A stretch of DNA of 64,000 nt, taken from NCBI GenBank assembly GCA_051362555.1, contig CM120649.1, forward strand, positions 14,694,001 to 14,758,000, in the 5' to 3' direction. The stretch comes from Lingula anatina. Its lineage: Eukaryota; Animalia; Brachiopoda. Both the position numbers and the translations under genes were made by a program. The notes below the pieces were generated by a model. The model was not told the DNA's origin. It worked only from the letters and a program-made list of their open reading frames with translations, and did not search any database. Position 1 is the first letter of the stretch. Every line of letters begins with the position of its first letter. Shown here one piece after another: positions 1-64,000 of the stretch.

Positions 1-3000
1 CGTTGCCCCGGAGCGACGGGAAAAGGAGCTCGTGACTGCATCACTGGGCCACACCTACTAGAGAGCTTAAAGAACACCACATTTGAAGGAGTTCTGGGGA
101 AGATCGCCTTTGATGAAAATGGGGACTTTTTGGGACAATACGACCTTGTGCAACTGATAGATGTTCGAGGACCCAACTATAAACAGGTCAAACTGGCCAC
201 ATGGGACGCCACTCTCAACGGCCTGATATTCGACGGTAAGCCAATAAAATGGAACTTGGACGACTCGGACCCTGCGAATCAAACCGTCCCCGAATCAGTG
301 TGTGCTAAACCATGCAGGCCTGGGGAGTTCTACATCCCAAAAGAACTCAAATGTTGCTGGGAGTGCCGCCACTGTAGGGACAACGAAATCACCATCAACA
401 ATGCCTCCACCTGCCTGGCGTGTCCCATCTTTCAATGGCCAGAACAGTCGACCTTCACCTCATGTGAGCCGATCGCAGCAGAGCACGTGCGATGGGGAGA
501 TCCATTGGCCATTGGCATAGTAATTGTAGCTTTACTAGGTCTCTTGGCTACAGTGGCCACTTCAGTTTTCTACATTCGATTCAACAAAGAACGCCTCATT
601 AAAGCCTCCAGTCGTGAACTCAGTTTCCTCATGCTCATTGGAATACTTCTCGGTTATGTAACGGCAATCATTTTCTTGGCGACCCCCAAAGATTATTTGT
701 GCTACTGTGAGTATTTGGGCTTCAGTCTTAGCTTTTCTTGGCTGTATGCACCTCTAGCGACCAGAACCAACAGAATTTATAGAATTTTCAACACTGGGAA
801 GAAATCGACCATTCGACCAAAATTCATCTCACCGAGGTCACAAGTGACAATAGCGACGATATTTATTACTGTTCAGGTAGGTCCTTTTAATAGGTCCTTT
901 TTATACTTGAAAGAAAATCCGTCTAATGCCTTTTATTAATTTAACATAGTAATTAGGGGCTCATGTCTTCAAAACAAGAAACTTAAACCCTAACAATGGC
1001 ACACCCTAGCCGTCAACCATGCTAATTTACATGATAATATATCTCTTAGTTAAAGAAACAAATCACCATCTCACACATATTTACTAAGCAGCCAAATTGA
1101 CGTTATATACCATCTTGCACTATGTTCAAAAGGAGTGGGGAAGTCCATAAAACAGGATAGAAAAAGAGTTTGTGCTCTAAAATTGTTCGTCTCATTGCAA
1201 TAATATAAAGATAAGTATTTCACGTAAAGGAACCGGAAAAAAGGTTGTTTTAACCAATTTAGACATTCATAGTGTATTGGTACCGCTTAAGTTGTTCATC
1301 TAAACTTTTAAAAGTAGCACATGTTCACTTTGACGGATTGATATGATTGCTGCATGAGAATTTACTAAAGGGGGACATAAACTCTGTACATTTGTGAAAC
1401 GTGATTCAAAATACATTTTATCCTATTTACTCTTACCTCAATGCTGGCCCAGCTCAGCCAGTTATTGTGTTAATAGTAACTAAACGGCTGCCGTTAAGTC
1501 TTACAAATGCAGCTGTCAGCCTACCCTGTGTAACATTGGCCAGCCCTGTAAACACAAAAGGTTAAGTTGGATCGACGATTTGCCTATTAGTATATTTTGC
1601 ATTTATATCGCCGTTTTTTATTGCGAATGACTTTCCTCTTGTTTATTCGCGTTCAAAGACGTTATTTTCAGTGTACTGTATTGTGTTTTTAATTCGCTGT
1701 ATTGCGCATTTTGGTATGATTGGGTAGACCCCGCGTGCCTGCCATGGTGGCATATAGCAACATTTTATTGGGGGTGTTAGAAATCTGGGTCTAGGCATGA
1801 CGTGAATTTAAATTTGGAGTGGTTCATTCTCTGCGTTTTCTTCGCTCATGTGTTTTAAGCGGGATCTTCGAGTAGGTGATAGCGAGCAGACTCCCAGGGT
1901 GCATTAAACCCTCGACGAAAGGTGTAATTTCCTTTTCTGTCCAAGAAAACCTATAAATTCCGAGGTTGGATTGGAAAAAAAGCACGGGTCATTTGCCGTT
2001 GCTTTTGTGGTTTCTTTGGTTAATTGAAGACTTCTTTAGATCTGTTCACCGGTGTAAACATACCGGTAGGCGTGCAAATCATACGCACTTGTACGTATTC
2101 GAAATCACGAGGCGGTCATTAACACATCGGTGGATATCCCGCCATGCTGAACATCTAAAAAACACAACCCCACCGCTGCCCTTAAAATGCTCGAAACCCA
2201 AACACGGCAAAGAACGTAAAAAATTCTAGACCTCAAGTATTGTTTTTGTTCTAGAAAATGTTTCTTTTATTTATACCTGTGTATTTTAACAATTGGTGAT
2301 AGAATTCTTGAAGTTCTTATTCACATTTATGGTACAATCGTTCTTTTGTTTCGATAGTGGGAGATTGTAAACAACATCTCTCAGTCTTGTTTTAAGGGTA
2401 TTTCATTCAGTAAATGGTAATCTATCATCAGATATAATTCTAAACAATATTTTCAATTCACCATGCAGGTTATCATAAGCATCATAACCGCCATAGTTGT
2501 ACCACCGACGGCAGAACTCTCCATGCCGGTGAAGACAGAGAGATTCGTGGAGCTCTACTGCAATATTCCCATAGAAGGTAATAACCCCTGGGAGATATAT
2601 TATGTCGTCTCTATATATTACATTTATATATTTATCGATTTGTATATTTATATTAGTGCCCTGTATAATAATACTTAACCACATTTGTTACAAAATGCAC
2701 ACAACTGGGAGTGGGGATGGGGGGAGGGGGGGGGTTATCGACTTTCGGAGGAGCTATCTCACGATTGTTAAAACCATTGTTATATGTTCATTTGTATGGA
2801 TATAATTTTTGCAGGACTGATAGCATTTTTGACGTACAACCTGTGCCTGATCGTCGTGTGCAGTGTCCACGCCTTTAAGACACGGAAGCTGCCGGATAAC
2901 TTCAACGAGTCGCGCTTCATCTCCATGACGGTCTATACCACCCTGGTGATATGGCTGGCTTTCATTCCGACATATTTTACAACGGGCAAGGCTTACTACA

Positions 3001-4281
3001 AGGTGCGTTCAAAGATAATTTTTTCTTCAATGAGCAGCCTATGTTGAAATAATTAACCTCCAATATAACAATAATACAATATTATTAGAAAAATTCAAGG
3101 TAAATTATTTCAATATTAAGCTGTTGATTGAAGAAAAAAAAATACTTTATTCTTATAACATAACACAGCTGATGAAATTCTTCTCTGAAAGTACGTTCAA
3201 GGTTCAAGGCCTGGTTTCTTTGGCGTATTGGTTGATGTGCATGCAATACTTTCCATGAATTCTATGGCCGACATACACCACACTCAACAATCCTTGAGGC
3301 AGATTTGCACATTTCAAAAAAAAAAAAAAAAAAATCTACGCCTAATATATAGGGCTGCCTTGTTGTGTCACATTTAAAATCTTGAAACACAGTGGGTAAG
3401 AGGGGCGATAAATGTAGCTAGAAAACTATAAATACCTCGAGATATTCTTCAGTAGTTATTGATTATCTTTACCTGAACAGAATTGAGAAAATAAAACCCA
3501 GCCACCGGGACATTGTTTACATTTTTAGGTAGGGACGTAAATATAGAAAACGGCGCCGATGGAAAGCGTGGCAATAACGCCGACTAAAACAACAGACAGT
3601 CTAAAAAGATTCTACCGCTACTGATTGCTGCCGGTGTCAGTGTGAACGCGGTTTGGTTGACCGCGGTTTAATCGGAGTAAAGTCGACCGCGGTTATCGTT
3701 CTAATGTGAATGGCCTATTAGTGGCGTTCCCTATAAATGGCGTCACAGCAGTATCTAAGCCACGCCACCGTTATTGTGTTTTTATCACCGGCGCAGCCAA
3801 GCAAGTCCGTCATGCCGTAGACTAATTTTCTTCTTTATCTTAAAACATTTTGCAGACGGGTTCATTTCCACCGCATGTTCTATTAGACCTATACCTTGAC
3901 TTTATTTGTTTTTATATATTTCCTTTACAGGTTATCCTTCTAGCCTGTGCCCTAATCATCAACGACACCGTCGCCCTGTCATTCTTGTTCCTCCCGAAAG
4001 TCTACGCCGTCCTGTACGTGGATCAGGACACCCTTAAGATGACCTCGACAAACCCGGGGGCCAGCGTAAGCGGAGTGAACGCCACCAAGTCCACACAGCA
4101 TCAAGTGCACCCCCAACCCGCTACGGTGCACGATACCCTCGATCCGTACCGTATTAATTCCCCAGTACCCGGGACTTCCGCCATGGACGGGGAGATGGAG
4201 AGACCGGCTGGGTATTATGGACCAGAGGCCGTGTTGACTCCAGTGCAAGATCTGGTTGCGCGGGACAGCGTTGTCCAGTAG
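1..4281 (+). CDS. Metabotropic glutamate receptor-like class C GPCR, 5'-truncated; exons <1-876, 2469-2577, 2815-3002, 3931-4281
   Basis: Frame 1 is open from base 1 (end of the Venus flytrap domain, FDENGD). It is followed by the nine-Cys domain (PESVCAKPC...CCWECRHC...CLACP) and 7TM motifs IKASSRELS, RTNRIYRIF, AFKTRKLPDNFNESRFI, IWLAFIPTYF, FLPKVY. GT-AG junctions join in frame. Confidence 0.93.
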
Positions 4282-4417
4282 AGAAAATTAAAGTTAAAGG
4301 TCAAACTTTTGAAACCAATGTGTGTCGTCTCCATCCTTCTATACACAACACGCATCGCGTGGTATACGAATGACAAGGCAATTGCCAGACATTCTGACCA
4401 TTTTTTTTATCATCAAA

Positions 4418-4719
4418 GATCGCATTCACAACGAGTTGAGCCAGGCTTTACAAATCCTGGGGACTAAATATGGCGGACGTACATGAAAGAAAAACCGCCT
4501 AATCTTTTAATAGTCTCTCCGCCTCTCGCACGCCTCCCCATGTGTCGTCCCAATGGAGCCGAAATTTAATGACTGTCCTCCCGCAGGGACGACGTGTGGG
4601 GAGGTGTGTGAGAGGCGGAGAGACTATTAAAAGATTAGGCGGTTTTTCTTTCATGTACGACCGCCATATTTAGTCCCCAGGATTTGTAAAGCCTGGCTCA
4701 ACTCGTTGTGAATGCGATC
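4418..4719. mobile_element. Fold-back MITE (PIF/Harbinger-like), family A copy 1
   Basis: About 130-bp near-perfect inverted arms (gatcgcattcacaacgagttgagccaggctttacaaa ... tttgtaaagcctggctcaactcgttgtgaatgcgatc) flanked by a 3-bp direct repeat AAA; related copy at 62588-63132. Confidence 0.85.
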
Positions 4720-5039
4720 AAAGTGTTTTAAAGATAGGCCTACATACAGCATGAAGAAGGAGATGTGCAGGGCACAACATAAAAACTTTTTTTTTTTGGG
4801 GGGGGGGGGGCAGGGAGAGAGAGAAGAGTTTACCAAAGAAACTAATGGCGGATATAAATAGAATGTGTTAATTCCCCCTATTTTATTAATGTATTAATTT
4901 TCTTTTTAATATGCATGTGTTCGTTAGATTGGGAAGACGGAGTTTCGGTTTCGTATCCATGCAGAATTTCGGCGCATACCATATATAGAGATAACGTCCG
5001 TAAAATGTTTACAGCGTATGGTCTTAGTTTGACTTGGGA

Positions 5040-5040
<1 letters not shown>

Positions 5041-5079
<39 letters not shown>

Positions 5080-5105
5080 GTTGTTGTTGTTGTTGTTGTT
5101 TTGTT
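5041..5105. repeat. Compound (TTA)n(TTG)n microsatellite
   Basis: Read directly from the sequence. Confidence 0.95.
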
Positions 5106-5798
5106 GCTGCTTTCATTTGCAGAAAGCCCTCTCCTAAATACGTACACTTAACGAATATAGATATATTTATTTATTATTTAAAAATGGAAGAGAAATGCTC
5201 TGAGAGTATTGTTTGTTTTTAAGGTGTCTAGACCTTGAAACTTAGTTTTCAGTTACGGTAGATTGATCGTATTTCATTTTTCTTCGATTTTGTAAACTTC
5301 ACTTTCATTTAATTTCCCTGATGTAAGAAAATTTGTGATACATTTTTCTGTTATCCTCTTTCAGACTTAATGGTAGCATTTGGTTGGATTACGCGATAAT
5401 AATTTGACATAAGTACTCACTTTTAAGTATTGAAATATTGAGTATTTTTATTAAGTATCAAATTTGAAGATTCATTTTAAAATATGAATTTTAAAATTTG
5501 ATACTTTTAATTTCATTTACTTTAGATATATCCTATGACATTTTTCCTTGATTTTGTTAACTACGCTACCATAATTCCCCATCAATTGGAATGTTTTCAA
5601 TATTTTGTGGAAACACACATTGTTATGTAGTGGTAAAATTTATTTATATTGTCTGTAACATGAAGGTGTATTATTCAGCAGGCACAGTGATCATTATTGT
5701 ACATGCTGTTCGTGTGCTGTTTTAGCTAAAGAGGGGTTGTGTGGAGGTGAGGGTGGTACAGTGATGAAAATATTGCCGAGCGAACGGAGACAGATCCG

Positions 5799-5962
5799 GC
5801 TCGTACGTAGCCAGCAATTTCACAAGGGTGGTTCTTTTTTTGAAAACGTGGACCTTTTACCATGAAACCTTCGTGCACCTGGAACACTTTTTACCTAGAG
5901 CTGACCTTTGTCCACAAAAAAATGGCATTTTGTTCGGACCCCCCCCCCCCCCTCCGGCTATT
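5799..5962. mobile_element. Degenerate copy of short CAGG...CCTG element family (family E)
   Basis: cgtagccagcaatttcacaagggtggttcttttttgaaaacgtggacc matches the copies at 51632 and 52355; termini are decayed. Confidence 0.7.
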
Positions 5963-6820
5963 GTACTGTTATATATGCCCTGCACAGCTTGGAAATATTG
6001 TTTGATTCTGTTTCTTTGTGCTCGTTATTCATATACGCCTACTGTTTTGAAAGAGGGGACGTGCATGTACCTTAAAGTTAAAAGAAAGTGAAAACACAAC
6101 TGTTTAAGTCATGTTATGTAACAGCAATAAATTTTTGATTTGTTTTTTGGAAACAAAACCAATTGTTTGATTGCATTCCGCTGCTGCTGAAAGAACTTTT
6201 CGCAAAGCCTGCTGGGATCGTCCTTTACGTAACAATTTACATCTTTGGTCTTTGGTAACAATTTACATCTCTGATCGATTCAAAATCTTTACTGTAAACA
6301 AACCTCTTAGATGACAGGTGCGTTCGCGTTATACCAATCATTAACTATATCGATCGGTGGTTTTCTATCGATATTGAACTCTATATGAAGACTTGATCGT
6401 AGTGGGCGATTACATTCATGTAAGTCAAATAAAAGTGATAGCGTTTGGGTGACCAGAAGATGGCGCTGTGCAGGATTCTCACCGTGAATGGTAGTTTGGA
6501 GCTAGATGCGACTGGGAAGCCATGAAGGCCCTTCCAGACACAGATTAGCAATAAAACAGTTTTGACGTCATTAATAAGTAACGTCACCATACGATAACTT
6601 CAATGAACCAGCGATCGGGAACTTTTACCCCAAGTTTTGTACACTACATGCGATTCCCAGGATAAAATAACCAACCCAGCGAGTCATGACTGATCCTAAC
6701 TACTAGATAGTCTACAGAAACACCTCGCTGGGAGAAAACTGTAAGTTGCATGGAATCTAAATACTAGAAGCTGTCTATTGGAACCCTCTATGCTGCACCT
6801 TGCCCCATGGAAGTAACCCA

Positions 6821-7028
6821 ATGGCTCCAAGGAAGAGAGATTGTTCCAAGATCATTGGACTGCTGGTGATCGCATTGCTGCAAATGGTGCTGCTGTTGCG
6901 TCGATCAGGTATTGACTATGTGTTGTTTTTTTACATTATTATTGAAGCTAATGATAAAGGTTTTTCGTCTCTTTCGTTCGTACATTACCTAATACATTCC
7001 CGCCAACATTTACACGTAAATAGCACAA

Positions 7029-7067
<39 letters not shown>

Positions 7068-9482
7068 AATGCATAGTACGCATAGAACCGCGCCAATATC
7101 ACGAGAAAATATTGTCTTTTTATTCGATGTTTTATACCATTTCTAATTAAATAATTTAGTATCTGGCCAGAAGTGAAAGCCATCACGTCTTCCGGGCCTT
7201 GCATTTTTGAAGAAAATATCGATATGCGTTTAAATAATTATTCCACTGGTTTTATAGCTTTAAATGGATGTATTTGGAAAAAGAACACTGTAGGATATGG
7301 ATTCATACAAAAATAGCCTTTGGGATAATTCAAATGTGTGTAGGCCTACACTGTTACACCTGGAAGATTGCGAATTATAATTACTTGGAAATGTTTCGAT
7401 GTGATTCTTTTCTCTCTTCCATTTAACGCACTGTTACACTTTACTGACTTTATTGGCTTTTGAAGCCACATGCAGAGATTTATGCCTCTACTGTAGTGGT
7501 TTGCGTTACCAATCCTTATACAACTATTGAGTGATCGATTTGTGAGGCTTTCGAAATTATGACAAGCATAGAGAATAAACCCCTACAACAACCGTACGCT
7601 TAAAATGCACAACATATTTAAATGCTCGGTCTTCATTTCATCTATTGAACACATACCCACAACCACAACAACCGTACGCTTAAAATGCACAACATATTTA
7701 AATGCTCGGTCTTCATTTCATCTATTGAACACATACCCAGTGCATTAGATGAGGCTGGAACGAGAGTAAAAGATAAAACTTTAATTATATAAAGAATTCT
7801 TGTAACAATATTTTGCAATGCAAAGCGCTTACTATGCGAGCTGTCCCTATACACCTAGTATCTCGACCCTTATTGATTCATTAAGAGGCCAGATGATATA
7901 GATTATCGACTAGTTTTATCGAAAAATCGTTCTGCTTTTCTTTGCCAATGACCAATCAAAATGAATAATGATTGAAATATAAATAGCTTACATCATAATT
8001 ATGGTAGGAACTTATAATCAGTTATGTGTAGGTGAATAGACTGAAACGGTCAAAATATAATTATCACGAATATCTAAGTGCATTGTAGTAGTAGGCCCCA
8101 TATAATTAATAGACATATCCTTTTTCAAGTTTGATTTATTAACCCATGCAATAGTGATAGTGATATTGGAGACGGGCTGGACGGCCGGTGTGACAGGAAT
8201 GGCAGTCCTAGGAATGGAAGTCCGGAATCCCATATGATTAGTGCAAGTCAGGGTTATTCGGAGTATTGGAGTTGGTACCGGTATATGGGTCAAATGTCAC
8301 CTGCACTAAGTAATGGGGAAAGAACTACGGCTCCTGTCACACCTGGTTTAAATTATTACTTGAGAGAGAGAGAGAGAGAGAGAGAAGATGAACCAATAAC
8401 AGCCGAAATAATCTCATAATATTACAACATTATGCAACTCACACATATTACTTCTTTCTTTTCCAGATACTCTTAAAGAGGTAGATGTCTTATCTGAAGG
8501 CATGAAATCTATGGATGTTGGAGAAGCATGGCACATTGCAAACTCCACCGCCAAACCACCAAAACCAACCACTGGTGTATTAATTGTCGCATACTTTCGT
8601 TCAGGATCTTCTTTCTTCGGGGAACTTTTCAACCACAACCCCAACGTCGCTTACATCTTTGAGCCTTTGTGGGAATTCGCGCATCGAGAGGCAGCTGGCA
8701 AAGCCCTATCATTCCTCGATGGATCCACGGTCAAGCTTAATTACACCGTCCGAGACCAAAGACGGGACATTATAGTGGACGGATTGGCTGGATTGCTTGG
8801 TTGCAAACCGGATCGCGTGCCGCTGTCGGTTTTAATGCATCCGCTCTATCTAAACAGTGCACGGATGCGAAAGATGAGAGACTATGTGTATTGTAATGAC
8901 AAGAAAGACAGACCGTCCCGGAAATGCATACCGGTTTTTAACGAGATATGCCGAAAGGCAAGCGTTCGAGTTATCAAGAGCATTAGAGTGGACATGGAGG
9001 TGGCTGAAAAACTTTTAGAGAAGGACTCAGGCATAAGAATCATCCACTTGATACGCGATCCTCGGGCTTCGTTGTCGTCTGCTCTGAGTCTCGGGTTAAA
9101 CGATCCGCTGGAGTCTGCTGCGAACACGTTGTGTTTTTCCATGTTCCGAGATATCAAAAAGCGAAAAGAGCTGGAGAGGAAGTTTCCAGGGCGGGTTTTT
9201 CAAACGCGGTACGAAGACTTAGCAGAGCGGCCGACTGAAACACTTAAACGAGTCTATAGGAATCTAGATATGCCGTTACCTCTTCCTGTTAAAAAAGCTT
9301 TGACGAAGCTTGTACATGGCAGACGAAATTTAGATTCCTTTGGGACTGTGAGGAAAGATTCCAGCGCCACTGCGCATGCGTGGGTGAAGGCCATCTCAAA
9401 ATCCACAGCCGCAAAAATTGATGACGTCTGCTCAGCGCTCTATCCGTGGGCGGGTTATAAAAAGTTCGACTTACTAAGTTAA
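6821..9482 (+). CDS. Golgi carbohydrate sulfotransferase (CHST1/GlcNAc6ST-like); exons 6821-6908 and 8467-9482
   Basis: Exon 1 gives a short basic tail plus TM (MAPRKRDCSKIIGLLVIALLQMVLLLRRS) ending phase 1 at GT, and exon 2 continues in frame. Motifs: 5'-PSB YFRSGSSFFGELF, YIFEPLW, VIKSIR, 3'-PB IHLIRDPRASLSS, RYEDLA. Confidence 0.88.
7585..7739. repeat. Perfect tandem duplication, 75-bp identical copies at 80-bp period
   Basis: acaacaaccgtacgcttaaaatgcac...gaacacataccca occurs at 7585-7659 and 7665-7739. Confidence 0.95.
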
Positions 9483-11304
9483 CACAGCTAAAAAATGGGT
9501 TATATATATTGACATTAGTATCATTTATTTTTGTCTTAGGCGCTAAGAAATGAAAGGTGTCGCCTATTTTTCATAAAATAAATCATGTAATAATCCATTT
9601 ACTGCGGTATAACTTAGGAAATTTTTAAAATATATTTTTCTGTCGACTTTGATACGACATTTACTAATGCATAACAGCATAATTACAACCAATTTTAATT
9701 ATGTGAAACTGCTACTGTGGACAATCAAATATGCAACTATCACTAGGGCCATGGGAATTCTAGGTCATCAAAATTCCAACCCACTCAGAAAGGTTCAAGT
9801 TCAACAAAAATATGGTTTGGCAGCAAGGGGGTGGTTAACAGATGGTGAATGTATGGGCAGACAGTTATCAGCACATGAACAGCTGCATACAAAGTCTGTA
9901 TATAAAAATCATGAAAGGTTCCATTGCAAAACATACATCTCTCTAAGAAAAAAAGTAGCATATTTACTTTTAACAAGATACATTTCACTGGAATAAACAA
10001 CTTATTGTATGTTAATTCACTATAAACAATTTAAAATATTTTCTGTGAATACCATTGATGTTAACAATTTTGACATCAATAAAGTGCAATATATAACATT
10101 TGTGCTGTGCAAATATTCAAGGGAATATTTTTCAGAATCAATTGAGACAACATGACGGTTATTGTGCACCATTAAAAACATGAAAGATCAGAAACAATTT
10201 GGTGAATAGCAATATGACAAATAACCTTTCTATTAAATAAATAAATAAATAAATAAAAAATCTTACCAGCAACAAGAGTCTGGGGGAAAAGATATTATCA
10301 TATCATTTCTTGTATTCAATCTAAGAGAATTTGCCACTGTGGTGGTGAGCATGTCCTGTATAGTGCTGTCACCTAGGGACAAAAATTTAACTTACAATGA
10401 AAATCCATAAATCACAAAATCTAAGACTAAAGAAATGTAATAATTCGATGTGTTAACTAACATGTTTGGCACCTTTTTTTAGCCATAATGCTGCTCCAGT
10501 CATTATAAAAATTCAAGTCATACTAACATATTAAATATCAATATAATTCAAAAGAGATCTAAGAAAAAGTCAAAAATATTTTTTAAATTGCATAGCATCA
10601 ACTACCATTAATGATTTTAGTTGGTACTGGTATAAATATGTACAAGTATAATCACAGCATTTTATATTAAATATGTACAGCAGTATTTATATTATAACAA
10701 TGCATATATAATATATCAACTCAGAGCAAATGTGTGTAGGTAACAAGGCACCTGCACCCTCCATGCCTATTTTATATATGGAAAAGTGGGTTCATACCCT
10801 GCTTTTCCCCAAAAAGAGAGAAAAGACACACTTGCAGACCCACAGATATCTGTATATTACACTTGGTATTGGAAAAAACTCCACAAAATAAACATTCAAA
10901 TTGCACAAGTGGAGAGGTTTCAGTGGAGCAAGGGGATTGCAGGTTCTTTTTATTTGTGGTCCACTTTTCTGCTTACTCTTAAACACTGTAATCCTATAAC
11001 TAGGAATTATTTGTAAACCTTTTGTGCAAATCCATTACAGTACATTACTGTCATAACTGTGCCTTCTTTTAAACTATGAAAGTTCTTCATTGAGATATGT
11101 TATAAGGTAACATAATAATTTCAATTTTTTTTCCTGCATAGAAAACTTATACAGAAATGTTTTGATAAGCTGGATATTGTAAATATCCAGTTGTGAAAAA
11201 TCAATGGAATTCTTTATAACACCCTCTTGCACAGAGACCTAGATATCTTTTTCCTCTCTTGTCTTTATAATGGAATTCTTTATAACACCCTCTGGAACAG
11301 AGAT

Positions 11305-14300
11305 CTAGATGTCTTTTCCCTCCCGTGTCTTCACATTGAACATTAATGTCAGGATTAAACCTGCAAAAAAGAATTATCAAGAAAACTTATCTTAAACACT
11401 ACATTTTATATCAATTTTCTTTAATTTTAACATGTGCAATGTATGCTTCCATACACTTATAACTGATAACTTTATTTCACTGCAGATACTGCAGTATTTC
11501 AAATATGCAGAATAAAGTATATGTCAATATATAATATGAACACACACAAACACACACTCACACACTTTATAAATTGAATAATAGAACAAACCCTTCATGG
11601 CCAACTCACGCATTTTTAAATAATTAACAACTGAATTACTTTTATTACAATTCTATCCTCATATGTGTACTAGGCCAGGAAAACATAAGCTCTCTGTTTT
11701 AAAGAACAAATTATGATTTTACATTACATATGTGTATTAATTAAAGCTCAGGGTTTTAGCTAGTGAAAAACAAAGAAAATATCAGACTCTGTGTTCTTCA
11801 AGGACACTTACTTATAAAAGAGCACCCGGCTACGATACAGAACATGTAAAACCAGCCTATAAGATGTAGCAGCTGCTGGGTAAGGAAGGCCCCAAGAGGA
11901 GGGGCAATGACCTGAAATGAATAGTCAATTGAGAACAAAAATCATAAAATGTGAAGATTTACATTTTTTTCATAAATATGGTAAAATAAAATATTAAAAC
12001 ATACCAGCAACCACTTATTTTTTTACTTGTGCTTAGATTCAAAATCCATAACATGTACAAGTAGTTGTGAGTTTTACTCCAGGTCTTGCCTTCCCGATCT
12101 CTCTCTTTTTCCCCCATTATATCTAGTAACTAAACAAACCAATCCTCTAGGCTTAAAATAACTATTTTCTTTTACCTGTGACGTGAATAACAATCCATAA
12201 TTCACAGCCACATGCTTAGCACCAAATGCCTTGGCAGTGGCAGTGGGGAAGAGCGAAAAGTTTCCAGAGAAGGTACCAAAGATTAGACACACCCAGATGA
12301 AAAACATGACCTTGCCTCCCAGCGGGGCGATGATGAAGGTCATCATCAGGGCACACATACTGGTGCATAGACATAACATGGCAGTCTGGAAGGAAAACAT
12401 GAAGATCTGAATCTTTGGAGATTTTTTTGCTAGCTATGACATCTTTAATCCAGCATAAATATGGACTTTTTAATAGAAATTAAATATTATATATTTAAGT
12501 CATGACAGTTGCAATGAAGTGCCAAAACCTTTCTATACAGCATTTGAAGTGCTTGTACTGCACAGAACAGAAGTATAGAGTGCTTTTTAATTTTTTCCTA
12601 CCACACAAAAGCACATTCTAATTTTTATAAATTATTACTTAAAGAAATTCAGTTTCTGTAAAATTCACAATTTTCCCTCTACTGAAGTTATCGAGTAATT
12701 ACAGTATACTTACCTTGAAAGAAAATTTATCTGCGATAACCCCCCAGAAAATCCTTCCCCCGGCATTGAAGACTGCTGCAAAGGCACCCACTATTGCCAG
12801 GAACTGGTCATCTTTGATGAAGGTCTGCCCATATGCCTGGAATGGTCAAGGTATCCATGGTAATTGGAAACATCCCAATTGGAAAAATCTCAACACTTAG
12901 TGTGAAATCAAAAAAGATTTTGCACAATAATATTATAATCTGTTACAAAATGGTATTGATTTCTGAGGTAGCAATAGCATTTTTTTTTAATTTGCTAAGC
13001 CAAATCACTGCTTTTTCATCACTTCTTTTCTCCAAATTTGACCAAAACAAACCAGTGCCTTTGTATTTGTATGTGCTTCCATGGCCAGCTTTTAAAAACA
13101 TAAACTTAAAGTAAAAAAGTTACCTTGTATAAACTAGAGGAAAATATCACTGCTTGTCCATTTAAAAGAAAAATAAACCAGAGAATATAGAAATATTTGG
13201 ACCTAATCATTTGCTTTGGATAGTAATCTCTTGCTATGTTTGGTGCCCTGAAAAATAAAAAAAGGAAAAATTACTTCCTATACCTTGCTTAATGTTTCTG
13301 GGATATGACGTCACAGTAAAAAATCTTTAGGAAAAATAATCATTTAAATATCAATTACTTGACAGAGAGAAAAAGAGTTTAAGGCAAGAACAACAGATTT
13401 ACACTTTGAAAGTACTCTATATGGATTTTAAAAATTGAACTGGTTAATATGTAAAAGTGATCATTACAATGATTCCTAGGGTTGGTGTTTAAATTGAAAA
13501 GAAAGACAATGGTGAAATAATTTATAATAGTAGAATACCAAACAATGTCTCCTTCTCTGTGAGCAGTTTGTCATTCTTTACAAAATAATCAATAATTTGT
13601 CAAAAAATCACCACTCATCTGCCAAGGAGAGTAATCTTTTTTCTTTTCATTGTAACAATAATATTTGAAAATTAGGGGTATGTAATAATCTTACATGGCA
13701 TAATTAACATGTCATTACTATATATGTAGGAAAATATCCTGTAGATAAATGTGTGTCACTTACATTTTCTTTTTGTAATCAACATCAGAATCTGACCGAT
13801 CTTCAGGTAACAGAGCACTTTCATCTTCTTGAATGGAAGCCCTTCGAGAGTGTGCCTAAAATGAATTCAAATTTTTAATGTCAGAATTGATTACAAAAAT
13901 CAGCAACAAACAAGTTGAAAACTTTTAAAAAACTATGAGATACAGGGATACAGGATATATTAAGACAGAGAGACTTTTTTTAGGAAATGAAGACATTATG
14001 ATTCTAATACACACCTCAGGGGGAGCAAATAATATGAGGATTCCCACAAACTGCATAGCTACATATGATCCCCCTAGCACTAAAAAACAACTTGGCACAC
14101 GCTCCAGCAGCTTTTTTTCAGTAAAATACCTAGAAATACAACAGTAAAATGTTGAATCATATGGTCAGTATAAGGGTATTTATCAGTGTTGATTGTGGAT
14201 TTTTCTCATTATTTTTATATTACTTTATTTGTGTTATGTTCTACTTTTATGTTTATATATTTTTTATTTTATTTCATTCAATTTATCTTTTTTTTCATTT

Positions 14301-16661
14301 CATTGTATCTAATTTTTAAAAGATTAGAAATTATTTTGCCCATAGTTTAAAATATAAATTTCTTCTATATACCACCCAATATTTTGTCTGCTGAATCAAA
14401 TTTCATTAGTTTATGCTTGTGTATTAGTTGTTTCCCAAACTATTTTAACATTTCTCTATTAAAATGACGAAGGTGGTGAAACATAATTTCAATTTAACCC
14501 TTTTTGGTATTTGGATTCAAGTATGATTGGAAATCAATATTGAATATTGAATGAGTTTTGCTTTTTTCATCAAATAATTGTCACACATATTTTCAAATAA
14601 TACTGTGTACAATACCACCACAGAAACCAACCTTGCGCTATTTACTGGTAAGTTATGAGGGTTGATGTAGGCTGTTTGTACTTGGTTGAATATAAATGCT
14701 CCTCCTCCAAACCCTGCCACCACCAGTCCGTTGACCAACCCTTTGTGATCAGGAAACCACTGAAAAGAAATTCATTATTTGTGACTGCTGTTTATATTTT
14801 ATTCACTGTATTGTAATGGACTGACTGAATATCGAGGCAAAACTGTGCCTCAGGGAATAAGACAATCTATTTTAAAGTCATTTTGTATAAATTCCCAGAT
14901 GAAAATTTATATTATAATACTACAGAAATTGGGCCATTTTTTGCTCTGTTAAATAATTACATGAAAACTTATGTGGTGAAGGGAGTCACCGGGATGTTTT
15001 GTAATGGAATTTAAAAATTAATTATGCGATAAGGCTAATATATTATAGTGACACAATTAAAATTAACTAAAAAGAAATATGTAATTATTAAAGGTGGGGG
15101 TGCAAATGCGCCACGAAAAACCGGGTTTCCGCTGAAAACCTAGGTTTTTTCCCCCCCACCCAAATACAACTTCTATACCAGACCAATTACCAACCCTTTG
15201 TGATCAGAAAACCACTGCACAAAATGACAAATAAAATGTATATTTTTTGATGGCATTTAACATTTATTGTTTGCCCATTAGTCGAATACTGTGATTGTCT
15301 ACACATGATTTCTCATTGTTTACCTTCATGGAATTAGCCAAGCAAGGAGCATATGCCATGCCCACTCCCAGTCCAAACATGATACCATATGTTAGCAAGG
15401 TTAATAGAAATGAATGTTTGATTGTCACAGAAGTAAGAAGAACTCCACCACTGAAACAAAATAATACATATTTTATTATAACATCTTATATGCTTTTAAA
15501 AATAAACACTAACCACACTTTCTAAACTAATCTAATAACATTGGATTTAAAACTCAAAACAAAGGTAGGTTTCAAAACATGACATTTGATATAAAATTGA
15601 AAATAAAACATAACTTAGCAATTAACATAAAAGCTTGCCTTGATAATCCCAAGCCTCATTAGTCTGCAGGGTTATTGGTCTGAAAAATCATATGCACGCA
15701 CCTCTGACAAACTTTGGACCAATGAACCTTCGTACTAACGCAACGGGCCCGCTTACCTCATTAGAGCACACCCTAGAAAAGCTGCCACTCTAGCACCAAA
15801 TTTCCTAAATATTGCCCCACCAAGAAACATGGACATCCCCTGACCCATGCCAGCCATTGCAAAGATCCATTCTGCAGTCTGATAATTCAAATCATGTGGG
15901 TAGGATAATTCCCTTATGTAGGAGGTGAGGTAAGATGTCAAGTTTCCTGAAAAAATATCATGTTTTACCTTCTAAAATTTAAGACTTCACATTTTTGAAA
16001 AATATCCCAAGATCACATTTTCTATGTTAACATAATCTGCACCACTGTGAATCTTTCCCAATGCAGACCTAAAAATGATAAAAGCCCTAAAATAAATATA
16101 CCTGATGTAAATAGTGCCTACTGTATATGCAGAAAACCATGGCAAAGGCAAATAGATAAATTAAAATTAATAAAAAATCCAACTGTAGTGACTTTCTAAA
16201 GTTCTGTTTTTCTGCTCTGGCAATAGCATGTTCAGCAAGTAAAAAAGAGAATATGAGTGCAAAAGAAAAACACCACCAGCTTTTATTTCTTATGCAATGT
16301 AGGAGTTTTCATTTTCATAATCATAAATTGTATATTCCAAACCCCAGTGACTGCAGGGGATTTCATGACAAAAAAGTAAACATCTTTAAATTTATTTATT
16401 ACTTTTTCTGCTGAAAACAAAATAACACCAGTGAAACGACATAAACTGTATCCGGTGTGTTTATATTCAACTGACTGGTTGCTGAATTCAACTTCCCTTC
16501 ATTCCAGTCTGTACTGCCTTCACAGCTGTACCAGTGAGTGACTGACAGTTTCACCTTCACATAACAAAAATAAACTCACCAAAAGTGTACGTAGTTCCGA
16601 GTGATAAGTGCACAATTATTCCCCCGACCACGGCTAAATATCCCTTCCACATTCGTGGCAT
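11305..16661 (-). CDS. MFS transporter, oxalate:formate antiporter (OFA)-like; 11 exons: 16661-16580, 15946-15757, 15450-15324, 14759-~14631, 14129-14015, 13855-13764, 13247-13124, 12836-12714, 12385-12176, 11911-11812, 11360-11305
   Basis: Spliced translation begins MPRMWKGYLAVVGGIIVHLSLGTTYTFGNLTSYLTSYIR and includes WFPDHKGLVNGLVVAGFGGGAFIFNQVQTAYINP and GNFSLFPTATAKAFGAKHVAVNYGLLFTSQ, typical of invertebrate OFA-like MFS proteins. GT-AG phases are consistent. Confidence 0.88.
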
Positions 16662-16699
16662 GTTTGGAGAAAATGAGGCCGATTTTCGAAAAAATCTAT

Positions 16700-17220
16700 G
16701 CTGAAAATAGCACATCTGCTTCTCGTGATCATAGTATCATGTTGTACACGGAAGTGCCGAGGAACTGCTCTACTGCTACTATATCCTTCCACTCTAGCAA
16801 AAAATCAGGGGTCAGGTTTCAAAATGTATCACAAACGTTGTATAACCAAAAGTATCTCTGACGAATTTTATTATGGTAATTCTAGATTATTTTTGTACTT
16901 GATTTGGTAAACTTGTCATCTGAAAGGTATTTACTGGCACATATCATATATAGGTCACATGCGGAGGAATAATCACTAAATTAGGTCAGCGGAAATGGCC
17001 TGCACAAGCGGAAGTAGAAACCCCATGTGACCGGTTTAAGCCAATGCCATGCAGCGTAGCATCGGCGTTCGGCAGTAACCTAGTGCTTGTTTTTGAAAGT
17101 GCTAGACGAGGGATATACCGCAAAATTTCGGACGCATTTTCTCTAGGTTCCAGTTACACTCGGACTTTGATCGGTGAGTATCTTGCAGGCAACATCTCAG
17201 AGAACCAGAAAATAGGTATT
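16700..17220. promoter_or_regulatory. Probable bidirectional (head-to-head) promoter for the MFS gene (-) and SAP130 (+), including a putative non-coding SAP130 exon 1
   Basis: CpG-containing segment with ETS-like CGGAAGT motifs (~16749, ~17009), a + strand donor G|GTGAGT at 17174, and the MFS ATG at 16661 on the - strand. Inferred from layout, not from transcripts. Confidence 0.5.
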
Positions 17221-17705
17221 TATGATTTTTGATCGAGGAGTTTTTGAGTAAAAGGAGATTGAAGTTGACGGTGTTCCGTACCGCCTAAACAGAGGGGAGA
17301 CGATTACAATTTTTGCGCGATTTAGATGTCGATCTAGAAAGTGACTCTACTGCTATAATGGATGAACGTCTGTATTTCAGTTTAAGTATAAATTAAAATG
17401 TGAAGGAGAAACTGAGATCTAGGCATCTGGAACGTCAGCTGCGGCCATTAAAATACATACTCCCGTGACGTCACTGGGCCCCGGAACCTGCGTTGAAAAT
17501 AGGTCAACAATCTACACGTGGTACAGAATAAAGAAATAGACACAGAATAAATTTAAACCTAGCTATTTTTTGTGACAGACAAATTACAATTTTTCTTTTC
17601 AGTAATTTTTGTTTAACACCAAATAAGGGTGGTAGAAATCCATCTTACTCCAGAAAGATAACAGCGTTAGAATCTGCATAAAAACTTAGCCACAAATATG
17701 TAATA

Positions 17706-20100
17706 CGGTAAAGTCTTGAAAATTTCGTCGTTCTTGAAAACTTCGTCGGCAGACGATTTTCCGCCGAGGTAATTTTTTTCCCTTTGAAAACTTCGTCGAC
17801 CTTGAAAATGAGGTACTTGATAATTTTTGAAAAGTTCGTCGTTGTCCAGCTCAAACATGAAGGTAATGCGTCAGTTGATTCAAGACAATGATACGATCAG
17901 GATATCATTGCCGATAACACTCTCAATGGGAGATAGGAACAATGGTGCGCCCCTACGAGCGGTTACTCACAATATAGGTGGTTAAGATGTGAATTCCCGT
18001 TCTTAATTGCGGGAACGTCGGCCTTTTGTCTAATTTCTACACCTGGCTCAAGGTGCGTTATCAAGCCGGCAAATAGAAGTCACAGGTCGCGGCTTTATCA
18101 TTCGTAACGACGTTATTGTTATCGGCGGCTGTCCTAAATGAGGAAGACACATGAAAAAAGCAAGATATTATCTCGAAGGGAAATGTACTCACTTCTATTC
18201 ATGCCCATGTTCAATTTGGGACCATTTAACGATTACCTGGCTCGTCGTGGGGATCGTTCGCAATGCGAATGAGGCAAGATGTCAATTTTCATATCTTCAG
18301 AGGAGAATATTTCGCGTAATATCGTCAACAGATTTTATATTTGAAGTGGACTCCGTTCGCGTAAGACCATCAGCGGGAGATCGTTTGCGATTACAGAGAG
18401 ACGAACAGGCAATCTTCATATCTTCACCGGGAGATCGTTCGCGGTGAAAGCGAAAATAAATTGCACTTTTCATATTAGTCCAAGGGAACTTCGTTCGTGA
18501 AAGATCGTCAACAGGAGATCATTATTATAACCCCCCTCCCCCCTTCTCCCGCTCACGGCATATATTCATCGGAATTGAATTTTATAAATAACATGTATTT
18601 TTCATTTTATCTTTAACCCCCCCCCCCTTCTCCTGCTCACGGCATATATCCATCGGAGAATCTTTCACGTAAGATCGTCAGAGGGAGATCGTTCGCGATC
18701 CGAGCGAGACGAAAAGGCAATTTTCATTTCATCATTGGGAGATCGTTCGCGATGTAAGCAAGAATGAAATGCAATTTTCAAAGTAGCTCAAGGAACTTAA
18801 TTTGCAAAAGCTATTCAGCGGGAGATCATTATTCTAACCCTCCCCTTTGAATTTTATAAATAATATATATTTTTCATTTTATCTTAAACCCCTCCTTCCC
18901 CGCTCATGGCATATCTTCGGCGGAGAATCGTTCGTGTAAGATGATCATCGTTAGATCGTTTGCGATGTAAGCAAGAATGAAATGCAATTTTTATATTAGT
19001 TCAAGGGATTTAGGGAACTTCGTTCGCGGAAGATCGTCAGTGGGAGATCATTATTTAACTCCCCCCTCCCCCAAACACATACACTTTGGATTTAAAAAAA
19101 ATCATTTTCATTTTTTCTTTAATCAGCCCCTCCTCCCCCGCTCACGGTATATCTTCGGCGGAGAATCGTTCGCGTAATATCCCCAGGACTTTGTTCGCGT
19201 AAGATCATATCAGAGGGAGATCGTTCGCGATCCTAGCATGACGTAAAGGCATTTTTCATATCATCGTCGGGAGATTGTTCGCGATGTAAGCAATAATAAA
19301 ATGCAGTTTTCATATTAGTTCAAGGAACAAAGTTTGCGAACGATCGTCAGCAGGAGATCATTATTTTAATACCCCTCCCCCTTTGAATATTATAAAAATT
19401 AAAATGATATATAATTAAAATTTTATCTTGAAACCCCTTCCCCGCCTACGGCATACATGTATCTTCGGCGAAGAATCGTTTGCGTAATATAGCCAGGACT
19501 TAGCGTAAGATCGTCAGAGGGAGATCGTTCGCGATGTAACAGTAAGCAATAATAAAATGCAGTTTTCATATTATTTCAAGGAACTTAAATTGCGTAAGAT
19601 CGTCAGCGGGAACAATTATTTGAACTCCCTGTAAATTTTTAGGAAGTTACAGATGGTAATTTGACGCCTAACACTCAATCCTGGGAAAAGCCCTGCCCGC
19701 AACAAACGTTGCCAAGTGCGTATGTCGCGTCCAGGGTTATTGATGCAAGGAGGCAATTAGGCTTATCTTGGTCGTTCTCCTCTATCAGGAGGTATATTTC
19801 TTACCGGGTACAGTAAGTATAACCATAGAACTTCTATGGTATAACTTATAATCGAGATGCAGTAATAAATAGATTATTATTTACCGCCAGAAACGACTAA
19901 GGAAGTAGTAGTAATAAATATCCCACAATATATGAGGGTCAAAGATAACAGCCGCTAAGGATAAAAGCCCAAAGGCCGGATTTTTGAAAATTTCGTCATA
20001 CCCAGGAGTCGGGGAGAGGTAATTTTGAAAAATTAGTCGAATTTACACAATTAAAAATATTAATTAATTTTTAAGCGACGAAATTTTCAAGACTTTACCG
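17706..20100. mobile_element. ~2.4-kb non-autonomous Tc1/mariner-superfamily-like DNA transposon with an internal tandem repeat array
   Basis: 25-bp perfect TIR cggtaaagtcttgaaaatttcgtcg / cgacgaaattttcaagactttaccg, TA on both flanks, subterminal repeats of gaaaa(c/t)ttcgtcg, no transposase ORF. Confidence 0.8.
18340..19620. repeat. Degenerate higher-order tandem repeat (about 4-5 units of ~220-310 bp built from GGGAGATCGTTCGCGA subrepeats)
   Basis: Core gggagatcgttcgcga recurs at ~18376, 18430, 18683, 18737, 19215, 19269 and 19519, with recurring blocks aatgaaatgcaattttcata and cgctcacggcatatcttcggcggagaatcgttcgcgtaa. Confidence 0.85.
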
Positions 20101-20448
20101 TAGTAAAACCATGGGTAAAACTAAGTGGATAGAAATCAGTGAATATTTATCATCGTATCAATTTTTATCGAACATCAAAAAAACATATCTGTGCTATTTC
20201 TTTATTTACTTGAAATGTATTGGAAGACAAAAACAGTCGTGGCAGGTTGAAAATATCCATGTTTTGTGTTCTGTATGTGGACCAACAGAGAGAGAGAGAG
20301 AGAAAGAGAGAGGTTGTGCTTCTATAGAAAGAATAATTTAGTAAATTTTCTACTCAGATTTGGATGTTGAGTAGAAACATGATTACATTGCTGTAAAATT
20401 CTCACGACTTCTAATCTTTTGTTTTCCTTTAGATATTTTTTCTCCTTA

Positions 20449-21577
20449 GGCCACACTTTTTTATTTTTATGGATGACATCCTCTGGGGACCCCAAAGTCG
20501 GTGCGAGCGGGCGAAAAAAAAAAAAAAACAGTCCAAAAAAAAAAAAAAACTGCTTAAGAAAAGTTATGTTTTCAGTACACAGCTGGAAACACTAATTTAC
20601 CACAGAAACAACTAACAACATGTCTTTATCCATGCTCTCAAAATATTAAAGCTTTGTGAATAGGGCCTATTTCGTAGAAAGGTAAAAAGTCATGAATATA
20701 TATGCTGCATATTACCAAATCTATTTAAGGTTATTTCATGCATTCTGTTGGTATAGCATCCAATAAAACAAATATCAAATAAACAGCGTGTCTTAATTTG
20801 TACTCTCAGAAAATTAAAGCATTGTAAACACTTCACAGAATTGTTAAAAAAATGAAGCAAAGATGGGCTTATGCTTCCTACTACTAAGGTAATTTCGGTC
20901 GATGCCATTTTGTCTACTTCGACTCAAACGCTAGCAGCCAACTATCGGGTGGCCTGTCCGACCTTCAGTCCACCAAATACCACGACGCTCTTGTCGACCC
21001 TTTTTTCGCTCCAAAAAGAAACTGGTATGTGCTGCTTTGGACAGAATGTCACTGAAATTTTCCGGGCGATGATCGCTGGCCGCGGCCAGCCTTTCGTATA
21101 ATTGTAAAAGGGTGATATCTCCATGTCCAATATCAATGGCAAACCAATCCAAAAAGACGGCCCCCGTTCTCTTTATGACTTTAATTGTCGTGTATTTTGA
21201 AATTAAAGCAATAATAACTCTTCGTTTCGGCCAAAAAATGAATTTTCCTGGAGTAAACAACAATTTTCCCATACTTACCAATGGTTAATGAATCCATTTT
21301 TACATTCAAAGTTAGTCCCTGGTTTTTTTCTAAAAAGTTTGGTTTTTTTGTTAAAATCTCTTAAGAGCTTGCGGAATTAGCCGAGAATTGCCGATTGCAT
21401 TTTCCTGCAAATTCAATAACGATGTTTGCGACAACCAACTTCCTTGCTGCATGGGGGGGGGGGGGGGGGGGGGAGCGGTTTGGGGGGGGGGGGATTTTTT
21501 TTTTTTTTTTTTTTGGAGAACGGACGAAAATCGGTGCGCGCGCAGGATGTCATCCATAAAATTAAAAAAGTGTGGCC
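20449..21577. mobile_element. ~1.1-kb non-autonomous PIF/Harbinger-like element
   Basis: ~35-bp TIR ggccacactttt...atggatgacatcct / aggatgtcatccataaaattaaaaaagtgtggcc, flanked by TTA and TAA (TWA target). Confidence 0.75.
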
Positions 21578-21714
21578 TAAGTGCAATGCAGAGAGCAAGA
21601 GTAAGTTAGAGAGAGAGAAAAAGTGATATGAGATGGTGTCATTGTTTTCTCAGGGTTTTGGTGAGTTTAATAATCTCAACCATGTTATCTTTCAGTCCAA
21701 TGTAATGCCTGATC

Positions 21715-23086
21715 ATGAGTAACCATGGTTACCCACCCGGCGACCACTCATCAAAAGACGGTAAACAAGACAGCAGCAAGGCGTCACAGGGACAGACAGT
21801 TTCTTTTGTAAAACACCCACAGGTGACAGCAGCGGGGGACATTCACAAGACAGGCTTTCTGGTAGGTTTACGTTGGATTAAAATCATACATATGTATGGT
21901 CTTGTTTGGCTATCTACATATGTGCATCAGTTGATGCTCATTAAGTTTGGTTACTTTTTGTTGACTTGAAATTTGAATGTATTCTCCCAGCCACCAATTA
22001 CTGACAGAAGTTGGCAGCATCTTTTGCAAGGAAAATTATCAACTTTAGACTTTTCAGTGACTGATCAATTCATCTGCTGTGAATGTGAACTTTCAGTTGT
22101 TATTATCCATAAATAATTCTATAATCCACCTGTTCTGACCAACCACCAGGTTAACAAAAATATTGTGGAGGCATAAAAACTTTCAGAATCAAATATTTCT
22201 CTTTCTAAGAAGACAGGATATTGCTTTTTGGCAAAAAAAATTCTATGATAGATAATCCGGCTGATTTTAGTATTGTATTAGTATTTTGTGTCAAGCTTTT
22301 TCCATCTCTAGGTTTGAATTATATATATTTCATACCTAAAATTTAAACCAGTTTGAAACCACACCCAAAACAAAAGACGTGAACCCCTTGTTACAACTTA
22401 AACTTGTCAGATTTCTTCTTCCTTTCCATGTTTAAATATATAAAATAGTGGTAGAATCTTTAATGATTTAGTGTTTTCATATTGGATAATCCATGCAGCT
22501 AATAATAGATAACTTGAAATGCATTGAAAAATATGTATTTTGCTGTGAGGCCAATGAATGAGATGCCAAAGACAACAAAGTATAGCTTACCTATATAACA
22601 GCACAGAAAATATCCATTCAAATAACATTTTTTCGGGAAATATAAAGCCATGCCCTTTGATATTTCTTTAAGTTATGCTATCTGAAACTGCATACTAACA
22701 GATAGCTTCACATGGTTTGAACAAATGACATTATTTCAGGCCCAGACCTTACATGCAGTTTCAGGTCACCCCATCAAACCCTACAAAATAGAAATTTTCA
22801 CAACCACTAGTATAATTTAATATTGAAGAATCATATTATACAATTATTTCAGGCCCAGATCAAGCACTCGGTTCCTAGCCGCCCCATTGCTCCGGCTCCT
22901 ACCACCTCCCACTTACCACAGAGTAAACCTGCCAACCACCTGCTGTTAACTGGAGCAGCGCAGAAAGCAGCCAGTCTCAACCTTGTGCGAGGTAATGGGA
23001 TATTTTACTAGTGATCTGATACATTTAGAAAAAAGAAAGACTTCTGTCTTTTTATTTGGTTAGGGTTATCTGAAGTCAAAATCAGT

Positions 23087-23130
<44 letters not shown>

Positions 23131-25493
23131 TCAGAAAGGAGTTTCTACTCACCTATAAACTCAATCTCTGACATGTTTTTGAAAAGGTGTGTGCCCTTTT
23201 CAGGCCCAAGTACTATGGGCAACCAGGAAGGTAAGCCAATTGGGACAGGGAACGCAAACTTTGGGAACACCAGAACCCCTATACAGCTCCAGAACCTACG
23301 CAATGTCACACCGGGTGCCAGTCCTGCACAGACGCCACAACTTCCCCCTAGCCAAGTCGCTCAGTTATCTCAGCTGTCGCAACAAACACAACAGACCCAG
23401 GGGGGCAGGCTGTCACAAGCAATAGCCAATCAGAATACAGCATCTCCAACTGTGGCGGTTACAGCCAGTGGGAATTTGAATCCTGTGGCAGCCCAGATTA
23501 CCCAGAATCCTCAGATCCAGATGGCGTCTATTATTCGTAGTTCTGTGACTAATGCCCAAGCCATGCCCGGGCAGCAGAGTCAGATTCAGGTGAAGACAGG
23601 AAAACCTGTGGCGCCATCTGCTGGTTTTGGGTCCCATGTACCAAGAGGTGGGTATAATTTTTTTTTTTTTTAGTAAATTATTATTATTATTAACTTTTTT
23701 ATTATTTTTTTGGGAACATGACAGATTTACTATTTGCTTTGAAGTATGAAGTAAGAGTAGTAAGTAACTATAAAATGTAGTAGTGTTACAGTTGAATCTC
23801 ATGTATAATGTGAGAGATAGCATTAATCCCTCCAAGGAAAAATTTGTTTGCCTTCTGGTTTATGCCTGCAAGGCAGGACATCCCATCTTCACATGCATTT
23901 TCCATCTTGTTTGCCAGGCACAGCTGCGGCCTCTGCACTCTCAGCACCAACAAAGACAGGAGCAGTGGCCACGCCCATCCTGCGACCCAATCCACCGCCA
24001 GGCATCATGGGACAGAACCAGCTCCTGGCAGCCAGGATGAATGCACCACTGGTGACTCCGGTGAGGCCTGGGACACCGCCAACCACCACCACCAGGGCGG
24101 CGTCACCTGTGGTGTCTGCTGGTGACACGGGTAGCAGGTGAGTTTTGAAGGGTGCAGGTGCTCTGTTAATCATGTTGGGAATGTTTCCTTATTTCAGGCT
24201 ATGATATCAGGTTGTGATATCTGTTAAATTGTATAAGGTCCACCCACTTTTTCTAAAACAAAAATCTCAACTTATTGTACTATTTCTCAAGGTAAATGAT
24301 ATCTGTTGAATGGTATAAGGTCTCAGCAAGTTCCTAAAACAGAAATCTCAACTAATTTTCACATTTCTCCAGATTGATGAAATCTATTAAATGGTATCAG
24401 TTTTCAGCAAGTTTCTAAAACAAAAATCTTTTACCTATTTCTCCAGACCAGCTCATTTCACCCCCCACAGCACCACCAGCACCACCACCACCACAGTGCA
24501 GATCACCATCCAGCAGCCCAACGCCAGACTACAGGCAGTGGACATGTCGGCTGCAGCAGCGGCGGCTGCGCATCCAACCAAACACAACAAACCGGTGCAC
24601 CTGTCCCAGGCCATGGTGCACCCGCACACCACTCATAAAGTGGTGCTGTCCCAGGCGACTGTGGCACCCATGATGCAGCCAGCGTCCATGGTGACCACTG
24701 TGACCAAATCTGGTAAGTATTGTGTACAGTGGTGCCACCTATACCTGGGTTCACAGTCACGCCACCTGAGCTCACAATGTTTTTTAATTTTTCATGTCAT
24801 TGATATGGTTTGTACTTATTAACTGTTTGACTGAAATATGGTGCTTATTATAGATGCTGAAGCTATATTATCTCTTTATTTTGTGTGCATTGTACATATT
24901 GAGAGATTTTAGGTAAATGCCTGAACTGTCAGATAATGTGTTGAAATGAGTGAAGACTGAATTGTGTAATAAGGTTCAATAAAAAATATGGGGAAAAACA
25001 GTTCAGACATTTTTTCTATTTTCTAGCACCTCTCCAAGTGTCAATCCACAGTCACACCAGTTCTCTGGCTGCCACAACAACCACATCCACAACATCAGCT
25101 TCTACAATACCAATAGGTGAGAACCTGTTCATTTTATATACAATAGTCCATAACCACCACCAAAGTTGTTCTGTTTCTGCCATTGTTGATTCAACTGTTG
25201 GCAGATTTCCAACTTTTTGGGAGCCAAAAACATCAATAGCCAAAGTGACCACCATATTTTGCGCATATTCTGTTTTACATCTATTTTAGCCCGCGTAAAT
25301 CCACAGCGCCAGGCCGTGCCGCCCACACTAGGTCACCAAACAGAGGTCAGGTCGGATAACACTGCTCAGCTGTCGGGCGGCAGTTTATTTATACCCCACG
25401 CGCACAGAGGATCTCCTAACACAGTCAGCACTGGCATTAGTCTACAGAATAGTGTGTCACTCACAGATAGTAGACAGCAAGACAGGTGTGTTT

Positions 25494-25528
<35 letters not shown>

Positions 25529-26043
25529 TTTGTGATATATGTGGCAGACTCTGCTTAACTTGGACACTCGGGGGCCAAAAAATTATTTTCTAATGATGCA
25601 GTGTTCATTTTGATTTCAGTCAGTATCAAAGAAAATAATTCAAAAGAAGATATTGAATAATTTTATGAAGCATATAGTATTTGCAAAATTAAAAGATTTT
25701 ATTAAGTTATCCAAAAGCTCTCTACTTCTTTATAAGTAGTCAGACAGCTGTATTTGTCAAACTAAAAGGATAGGACTGTACCTGTGAAAATGACCATATC
25801 TTTCTATGCATTTCAGCTCCCGCAGCCAGCTCCCCCATGTGGCACCCCCGGGCCCCTATGACCTGTATAGTCCCCTGCAGCTGGGGTACCACCCCCCTCA
25901 GTTCATGTATTACCCCAGCCCAGCACAGGGCTTTACACCCATATCAACAGGACCCTCATTAAGGCCAAGTCTATGTGAGTGGTTTTCTGGATTCAAAGGG
26001 ATGATTAAACACTTGTCATAGTTATTATTTGCTGTAATTATTA

Positions 26044-26113
<70 letters not shown>

Positions 26114-29100
26114 GTTTACCTAGAAATGTCATACTTTGTGATATTTCTTGAGTGGATGGTTTATAAAAAGTGATATAGTTGCAAGATCACACAAGTCATG
26201 TCTCTTATGTAACATTCACAAATTAAGCATTGATTATATTTGTACCAAGACCTGTCTAGAGCTAAAATTGCCTCAACTTGCTGGTGCAGGTTTGTTATTA
26301 GTGAACCACTAGAGATGTGGAAGGAGGAAGGTTTCTGTCAACCACATTTGAGTTTATTTTCAACAAATACTTACCAAGTGTTTGTGATTTTTTAAAATTG
26401 GAAATTGAAAATTAATTTTTTTTTTTACTTTGGCAGTTTTTCATCCCGAAACACTTCCAGACTCCTAGTCATAAACCATTTCTCCTTACTTATTTTTCTT
26501 ACAACTCAAAAGTCATGTCTGCGTGATGTGTTCATTCCAGACCCCAGCCAGACGCCCAACCTCGCAGCCACCCTACAGGGGGCAGCAGCAGCAGCGGCTC
26601 ACGGGGTGTCAGTCACTGGGACCCAGGGGCTGAGGGGGGCCCCCACGGGGATGGTGGTGACCGTGGACCCCAGTAGGCACCCCCCTAGTGTACACACACA
26701 GCAGTATACTGCTATTCCTTCAGAAGGTAAGAGTTGGGTTGAAGGTATTAATGGTATATGTTTACCTAGCTTATTTTACATACAATGGAGATGTCATAGT
26801 AGTCTGCATAAAAATACAAAATGTTGAATCTGTTCTTATTGTTAATCTGCTATTTCTTTTTACTCCCTTGCTAATAAAGCCAAAAGGTTATGTTTATAGA
26901 TAATTAACCAGTCCGAATAGTAGTTCAGTTAAGATGATCTGAAACCTATCTGTAACTTAATTGTCTTTATTTTCTAGTCAACACCAACACCTCAGATGCT
27001 CCCCCGGCGACATCTGGTGTCCAGGCGTTACAGCGGAATTCCAGCACCCCTCAGCCGTCACCAGGGGGCAGCAATAACCCTAACAACCCCAGTGCTTCGC
27101 CGCGACCCAGCATTCTGAGAAAACGAACCAATGATGGGTAAGTCAACCAAAGATTTGCTGTTTAAAGACCTTTGTTTTAAACCTGGACTGGTAATGGTCT
27201 AACTGACACCACCAGATTGCTTAGGGACACCATCTTGTCTGAGAATTCAGAATTTCATGTTGTGCAGTCGGTTGGGGTGTGACCCAGTCAGCATACCCCA
27301 AAAAATGGTATTAGTAAAGAAGAATGGTGATTGTCAACTTGGTAATTTGGGTAAAAATATTTTTCATTTCCACTTCCCTGACATATATTTGGGTAGGAAA
27401 TATGTGGCAGGTGCTTTGGTGTGTGTAATCACTCAACAAATTTGCTGTGCATTAAAAAAAGAAGAAAGAATATCAAAAAAATGTTCCAGTAACAGCGATC
27501 TGAATTGTTTTTCAATATATTACAAAATGTCCTTCCAGGACCATCTTGGTGCGTAAAAACCTGACAGGCCCCCTGGAGGCCAGCGCAGGAAGTCCACAGT
27601 CCGCCTCTCTCCCCAGATCTGCTACCAGCTCACCTTGTAAAGCACAGAAGTAAGTGGATGTTTGGGGCTTAATGTATTTTGTTAAACACATGTTGATTTT
27701 TGGATGTCTTCTTCATCTTTAAATGCAATTTGTTAAGTTAAGAAACAGTTTTAGGCTGTATTTTGTGTCTTTAACTGAAGCTTGCATCTTAGGTTGTCTA
27801 GGGTAGTATCAACCATGGCCTCATAGAAAGCTTTTGTTGTTATGTGAACTGTGACAGCATTTGAAAGTTTGTCTCTTTGTGGTAAAATTTTACCAAATTT
27901 TCACTGAAATAAGAAAGAACATAGTGGCCTTTCCAGTTGCTTATTATGATAAGTCTAAATTTACTCAACTTCTATGTGCAGAGAATGTCTTCACCACGTA
28001 TTTGAAAAAGTATGTCTAAGCTGCTTCCCCTACCGAAAGTAGTCATTCTTCTTACTTCATCGCTATAATGAAATGTTCAATCTTTCAGTGATACAGCTAG
28101 TCAAAGTTCCACAGATACTGCCCCCTCCACAGAGAACAACAGCCCTGCCCAGGCCACGGAGATGAAGATTAAAACAGAACCCTTGGAAGGAGCTCCTATT
28201 GAAAATGGTGAGTAAATTAGTTGTGATACAAGCAGGAGTGGTGGAAGATAGAAATCTTTTAATATTTCTCAAAATTGGTTGGGCTCATATGAAGTATTTT
28301 TAGTTCCCACATATTAATGATGATCTCGTGATAATGGTATTTGAAATTTGCCATAATTACTCACATGGGAATTTGTTCCTTGTTGCACACAAATGATTCG
28401 GATGAACACTATATGTCCATCAGCATTTCCCAAAACTATAAATTTGTAGCGAAATTCCTAAGGATTTCTTTTAATTATTTTTCTTCTGATATTTTGCCTT
28501 TGTTGCAAGTTTTTCCTCTTTGTTATTTACAAGTGATCTTGGTTTCAGTTTTTGAAAAGAAATTTAATAGTCTTGTTTCTTGAAATCTGTTACAGGGCTG
28601 CTCTCAGTGCCTCAAACAGTGGCCAGTGTTTTACAAAATAACATGGAAGCTTCCCCAAGAAAGAAGCCCAGAAAACAACTCCTGTAAGTGAGAAACTTTA
28701 TCTAAGGATCTAGCAAAGATTTCCAATAGGTGTATTGTGTTCTCTGAGTTTCAATGATGTTTCTGGAGAAGTAACTGATCTTTACCTGTTGGTAAAAATT
28801 ATAATAAAATTGAACCTTTGATGATGGAAAAATGAGTGAGTTGGGGGGGGGGGGGGATATCATTATGGTTCTGGATTTTGATAAATCGTGACTTTTATAT
28901 TTTCATTTATTTATTTTTATTTTTGAGAAAAAGTTGCATACAAGACATTGAAACTCTTTATTTGTGCATTTTAGTAATATCAATGAAGAACTGAAAGATT
29001 CATCAACAGAAGATGAAACGGAGACCAAGCCCCCGGTGAAAGAAGAGAGAGAAACAGAGATAAAGCCTCCAATGCCAAAAGGTGAGAATTCTCTGGTGTT

Positions 29101-30372
29101 CTTGCTGGGTTAATATAGGTCTTGTGTTTGATTTATTAATAAATTAATAGATAAAAAGTTTTTTTTATTAAATTTTATTTCTTCACATTACTTCTTTCTA
29201 CATTCCCTCATCACCATGTCCAATGTAAAATTAATAAATAATATTACAATAAGAATATACAAAACAAAGTTGATGAGCAAAAACAACAACCTTGCATACA
29301 TTTTGAAAACTAAAATGTTCTTAGATATTCCAAAAAAAAAAGTGATGTAATTAGTGAAAAAAGAATACCAAAATGAAACTTATTACAGATTGATTGGAAT
29401 ATTGTTGAAGTAGTAATGTATTTGGATATCTTTAAAATTTTTCAGTGTCTGCTTCTGTACCTTAAGAGCCGAAACAGACATGACCATGAAATATGTCCTG
29501 AGAGTGAAAGAGAATAAATAAAGTAATGAAAAACATTTTGTTTTTCAGAATACACTGATGAAGAGGGTGTGAGGTGGGTCGCCATGAGGAAGAGGAACAC
29601 TGTGACTTTAATGAATTCTTACCATTGTACATGGAAGGCCAGGAATAATCATTTTCTAAGAGCCTCTGATGTCAAACCTAAAGGTATGGATTTCAGTAGT
29701 AGTAGATTTAGCTAGAAAATAAATAAATAAATAAGTAAAACAAAATATAAACAAAAAATTCAGAATACTTCTTTCTTTTAAACAGCTTCAGAAAAGGGGA
29801 AAAACATTTTTCATAAAAGTTGTTTGTTTGTAAACTAAGGTTACCATAATAATTTAATAAGTGGATATAAAACATGATTTCAAGAATTCAGAATATCTTT
29901 CATTAAAACGTTTCAGAAAGGAAAAAAGGATTGACTTTAAAACACTAGCAAATTTCCATGTCAACCATATGTGTGTCAGTTTGTTTTGTCACAAATTTTC
30001 TCTTGAGACCAAACATTAAAAAAATTGTTTTTCTTCTTGCAAGCCATTTCTTTCAACTTGTTACAAATGTTTCAGACGAGAGGCGTCCCACAGTCAATGA
30101 GCTGTCCAACCAGAAAAGTGTGATACAAAAAGCCAACGGGTGGAAACTCTATCATCTGGCAGCACAGCTAGAAGAAATGGTATTTATTGTCATATATTTT
30201 ATTCATTAAAATGTTCTGCATTCATTTATAAATGCACTTATTCATTTAATGAGTTCTGTAGCTAAGCAAAGTAACTGTCCCAGAACTTTATTGACTGAAA
30301 ACAGTTAAATTTTAGTTGGCAATTTATTTTTCTCTTTTCACAGTCATCCTTATGGCATAAGTGTCATTCTGC

Positions 30373-30423
<51 letters not shown>

Positions 30424-31432
30424 CTGTACATATGCCACCCTTGCTGTCTAGTTCTTCTATCTATCATTTGACCCCCTTTTGTATCCCATCTCCACAGATG
30501 GACCTGGAGAAGGTGGTCCACAGCAGGATAGCCAGGCTCCAGAAGACGGCCACCGCCAAACCAGATATCCCATTCACGGAGGAGGAGGTGCATAAAATCA
30601 AAGAACAATCTCAGGTACATGTTATGTCCAGTGTAACGAAACTTAGGGTCCGCGTTACAGATAGTCCGCCCTCCATTTGGTTAAAATTGTTAGGGTTAGC
30701 TTGACTTAAGTGGGTTAAAATTTAGGGCAAGGCTTACTTATACATATGAATGGAATGTGGACTTTCTGTCATGGGGGCTCTCTATCACATTACACCATCT
30801 GCAATGTAGGGGTTCATTCGATCTACAAAGGACGATAAAACTCCGCAGGGACTCTTGATGAATGGAATCAGATTAACTCTCAGCTTCTTGACATAGAGTA
30901 GAATACAGAAAAGCAGGTGGTTATACAAGTATGGTGGAAACAAGGGGAAGCGTGTTAATCTGGTAATTTGATTGCATTCAGCAAGAGTCCCTGCAGAGTT
31001 GGATCGGTCTACATAGGACAAAAGTTCCATTTGGGATGAGCCTTAAGCCACTGTTCCAAGGCTATTGACTTGTAGGTTTGGCATTGTACTAGTAAAATGA
31101 TTAAAATGTTCAGAGTTACTAGTTTTATCAGACTAGTGGAAATCTTAGTTTTTTATGGATTTTCCAATTTCTTTAGATTTCAACTACAGGCAAAATTTGA
31201 TTCATAATTGATATTCAAATATTAAGACTTAATATAGATTAAAGTATCCATAAATTTATTTGTTTTGTTTTGTTTTTTATAGGCTAATAAACAGAGAAGT
31301 CAGTTATTTATGGACCAGCTGGAAGAAGCGAAGAGCTCCATGTTAAGAATTCTCGATCACAAACCAAGAATTATGGAAATTATTAACAAGCACCACAGTA
31401 AAAGACCAGTGAAAAAGAAGGAGAGAACGTAG
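21715..31432 (+). CDS. SAP130: Sin3A-associated protein 130 (histone deacetylase complex subunit SAP130), about 18 coding exons
   Basis: Low-complexity P/T/A/Q N-terminus, then SPRPSILRKR and SPRKKPRKQ. The C-terminal domain from exons 29549-29683, 30076-30179, 30498-30614 and 31283-31432 (WKARNNHFLRASDVKPK...NQKSVIQKANGWKLYHLAAQL...MDQLEEAKSSMLRILDHK) closely resembles the vertebrate SAP130 C-terminus as I recall it. Confidence 0.9.
24216..24446 (+). repeat. Three degenerate ~82-bp tandem units in a SAP130 intron, each containing a 3' splice-site-like sequence
   Basis: Units start at gatatctgtt/gaaatctatt (24216, 24298, 24379), share ctaaaaca(a/g)aaatct, and end near tttctc(a/c)ag. Confidence 0.8.
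30806..31046. mobile_element. Fold-back MITE, family D, degenerate copy
   Basis: Shares ggaaacaag..g.gcgtgttaatctg...tgattgcattcagc.agagtccc with 36239-36500; internal inverted arms. Confidence 0.65.
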
Positions 31433-33200
31433 CCTTAAAGACAGATTCTCAGCCTTAAAATGATAAGAAATTGAATTACATGAAAAAATGTTTGTACGTT
31501 TAAAAGATAGATTTTCTAGGTCAGAAAGTTTGTTATTATTATTATTATTTGTGAGAAAACCAGTGGAAGATAAAGGGTTCAGAAAAATGGGCAAAGGTAA
31601 GGGGGGAATTATTATCAATATGGTTAAAAGGAAAGAAAGAAGGTAGCAAATGCAAAACAGGGGTTACAAATGTTCCCAAGTCAACTGACAAGAGAAATGC
31701 TTTATTCAAAAGATGGGCCAATAAATTACATAATGTAAAAATGACCTGGATAGAAATGAATGAAACAAAAAGAAAATTTCTAATTTCTTACATGAAACCA
31801 TAGGTTACACATTTGTGTTATGTTATTTGTAAATTCTGTATATTTCTAAATGTATATTATTTTACTTTGCACTGTGTGTAATACATTATTTCTATGTAGA
31901 TATTGTTAATCTTTGCAGGTATGATTTAGTACTAAATGTGCACATAGTTTTTTATCATTTGGGCTCAAAATCCATCATTTTGACATATTTAAGCCAAAGA
32001 GGTCAGAATTTTTTCTTTTGTTCATTTAATTAAATGAACTGATGAATTTTGGCTTAATTCCATATTTCAAAACTTTTGATACAATTTACTATTTGATTGT
32101 GAATAACAATTATTTCTTAATTTTACACTGGCAAATTAATTTAGAAAATATTCAGTGGGAATTTGAATTAGTAAATTTACTTGAAATATTTGGGTATTTT
32201 ATTGTGAAAAATTTTATGGTCAGATCTGTGGTATGTATTTTTATAATGCCTAAGAAACTGACCACAATGTTTCGTCGTGTATGAACCCCATTTTCGTACA
32301 TTTTCGAAATTTTGGACAACTTTTTTGTCAAAAATGACAATGACCTAAAACATGTTTTATTCTCCCCAAATATTTAAGCAATTGATTTTTTTCTAAACGA
32401 AGGATTTGAAGGATTCCCTGACGAATCATCATTCTTGTATTTGTCATTGCTTTTTCCAACGCTGTTTAGTGTATATAAGATACTTGATATCAATTCTGTA
32501 TTGTAAATGTAAAATAGATTATTTTATAAATACATGATATTAAAAATATGATTTACTTGCGTTGTTGTTTATAATTGTCTTTTCTCTAGTGTAGGTAACC
32601 CCAATGGAATTTTAGTCCAGGGAGTATTTCAGGGGGTAAAATATACCCGACCAAATAAGTTCGAAATCTAAATAATTATAAAATAACCATATTAGCTACG
32701 GTGATTTTTAACCAAATATTGATGGACAATGCTCCCGCCATCCATTACTTTTTATATACTGTGAAGATTGCCCAACTACATTACAACTTTTTTGGTCGAT
32801 TGTAGTTCTTTTCTATTACAGAAACGCAGATTTACATTATAACATTTAAAAAAAGGGACTTGGCGTGAAAAACAGGACGAACGGCATGTCTTTGTAGTTA
32901 AGAAGTGCGAGTTAAAAAATCGTGTGTAATTGATAACTTATCGAAACAATGATGAGAAATTTAAATTTAAAAAAGAAAGTAAGAGGGGACTTGTAAACTG
33001 GTTTTCTACATGTATATTCCAAAAAAAAAAAAAAATTAACCAGAATTTCCTTGAAACATACTTGCAACTGTCCGAGGTCTAGTTGAAGATCACACCGCGC
33101 CGCACCTGTTCAAATTACCATACGCATTACGTAATAAGTGACCTTCGGAACCTGTTATCAGCGCTAAGCAGAGAATAGGAGACTGGAGGGTCAAAACAAG

Positions 33201-36200
33201 ATGGCGGTATCTGGATTGGCTACAGCAATTCTGGCAGTGATAGCCATACCAGTGTTTTATGGCGTTGTTAAGCTAGCGGGGCTCATCATTCGTGCGAGGA
33301 GATTTTACAAAATCCTTGCTCCAGTGCCCAGCGAGCCCATGCACTGGTTTTGGGGTCACCTGCATCTGGTAAGTGCCTGTACGGTGTAGAGTGCTTATTT
33401 GAACTATTTGTGTAAAGGGCTGTGTTCAAAAGATAACCGCGGGTAAAGCTAAGAGGAAATACGGCGGTCCCTTGAGTGAAATGTAGTAAAGAAAGAGGCG
33501 CAGACAATGCAGATATGTTAGCGAAGAGGCACTATATTGCACTGTGAATATACTCCTTAAGTCGGAAAGTGCACTCCCCCTCTCCCCCCCCCCCTCCCCA
33601 ACAAACACACAAACTTAAGTTGTTCGATCTTGTGTTCAGAAACCGAGGTGCCGCGTAACAAGTACACAGTCCGGCCTTCATTAGTCATACAGATCAGGGT
33701 TAGTGCGACGTGAGTGGGTCAAAAATTAATCAAGGTTGGGACTAGTTAGCCGTACAAACACCTGTCACGGGGCCTGACTCTCTCGTGCGTATATAACTAG
33801 ATGTCACTGGTGGGACAGCGTCTGTACTGAGTGTCCGTGTTGTCTGTTATTGTTTTGCACCTGAATAGCTCACAATCTGACCGCTGTACCCTGAGTGTCA
33901 GAGCAACGTAAAAGCTAGCTTGCTAAATATACCTTGTGGTGGAGTCGCTTTTACTGGTATTGCTACCATGGGTTATATATGAAATCAAGATCGAGCTGGC
34001 AATACCGGAATCTAGAACCTAGGGTAGACCGCTGTGACTACCTTATTAAATTGGATGCTGAAACGTTACACCTGGGACGGATGTTAAGGTAAGCGTGGCG
34101 AGAACAAAGGGGGCACACTTTTGATTCATCGTGGCCGGATCTCAGCTTGGCATGTTGGCTACACATATGCTCGAGATCACTTCGTTCAGCACATTGTATC
34201 TGGGGTGATGATAGACAGATCTGGGTCACATACACAATTAACTTCCCTGCTTGTACTTGAATGTGCAGATCGAGGCCTACGTGTGCTTCTGCACGCATGG
34301 GAAAAGATAACTGGAGGACCAGTAGAAGAAATGTATACGGTGACATCTATAGTGCCAACGTATGAGAAAAATTACCCTAAAATATACGTCGTATACGCAG
34401 GCAAAAGTTAGTGTATATCCGGAGAGAGATATCTATGGAATGTTTTGGGCATGTTACAAAAATTCCATACGCTGCTTGTATCTTCATTTTTAAACGCTGG
34501 AAAATAGGGTGATTTCACATGCTCAAAGTTGTGCATATAACCCATGTCACATACGATACTCATACATACGTACCTTTGTAACCCCCCCCCCCCCCACACA
34601 CACACACATACCCATACAATAATTTCCCGACCCATTTTTACATTGCGAGTGTGCAGATATCACGAAAAACAGCAAAAGTGGACACGTAAAACTTATCTAT
34701 GAAATTGATCCCCCAAAATCAGTATAATTTGCCGATTAATTTTAGGCTCCCCGACCAGACGAGAGTATGCTTGCTTATCACCGCAAACAGGTCGACCGTT
34801 TTCCGAGACTGAAGGTTGGATGGTTGACTTTTTTGTTTCCTAACCTCCATATACGGCATCCTGACTATTTTCCATTAGTCATAAAAGGTCTGATTTTTTT
34901 TCAATCAATAAAACTATTGTTTCAATGTATAACATTGCCCGGTGCCTATGTAGATGCGACTGGTTTAGCTTTAAGATAATAAACTCTTACTCTACGTAGG
35001 CTAATGTCGCTAAATTTCTATTTTAAATCACCTCTTTCACTCAGACCAATTTTACTAACACTACTTTTGCATGAAAACGAGCTTCTAAATTGATATACAG
35101 TAGCACATTAACTAATTACTAGCCACTAATTACTTTCTCTGTTGGCCTATCGTTAGAAGGTCAAGGTTTCAAAGGAAAAAGGTCAAGGTCTTGTAAGAGA
35201 GACAATAACAAAAATTAACAAATTCAAATCTTTTCATTTTCAATTAAAACGCGTAAAAAAATTAGCATTAGCCATATTCCTGTAAATCAGCCTGTATAGT
35301 ACTCTTGTTCTCTTATGAGAATGTGTGGGGGTGGTCGCTCAGGCCCTAGTTAAATTCCATTTTACACGCGGTTATGTCCATGACGCGGTTGATCAGTTTC
35401 AGTTTTAATTTTAAAAAAATTTAACCAGGCATCACGTACAAATCTTAATTGATAAGTAAAGAAGCAATGGGCAAAAACTGTAACAAAAATTATTCCTTGT
35501 ATGCAGAAATGCATCCATCTGGTCGAACAAGGAAGGGAATACCTTTTTTTCCCCTTTTGCAGCATTTACGGATACGCTTACATGTCTATTTCTTGACAGT
35601 TGCCCGGGCCCAATGAAGAAGGACTGGCATACTATCGCCAAAAAGCAAGGAGATTCCCAGTATGGACGGTTTCCTGGTTGACGCCACTGTTGCCGTCCGT
35701 GGTCATGAAAGTGCCCCGTATCTTACGCCCTGTACTGAAATCTCAAGGTTAAGGGAGAAATATGTGTTCCAATGGATATCTCATATACGCAAGGATTGGC
35801 GATTTTTCCATAGAAGCAAAAGTTTAGCAAGGTTTTGAACCTTTTTTATTTTGGACATATTTGCACCATAGAAAAAGTAAACAACCCGAGTGCTTAATAT
35901 TTGGTACATGGATGCTTCAATCTCTTTAAAGCAATCGTTCCCCGATATGGCGCGGTTGTATAAAATGGCGAAATGCTAAACTTTCGCATCTATGTTTATA
36001 TATAGACCCATATACGTGTAGATGACGGGTCTTGAAGTTATGTACATATTACATGTAGACTGCGCAACGAACATACAGGGACGCTCTTATATATCTCTAT
36101 AAAAAATCTTTCTCCGTGGATTGTCATTTGTGGGTGCCACGTCTATAGTTTCAGAGTCTTGTAACAGTTAACCATAGTTAATACTTCACCACTGCCACAC

Positions 36201-39200
36201 TGTGGGTGGTGGATTTAACTATTTTGCTGGAAAATTAAGGGCGCGTTCCCAATCAAACTATCGTTCTACCTAGATCGATCCAACTCGGCGGGGATCCTCG
36301 CTGAATGTAATCATATAAACAGAACAATCCCTACTTCTGGCTTTGCGTACAATTCAGAAAAGCTTGTGTTTATGGCAGTGTGTAGGAAACAAGAGGAGGC
36401 GTGTTAATCTGTTAAGCTGATTGCATTCAGCGAGAGTCCCGCACGGAGTTTGATCGATCTACGTAGAGCCATACTTTCATTGTCATTGGGAACAAAGCCC
36501 TAAGTTACCGGGAATGTGTTTGTTTCCCCATTTTCGGACGGAGAAGTCCAATATTTTGATTTAGAAAGTATTCAGTTAGGAGAATTAAATAAGATTATAT
36601 TTTCCACAGTTTCCAGGAATGAACGAAGCCGGCCTTGCTTACTACCGGAAGCATGGGGCAAAATATCCTCGGATAGAAAAAGGATTTTTAACGCCATTGA
36701 TCCCTATTGTGGGATTGAAATGTCCAAGCGCATTTCGGGCTATTTTGCAAGGTTTTTTACACCACTTTTCCCAGTTTTGTGAGATAATTAGTGCAATGTT
36801 TCCAAAGCATGTCAATGATCCTGCAATCGTTACGGAACAGCAGCTTCTAGCTTAAGGGGTTCGATACGAAAAAAGGGCTACATTTTGGGAAAATAGCCCT
36901 TTCTCAGTTTCATTTAAATGAAATACTTATTCTAATATGAGGGCTATAAAATTGAACAGAGTAAAAACGTCTTTTTGTTGTTCAAACCATACAACGCTTT
37001 TTGCACACAGCAAGTGTTTATATTCTACGTGCTGCTTATAGTGGCGAGGTTGCAATCTATTTCCGACGTAGCTCTATAAAGTTGTAAACTTTGCCTTTAA
37101 TTTTTCTTTTTCTTGTCATGAGCCCCTATTTAATATTTTTTGCCTTTATATTGCTAAAACCAAGATGGAAGTTTACAAGAAAATTTCCTGGCACTGACCT
37201 GCAGTATTCATTGATATGCATGATAATATAAACGGAGATATCTGACACTGTTTATCTCCGCATTATCTGAACGAATAGCGGAGTAGGATTCTAACGTGTC
37301 GAACCCCTTCAGCTAGCTTCCTATGCATGTGCATGTACAGACAAGTTTCCCTTTACAATTGCCAGTGCAACTAGCCGCAGAATTGCTGGTTATTCAGGTG
37401 TTTGCCCAGCATCGCCATGCTGATTGGTTATGCATCACATTGGGCGGGTTTCAAACCGAGCTAGGCAGACCTATGTAGCATTTTGACCCGACCCGTCTTC
37501 GGTTACGTCACTGGGCACGAAATCACAAAAAAAAAAATGAAAATTGAAAATAATTCACAAATTTCTTTTTACTACATCAACTCTGGCAAACGCCAATAAA
37601 ACAAAAGCAGACCCGGTAAAATTTTTATATGTGCTAGTAGGTTTTAACGTTTTTGGCACTGGCTAGCTTTTCGTAATTCAATCAGGATCAAAATGCAATG
37701 TAGAAAGTGATTAAGATGCTCTTTTAATTTTCTCAGATAATGACTTTACAGATAAGTTTACATACATAACCAATATAACTAATATTGGAATTGTAACTAT
37801 TCTGACTTTGCTCATTATAGATAATGAATATATTAAATATCTTCAGAATAGGTAAAAGATTTGTGTCCTATGGTTTGCAACTACAGGAAGTTTAATAAAA
37901 TACCAAGATTTCAATTTACAGTTTCCTGGAATGAACGAAGCTGGTCTTTCTTACTACCGAAAACATGCGATCAAATATCCCAGGATAGAAAGGGGAAATA
38001 TCACACCATTTTTAGCATTTGTTGGACTGAAATCTCCTGATACCTTAAAAGCTATCATAAAAGGTTTAAGTGGCATTCTTTTGATATGTACATTATTTGA
38101 GCTCAAGTTTTGGCCACGTTTAGAGTCGTATTCAAATGACTTAACGTATAGATATTCGTGGCACGTTACCAGAAACATCATTTGGACTAATTGTAGTCAG
38201 TATAAAGACTGCCCTCTTATATAACATTGGGTTCACAGCTGGTGGTCAAGCTCTCAATTGCAATCAAATTTTAAGTTGAATCACTTTGTCATATACATTC
38301 GCCGTAAAAGAAATAGAATTGGTTCGTCATGTGAACGTACGACTCAAAACGGGTTTGAAGCTTAAATAATTACCAAAATCGTAAAACTTGCGTTTGCACC
38401 TGCTTTTTTTGCGTGATATAGTTTTGTCTCTGTTGCCAGTGCTTGCCTCAGAAACGGAATGGTTGTTTAATGCGGGGGCGCAATGCCTTTCCATGTATTT
38501 GCGTTTGTTTAAGAAAACTTTATTTCATCTAGGCCTTCGTTTTCTAAGGTTTCATTGGGTATTGTTTAGTTATCACCAGGCGACGTCATTTGTACCTAAA
38601 AATACCTTCCATTTCCTCCCTGTGTGTTCGTAACGGTCGCAGTAACGCTACCATACTTACTACAATAACTATGTATGAAATTGAACTCCCCTGCATGAGC
38701 ACCAATATTGTATTGCGGATTTTCCCGGTCTTCCTGGCATAACTTTCCGGTTTTGTTAACCACATCGAGCTTTTGTTTTGTTGTTGCTTGTAATTGGCAC
38801 ATTTTCGAATCAAACGGTAAAGGGATAACGACTCTTCATATGAGATTCATGTTTCACATTAAATACATTGTAAACAATTCATAGAAATATAATAAATTCT
38901 ATTTTACCACCAAAACGGCGATTGGCGCAATTGTTCTGGAATCGGACCACGTGACCTCCATAGAGGATTTCCCTTTGTTAGAATCTTTAAAAAAAACATA
39001 GACTAACTTTGAATATTAGAAAGAATTCATTAACCTTTCTTAAGTATGAGAAAATTGTCGTTTATGCCAGGAAAATCTTTTTTTTTTTTTTTTTTTTTGC
39101 CAAAATGAATAGCTGTTATCCTTTGAAATTCTGCCAATTTTTACTTAGCAAGTTTCATAAAGTTGTGGAAGGAGCGTCATGCCTTGCTTTTGAAATTATA

Positions 39201-42200
39201 TAATTATTCAATGCTTTGCTTTTTGCTGCTTTGATAGATTTTCGATCTCGGAGAAACCGCTTTCATTCTCATTGTCTTAGAAAATAGATTACGCTTAAAT
39301 CCTACGTGCAGCATTAGATATTTATATCGAGTGTATGCCTTTGTTGTAATCTTTTACAAATAGTAACTTTTTTGTAGCTAACTAACTTACAAAAACTTAC
39401 AAATTAATCTTGCTATAAAACATGTACAAATACTTCTATTCACTTCCATTATCATTATTTGAAATACGCGTTTGTACTTCGAATGAATTTTCAGCAAGTA
39501 AATGAAATATTTATGAACATCTTCGTCACATTGAAGCCGTCTTTTATTCAGAGCCCAAACCAAGTTTTTTGGCCTACGAATGGCTTAAAGAGTGGCTCGG
39601 AGATGGTTTGCTGATTAGTAAGGGAAAGAAATGGGCCCGGAATCGAAAACTACTGACCCCAGCGTTCCACTTTGACATACTGAGGCCTTATATTCAGGTT
39701 TACAATGAAGGTGCTGACAAACTGTTGGTGAGTGGTATTAACTCAATTACCAAAACCCGAGTTGCCAACTCTAAACGTTCACGTGTATTCTAGTATTAAA
39801 ATTATTTAGGGCATAATAAACCTAGAGATCTTTATCTGTTATTAGCATAAGACGATAAGCAATAGATCTACGAATTTTGAGTATTGTCATGTTGGCGACA
39901 TTTAAGTTTTTAATGACTAGACCTTGTCGCAGAAAGTTTATGGCGAATGCAAGTTGATAGCGTGGATGTCCTAATGAATGACTATTCATAAAATCACCCA
40001 TGCTAAACATGACTGGATTTATCCCGTTATTTTTGCAGCATAAAATGTCACAATGCGCAGAGACCGGAGAGCGTTTGGAGTTGTTCAGTAACATCAGTTT
40101 GGCAACGCTAGATATACTCCTGTGTTGCGCATTTTCTTATGAAAACGACATCCAAGAGAAAGGGTAAGAGTATACAAAAGCTTTCTTCCAGTAAGGGTTG
40201 GGTTTACTGGTTCTTTCAGCGTTTTGTTACACTTATATATATTTCCCTTTTTGTCGAAAAATTTTTCTACACTGTACCGGATATTTCTCTTGATATTCCG
40301 TGCACATTTTAACTGTGTCAACTGAAAGGTATTACAAAAGAAATGACGTCATCAACTAGATGACCTCTGGCAGAGATCGAGCAAAGCAAAGGGATACAAT
40401 ATGAAATGTCCACGTATGAAACTCTTCTCTGTTCTTGTTTCACCGTCTCAAAAATGTCTATATTTCAGGGAGAGTCACCCGTACGTCCACGCTGTCTCAG
40501 AGATGCAGGACGCCATGATGCACAGGGTTCTGTAAGTTGTGGTGTACACTTTCTCTGACACATTTGCTTAATTGGATAAGTTTTATTTAACAAGATCTAA
40601 TGTACTATTTTTGATTGTGTTAGTAATACAGGCGGTTCCACGTTCGAGTTGATGGGTGTAACGAGCATGGGGACTGAGAAATGGTGCTCTGCACAGTATT
40701 TGTCAGTCCGTATATTTAATAACATGTTTCAAAACTTGAGCTCTTGTACTTGTTATCATTCAACGGTCGATGAGAATTTAAAGCAGCTAGACTTCAATGA
40801 TTGGGCAATGTTTTCTGCCTCTGTCTAGCACCCCGTGGCTCCACCTAGAGTGGATATGGCGACTGAGCCCTACAGGGAGGAAGTTCAAGAAAAACTGCAA
40901 ATATGTTCACAGCGTATCTGAAGAGATCATCAGAAAGAGGCGAGAGACTTTGGTAAAATAGAATCTTGGATATTTTCCCTCCTTATATTTATATATTGCC
41001 GCAAATCTGTAAATTGGTTGTTTTTACCATGCAAATGACCTACCGTTTTAAATTTGAGGGATATTAAACTTAAGATGCTCTTGCAGAAACGATTTTTTCT
41101 TACTACAACCTACGAACAGTTTCTTGCAAACTGTTTACTTTGCGGCAAATTTGTAGCGAATTTCCTGCAAACTTTCAATCTTGATAAGGGAGCTTAGATT
41201 AAGGGACAACAAAGCAGCAAGGTTATTTAAAGGGATAATAACTCTTCGTTTTGGCCAAAAAATGAATTTTCCTGGAGTAAACAACAATTTTCCCATCTTT
41301 ACCAATGGTTAATGAATCCATTTTTACATTCAAAGTTAGTCCCTGTTTTTTTCTAAAAAGTTTGGTTTTTTGTTAAAATCTCTTAAGAAATTATAACAGA
41401 CTACAGCCATCAGTGGAGGTCACGTGATCTGAAGACAAGCTCCGATATCAGAATAATAGCTATAGCTGCTGTTTTTGTCGTCAAACAGAATATATTATAT
41501 TTCTATGAGTTATTCACAATATTTTATTGTGAAATATAGATCTCATACGAAGAGTTATCATCCCTTTAACACGTGAATCACACAAATAGCATACACTATG
41601 CTTTCAGAAGCAGGAGAAAGGCAGCAACAAAAAGCGAGCACGCTATCTTGACTTTTTGGACATTTTATTAACTGCTCGAGATTCTGACGGTCAAGGGTTG
41701 ACTGATGAAGAAATACGAGATGAAGCTGACACATTTTTATTTGAAGGTAGGCGTAATAAACGTGTTATAGCAGAGAGAGGGAGAGAGAGAGCGTGCAAAT
41801 TATACTTTTGGGCAATTGCAAAGAATTATTGGTTCCATGCTCGCATCAATGCCTCAGAAAAAGGTCATTGCTCGGCTTTTGAATATGTGTATGAATAATG
41901 ACCAATCGTTATCTTTAAAAATTCCGAAACCTACATTTCCATAAGGTTGAGAGAAATTCGGGATAAACGTTGAATTTTTTTTAATTTCAAAACTCTACTC
42001 CATTTGTTAATTCAGTTAAATCTGCATTTGTCAGTGCGAACGCCAACGTAACACTTTACTCCATAAACAGTCAGAACCCTCTTACAGGCCATGACACCAC
42101 GGCCAGCAGTATCTCCTGGAACCTGTACTCTCTGGCAGAACATCCCGAGGTTCAACAGCGAGCTCAGGCGGAGATAGACGCCCTGCTAGATGGAAGGGAG

Positions 42201-42818
42201 GACCAAACCGTTACCTGGTAAGATACTCGCTGTACATTTTTAGCGGCAAAGCCATTGAAATATGCTTTAAAGTCGAAATTTTCTCGGCAGTTATGAAAAG
42301 TTTGTACTTTGGCAATTAAAAGAAAGATGTTGACATTTTTTGGATTATTATTATAATTATTTTGATGTTTTCAAAAGGTCTAACGCTTGAATTAAGACAT
42401 CTTTATCGTAGAAATTGGGGATTGACGCAACGTTGCAATAATGCTATAATGGGGGAATGTTGTCAGGCAAATTAGTTCAGTTGAATAGTTTTACATATTA
42501 ATCTATTTATGCAGGGACGATATCCACAATTTACCGTACTTGACGATGTGTATAAAAGAGGGGATGCGGCTCCATGCGCCAGTGCCATTTGTACAGAGAG
42601 AGCTCAGTAAGGATATGGAAATAGATGGGGTGACACTGCCTCGTGGTCTTCTCTTAGACCTACATTTGTATACATTACATCATAACCCCACAATATGGGA
42701 TAATGATATGGTAAGTGAGCTGGGAAAGCCACTTGTCAATGACGTCATGAAAGCAAATTGTATCGATGTTTATAAAATTTACTTTGAACTGAACCGTTTT
42801 TTATAATATGTTTGTATC

Positions 42819-42849
<31 letters not shown>

Positions 42850-44064
42850 TTAGTGATATATTTTTTGGAATGCGTTGCAGAAAATTCGTTACACAATGCT
42901 TATTCGTTACTAAACTAAATAGACAAATAGAAAAAATGTTAATAACATTAAATCTAGTCGGTTAAGTTTTGGGCTACAAAAGGAATGAAAACGATTTTCT
43001 TAAATATTCTCATGCACGCAGTTATTCCTAATTGCATAAGTCGCATAAGATTTTGTATTTCTTCTGGCTTGATGTAAAACCTAATTGTGTCTGTAATACT
43101 CTTTACAGAGAGTTCTTCTTTTGGGTCAATCGTTACGTAACTCTGGAGTAGGTCATAATTATTTAATTTAAAAGAAAATCCCGTTCCATTATTTCACAGG
43201 AGTACAGACCAGAAAGGTTTTCACCAGAGAATATAGAAAAGATGGATCCGTTCGCCTACTTACCATTTTCTGCCGGACCAAGGTACTATTAGAAGTATAG
43301 ATTCTGTACCTATAGTTCCTAAAGAATTTTGCTTTAATCCGTTCAAGTGTGAGAAATCATACGGTTTTTGCATGTCTGTGAGTATGCCGTATAGTTATAG
43401 TTGGAGGTATGTATAATTGGTGAATATATTTATATTTGGTTTTCCTTTATTTTCTTTATTTATTACCTTTGTATATTATGACAAACGTGTTTTAACAGTC
43501 AAGTCAGTCCAAGTTTTTGTTAGTGATTGATGCTTTTGAGATGGTTGAGATTGTATGTGATGAAATTATCTCTTTTCAGAAATTGTATCGGACAAAATTT
43601 CGCCATGCACGAGCAGAAGGTTGTCATAGCTAGGATATTACACAGGTATGGGGACGTTCCGTTAACAACTTTCTTTAACTTTTTGTTTTATGTTATAAGT
43701 CTCGTATTTTGTCATAGCCAGAGTTTAGCAAAATACATGGATCGTGTCTCTGTTGTTATCGGTAGACTCATTTGCTTTTTTGCTAATAATAATAATAATA
43801 ATAATTATTATTATTATTATTATTCATTTGAAACTACAATTTCAAGGAAGATTTTTTGTTTAAAGTTTTTAGGGGACAGCGAGTCGCCTTTGATCTCCTC
43901 TCCAGTTACTCTCATTAAACATTCCCGTTATGATTATAAAATTTTTCTGTTGGCCCGTTCTTAGGTTCACCCTGTCCACAGATCCAACCCACACCCCGAG
44001 GAAGAAGATAAGCTTGGTGATGAAGGCAGAGGACGGCATCTACATCAAACTTACGCCAAGATAG
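33201..44064 (+). CDS. Cytochrome P450, CYP4 family (CYP4F-like); exons 33201-33368, [one of four exon-2 variants], 39552-39727, 40039-40163, 40469-40531, 40829-40952, 41608-41746, 42088-42217, 42515-42710, 43200-43282, 43580-43645, 43965-44064
   Basis: N-terminal anchor, [40 protein letters not shown]4 I-helix [16 protein letters not shown]-helix EGMR, PERF, and heme motif [15 protein letters not shown]. All junctions are GT-AG and in phase. Confidence 0.95.
33763..34345. mobile_element. Possible solo LTR in CYP4 intron 1
   Basis: 583-bp GC-richer block bounded by TGTCAC...GTGACA, with internal TATA-like and ATTAAA motifs; no matching TSD seen. Confidence 0.3.
34746..34887 (+). CDS. CYP4 alternative exon 2A ([47 protein letters not shown])
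   Basis: tttag acceptor, 142 nt, open, phase 0 to phase 1, donor GTCTGA. Confidence 0.8.
35600..35747 (+). CDS. CYP4 alternative exon 2B ([49 protein letters not shown])
   Basis: gacag acceptor, 148 nt, open, phase 0 to phase 1, donor GTTAAG; missed by the ORF track. Confidence 0.85.
36239..36500. mobile_element. Fold-back MITE, family D (PIF/Harbinger-like)
   Basis: Termini gggcgcgttcccaat / attgggaacaaagccc, TAA on both flanks, long imperfect inverted arms. Confidence 0.75.
36610..36751 (+). CDS. CYP4 alternative exon 2C ([47 protein letters not shown])
   Basis: ccacag acceptor, 142 nt, open, phase 0 to phase 1, donor GTTTTT. Confidence 0.82.
36856..37307. mobile_element. Kolobok-like non-autonomous element
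   Basis: TIR ggggttcgatacg / cgtgtcgaacccc; TTAA on the left flank and TTCA on the right. Confidence 0.6.
37922..38063 (+). CDS. CYP4 alternative exon 2D ([47 protein letters not shown])
   Basis: ttacag acceptor, 142 nt, open, phase 0 to phase 1, donor GTTTAA. Confidence 0.82.
38821..38960 (-). mobile_element. Diverged fragment of the family C Kolobok-like element
   Basis: agggataacgactcttcatatgagattcat...catagaaatataata...cacgtgacctcca aligns with the reverse complement of 41410-41565. Confidence 0.6.
41231..41565. mobile_element. Kolobok-like MITE, family C
   Basis: TIR agggataataactcttcg / cgaagagttatcatccct with TTAA on both sides; the left ~155 bp recurs almost identically at 21211-21366. 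Confidence 0.8.
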
Positions 44065-45848
44065 ACTGCTGGTTTATTTTCAATAATGATTTGATACAGT
44101 ATTTTTTTACTGCTCATATACATACTAGCACTTATTCAAATCCGTTTAAAACCCAACAAGTCACAAGATACGAGAACTGAAATGACCATAGTGCAAGCCA
44201 GATGTGCATTTTTTTTCTGAAGAGGAGACATAATTAAAGTAACAAAAATAATTTTATTGGTAACCTCAAAGAAACAGTTTGCAAATAGTTTATTAGCGGT
44301 TATAGCATTACAAGTTAGAGTCGTCCTTAATAAAAAAAAGACTGCGTACTGTATTTTAGTAGAGATTAACTCACCTACACATGTAAAAATTTTAAAATAT
44401 CTAACTGTATGATAAATTATCATTTTTAGAGAATAGGGTGTGTGTGTGTGTGTGTGTGCGTGAGTGTATGGAGAGAGAGAGATTTTCCGACCAAGGTCAA
44501 TCTTGTTATTTTCAAATGTTGGAAGTGGTAAAGGAGAGAAAAAATTCCCAGTTTTGTTTACAATGTTGAATAAACTTATACATATTTACGATATACATTT
44601 CACTATTTTTGTCATGTATTTCAAAGTTGTGGTTATTTAGGATTGTGTTATCGTGGGCTAATTCTCTATTTTTTCTTTTATTTTTCTATTTATTTTGATT
44701 ATTTTTAAATTGTTCAATTTTTAGTAATTTATATAATTTATTTATTTGTATGTTTTGAAATTGCAACCTGCCAATTTCGTTATTGTCATCATAGCAAGTA
44801 TTCTTGAGTCCTGTCAACGACCCCCCCCCCCCCAAAAAAAAAAAAAAAAAAAACCCAATATTGCATTAACCGACACCCAGTCACCGCTACCACATTTCCA
44901 TTCAAACTGCAACACAATGTTATCACCCGTGGCCAAACAAACCCAATAAGCCAGCCCACCGCAGTATTAATAATTCAATCCCAACCATTGTGCTGAAGAA
45001 AAATCGATATATTCATTATATTCATACATTTCAACGGCCCGTGAATCGACTTAAGGCTACGCGTTTTGTTTACCTGTCGCAGTTTAACAATGGGCGGTAT
45101 GCCACTTATTTAAAGCTCCAAGGGCTGCGGTTATAAAACTACGCAATAGAAAACTAACGACAAATCGGGTCACGTAGTTTGTGAAGCAGCATCGGAGATT
45201 TTAAATGTTGTGGCCGCGTCTTATCAATTTGATGCTGGTAAAATAAACAGCACAACAAGGAGACGGAATTCAGGGTGAAGTTGAGTGTATCGGAACTGGT
45301 TGGTTTCGTAGCCTTTATTCACGGTACTCCCAGACACGTCAGGTCTGCAACTGAAAAAAAAAGTTATAGTTAATAAACAAGCACCTGAGGATTGCAGGTA
45401 CGAGTACATGTATCTTTAAGAGTCGGTCGTTAAAACTGCTGAACAACTACAGACCGGTATTCATCCAACCTATAGGTTATCAATGTCAAGCATTTCAAGT
45501 ACATAGAAGAGCCATCAACGACTTGTGTCAGCGAGACGCGGGCATGTGGGACTATATAACAGCTGTTACTACCAATACCTGATAAACCCAGTGGATTGTT
45601 AATATATATATGCCCCAGTAATTGGAAAGGAATCTCATCGCATGAAAGCAATAATATACTTATGAATCCTGAATATGTAATCCAAGCGTCTTCTGTCTTA
45701 TGAATATCGAAATACATCTTAAAGCCTGATCGCTGACAACAACAGGTGGGTTATAAAACGCCACTAGAAACTATGTAACCAGCGACCGTTGTCATTTGAA
45801 TTGGAACAGAAACAAATTGTGTGCTTAGCCAAAGATCTTCAGGACACC

Positions 45849-46614
45849 ATGGTGATGGACACGTGTCTGGGATGCCTGAACCTTCGCCAGGGCACCATCG
45901 CATCAGGGGTGTGGTCGTCGGTAAGTACCCTGAGTGTCATATATTTAGTGTGATAGGGATGATAATGACAATGATGACGAGACAAGCTTTATTCGTAACA
46001 TGAAAGTCGGGGCTTAGCGCTGACACTGAAGGTGTATTAGAAGAATCGTTCATTATAAATATCCAAAGGATTCACATATCTGAGACACGATAGTGAAAAA
46101 ATAGTGCATCTATATATTCTCCCCTGGTATTCTTAGCCTGTCAGTGTGATTATGGGTTTCATATCAGTCGACGTGTTTTGTTTTATAGTTCTATAGAGGA
46201 TAGAGCTTGTTTCTATATGTAGTACCACAATGTACAAGCCAATAGACAGGGTTAAGTCAAAATCGGAGTCACCTTGCGATTTTTCGCTCAATACATGTAC
46301 TTATACAAGTGTTAAGAAGATAAGTGGCCATTAATTGCTCTCTCCGTACCTAGAAGCCTTGATACCTAATTCAACATTTGTCTAGGGAAATATTTACTGA
46401 CTGCATAATAGATAACACAGTAAGACGTTAGGTCACATATCACAGTGGCACGCGTACTGTGTGTTTAAGACATGCAGGTTTCGTGTATAAAGCAGATATT
46501 AAAGCGTGTCACCTGCTCATAGAGGGAAAATTAATAAGCCGTATCCATACTCGAGGATGTGGAAACGCTCAGACGTAAATAGTGACAAATGCAGTGTACA
46601 GGGTCAGTGTATGG

Positions 46615-46661
<47 letters not shown>

Positions 46662-47172
46662 GGGGGGGGGGAGATGTGGAGAGAGAGAGAGAAAAAACAT
46701 TTGAAAAATATATATGGTTTGTTCATGGCTTCATCAACAAAAAAACAACAATTTCATAAATCAGGATATGAATGGCGTGATTCAATGATATATAGGGGAT
46801 AACGTCACTTTCTACCCGGATACTACTTTCGAAATGAATACTTGTTACATGTATAATGAGGACAGTATAATGAAGACTGCACGAGAAAAATGACGAGGAA
46901 AATGTTGCATTAATTTAGTGCCCTATTTATATTATATTATATTATATTATATTATATTATATTATATTATATTATATTATATTATATTATATTATATTAT
47001 ATTATATTATATTTGCAGATATGGAGTTGTGTGATGATAGGGATTGATGCGTTTAATTTATGGGGTAGGTAAACAGACATTTAATTCACTCTGATTTTTA
47101 GCCATTTGATTCGTTAAATATACTAAATTGAGACTGTTGTTCGCATTATGAAATACACGTACTTAAATGTAT

Positions 47173-47220
<48 letters not shown>

Positions 47221-49529
47221 ACCATAGTTATTGCATGCCAGACATACAGACACCCTGAAAATCTAGTTGAAATTCCCACTTACAGAATACACGAGCCATC
47301 TGGCCTACTACCTGAGAGGATACACAGTCTCCAATCACTACGCCCCACTGACAGGGTACCTCACCTGTATCATAGTCCTGGCTGTGATATGGCTTCTCAC
47401 CTCCGGCATACTCTTCTTTGGCGTTTGTATGGTAAGGAAACGTTTTTTTTTTAATGTATATGTTAGAATACCCGGTATATAAGAAATGTTAAAATGGAAT
47501 AGAGTATTTACATGTTTATAGTTCTGTCAAAGTTAAAGTTTTATGATTGTCGCTATGCATAATGCGTCTGCTATGCTTATTACTATGTTTCCATTGCTCA
47601 ATGTCAAAAACAATATTGCTCATGATATATAAAATGCTTCCTACAAATTACTTGAAAACGCATTATTTATTCATTACATTTTGATCAGAATATTTTAATT
47701 TTTTTCCAAAAAGAAAAACAAGAACCCTTGGCTGTTTCTTCCATGGGTTATTACGACTGTGATCATCTCATTGGCCTACATCGGCGACTGCATCATGTAT
47801 TTCATGTACGGTAAGTAATTCCTATAATGAAACACGTCAAAAATTGTATATCTGGTTAATCCATCCGTTCATTTCTTATTTCTGTTAATTTGTTATTACT
47901 AAAGAAAGCTATCAGGAAATTCAATGCATCTTTCGTTAATATATATATATATGGTGTCTGAATATTATTTGCATAAATGAGGATGTGAAAAGTGAAGATC
48001 ATATTCATGTGTTGCTATAGTCCTATATTTATGGCATGGCTTCGTTGTATATTGAACAACTTCTATTACTGTGATTGTGATATGAAATATCATAACTCCA
48101 TTTTTTTCGATGTGCTTGGTATGGCAAATAATAATATTAATAATCCCATATTAAAAATCTCAAATGCGTTTCTTTTCAGTGAGCGTCATATGGGGAATAA
48201 TAACAATCTGCATTTTCCTCGTGCTAATATCGTCAAACGTAAGTGAAAATTTTCTTCACTACCGAATGTCGTCGTCTTGTAAACCTCCCTGTTGTACCGT
48301 CTACCACCATTAAAATTTTTAGAAAAAAAGTCGACTGTCATAATTTTGTCAGATTTTTCCCAGCTATGAGGTAATCGTTATTAAGAAATCTTTTTCTGTT
48401 ACCCCAGAGGGAAAAATAAAACTTGTTTTCCTAAAACGTCCCAATTTTGAAAAGCACCCAGGGAACGTCCGTATAATATTATTGGACACGAAAAGAACTG
48501 CAATCGAACAATTCAAATTAAATATCTTTTACAACGACGTGCCATAAAAATGTGGCTCATTCTGTTAAAATAGGCAGCAATGCAAGTAAGAACTAATCTT
48601 ACCACCAAAGTCATATGAAGTGATTAATTATATATACCAGGACTATAATGTTGTCTGAATTTCAATCTCTGTGTAATCATTTTATATTTATAAATTATCA
48701 TTCGTAGTTATAGAATATATGGCTAGGTTATAGTTGTTGTACAAATGTACTTTCACCTTATTAGATAATTAATAAATAATAAGTATTCTATAGCACAATT
48801 GAGCTTCACCAAACCCACAAGACGACAACCCCGATAGTCTAAACAATCAATCCAATTGCCGTGAAATCAAAGGTCAATCAATTATTTAGCAAATATGTAT
48901 GTATTTATTTTCAGATCTATGCATTACTGTGCGTGGGGTTTTACTTTAAGTTACTCAGGAAGGGAAAGGATGCACCCCACGAACGCTCTCGATCTCGAAA
49001 GGTAAATCATACCGCTGATGCCAATGAAACCCTTTGGACCAAATTGGTCAAAACGAAAATCTTCAAAAAGTCACTCTGTGTTTCAAGTACCCCCTACCAG
49101 GATAACTGGGGTTTGTTTAGCTTAACTTTCAAGGATATATATCTAGCTAATTCTCTGCAAGGCTCTAAACTGTTCTAACCTTTTAACAGAAACGACGTTT
49201 CAGGAGTCACTTGTAATGCGTCTCAGTTTTTAGAATGTCTCACGGCAATTTCTTAAACATCAACCAACATCACTGCTGTGTATGCCATTCTCTTATAGCC
49301 TTAAAACGCCGTGCATTTTCTTTCTATATTCTTATAGTCTCACGCACGTGAGGGAAGCCAAAAGAAGGGGACCTCAAACAAGGGCTACGAGTACCCTCTC
49401 GGGGAACGCCCCACGCCAGAGTATCCAAAACACGGGTTCCGTGGTCAGAGGTATGCCTCAAGGAGTTCGGAGCATGATCAGAACCAAATGCCACCGCCGT
49501 ACGAAGAACACTCTGGTGACCGCGTGTGA
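45849..49529 (+). CDS. Four-transmembrane protein, LAPTM4/DUF4728-like; exons 45849-45920, 47019-47064, 47286-47431, 47714-47810, 48180-48238, 48915-49001, 49338-49529
   Basis: Spliced ORF: MVMDTCLGCLNLRQGTIASGVWSSIWSCVMIG...LLTSGILFFGVCMKNKNPWLFLPWVI...IYALLCVGFYFKLLR...QMPPPYEEHSGDRV*. It has a CxxCxxLRxGT start, an LxLPW motif, four hydrophobic spans and a PPxY motif; phases are consistent. Confidence 0.75.
46928..47013. repeat. (ATATT)n pentanucleotide microsatellite
   Basis: Read directly; abuts the 3' splice site at 47018. Confidence 0.95.
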
Positions 49530-50099
49530 TGTGAATACTTGACTACATGAGGCCATTTGTCTCAGACGTAGGGCATACAATGCATTATAGAAAGAAATTT
49601 TGGTTTTATCATTGTTTTACTCATCTTTTGGTGGAAGAAAACAACGTACTGTCTGAGTTTGAAGATTCAAGGATTCCACTATTTGAATTGCATGTGTTTA
49701 AATGCATCAGGCAATACCGCCATTACTTTAAACAGTTGACCTTTAGGTTCTAATGACGAAGGCAAAAGGTAAATCTTCCAATCTCTGAAAGGGTGAATTT
49801 TGGAGTAAATACGCCTTCCTTTTTCGAGAAGGAAGAAGCTGGAGATAGATTTTAAAGAGGGTCGAGTCTCTCCTGCCCTTGAACAACGTTTAAGTGATAT
49901 AATTCGGTTTGCAATGGAGCAGTTCGGATTCCCATTTTCTAAAGACGCCTTCCTTATGACTATGAATATAATATTTATTTATAATTATATTTTTATAAAC
50001 TTTAAAAGTTTCGAGTGGGACAAATAACCATCTTGTGGTATACCAGACGAAAAACCACCCGAACGTGGAAAGTGTCAAACATGTAGTATTAGCACTCAG

Positions 50100-50621
50100 C
50101 GAGATTTGAGAAAATTCTTTCATATTTTAAAACCTTTTTTATATCATTCTTTGAGCCTTTTGTACATTATTTGCTAGATGCTAAGTAGCATACATGTAAT
50201 GTTTAGGATGCATCCCAAGCAAAATTTCGTATGTACCTTGGAAACTTCCGTTGAATTTCTAGTAATAATACATTGATTATTTAAAGAATCTCGTTTTTTT
50301 TCGTGGCACATGCAAGCAGATGCAAAGATTCCAACTTTTGTAATTGAAGTGCCTTGGTCGATGTCGATCTTTTAAACTATATTTGTGGATATATAATTTA
50401 TGTAGATATCAAATGTACAAAAAATTATCACATGAGTTGTTGCTTATTTATTTATTGACACTGCGTAGAAAAGTGATTGTTTAGTTTATGCTGTTTATTT
50501 GTGATATAAATCTATCTTTTAATAAAGATCAATTTCCCTTATTTTATTTTTACGAAACTGAGCTTTATATAAACATTTAAATGACGTATTGACCATAACA
50601 AATTCATTTATCGGCCCTCAA
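50100..50621 (+). repeat. Copy 1 of a ~0.5-kb direct duplication (3' flank/UTR of the LAPTM4-like gene)
   Basis: Colinear similarity to 54060-54548, e.g. acattatttgcta...ctaagtagcatacatgtaatg...gtgccttggtcgatgtcgat...ttcatttatcggcc. Confidence 0.88.
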
Positions 50622-51631
50622 CAACTCAAAAATCTAGTAAGAATATAGAAATAAAAAAATTAATTTCTACATTTTTCTCAACATACATGTACATTATGCA
50701 CTGTGTCAAAGAATTGTGTCGTTTTGCTACTCTGGTTTGAATCTTAACTCCGCATACATTTGCACGCATAAAAATGTGTGTTCCGTTCCAGTTTGAGGTC
50801 GGTAACATGAGCATTTTCCCATGTAGACTCAGGTATACATAGCACACAAAAGGTTGACAGACGATTTGATCAAGAAATAGATAAAGTTGAAATTGTGACA
50901 CACGCACACAAAATGTTTGTATTGCTGTATACCACCATGTAATGAAGACAAATCAATCCCGGCTTTTGCCTTTTCATATTGGCGTTTATATTATGACAAG
51001 TTAATTGGCCTTCAACTATCCAATGGTCAAATAAGGAACTGCCCCACAAAGTTTTAAAACTTTCCGAATCAGTGGAATCAGTTCTCGCTGGGGTAGGAAT
51101 GGAGACATGAAATTTAGATGAACTCCCATGGTCGAACAATTTACGACTGATCTATCCTTGAATTTTTTTAAAAAGAATATTAAAAATAATTATTTAAACT
51201 TCTATGCACTCTCTCGAGATAAACGAATATTCTTAATGCAGGATAAATCAATTAAGTCAGAGACGTTTTCAGAAAATGTGCAAATTTTTTTCTTGCGTTT
51301 TGACATCAGCGAATATCTTCTCTCTCTTTTTCTCTCTCTTTTCTCCAAGAGTTTGAACAAACATTTAATCATTTTTATTTCATTTTATTTCAATCCGACT
51401 CTGCATGTTAAGATAACTACACTTTCTCAGGAAATGTGGACTTAATCATACTGAATAGGTTTTGCACCAAAATGTATCGAGTTTTGGCATTAGTAACCGT
51501 TAAATTGTAAACCGTTTATACTTCGTTAGCTGTCGAAATTCGTGATAACGTAAATGCAATAATGTTCTACAGAACAATTTAATAGGGTCAAATACTTTGG
51601 GGAAAAGCACGTTTGTTTCGACAAGGTTGAC

Positions 51632-51801
51632 CAGGCCCGTAGCCAGCAATTTCAAAAGGGGGGTTCTTTTTCTGAAAAAGTGGACCTTTTTCCATAAAAA
51701 CTTTATGAACCTATATCAAATTTTACCCAGAGTGGATCTTTTTCCACCAAAAGGGGCGGTTCTTTCGAACCCCCCGAACCCCCCCCCTGGCTACGGGCCT
51801 G
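51632..51801. mobile_element. Short TIR element, family E
   Basis: 15-bp TIR caggcccgtagccag / ctggctacgggcctg with a 5-bp TSD TTGAC. Confidence 0.85.
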
Positions 51802-52000
51802 TTGACGTTGGGGTAAAGTAGGCGATGATAATAATCTTTTCTACCTATATATCTTGATGCAAATGCTTAACCTTGATTAAATAGTGACAGAAAACAACTT
51901 GACAAGATTAAAGATAAAACCGAAGAATTCGAATTCCAATCATCAGGATATTGTTAGCGCGCATTAATTGGTAAAGAGCCCTTGGCCAATGGCACGTTTT

Positions 52001-53488
52001 CTAGGTACAGCATTCGAAGGCCACACTGTTTAATGCAGTGTCGTCGTCGCCTCTTACATTCTCCTGAAATTTGACTCTTAGACCGCAGATGAAGTAACCT
52101 TTATTACACAGTCTCCACGCCGACCAGGACCCCCATGGGCCACCGTTACCGGAGCTGAGTACTGCACCGTCGCTACACTTCAACTCTAGATCGTTAGCTG
52201 CCGAATCATCGAAGATGCCCTGATGTCCCTCTACCTTCAAGCGGAAGCCAATAACGTAACTGAAACGATAGGAAATATGATGCAAGACAGGCAAAGGTTA
52301 AATTAATTAATAAAGGGATCAACTATAATTTACATAAGCGCTTTAAAACAATTACAGGCCCGTAGCCAGCAATTTCAAAAGGGGGGTTCTTTTTCTGAAA
52401 AAGTGGACCTTTTTCCATATAAACGTCACGTACATAGATCAGATTTTACCCAGAGTGGACCTTTTCCCAGCAAAAGGGGTGGTTCTTTCGAACCCCCCGA
52501 ACCCCCCTGGCTACGGGCCTGAATTATAAGTTATCTTCCTAGGTGCTTTTTCAATGTAACTTTTTTTATTAAACAAGAAGAAAGCAGTGATGTTGATTGA
52601 ACCCTCTATGTATATAGATGAACCGTATGTATATAGATGAATGTATGTTTGTAAGTATATATATGTTTTCATGACCGTCTGTCAGTCCGTTTACCATTAA
52701 TACAGAACAGGAAACCATCATTACCTGTCGGCACTACAAAACACTGCCAACCCCCACGAGCCCCAGATTCCTCCATGTGGAAAGAGATGTGCGTGCTTCT
52801 CGCAGATTAGAGCGATCGCATTCAAGGCTGAATCATCGCCTAAAATGGGAAACAAGAATGTGCATTGGAGTTTACTTCTGTCAATAGAAAATACCCCCCC
52901 CCCCCCAAAAAAAATAATAATAATAATTATATATATAACGGGTATATACGCGTAAAACTATCTCTTTCTATCAGTATTTATCAATGAAAAATATTATGGC
53001 AATCCTGCTTTGTTTTTGTTAAAATTTACCGGAATAGATCCTTTCAAGTTGAGCTCCATTTTAGGCTGAAACAATTTCAAAATTTTAAGTTTGAGAATCC
53101 TGACTACAATGAAGTCTAAAATTTAGCTGATATGTCTGTTAAACATGTGAAGAATACAAAATATAAATTTTGAATTTCTACTTGTCTGTCGACCTGGTCC
53201 ACAGAAAGTCGTCGCTCGTTATACAACTTATTTATCGACATCGACGGAAAATGAGAAAATACCGTCACATTCTTTTGATAAGTATAAAATGAATTTATGC
53301 AATTTATATATCTTACCTAGCCCTTGCCTGCCCTCTACCCTCAACTGAAACCCTTTAACTTTCAGCCCAGGGCATGATTTCTTGGCGGTCCAAGTTCCCC
53401 AAGGGCCTCCATTGAGGGCGTACATCTCGTACGCTGTGCAGTGTATGATAATGGCAAGCAAGAAGACAGCTCTAGTGACGTGTGCCAT
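52001..53488 (-). CDS. VMO1: Vitelline membrane outer layer protein 1-like (beta-prism); exons 53488-53317, 52839-52725, 52259-52001
   Basis: Signal peptide followed by three repeats of the pattern GG-P/I-WG-x-W...C...G-F/L-x-L/V-x-V/F-E/Q...DD-S/T-A-L/A-N; the exons join in frame to TAG. Confidence 0.88.
52355..52521. mobile_element. Short TIR element, family E, in VMO1 intron 2
   Basis: Same 15-bp TIR with a 5-bp TSD AATTA. Confidence 0.85.
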
Positions 53489-54059
53489 TGCCGACTAGCG
53501 TTGCAAACAGTTCTCTTACCTACGTGGTCTTTAAACACGGTAAATGTTGGACAGCACATAATATAGTCGTAATTATATAGCATCTTTGGTAATTGATGCT
53601 TACCTTTTATCAGACGAAGCCATCTCTCCGTCATAGTACACTATTGTTGTTGAACGGAGTTTGTTTATCCAAAACAAAACTTTCTCAGATAAAAAGAAAG
53701 ATAGAATGTGCTTTAAATTACTTTGTAATGCTTGGGCTTTGTTGTTGCTGGGATGGTTATTTGCAATTTCATCCAGGGTTTTTTCGTGACCTTTTAGCTA
53801 CTGTATAAATAAACAAAATTCTCATTTCCGTAATTATTCTCAGAAAAGTTGACATCTATCTTATGTATTCATCTTGACATTGCTGTTTGTGGTTTTTGTG
53901 GAATAAGTGACTAAAGCAAGAAAACGCACATACATCTACTAGTAGATGGCTGATGTCCATGTTAGGTGGTACGGGGAAAAGTATATAAAAAAAAAACACG
54001 GAGATAATTAAAGTGGTATTTTTGCCCAAATAATTCAACTAACATAGCTTGTAACATAC

Positions 54060-54548
54060 CGAGATTTGAGAGAAATGTTATATATATATATTTTGGTGAC
54101 ATTATTTGCTACGTTCTAAGTAGCATACATGTAATGCTTTGGGATGAATCCCGAGCAAAAATTCGTATGCACCTTGGAAACTTCTGTTGAATTTCGAGTA
54201 ATGTACGGATAATGTACTGATCATTCAAAGAATTTCGTTTTTCCGTGGCGCACGCAAGCAAAAAGTTAACGATGTCATACTTTGTAAGTGCCTTGGTCGA
54301 TGTCGATATTTTAAACTGTATTTGTGGACATATAATTTATGTAGATATCAAATGTACAAAAAATTAGCACATGAGTTGTTGCTTATTTATTGACTGACTT
54401 TGCGTATAAAAGTGATTGTTTAGTTTATGCCGTTTATTTGTGATATAAATATATCTTTTTCTGATAAAGAGTGATTGCCCTTGCTTTATTTAAAAAAATA
54501 CATTTATATGACGTATTGGCAATGAAAATTTCATTTATCGGCCTTCAA
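54060..54548 (+). repeat. Copy 2 of the ~0.5-kb direct duplication
   Basis: Diverged colinear match to 50100-50621. Confidence 0.88.
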
Positions 54549-55647
54549 TTATTCGCATCCGCGGACCCCCCCTCCCCCCTTCGAATAATCCTGGATCCGC
54601 CCCTGTCTTTGCTTAATTGCCCGTTTCTCCTTTGGATGGACGCAAGCACCAAACTCTCATCAAACCGCTGCCAACACCCATGCTTTCTGATCCTTTGCTT
54701 TTGGAATTCCTGCGGATCTATCTCGGACAGTCACTGCACTATTCTAAAAGTCAAACGTAGGCCTCGTACACGGAGTTTCTAACACACTTCCCATTGTGCT
54801 CTTTTCACAGCTTGTAAGTTGCAACTGTCGCAATGTGTGACATTTCAACCACCTGTTATGGTGGAATACATCATTTCTACCCCATCCGTACGCCTTTGTT
54901 AGATTTTTCGTCAATTCTTATGAAGATATCGGCCCTTTTTATATTTTGAATTATATAAATAAATAAATTATCATAGAAACAAAATTTTAATGAGTGGTTT
55001 GGTCAATACAGTGTTCTTTTAGTAAAAAGAACAGAATATTTATTGCGGAGCAGAGGGAAGGCAAGCGGTTGTTTGAAAAGTAGGTCATCCAGTATGGAAG
55101 CTTGTGTCCAAGCTTGTTAGTTGCTGTGCTGAAAGTTTGAATCATTCAAGAGCTCGAAGATCGATGCAAGCGCACAGAGAGGTAAGTGCACCAACTTTAG
55201 TATAAGCTAACTTAATAAAGCTGGTAAAACTTCTGGAGTGGGTTTGCTGAAGCCATATCACAGCAGAAAAAAAGGTCGGTGATCGTTTTATTTACATTCA
55301 TTCAAATAGATTGATTTCAATTCAAATTCGATTTATTGCTCATGTCTCTCCGACGGAAGAATGTTTTTTAGTCGCCAAGAGGGTGTGACTATCGATAAAA
55401 CTTCCCTGGCGAAGTTTGACTTTCACTTTAGTCATTGTATCTAAGTCTGAGCAGAGGAGGTGATAAATTAAGTTTAATTATACGCAGTATTTTACACATT
55501 CTGAATATCGTGTGGATATGAAAATAATAATAAAAAAAGAAGCAGCATGCACTAATGAAGCTGTCACCAATCTGATTATCAATAAAATTATCTTGTGTGA
55601 TAAGCACTTAGTCTGACGTAGTTGTGGTTTTTGGGTTATTTCAACTG

Positions 55648-55686
<39 letters not shown>

Positions 55687-56541
55687 TGCGCAAATGACAG
55701 TACGGTAATTACTACATTTTTTCAATTGGGGAAATTGTTAATTTTACAGTTATTGCATTTTTAAGTCACAATTTCTTATAAGTATAACATTCCTATGGAG
55801 TGGGAGCAACAAAATTAAAAAGCATGCTACTCTATATTGATCTGTTCTTTGCAGTAAAAGGACCACAAATGTCACATAAAAATATAATATTTGGGATTAT
55901 AAAGTCATGTAACTTAAAGTTTGACAATTTTTGCCCATTGAAAAGACCCAGTAATTAAAGTATACATGTATGTTGCTGTCCTGAAAGATGCAGCTTCACA
56001 TTTCACAAATTCATCATATGCAAAATATAGTAAATAATATAGCAATCTGTGAAGGCTCACTTGAATGCATAAAATATACAGCCCAATTAATATACAAAAG
56101 TCAATACTGGGGTCTAAATAGATTAAAAGATCTGAGGCTTAACATGTTTAAGACAACTTCAATCATTGACACATCAATTATTTATCTCCAGAAGTATTAA
56201 GTGCAAATGGCAAGGTGTTTCACAGAGCTTTTGTATAAAATTGAAAGTCTACTTTGTGACCTTTGCTCACTATAGTGATTACAGTCGCTTTAGAGGAAAA
56301 AAGTCAAGAAATATAAGAAAATAGTTTTATGGCTAGCTTGTAAAAATAAATAAAAATGAATAAGAATAATTTGATGATAGAGAAGATAATGGTAATTATT
56401 GTGACAATGATAATAAAGTTAAAATAATAAATATTAAGAAAAATTGGCAATTATTATTATTATTTATCTTTTCAGAATTTTCATAATATTCAGACGGGTG
56501 TGCCATGATCAAGTTTTAACAGTAAAGCCTCAACCAGCAAT

Positions 56542-57275
56542 ATGGATGCATGGAAAACTTTCCTAGCAGTTATCTTTTTGTGTACAGCCTTAGCTCAAAC
56601 ACAAGATGGCTCTGCAACAACAGCAGCAACAACAACAACAGCAACAACATCAACAACAACAGTGCCAGGAACCTCAGGAAAAACTGCATCCAATACAACA
56701 ACAACATCAGCAACAAGAAGAACTACAATATCTTCAATACTATCACCCAAAAATTTACCCAAATCAGAAGTTAGCAGTGTGCCAACAGTAACAGCGGGTT
56801 CGCCATCAACAGTAGCAGCAATGACTGAATCATCGACCACGGAGTTGTCGAGAAATGAGACAGAAAGGTGTCTAAATGAAAAGTTACCTGGTACGCAGAG
56901 ATGGCAGAGCAATATGGAGGGGTCTTCAGTTACTGTGGAATGGGGGTATGGACCTGTAAGTAAACCAGTATTTAATATATACATGTACTATAGTTTTTAT
57001 ATTTCACTATTGTAAATGGGAAAAAAGTTCCATTTTCAACTTCAGTCAATATTTAGGTATTGTGTGTAATCAAAACAGCAGTGGTGCATTTGGCTACAAT
57101 AAATTCCCTATGTGCATAGACTGTGTAAAGATGTCTTTCACATTTACTAACTAGTACACATACACAAAACTGTAGCCAAATGAAAAGAGAGAAATAATAA
57201 GCCTTAAAAACGGAAGATAGAATTTGTTCAAATTTTTATTAAGTAGAAAATTGCCCATTTGCTTTTTAAGCAAGA

Positions 57276-57352
<77 letters not shown>

Positions 57353-60300
57353 ACCTGTAGCAATTCATTCCAGTTCGAATGGTGAGAGTGCTGACATCTT
57401 TTTATCCTCCCGAAGCTTATAGAAACTTTTTTCAATAAATTTCATGGTGTCCATAACTAAATGTTAAGATAGTATGATTTTATTCAAATATTGATGGGAG
57501 ATGTCATCTATGTGACAGTGCCTGTGGCAATCTTGAGTCAGCAAAATGAAAACACCAGATGATACCATTTTGAATAATAGATGATAGTATTCTTTGTATA
57601 GATTTGCGCAAAGTCAGGTGTTGACTTCCTGAATAATATTGATATTCTTAACAAAGAAAGAACCCCTGATGATGCTGCAATGTATTTTTTTAGCGGTCTG
57701 GCTTAATTTTTTATTTCTAGCAAAGCAGTACATGTTTTTTCTGCTCCCTCCTCCACCACATAGCAATTCTTCACTAAATGTGAACATAAATTTTCTCTTT
57801 TCCAAAACAGTTCTTCATTTACTCATTCTAAAAAAGACAAAAAGATTGCTTCAAATATGTTCATAACTGAGTGTACTTTTCAGTCTTGGCCTGAGGGATT
57901 TTTATGTGAATTATTCTTTTGGTGTGAAATATTGTAAATCTTGTGCTTATGATAAAAAAGAAAAAGATTTGAATGATCAAATTAGGTGTTTGAAATTTAA
58001 GAATATTTACCGTCCCTGTACCAGCATGTGTATGATAAACAATTCCAAGTTCTCTAGTTCTATACAACACAAATGAACAGGACCATTTATCAAACACACA
58101 TGCACACAAACATATATATATTTAATCAGGATGATTATATTTTCTTTTGTGATCAGGCAGATGTGATTTTTAAAGAAGACACATAACTTGCCTAGAGATT
58201 TGGTGGGTCCTAGATTACTGTATATGAAACCTTTTAAGCATTTTCTGCTTTGATAACCTTGTATTCATCCTCTGATGTCCCTGCCTTGGTGGTTTTATAA
58301 AATTGCTTTTGCTAGAATGGCTATAACAATTATAGTAATAATTTTCACAAGGATAATGAAGAGATTACTTCCATTTTTCCAGTCCTAGCAGCTCAACTGG
58401 TTCTTAATGCACCTTTTAGTTGTCAATCTGACACAGTGAACCAATACAGACTATACATCTTAAAAAAGTGATGTGAAAAGGGCTTTACAGTGGAGACAAA
58501 CAAGGAGTTATGGTATATCTCATGCAAATTATAGTCATAACAGATAATCAGAAGTGTTATGCAGGTTTTATTCACTCCACCCCTCCCACTAAAAGTGATT
58601 AAACAAATAATAATAATAATAATGATATTAAGCCTTTCATCAGTAACTTCTTACAGAAATACAATGGTTTTACTCTTTATCACATCATAATAATGTGTCA
58701 ACATATTAAATTGCCTTTTTGCACGTCAATATTACTTCAAGAGCTGATAAAACATTGGCACCGGTGTCTATAAGTTAGTATAACTTGCTGTAGTCAAGTG
58801 TCATCTTCATCAACTGAAAGTAATTCTGTTCAGTTTTTGGTTCCTTGAAGTAGGTGATAGATGGCACAGATAGAGGCTGCTAGAACTCCAGACATGATTT
58901 TCCAAGTAGACGTCACATTGGTGGGCAAGGATATAATTGGCATTCATACAGCGTTACATCAGCTTAAGGAGCAACTTTTGGGATATGGATCTATTAAGCC
59001 CAGAAAAATGAGAAAATACTGCCAATTTTCAAATCATCTGTCACACCAACAAAATCATTATAGTCCTCCAAATACAGATGTCTGTTCTTGAATACATGAT
59101 TAAAGACATATTTTGTAACATATTTTTACCAACGGAATAACAGTGACATCTTACTGTAGGCTAAAATTGCAACCACATACCCCGCTGAGATGTGCTTAAT
59201 AGAGTTAGAACAACTCAATTTGAAAAGAAACATGGTTTTGTTCTATCCATTTATGTTGGGGTCTCAAAGTCTCATCAGTCTAACTTCAGGAACATTTCTC
59301 AAATATCATTTCAGCATCATTTCTTCTCATTAGCATTATCAAAACAAATCACTGGTTTCTACATATTTCATTTCATTCCAACTTCGATCTTTTCTCCTGA
59401 TGAATGCGGTGGGCTTGTTAAATGTTATCTCCCACGAATAAACATCCTTTATTGAAGTTACCATGTAACTTGAGATTAGTTTTATGCAGAGATCTATTCA
59501 AGTCTGTTTTCATAAAAGTGTTCTTCTGCGACTCTGATAAAGGCATCCTATTTTTATGACACATATTGTGTTTCAGCTCTACTCAAGTGGCTACCATAAT
59601 TAGGCAATCTAAATAACTGGGCACTCAGTATAATTTCATCGTCTTTCTTGCAATGAAAAGTAAGCCAATCATCAGGCAATTAATTTAAAAGTTGAAATAC
59701 TGTATAAAACAATTGATTTTTAATTTAAAAAAAATTTAGACTTCACGTTAGGTAATAGCATGATTTGTCAATTTTTTATGTTAATTAAAGGCTAATAACG
59801 GGGTGGAAGAGGGTGCGGGTAGAGGGGTGGGGTGGACGAGAGGGTACCCAAGTCCACCACTGAAATGGGGTGCAGGACACTCAATTCAAGTGGGACTCTT
59901 GGCAACTGAAAAACGGTGATTGAGTTCAATAGCCTGTACCAAGGGGAATACAGATAAGAACCTAATGTTCAGGCAAATGTGCCATAGCAATCAATGGAAG
60001 TCACCCAGGCAGAATTGGAAATCTCCAAGATAAAGGAATGGAGAAAAATCCGAGTAATTACTGTCACTGTTCTTGCGGAAATTATGAGATAAAATAGCTG
60101 GATGAGCTATGGGTTTTCAAGTATGAGAACAAAATTGATGCAGTTCGAGTAATCTGGACGCGGCCCTGATGGATCTCAAATGTCCTGAAGAATGCTTTAG
60201 AAAAGCAAAAGGAAATCTATACTTGAATGAAAAGAAAGAAATCTTTTGAAGCCCACACAAAGTCCATGTAGAAACAAACAGGTGTCCTGAGAAAATATTT

Positions 60301-62514
60301 AGATGAAATCTCAACTTTATTCTGCAGGTAATTAATAGGCAAGTTCAGTTAATGCTCTTAGATAAACAACTTAGGAAATCACAGATATTTCTCTCATTGT
60401 TTTTGTACATATAACCAGATAAACAGCTAGCATCACTGAGGGACATCAAATATTTTGATTTGTAAGTACCATTAATTTTGAGGAAATAAGACAGGGGACT
60501 CTCGAGTAATTTAGTAATCTCCAGTGACGAAACAGCCAGAACAAAGGTTCAGCACCATCAAAGGGAACTCATGTAATGATTCAGAAGTAAAAATGGACAA
60601 ATATATTTAGTCCCTGTAATTTTTTTTCCTTTTTATCCATCCATATGGAAACTTTCAATAAATTTAATTGTAAACCTCTATACAGAAAGATCCCTGCAAC
60701 ACCAGCAATTCACAGTTTTGGCATTGGAAATGGCAAGTTGTAGCTCTAAATAAAATACCAACATTGTGAAAATACATACAACATTTTGATAAAAGTACAA
60801 AATCCACAACTGCATGTCCAGTTGACGTTTTGGCAAAAATTCCTAGGATCAAATATGGCGCGATCCACATGTAAGTGTGCTGAGATTGAATTGCTCTCCC
60901 CCTGCTGGACGTCGGGAATCCATCGTCAGGTTTGCGCCATTTTGATCTGTGGACTAGTTAATCCATGGATCAACTGGTGGTATACACCCTATTAGTGTCA
61001 CCTAGAGCTCATTCAGAACAGCGGCTAACGGATCCACATATCAAATATGGCGACCCATTATGTTGACAAGGTATCATATAGAAATCAATGAAACTGTCAA
61101 CCCTTGAAAAAGGATACTTTCAGTTAATGATCTTCTTTGTTGAAAGAGCTCAGTAGGCGTGATTTGGCTTGAAAAATTACACGGTAAATTTTCTCTCTAA
61201 TAATCAAAATAAACAGTGAACAGGTAGTAGAATTCAATATTTTCAGGAGCATCAGAAGAAAGACAACGACAGGAAATGAAAATAGTGGTTTTAGACAATC
61301 CAAAACTTTTACTTTTAACGTGAGTGTAATGAGGGGGAAGTAATTGCACAGTAAATTTCTCATCATTTGTACGATGAATGGCAAAAAACACATAAGAAAT
61401 CCAATATGTTGCCATAACAATGTATGGAAACCAAAGCAAACGGCAAAAATTATGTTTCTAAATGAGTCAGAAGTCCTTTTAGTGTAACACAAATGACTAT
61501 TGCAAGCGTAATGATGCTTAGAAAATCATTCCGCAAATGGATAAAAAAAAAGGGGAAAAAAGACTTTGCACCAGATGTAAGATCTCCATATCTAATGAGC
61601 TTTTCCATTTCCATTGTTCATTATTTTTTCATTGTCTGAAATATTTTCTCAATTAAGAACCTCCGTGAGGAGTAAATTGTCAATTTTTTTCAGTACAGTA
61701 TTTCTTACAAACAGTTTTCGTATATTCCTGGTCCATTATGTAAAACAATACTGAAGGGTTTTGGTGGTGAACATGCAAGAAAAAACACAGAATGCATTGC
61801 ATCCCAATGGTTAATAGTATAATTAGCTACAAAGGCAGGTATGCACAAGGCCACCAAGTAAAGAGCAAGTGTGATCTTGGTTCAGAAAAATTGTGGAGGG
61901 TTTGGATTTAAGAAAATGAAAGATGAAGAAGCTGAAGGATCCATAAATGTCTAAACACATAAAGGGAACAACTAACAAATGAATGAGTGAAAAAAACAAA
62001 CTAAAAATAAAGTTTACAATTAAATCCCAGACTTGACATATAAACTCTTGATCATAACTTTGTATTTATTGATAATTCCGTAGCTAATACAGGAATTTAA
62101 AGACCAACTTAATAGTTTCATTTTTGTCTCCCTTCTATTTTTTCCTTGATTCTTCTCTATACTTTCAGATTTAATTTCACTTTCATTTTCTCTCTAGGTA
62201 CAATTTAGATTACATTTCCATTTTGCTTTCACTTTCATTTTCACATTTCAGGAAACCAGCGGTGCCCTGTTCAGTGGCACTAAACTCTCATATTAGTGGA
62301 CAATACATCCCTGCCTTTTTCAATTAAATGGTTGCATTTTCATTTCATTGGCACTTTCACTCTCATAATGAATTTCACTTTCACTTTCAATTTCATTTGT
62401 ATTCCAGGAGACCTGTAGCACCTTGGCCAGTTGCACTGGACTCCCGGTAGTGGACGATATTGACCTGCCCCCTCAGATGATTCCAAGGGAGATCCAGACA
62501 GGAGTTACCCTCAA
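56542..62514 (+). CDS. Secreted protein, probable eyes shut (EYS)-like, 3'-truncated; coding exons 56542-56955 and 62408-62514 (putative non-coding exon ending at 55181)
   Basis: Signal peptide and Thr/Ser-rich stretch, then C...W...SSVTVEW...ETCSTLASC...PQMIPREIQTGVTL. This resembles my recollection of the human EYS N-terminus (C...W...SSYVVNW...NIC...DC...PQICPLQIQLGDIL). The phase 0 junction is in frame. Confidence 0.6.
62252..62330 (+). pseudogene. Degenerate tandem copy (pseudo-exon) of the 62408 exon
   Basis: tttcag|gaaaccagcggtgccctgttcagtggcactaaactc..tagtggacaata aligns with ttccag|gagacctgtagcaccttggccagttgcactggactc..tagtggacgata, but has a frameshift and an in-frame TAG. Confidence 0.7.
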
Positions 62515-62587
62515 GTAAGTACAGGGTTCAAGCTCACAAGAGAAAAAGTCCATGTTGGTATAAATTTCAATATTCTTGATAATCTTA

Positions 62588-63132
62588 GAGCGCATTCTCA
62601 ACGAATTAAGCCAGGCTTTACAAAGCTGGTGACCTAAAAATGGCGGACGTACATGAAAGAAAAAACGCCTAATCTTTTAATAGTCTCTCCGCCTCTCACA
62701 CGCCTCCCCACACGTTGTCCCTGTGGGGTACAGTAATTAAATCTCGGCTCCGAACATTAATATTTCTGTGAATATCTCTGGTGATATTATCTCCGTAGAT
62801 AGTCGATTCATTGCTGCTCTACGGGCCAAATTATTCCTTTTTCGTCTCTGTTTTCAAAGATAATAGAACAGAAGAGCTTTTTTCCTTCGATCGCCTTCAG
62901 CCTTCAGCTTTCTTCACCACGAGTTTAACTGATGAGCATGCGGACTTAATATTTCTCAGGTAGCTTCTGCATGGCGAACGGAGACGCGATTCAATTACTG
63001 TACCCTGCAGGGACGACGTGTGGGGAGGCGGAGAGACTATTAAAAGATTAGGCGGTTTTTCTTTCATGTACGTCTGCCATTTTTAGGTCACCGGCTTTGT
63101 AAAGCCTGGCTTAATTCGTTGAGAATGTGCTC
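62588..63132. mobile_element. Fold-back MITE, family A copy 2 (longer internal region)
   Basis: About 150-bp inverted arms homologous to 4418-4719; TTA on both flanks. Confidence 0.85.
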
Positions 63133-63453
63133 TTAGTCTATTTTGTGGGATTAATCTGTTGAACTGGGTACTGTAGTTCATTAAAGTAATGTATTATTAT
63201 AGCTATAATATTAGTCTAAAACGCCCCTGCCATTTCTGAAAAATTTACAATTTTCTGCTTTGAAAAGATTGAGTCATTACAATAGCTTTGTTTTATGAAA
63301 CTGACTCCAGATATGGTTGTAGAGAGATAATTGACAGGTAATTTGTGCCCCCTGGGATAGATTTTATTATCGAGTTCGTAACATGTAATATATGATGTGC
63401 CAGTTATCAATCAGCGAAGTCTCAAGTGCAAGAAATCTCGTGGGAGACTGATA

Positions 63454-63660
63454 GGCTGTATTCACAACTAAAGTTGATCCTCAGACTAACTGATCTGTGG
63501 ATCAAATATGGCTGATCAACTTGAAAGCTTGCCATGTGATCCCTGTGGGAAATCTATTCAGTGCCTGTTAGGGGATTATGTGGCAAACTTTCAAGTGAGT
63601 TGGCCATATTTGATCTGCGGATCTGTTAGATGGAGGATAAACTCCTTGTGAATGTGGGCA
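63454..63660. mobile_element. Degenerate fold-back MITE; related fragments at ~60840-61055
   Basis: Inverted arms attcacaa...gatcaaatatggc / gccatatttgatc...ttgtgaat; gatcaaatatggcg recurs near 60847 and atcaaatatggcg near 61040. Confidence 0.55.
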
Positions 63661-64000
63661 TATATGTATGTATGAGCTAAAGCCATCTCATTTTCTGAAT
63701 GCACTTGTGCGTTCATAGTTAAGCTTGTTCTGTACCAGCAACTTATTAAGTGGTTATCATTGTCTGATCAACACTGCTGAAGTACATCAGGCTTTTAAGG
63801 GTTCTCTCAGTTGCATCAATGCTACAAAAAAAAAAAAAAAAGATAAATAATAAAATTAAAAAGTATTTGTGATTAAATGATAAAAAAATTGGGGAAAAAT
63901 TAAGCACATTTCTGGCAATATCAAAGTAAGCAGCTGTAAACTAGCTCTACAAGGAAGCACTTGGAAAAATAGCTTCAATTTCAAAGACACACGTTTATGA

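Follow-up and report, generated by a model that had tools for sequence, protein, structure and literature searches.

A four-copy exon 2 cassette in a CYP4 gene of Lingula anatina and its likely mutually exclusive splicing

A single CYP4 gene of the brachiopod Lingula anatina contains four tandem copies of exon 2, and we consider it likely, with a probability of roughly 80%, that these copies are spliced as mutually exclusive alternatives, which would give up to four enzymes with a common core and predicted differences in substrate entry. The gene occupies 33201-44064 on the + strand of the window, the stretch of 64,000 nucleotides that was analysed.

Gene structure and the exchanged segment

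The gene and the one dispersed element listed within it are arranged as follows:

33201..33368, + strand: coding exon 1, present once, encoding the membrane anchor and a Pro-rich hinge, donor of consensus type, ends in phase 0
34746..34887, + strand: alternative exon 2A, 142 nt (47 codons + 1 nt), the most divergent copy, RefSeq isoform X4
35600..35747, + strand: alternative exon 2B, 148 nt (49 codons + 1 nt), RefSeq isoforms X1/X2
36224..36514, no strand assigned: dispersed palindromic repeat (MITE-like) within the intron between 2B and 2C, outside the cassette
36610..36751, + strand: alternative exon 2C, 142 nt (47 codons + 1 nt), RefSeq isoform X3 and XP_023932769
37922..38063, + strand: alternative exon 2D, 142 nt (47 codons + 1 nt), the copy most similar to 2C, RefSeq isoform X5
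39552..44064, + strand: constitutive exons 3-12, which encode the P450 core including the I-helix Glu motif, ExxR, PERF and the heme Cys motif
39552-39727, 40039-40163, 40469-40531, 40829-40952, 41608-41746, + strand: exons 3-7
42088-42217, 42515-42710, 43200-43282, 43580-43645, 43965-44064, + strand: exons 8-12

A preliminary description of this DNA had proposed one gene with four alternative exons, and their coordinates, lengths (142/148/142/142 nt), AG/GT ends and open frame 0 were all recovered here. RefSeq models X1-X5, which represent another Lingula anatina haplotype, likewise cover all four variants at one locus, with the assignments listed above. An exon 2 profile run against the six frames of the window gave exactly four matches, the next one having an E value of 0.22, and tblastn between the copies gave E values of 2e-19 to 2e-5, with the next match in the window at 0.16 or worse. 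Within the 64-kb window there was neither a second exon 1, a second exon 3 or a further CYP4 core exon, nor a fifth exon 2 copy or a second CYP gene, in agreement with the earlier claim that the rest of the gene is single-copy and that no tandem gene array is present.

Exon 3 begins in phase 1 at 39552, and exons 3-12 complete a P450 of 503 aa (505 aa with 2B). It had been predicted that one exon 2 yields a P450 while zero, two or three break the frame. Of the 16 inclusion combinations of 2A-2D, only the four with a single copy keep an open frame, and each of the remaining 12 runs into a stop at residue 76-164; inclusion of all four copies restores the frame arithmetically, yet meets a stop at residue 108. 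Messages with a skipped or doubly included exon 2 would carry these early stops and may be removed by nonsense-mediated decay.

The protein matches the Pfam p450 family with an E value of 1e-108, and the heme Cys motif, ExxR and PERF are all present (residues 371, 425 and 444), as is the CYP4 I-helix Glu motif (residues 305-317), whose Glu is used in CYP4 enzymes for covalent heme attachment. CYP4B1 is the top match both by sequence and by fold, where it is the closest solved structure (TM 0.89, predicted model). For residues 57-103 the model predicts a helix (62-74), two strands (78-84 and 87-92) and a second helix (95-101) at a pLDDT of 93.5, so that the exon 2 module is modelled as helix A, two beta-1 strands and helix B, as had been expected for an A-helix/beta1 module. 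Residues 67-114 of human CYP4F3 are described likewise (PMC12784423), and reviews that had no experimental structure to draw on suspect them of governing substrate preference (PMC12380495; PMC12784423). That the same exon position is swapped in CYP4F3 was borne out with a 48-aa shark CYP4F segment as stand-in for the human protein, which aligns with Lingula exon 2 and on which residues S69, E71, E72, L74, W91 and R100 of CYP4F3A, as named in PMC12784423, lie in register. By analogy with CYP4F3A/B, the exchange of helix A, beta-1 and helix B may alter which fatty acids or other lipids are omega-hydroxylated.

Age, constraint and use of the four copies

The exon 2 copies share 14-22 of 47-49 aa in pairwise comparison, except for 2C and 2D with 30/47 (overall 30-64%). 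Codon position 2 is more conserved than positions 1 and 3 in all six pairs. For 2C-2D, dS is 1.09 and dN 0.24, the other pairs are saturated or have a dS >1.2, and the flanks of the copies show no similarity to one another and cannot be aligned. In simulations at a neutral distance of 1.0, an open frame together with AG/GT ends was retained in 0.5% of 5000 runs. On these comparisons we regard the copies as old and under purifying selection, which appears weakest for 2A. The RefSeq haplotype differs from the window gene by 13 residues and also has all four copies open. The differences are enriched in 2A (4/47 residues versus 5/456 in the constitutive exons, Fisher p 0.006), pointing to either relaxed constraint or diversifying selection on this copy. 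The copies branch as (2A,(2B,(2C,2D))) in two exon trees, while a third tree differs. All four copies have weak donors, with a pyrimidine at donor position +3 in 4/4 alternative exons versus 0/10 constitutive exons.

Expression was assessed from four of nine raw-read runs with the Lingula species label, at a depth of about 1x, in which at least five GT-AG joints within constitutive exons 3-12 were supported by reads. Sense-strand depth was found on 2B in RNA runs X1 and X9, and the 39 bases of run X9 in bin 35709-36095 are exactly the share of 2B in that bin. RNA run X1 had about 247 bases over the 2B bins, 430 over the 2C bin, where its highest exon 2 read depth falls, and 259 over the 27 bases that open exon 3. 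Among the joints listed from these reads (about 1x) none connects exons 1 and 2 or exons 2 and 3. Reads originating elsewhere accumulate on the repeat at 36224..36514.

For 2A, no depth was seen in the four runs except 0.13 in RNA run X7, in a bin with a simple repeat, and in none of the four runs (about 1x) did a read reach the 3' end of 2D. The lack of convincing reads on either copy in 4/4 runs would fit a gene that in practice uses only 2B and 2C, or fewer, with 2A and 2D rarely spliced or decaying leftovers, and 2A is indeed the most polymorphic copy with the longest branch. We consider this unlikely, since 2A and 2D have kept open frames and intact splice sites in both haplotypes despite a dS >1 and unalignable flanks, since RefSeq models include both, and since coverage is thin, the best run having only some 10 reads where exon 3 begins. 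Use of all four copies as exclusive alternatives is the reading that we prefer. RefSeq models X6/X7 (444 aa) have as their first residue a Met that lies within 2C; they might stem from double inclusion or from a different 5' end, hence exclusivity may leak.

Origin of the cassette and swaps of the same segment elsewhere

The preliminary description had left two origins open, convergence with the CYP4F3 switch or its ancient expansion. The Lingula copies form one group in three exon trees (98/85, 93/80 and 92/85), which comprise 49 columns with long Lingula branches and leave out the human CYP4F3 exons. In a core tree of 45 rows, the Lingula gene falls into a clade without vertebrate members (99/96), and vertebrate CYP4F and 4B/T form a separate clade (100/98), in which CYP4F is represented by two shark CYP4F-like proteins only. 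By this tree the gene is placed outside the vertebrate CYP4F subfamily and is not a CYP4F orthologue. The exon pair of CYP4F3 is missing from gar, zebrafish, fugu and coelacanth and was dated to tetrapods (supplement of PMC4494069). Given that the gene is not a CYP4F orthologue, that the four copies cluster with one another and that the human pair was dated to tetrapods, an ancient expansion appears unlikely and a separate origin is favoured. We propose a tandem exon duplication in the brachiopod lineage, independent of the tetrapod pair and probably of most cases in molluscs and annelids.

Human CYP4F3 exons 3/4 (CYP4F3B/CYP4F3A), and also CYP4F2, resemble the Lingula cassette in having homologous alternative exons for the same segment on a shared core (PMC12784423; PMC12380495; PMC4494069), and identity between the variants is similarly low (27% in CYP4F3, 30-64% in Lingula). 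They differ in copy number (two versus four) and belong to different CYP4 clades. While tissue control and substrate differences have been measured for CYP4F3, substrate differences in Lingula are only inferred from it. Reviews call the CYP4F3 swap exceptional among human P450s (PMC12380495; PMC12784423).

Public isoforms exchange the same CYP4 segment in Owenia (three variants), Mercenaria (three), Ruditapes, two Mytilus genes, Haliotis and Babylonia. In total 15 of 28 isoform sets are swapped at this segment; a Mytilus coruscus set with a 47-aa length difference is not taken as a swap. Cassette variants outside Lingula have been retained from species to species, being 92-94% identical between congeners versus 53-55% between variants. 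Two shark proteins diverge mainly in this segment (47% versus 87% in the core), as do two amphioxus proteins (53% versus 88%). The exchange in so many lineages, together with the shark and amphioxus pairs, could suggest a switch that is ancestral to Lophotrochozoa or Bilateria and common with CYP4F3, gene conversion and loss mimicking lineage-specific variants; in addition, an AU test did not reject the pairing of 2A with an Owenia variant (Owenia_b, p 0.35), and most genes labelled 'single' may hold hidden copies. We judge an ancestral switch quite improbable. Besides the lack of orthology to CYP4F and the phylogenetic range of the CYP4F3 pair given above, the pairing of 2B with the shark segment was rejected (p 0.021), the core tree disperses the cassette genes, requiring 7 changes for 8 rows, and in the scallop sister gene of Mytilus locus 1 it is exon 9 that is exchanged and not the exon 2 segment. 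The synonymous saturation between the Lingula copies argues against ongoing homogenisation. Separate lineage-specific duplication thus remains our preferred account, and the mollusc and annelid cassettes probably had several separate origins as well.

The possibility that the cassette is an assembly artefact, arising from collapsed tandem CYP4 genes or merged haplotypes, is very improbable: the second near-identical RefSeq model XP_023932769 does lie on another contig, but the copies are too divergent in protein for alleles, all four variants recur on a single contig of the differing RefSeq haplotype, the window is free of N with unique flanks, and the same swap occurs in chromosome-scale assemblies of other species.

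In the literature that we searched, mostly without subscription papers, we found neither the Lingula cassette nor its mollusc and annelid counterparts described. The four-variant case, for which the preliminary description knew of no described example, is nevertheless less unique than it seemed, as its isoforms are already present in automatic annotation (RefSeq models) and the annotations of Owenia and Mercenaria contain three-variant cases of this segment. The types of mechanism are known. The swaps in molluscs and an annelid likely mark a convergent hotspot, newly recognised here. The enzyme gene coq-2 reportedly has two exon variants. Both coq-2, whose alternative exons are reportedly tied to substrate choice, and the oyster AOX, reportedly with two variants, are enzymes of helminths and molluscs changed by duplicated alternative exons as proposed for Lingula, although both are unrelated to CYP4 (PMC7434440; PMC5589949). 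Drosophila Cyp4d1, of the CYP4 clan, also has conserved alternative exons in the N-terminal part, but these are two alternative first exons and not an internal cassette (PMC4040991).

Candidate control of exon choice by RNA pairing

A predicted docking site downstream of the cassette and three candidate selectors, one per internal intron, suggest how a single copy might be chosen:

35556..35578, + strand: candidate selector A, lying 22-44 nt upstream of the acceptor of 2B, predicted pairing with the docking site -21.2 kcal/mol
36048..36082, + strand: candidate selector B, 15-bp helix of 36067-36081 with 38617-38631 including one G-U pair
36820..36844, + strand: candidate selector C, predicted pairing with the docking site -26.2 kcal/mol
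38616..38646, + strand: candidate docking site within the intron between 2D and exon 3, complementary at overlapping positions to each of selectors A, B and C

We propose that the weak donors keep the exon 2 copies silent by default and that the docking site pairs with one of the three competing selectors, thereby looping out the later copies. The exon before the paired selector would join exon 3, and 2D would be used if no pairing occurs. To this docking step we assign about even odds; all pairings are predictions from a single genome. Taken alone, selector B was equalled in 3/200 shuffles and in 1/40 in another test, and selectors A (85/200 shuffles) and C (43/200) were not significant. A docking statistic over the three introns, designed after the candidate had been seen, was equalled in 2/300 shuffles. 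On real decoy stretches 4/76 were equal or better, and the antisense control was close to the decoy mean.

In the literature covered here, docking-site control is described mainly from arthropods, including downstream-docker clusters in Drosophila 14-3-3zeta, Mhc, MRP1 and Dscam exons 4 and 9 (PMC6071210; PMC4691838). Lingula resembles these clusters in a candidate docker after the cluster, a candidate selector per internal intron and weak splice sites. The Drosophila dockers are backed by cross-species conservation and compensatory mutation, whereas the brachiopod docker is a single-genome prediction with moderate statistics. A wider reading combines this choice by competing RNA pairing with a CYP4 exon 2 hotspot of at least six cassette origins, in brachiopods with four copies, in the annelid Owenia, in two genes of mussels, and in venerid clams, gastropods and tetrapods, perhaps also in sharks and amphioxus, with sister genes having duplicated other substrate-recognition exons. 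We put this forward as tentative, its chances being somewhat short of even. If the repeated invertebrate swap is real, it offers a natural panel of two to four entrance modules on fixed cores for tests of lipid selection, P450 diversity in molluscs and brachiopods would be understated by gene counts, and a metabolic enzyme would join the known convergent cases of tandem-exon substitution, among which ion channels are frequent (PMC9741552). The docking site, if confirmed, would add Lophotrochozoa to the groups in which RNA pairing controls exon choice.

Other routes to exclusivity were ruled out, steric exclusion because the internal introns measure 712, 862 and 1170 nt, and U2/U12 incompatibility because all introns are GT-AG by their terminal dinucleotides. 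An upstream docking site was unsupported (167 and 79 of 300 shuffles), and a short motif common to the selectors had 12 matches in the window versus 12.1 expected by chance. A second docking candidate lies at 38420-38452.

Four copies of exon 2 in one CYP4 gene

The four-exon feature of the Lingula anatina CYP4 gene is real, and it is most likely a mutually exclusive cassette convergent with the exon 3/4 switch of human CYP4F3. The exon coordinates of the preliminary description were confirmed, each copy with AG/GT ends and an open frame, and all introns are GT-AG.

CYP4 exons in the window
33201-33368, + strand: exon 1
34746-34887, + strand: exon copy 2A
35600-35747, + strand: exon copy 2B
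36610-36751, + strand: exon copy 2C
37922-38063, + strand: exon copy 2D
39552-44064, + strand: exons 3-12

Exon 1 joined to a single exon-2 copy and exons 3-12 encodes a P450 of 503 aa, or 505 aa with 2B. Only the single-copy inclusion patterns are open (4/16); the remaining 12 hit a stop by residue 76-164, and these stops suggest that out-of-frame products would be removed by decay. Within the 64-kb window, tblastn and profile searches found exon 2 in exactly four copies, with exon 1 and exon 3 in one copy each and no further CYP4 core, in agreement with the earlier view that this is not a tandem gene array. A domain scan of 40 proteins including the P450 identified as neighbours a class C GPCR exon (7tm_3; 2772-3044, +), a long sulfotransferase ORF (8412-9479, +) and a VOMI-domain exon (52004-52297, -).

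The best protein matches to the gene are L. anatina RefSeq models. At the RefSeq locus XP_013393505-11, isoforms X1/X2 carry 2B, X3 2C, X4 2A and X5 2D, while X6/X7 are 444-aa models with the start Met inside 2C. All are automatic models; NCBI normally demands transcript support for such variants. Because 5 of 456 constitutive and 8 of 190 cassette residues differ from the window, the RefSeq proteins represent another haplotype; there too, the four copies are all open. N-truncated models with a start Met in or near exon 2 occur at several cassette loci (proteins P0068, P0220 and P0233-P0235 of our homologue set), possibly reflecting double inclusion or other 5' ends. A second Lingula model, XP_023932769 (P0004), contains 2C and could stem from an allele or from a recent duplication; its 38-39-aa insertion after residue 204 resembles retained intron sequence and is probably a modelling error.

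The introns flanking the four copies have no mutual similarity, and codon position 2 is conserved above positions 1 and 3 in all six copy pairs. For 2C-2D, dS is 1.09 and dN 0.24, and the other pairs have dS >1.2 or are saturated. Of 5000 simulations of a neutral exon at distance 1.0, 0.5% preserved both the reading frame and the splice dinucleotides. The 4 of 47 residues of 2A that differ between the haplotypes (p 0.006 vs core) count against functional constraint. A pyrimidine at donor +3 was present in 4/4 alternative exons, whose donors are not independent, vs 0/10 constitutive donors.

Read depth and joints came from four of nine Lingula raw-read runs. The gene is expressed, most highly in RNA run X1, with a strong 3' bias. 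Read mapping, as proposed in the preliminary description, yielded depth on 2B and 2C, but among the joints listed from the four runs there were at least five constitutive GT-AG joints and no cassette junction. Run X1 has 430 bases in the 2C bin, ∼247 in the 2B bins and ∼259 (some 10 reads) over the initial 27 bases of exon 3. In run X9, 39 bases fall in the bin containing the final 39 bases of 2B, as expected if a read ends at the 2B donor. These depth bins indirectly support the use of 2B and 2C; convincing reads on 2A or 2D were absent from the four runs, which is weakly informative at such shallow depth. Intronic dispersed repeats (33887-34026, 36224-36514, 38805-39191 and 41227-41570, the last very deeply covered) collect many reads from other transcripts, and a relative of the 36.2-36.5 kb repeat seems present near 31.0 kb.

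Exon-2 swaps in other animals and origin of the cassette

The 2C isoform was modelled with AlphaFold from a 100-sequence alignment (pLDDT 93.5); CYP4B1 is its top structural match, and residues 57-103 hold a helix (62-74), two strands (78-84, 87-92) and a second helix (95-101). CYP4F3 residues 67-114, reported as A-helix, beta-1 and B-helix at the substrate access channel, share 27% identity between the variants (PMC12784423), which differ in Km for LTB4 and arachidonate (PMC12380495). That both swaps occupy the same position, as first proposed, holds through a shark CYP4F-like stand-in for the human sequence: its 48-aa segment has six named CYP4F3A residues in register and aligns with Lingula exon 2.

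We surveyed 20 clusters picked for isoform names or multiple members, a choice that gives no prevalence estimate; "same locus" means consecutive accessions plus identity elsewhere, read from proteins rather than DNA. Outside Lingula, 15/28 same-locus sets contained isoforms differing only inside Lingula residues 57-103, and 7/28 had neither swap or were ambiguous.

Isoform swaps among same-locus sets
Mytilus locus 1: exon-2 segment, 5 sets, 4 species
Mytilus locus 2: exon-2 segment, 2 sets
Ruditapes: exon-2 segment
Mercenaria: exon-2 segment, 3 variants
Haliotis: exon-2 segment, 4 species
Babylonia: exon-2 segment
Owenia: exon-2 segment, 3 variants
Scallops: residues 359-421 (exon 9), 4 sets (P0106/P0211, P0111/P0214, P0215/P0250, P0094/P0249)
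Babylonia: residues 205-224 (exon 5), 1 set, 3 variants (P0171/P0240/P0241)
Dreissena: last part, 1 set

The same variant is 94% (Mytilus) or 92% (Haliotis) identical across species, different variants 53-55%. The scallop swap covers the K helix and following strands (equivalent to window 42515-42710), in a gene that is sister of Mytilus locus 1; the Babylonia swap at 205-224 covers the F-helix region (window 40469-40531), where P0239 has a 21-aa insertion. In Drosophila, Cyp4d1 has two alternative first exons (PMC4040991). Among "isoform"-named proteins, sharks P0362 vs P0375 share 47% at the exon-2 segment vs 87% in the core, and amphioxus P0363 vs P0366 53% vs 88%. Close proteins diverging only at exon 2 are P0125 vs P0136/P0147, P0074 vs P0071/P0073, and P0084, P0088, P0097 and P0110. 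There are hints, at the level of sequence, of more such cassettes in unionid mussels, Perinereis-like worms, other clams, sharks and amphioxus. A literature search, with most subscription journals outside its reach, found no description of the Lingula, mollusc or annelid cassettes.

Two origins had been considered, convergence with CYP4F3 or an ancient expansion of its switch, and the first is favoured. In the core tree (45 rows), the Lingula gene groups with lophotrochozoan, amphioxus, echinoderm and hemichordate proteins (99/96), separate from a clade (100/98) of shark CYP4F-like and fish and shark CYP4B/T proteins with its own Owenia member. The CYP4F3 exon pair was dated to tetrapods; gar, zebrafish, fugu and coelacanth lack it, and sharks were outside the columns compared (PMC4494069). 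Exon-2 trees used 49 columns, the first keeping 64/76 rows (near-duplicates and distant rows dropped) and the other two 32 each; the four Lingula copies cluster together in all three (98/85, 93/80, 92/85). The separate clades, the tetrapod date and this Lingula-only group all speak against ancient expansion. Two shark copies, if present, may make the CYP4F switch older than tetrapods or have another origin.

Separate groups also emerge for the venerid variants and for those of Mytilus-2; Owenia and Mytilus-1 variants were resolved only in part, and the Haliotis and Babylonia cassettes may share one common origin. In one 32-row tree, pairing 2B with a shark segment was rejected (p 0.021); in the other, pairing 2A with an Owenia variant was not (p 0.35). 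Cassette genes are dispersed over the core tree (7 changes for 8 rows), most other rows possibly hiding copies. Repeated duplication is favoured; it fits the convergence that PMC9741552, whose main text does not mention CYP4F, reports in other families. The mechanism types are already known and the isoforms annotated; what stands out is the likely recurrence of swaps at a single exon in several phyla, together with a testable candidate docking site.

Candidate pairing elements for exon choice

Steric exclusion is ruled out, since the introns between the copies are too long. A scan found a candidate docking site after 2D with predicted pairing, over overlapping positions, to one stretch per internal intron.

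Candidate pairing elements
38616-38646, + strand: docking site
35556-35578, + strand: selector A, -21 kcal/mol, 22-44 nt upstream of the 2B acceptor
36048-36082, + strand: selector B, -35 kcal/mol
36820-36844, + strand: selector C, -26 kcal/mol

The predicted arrangement matches that of the downstream dockers known from 14-3-3zeta, Mhc and MRP1 (PMC6071210, PMC4691838). The pairing statistic, which is post hoc and based on stacking energies, was matched in 2/300 shuffles for three introns and in 4/300 for two (7/300 when either side is allowed). In the shuffle test an upstream docker did not reach significance, and the antisense strand scored close to the decoy mean. Among other real stretches scored alike, 4/76 did as well, the top three resembling a repeat or G-rich runs. 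Tested singly, only selector B stands out (3/200 shuffles; 1/40 in another test). We consider the chances about even that this predicted pairing governs exclusivity. Directly after selector C, the 2C-2D intron contains a 22-nt inverted repeat (36847-36868/37295-37316, 91% complementary), which could affect selector access.
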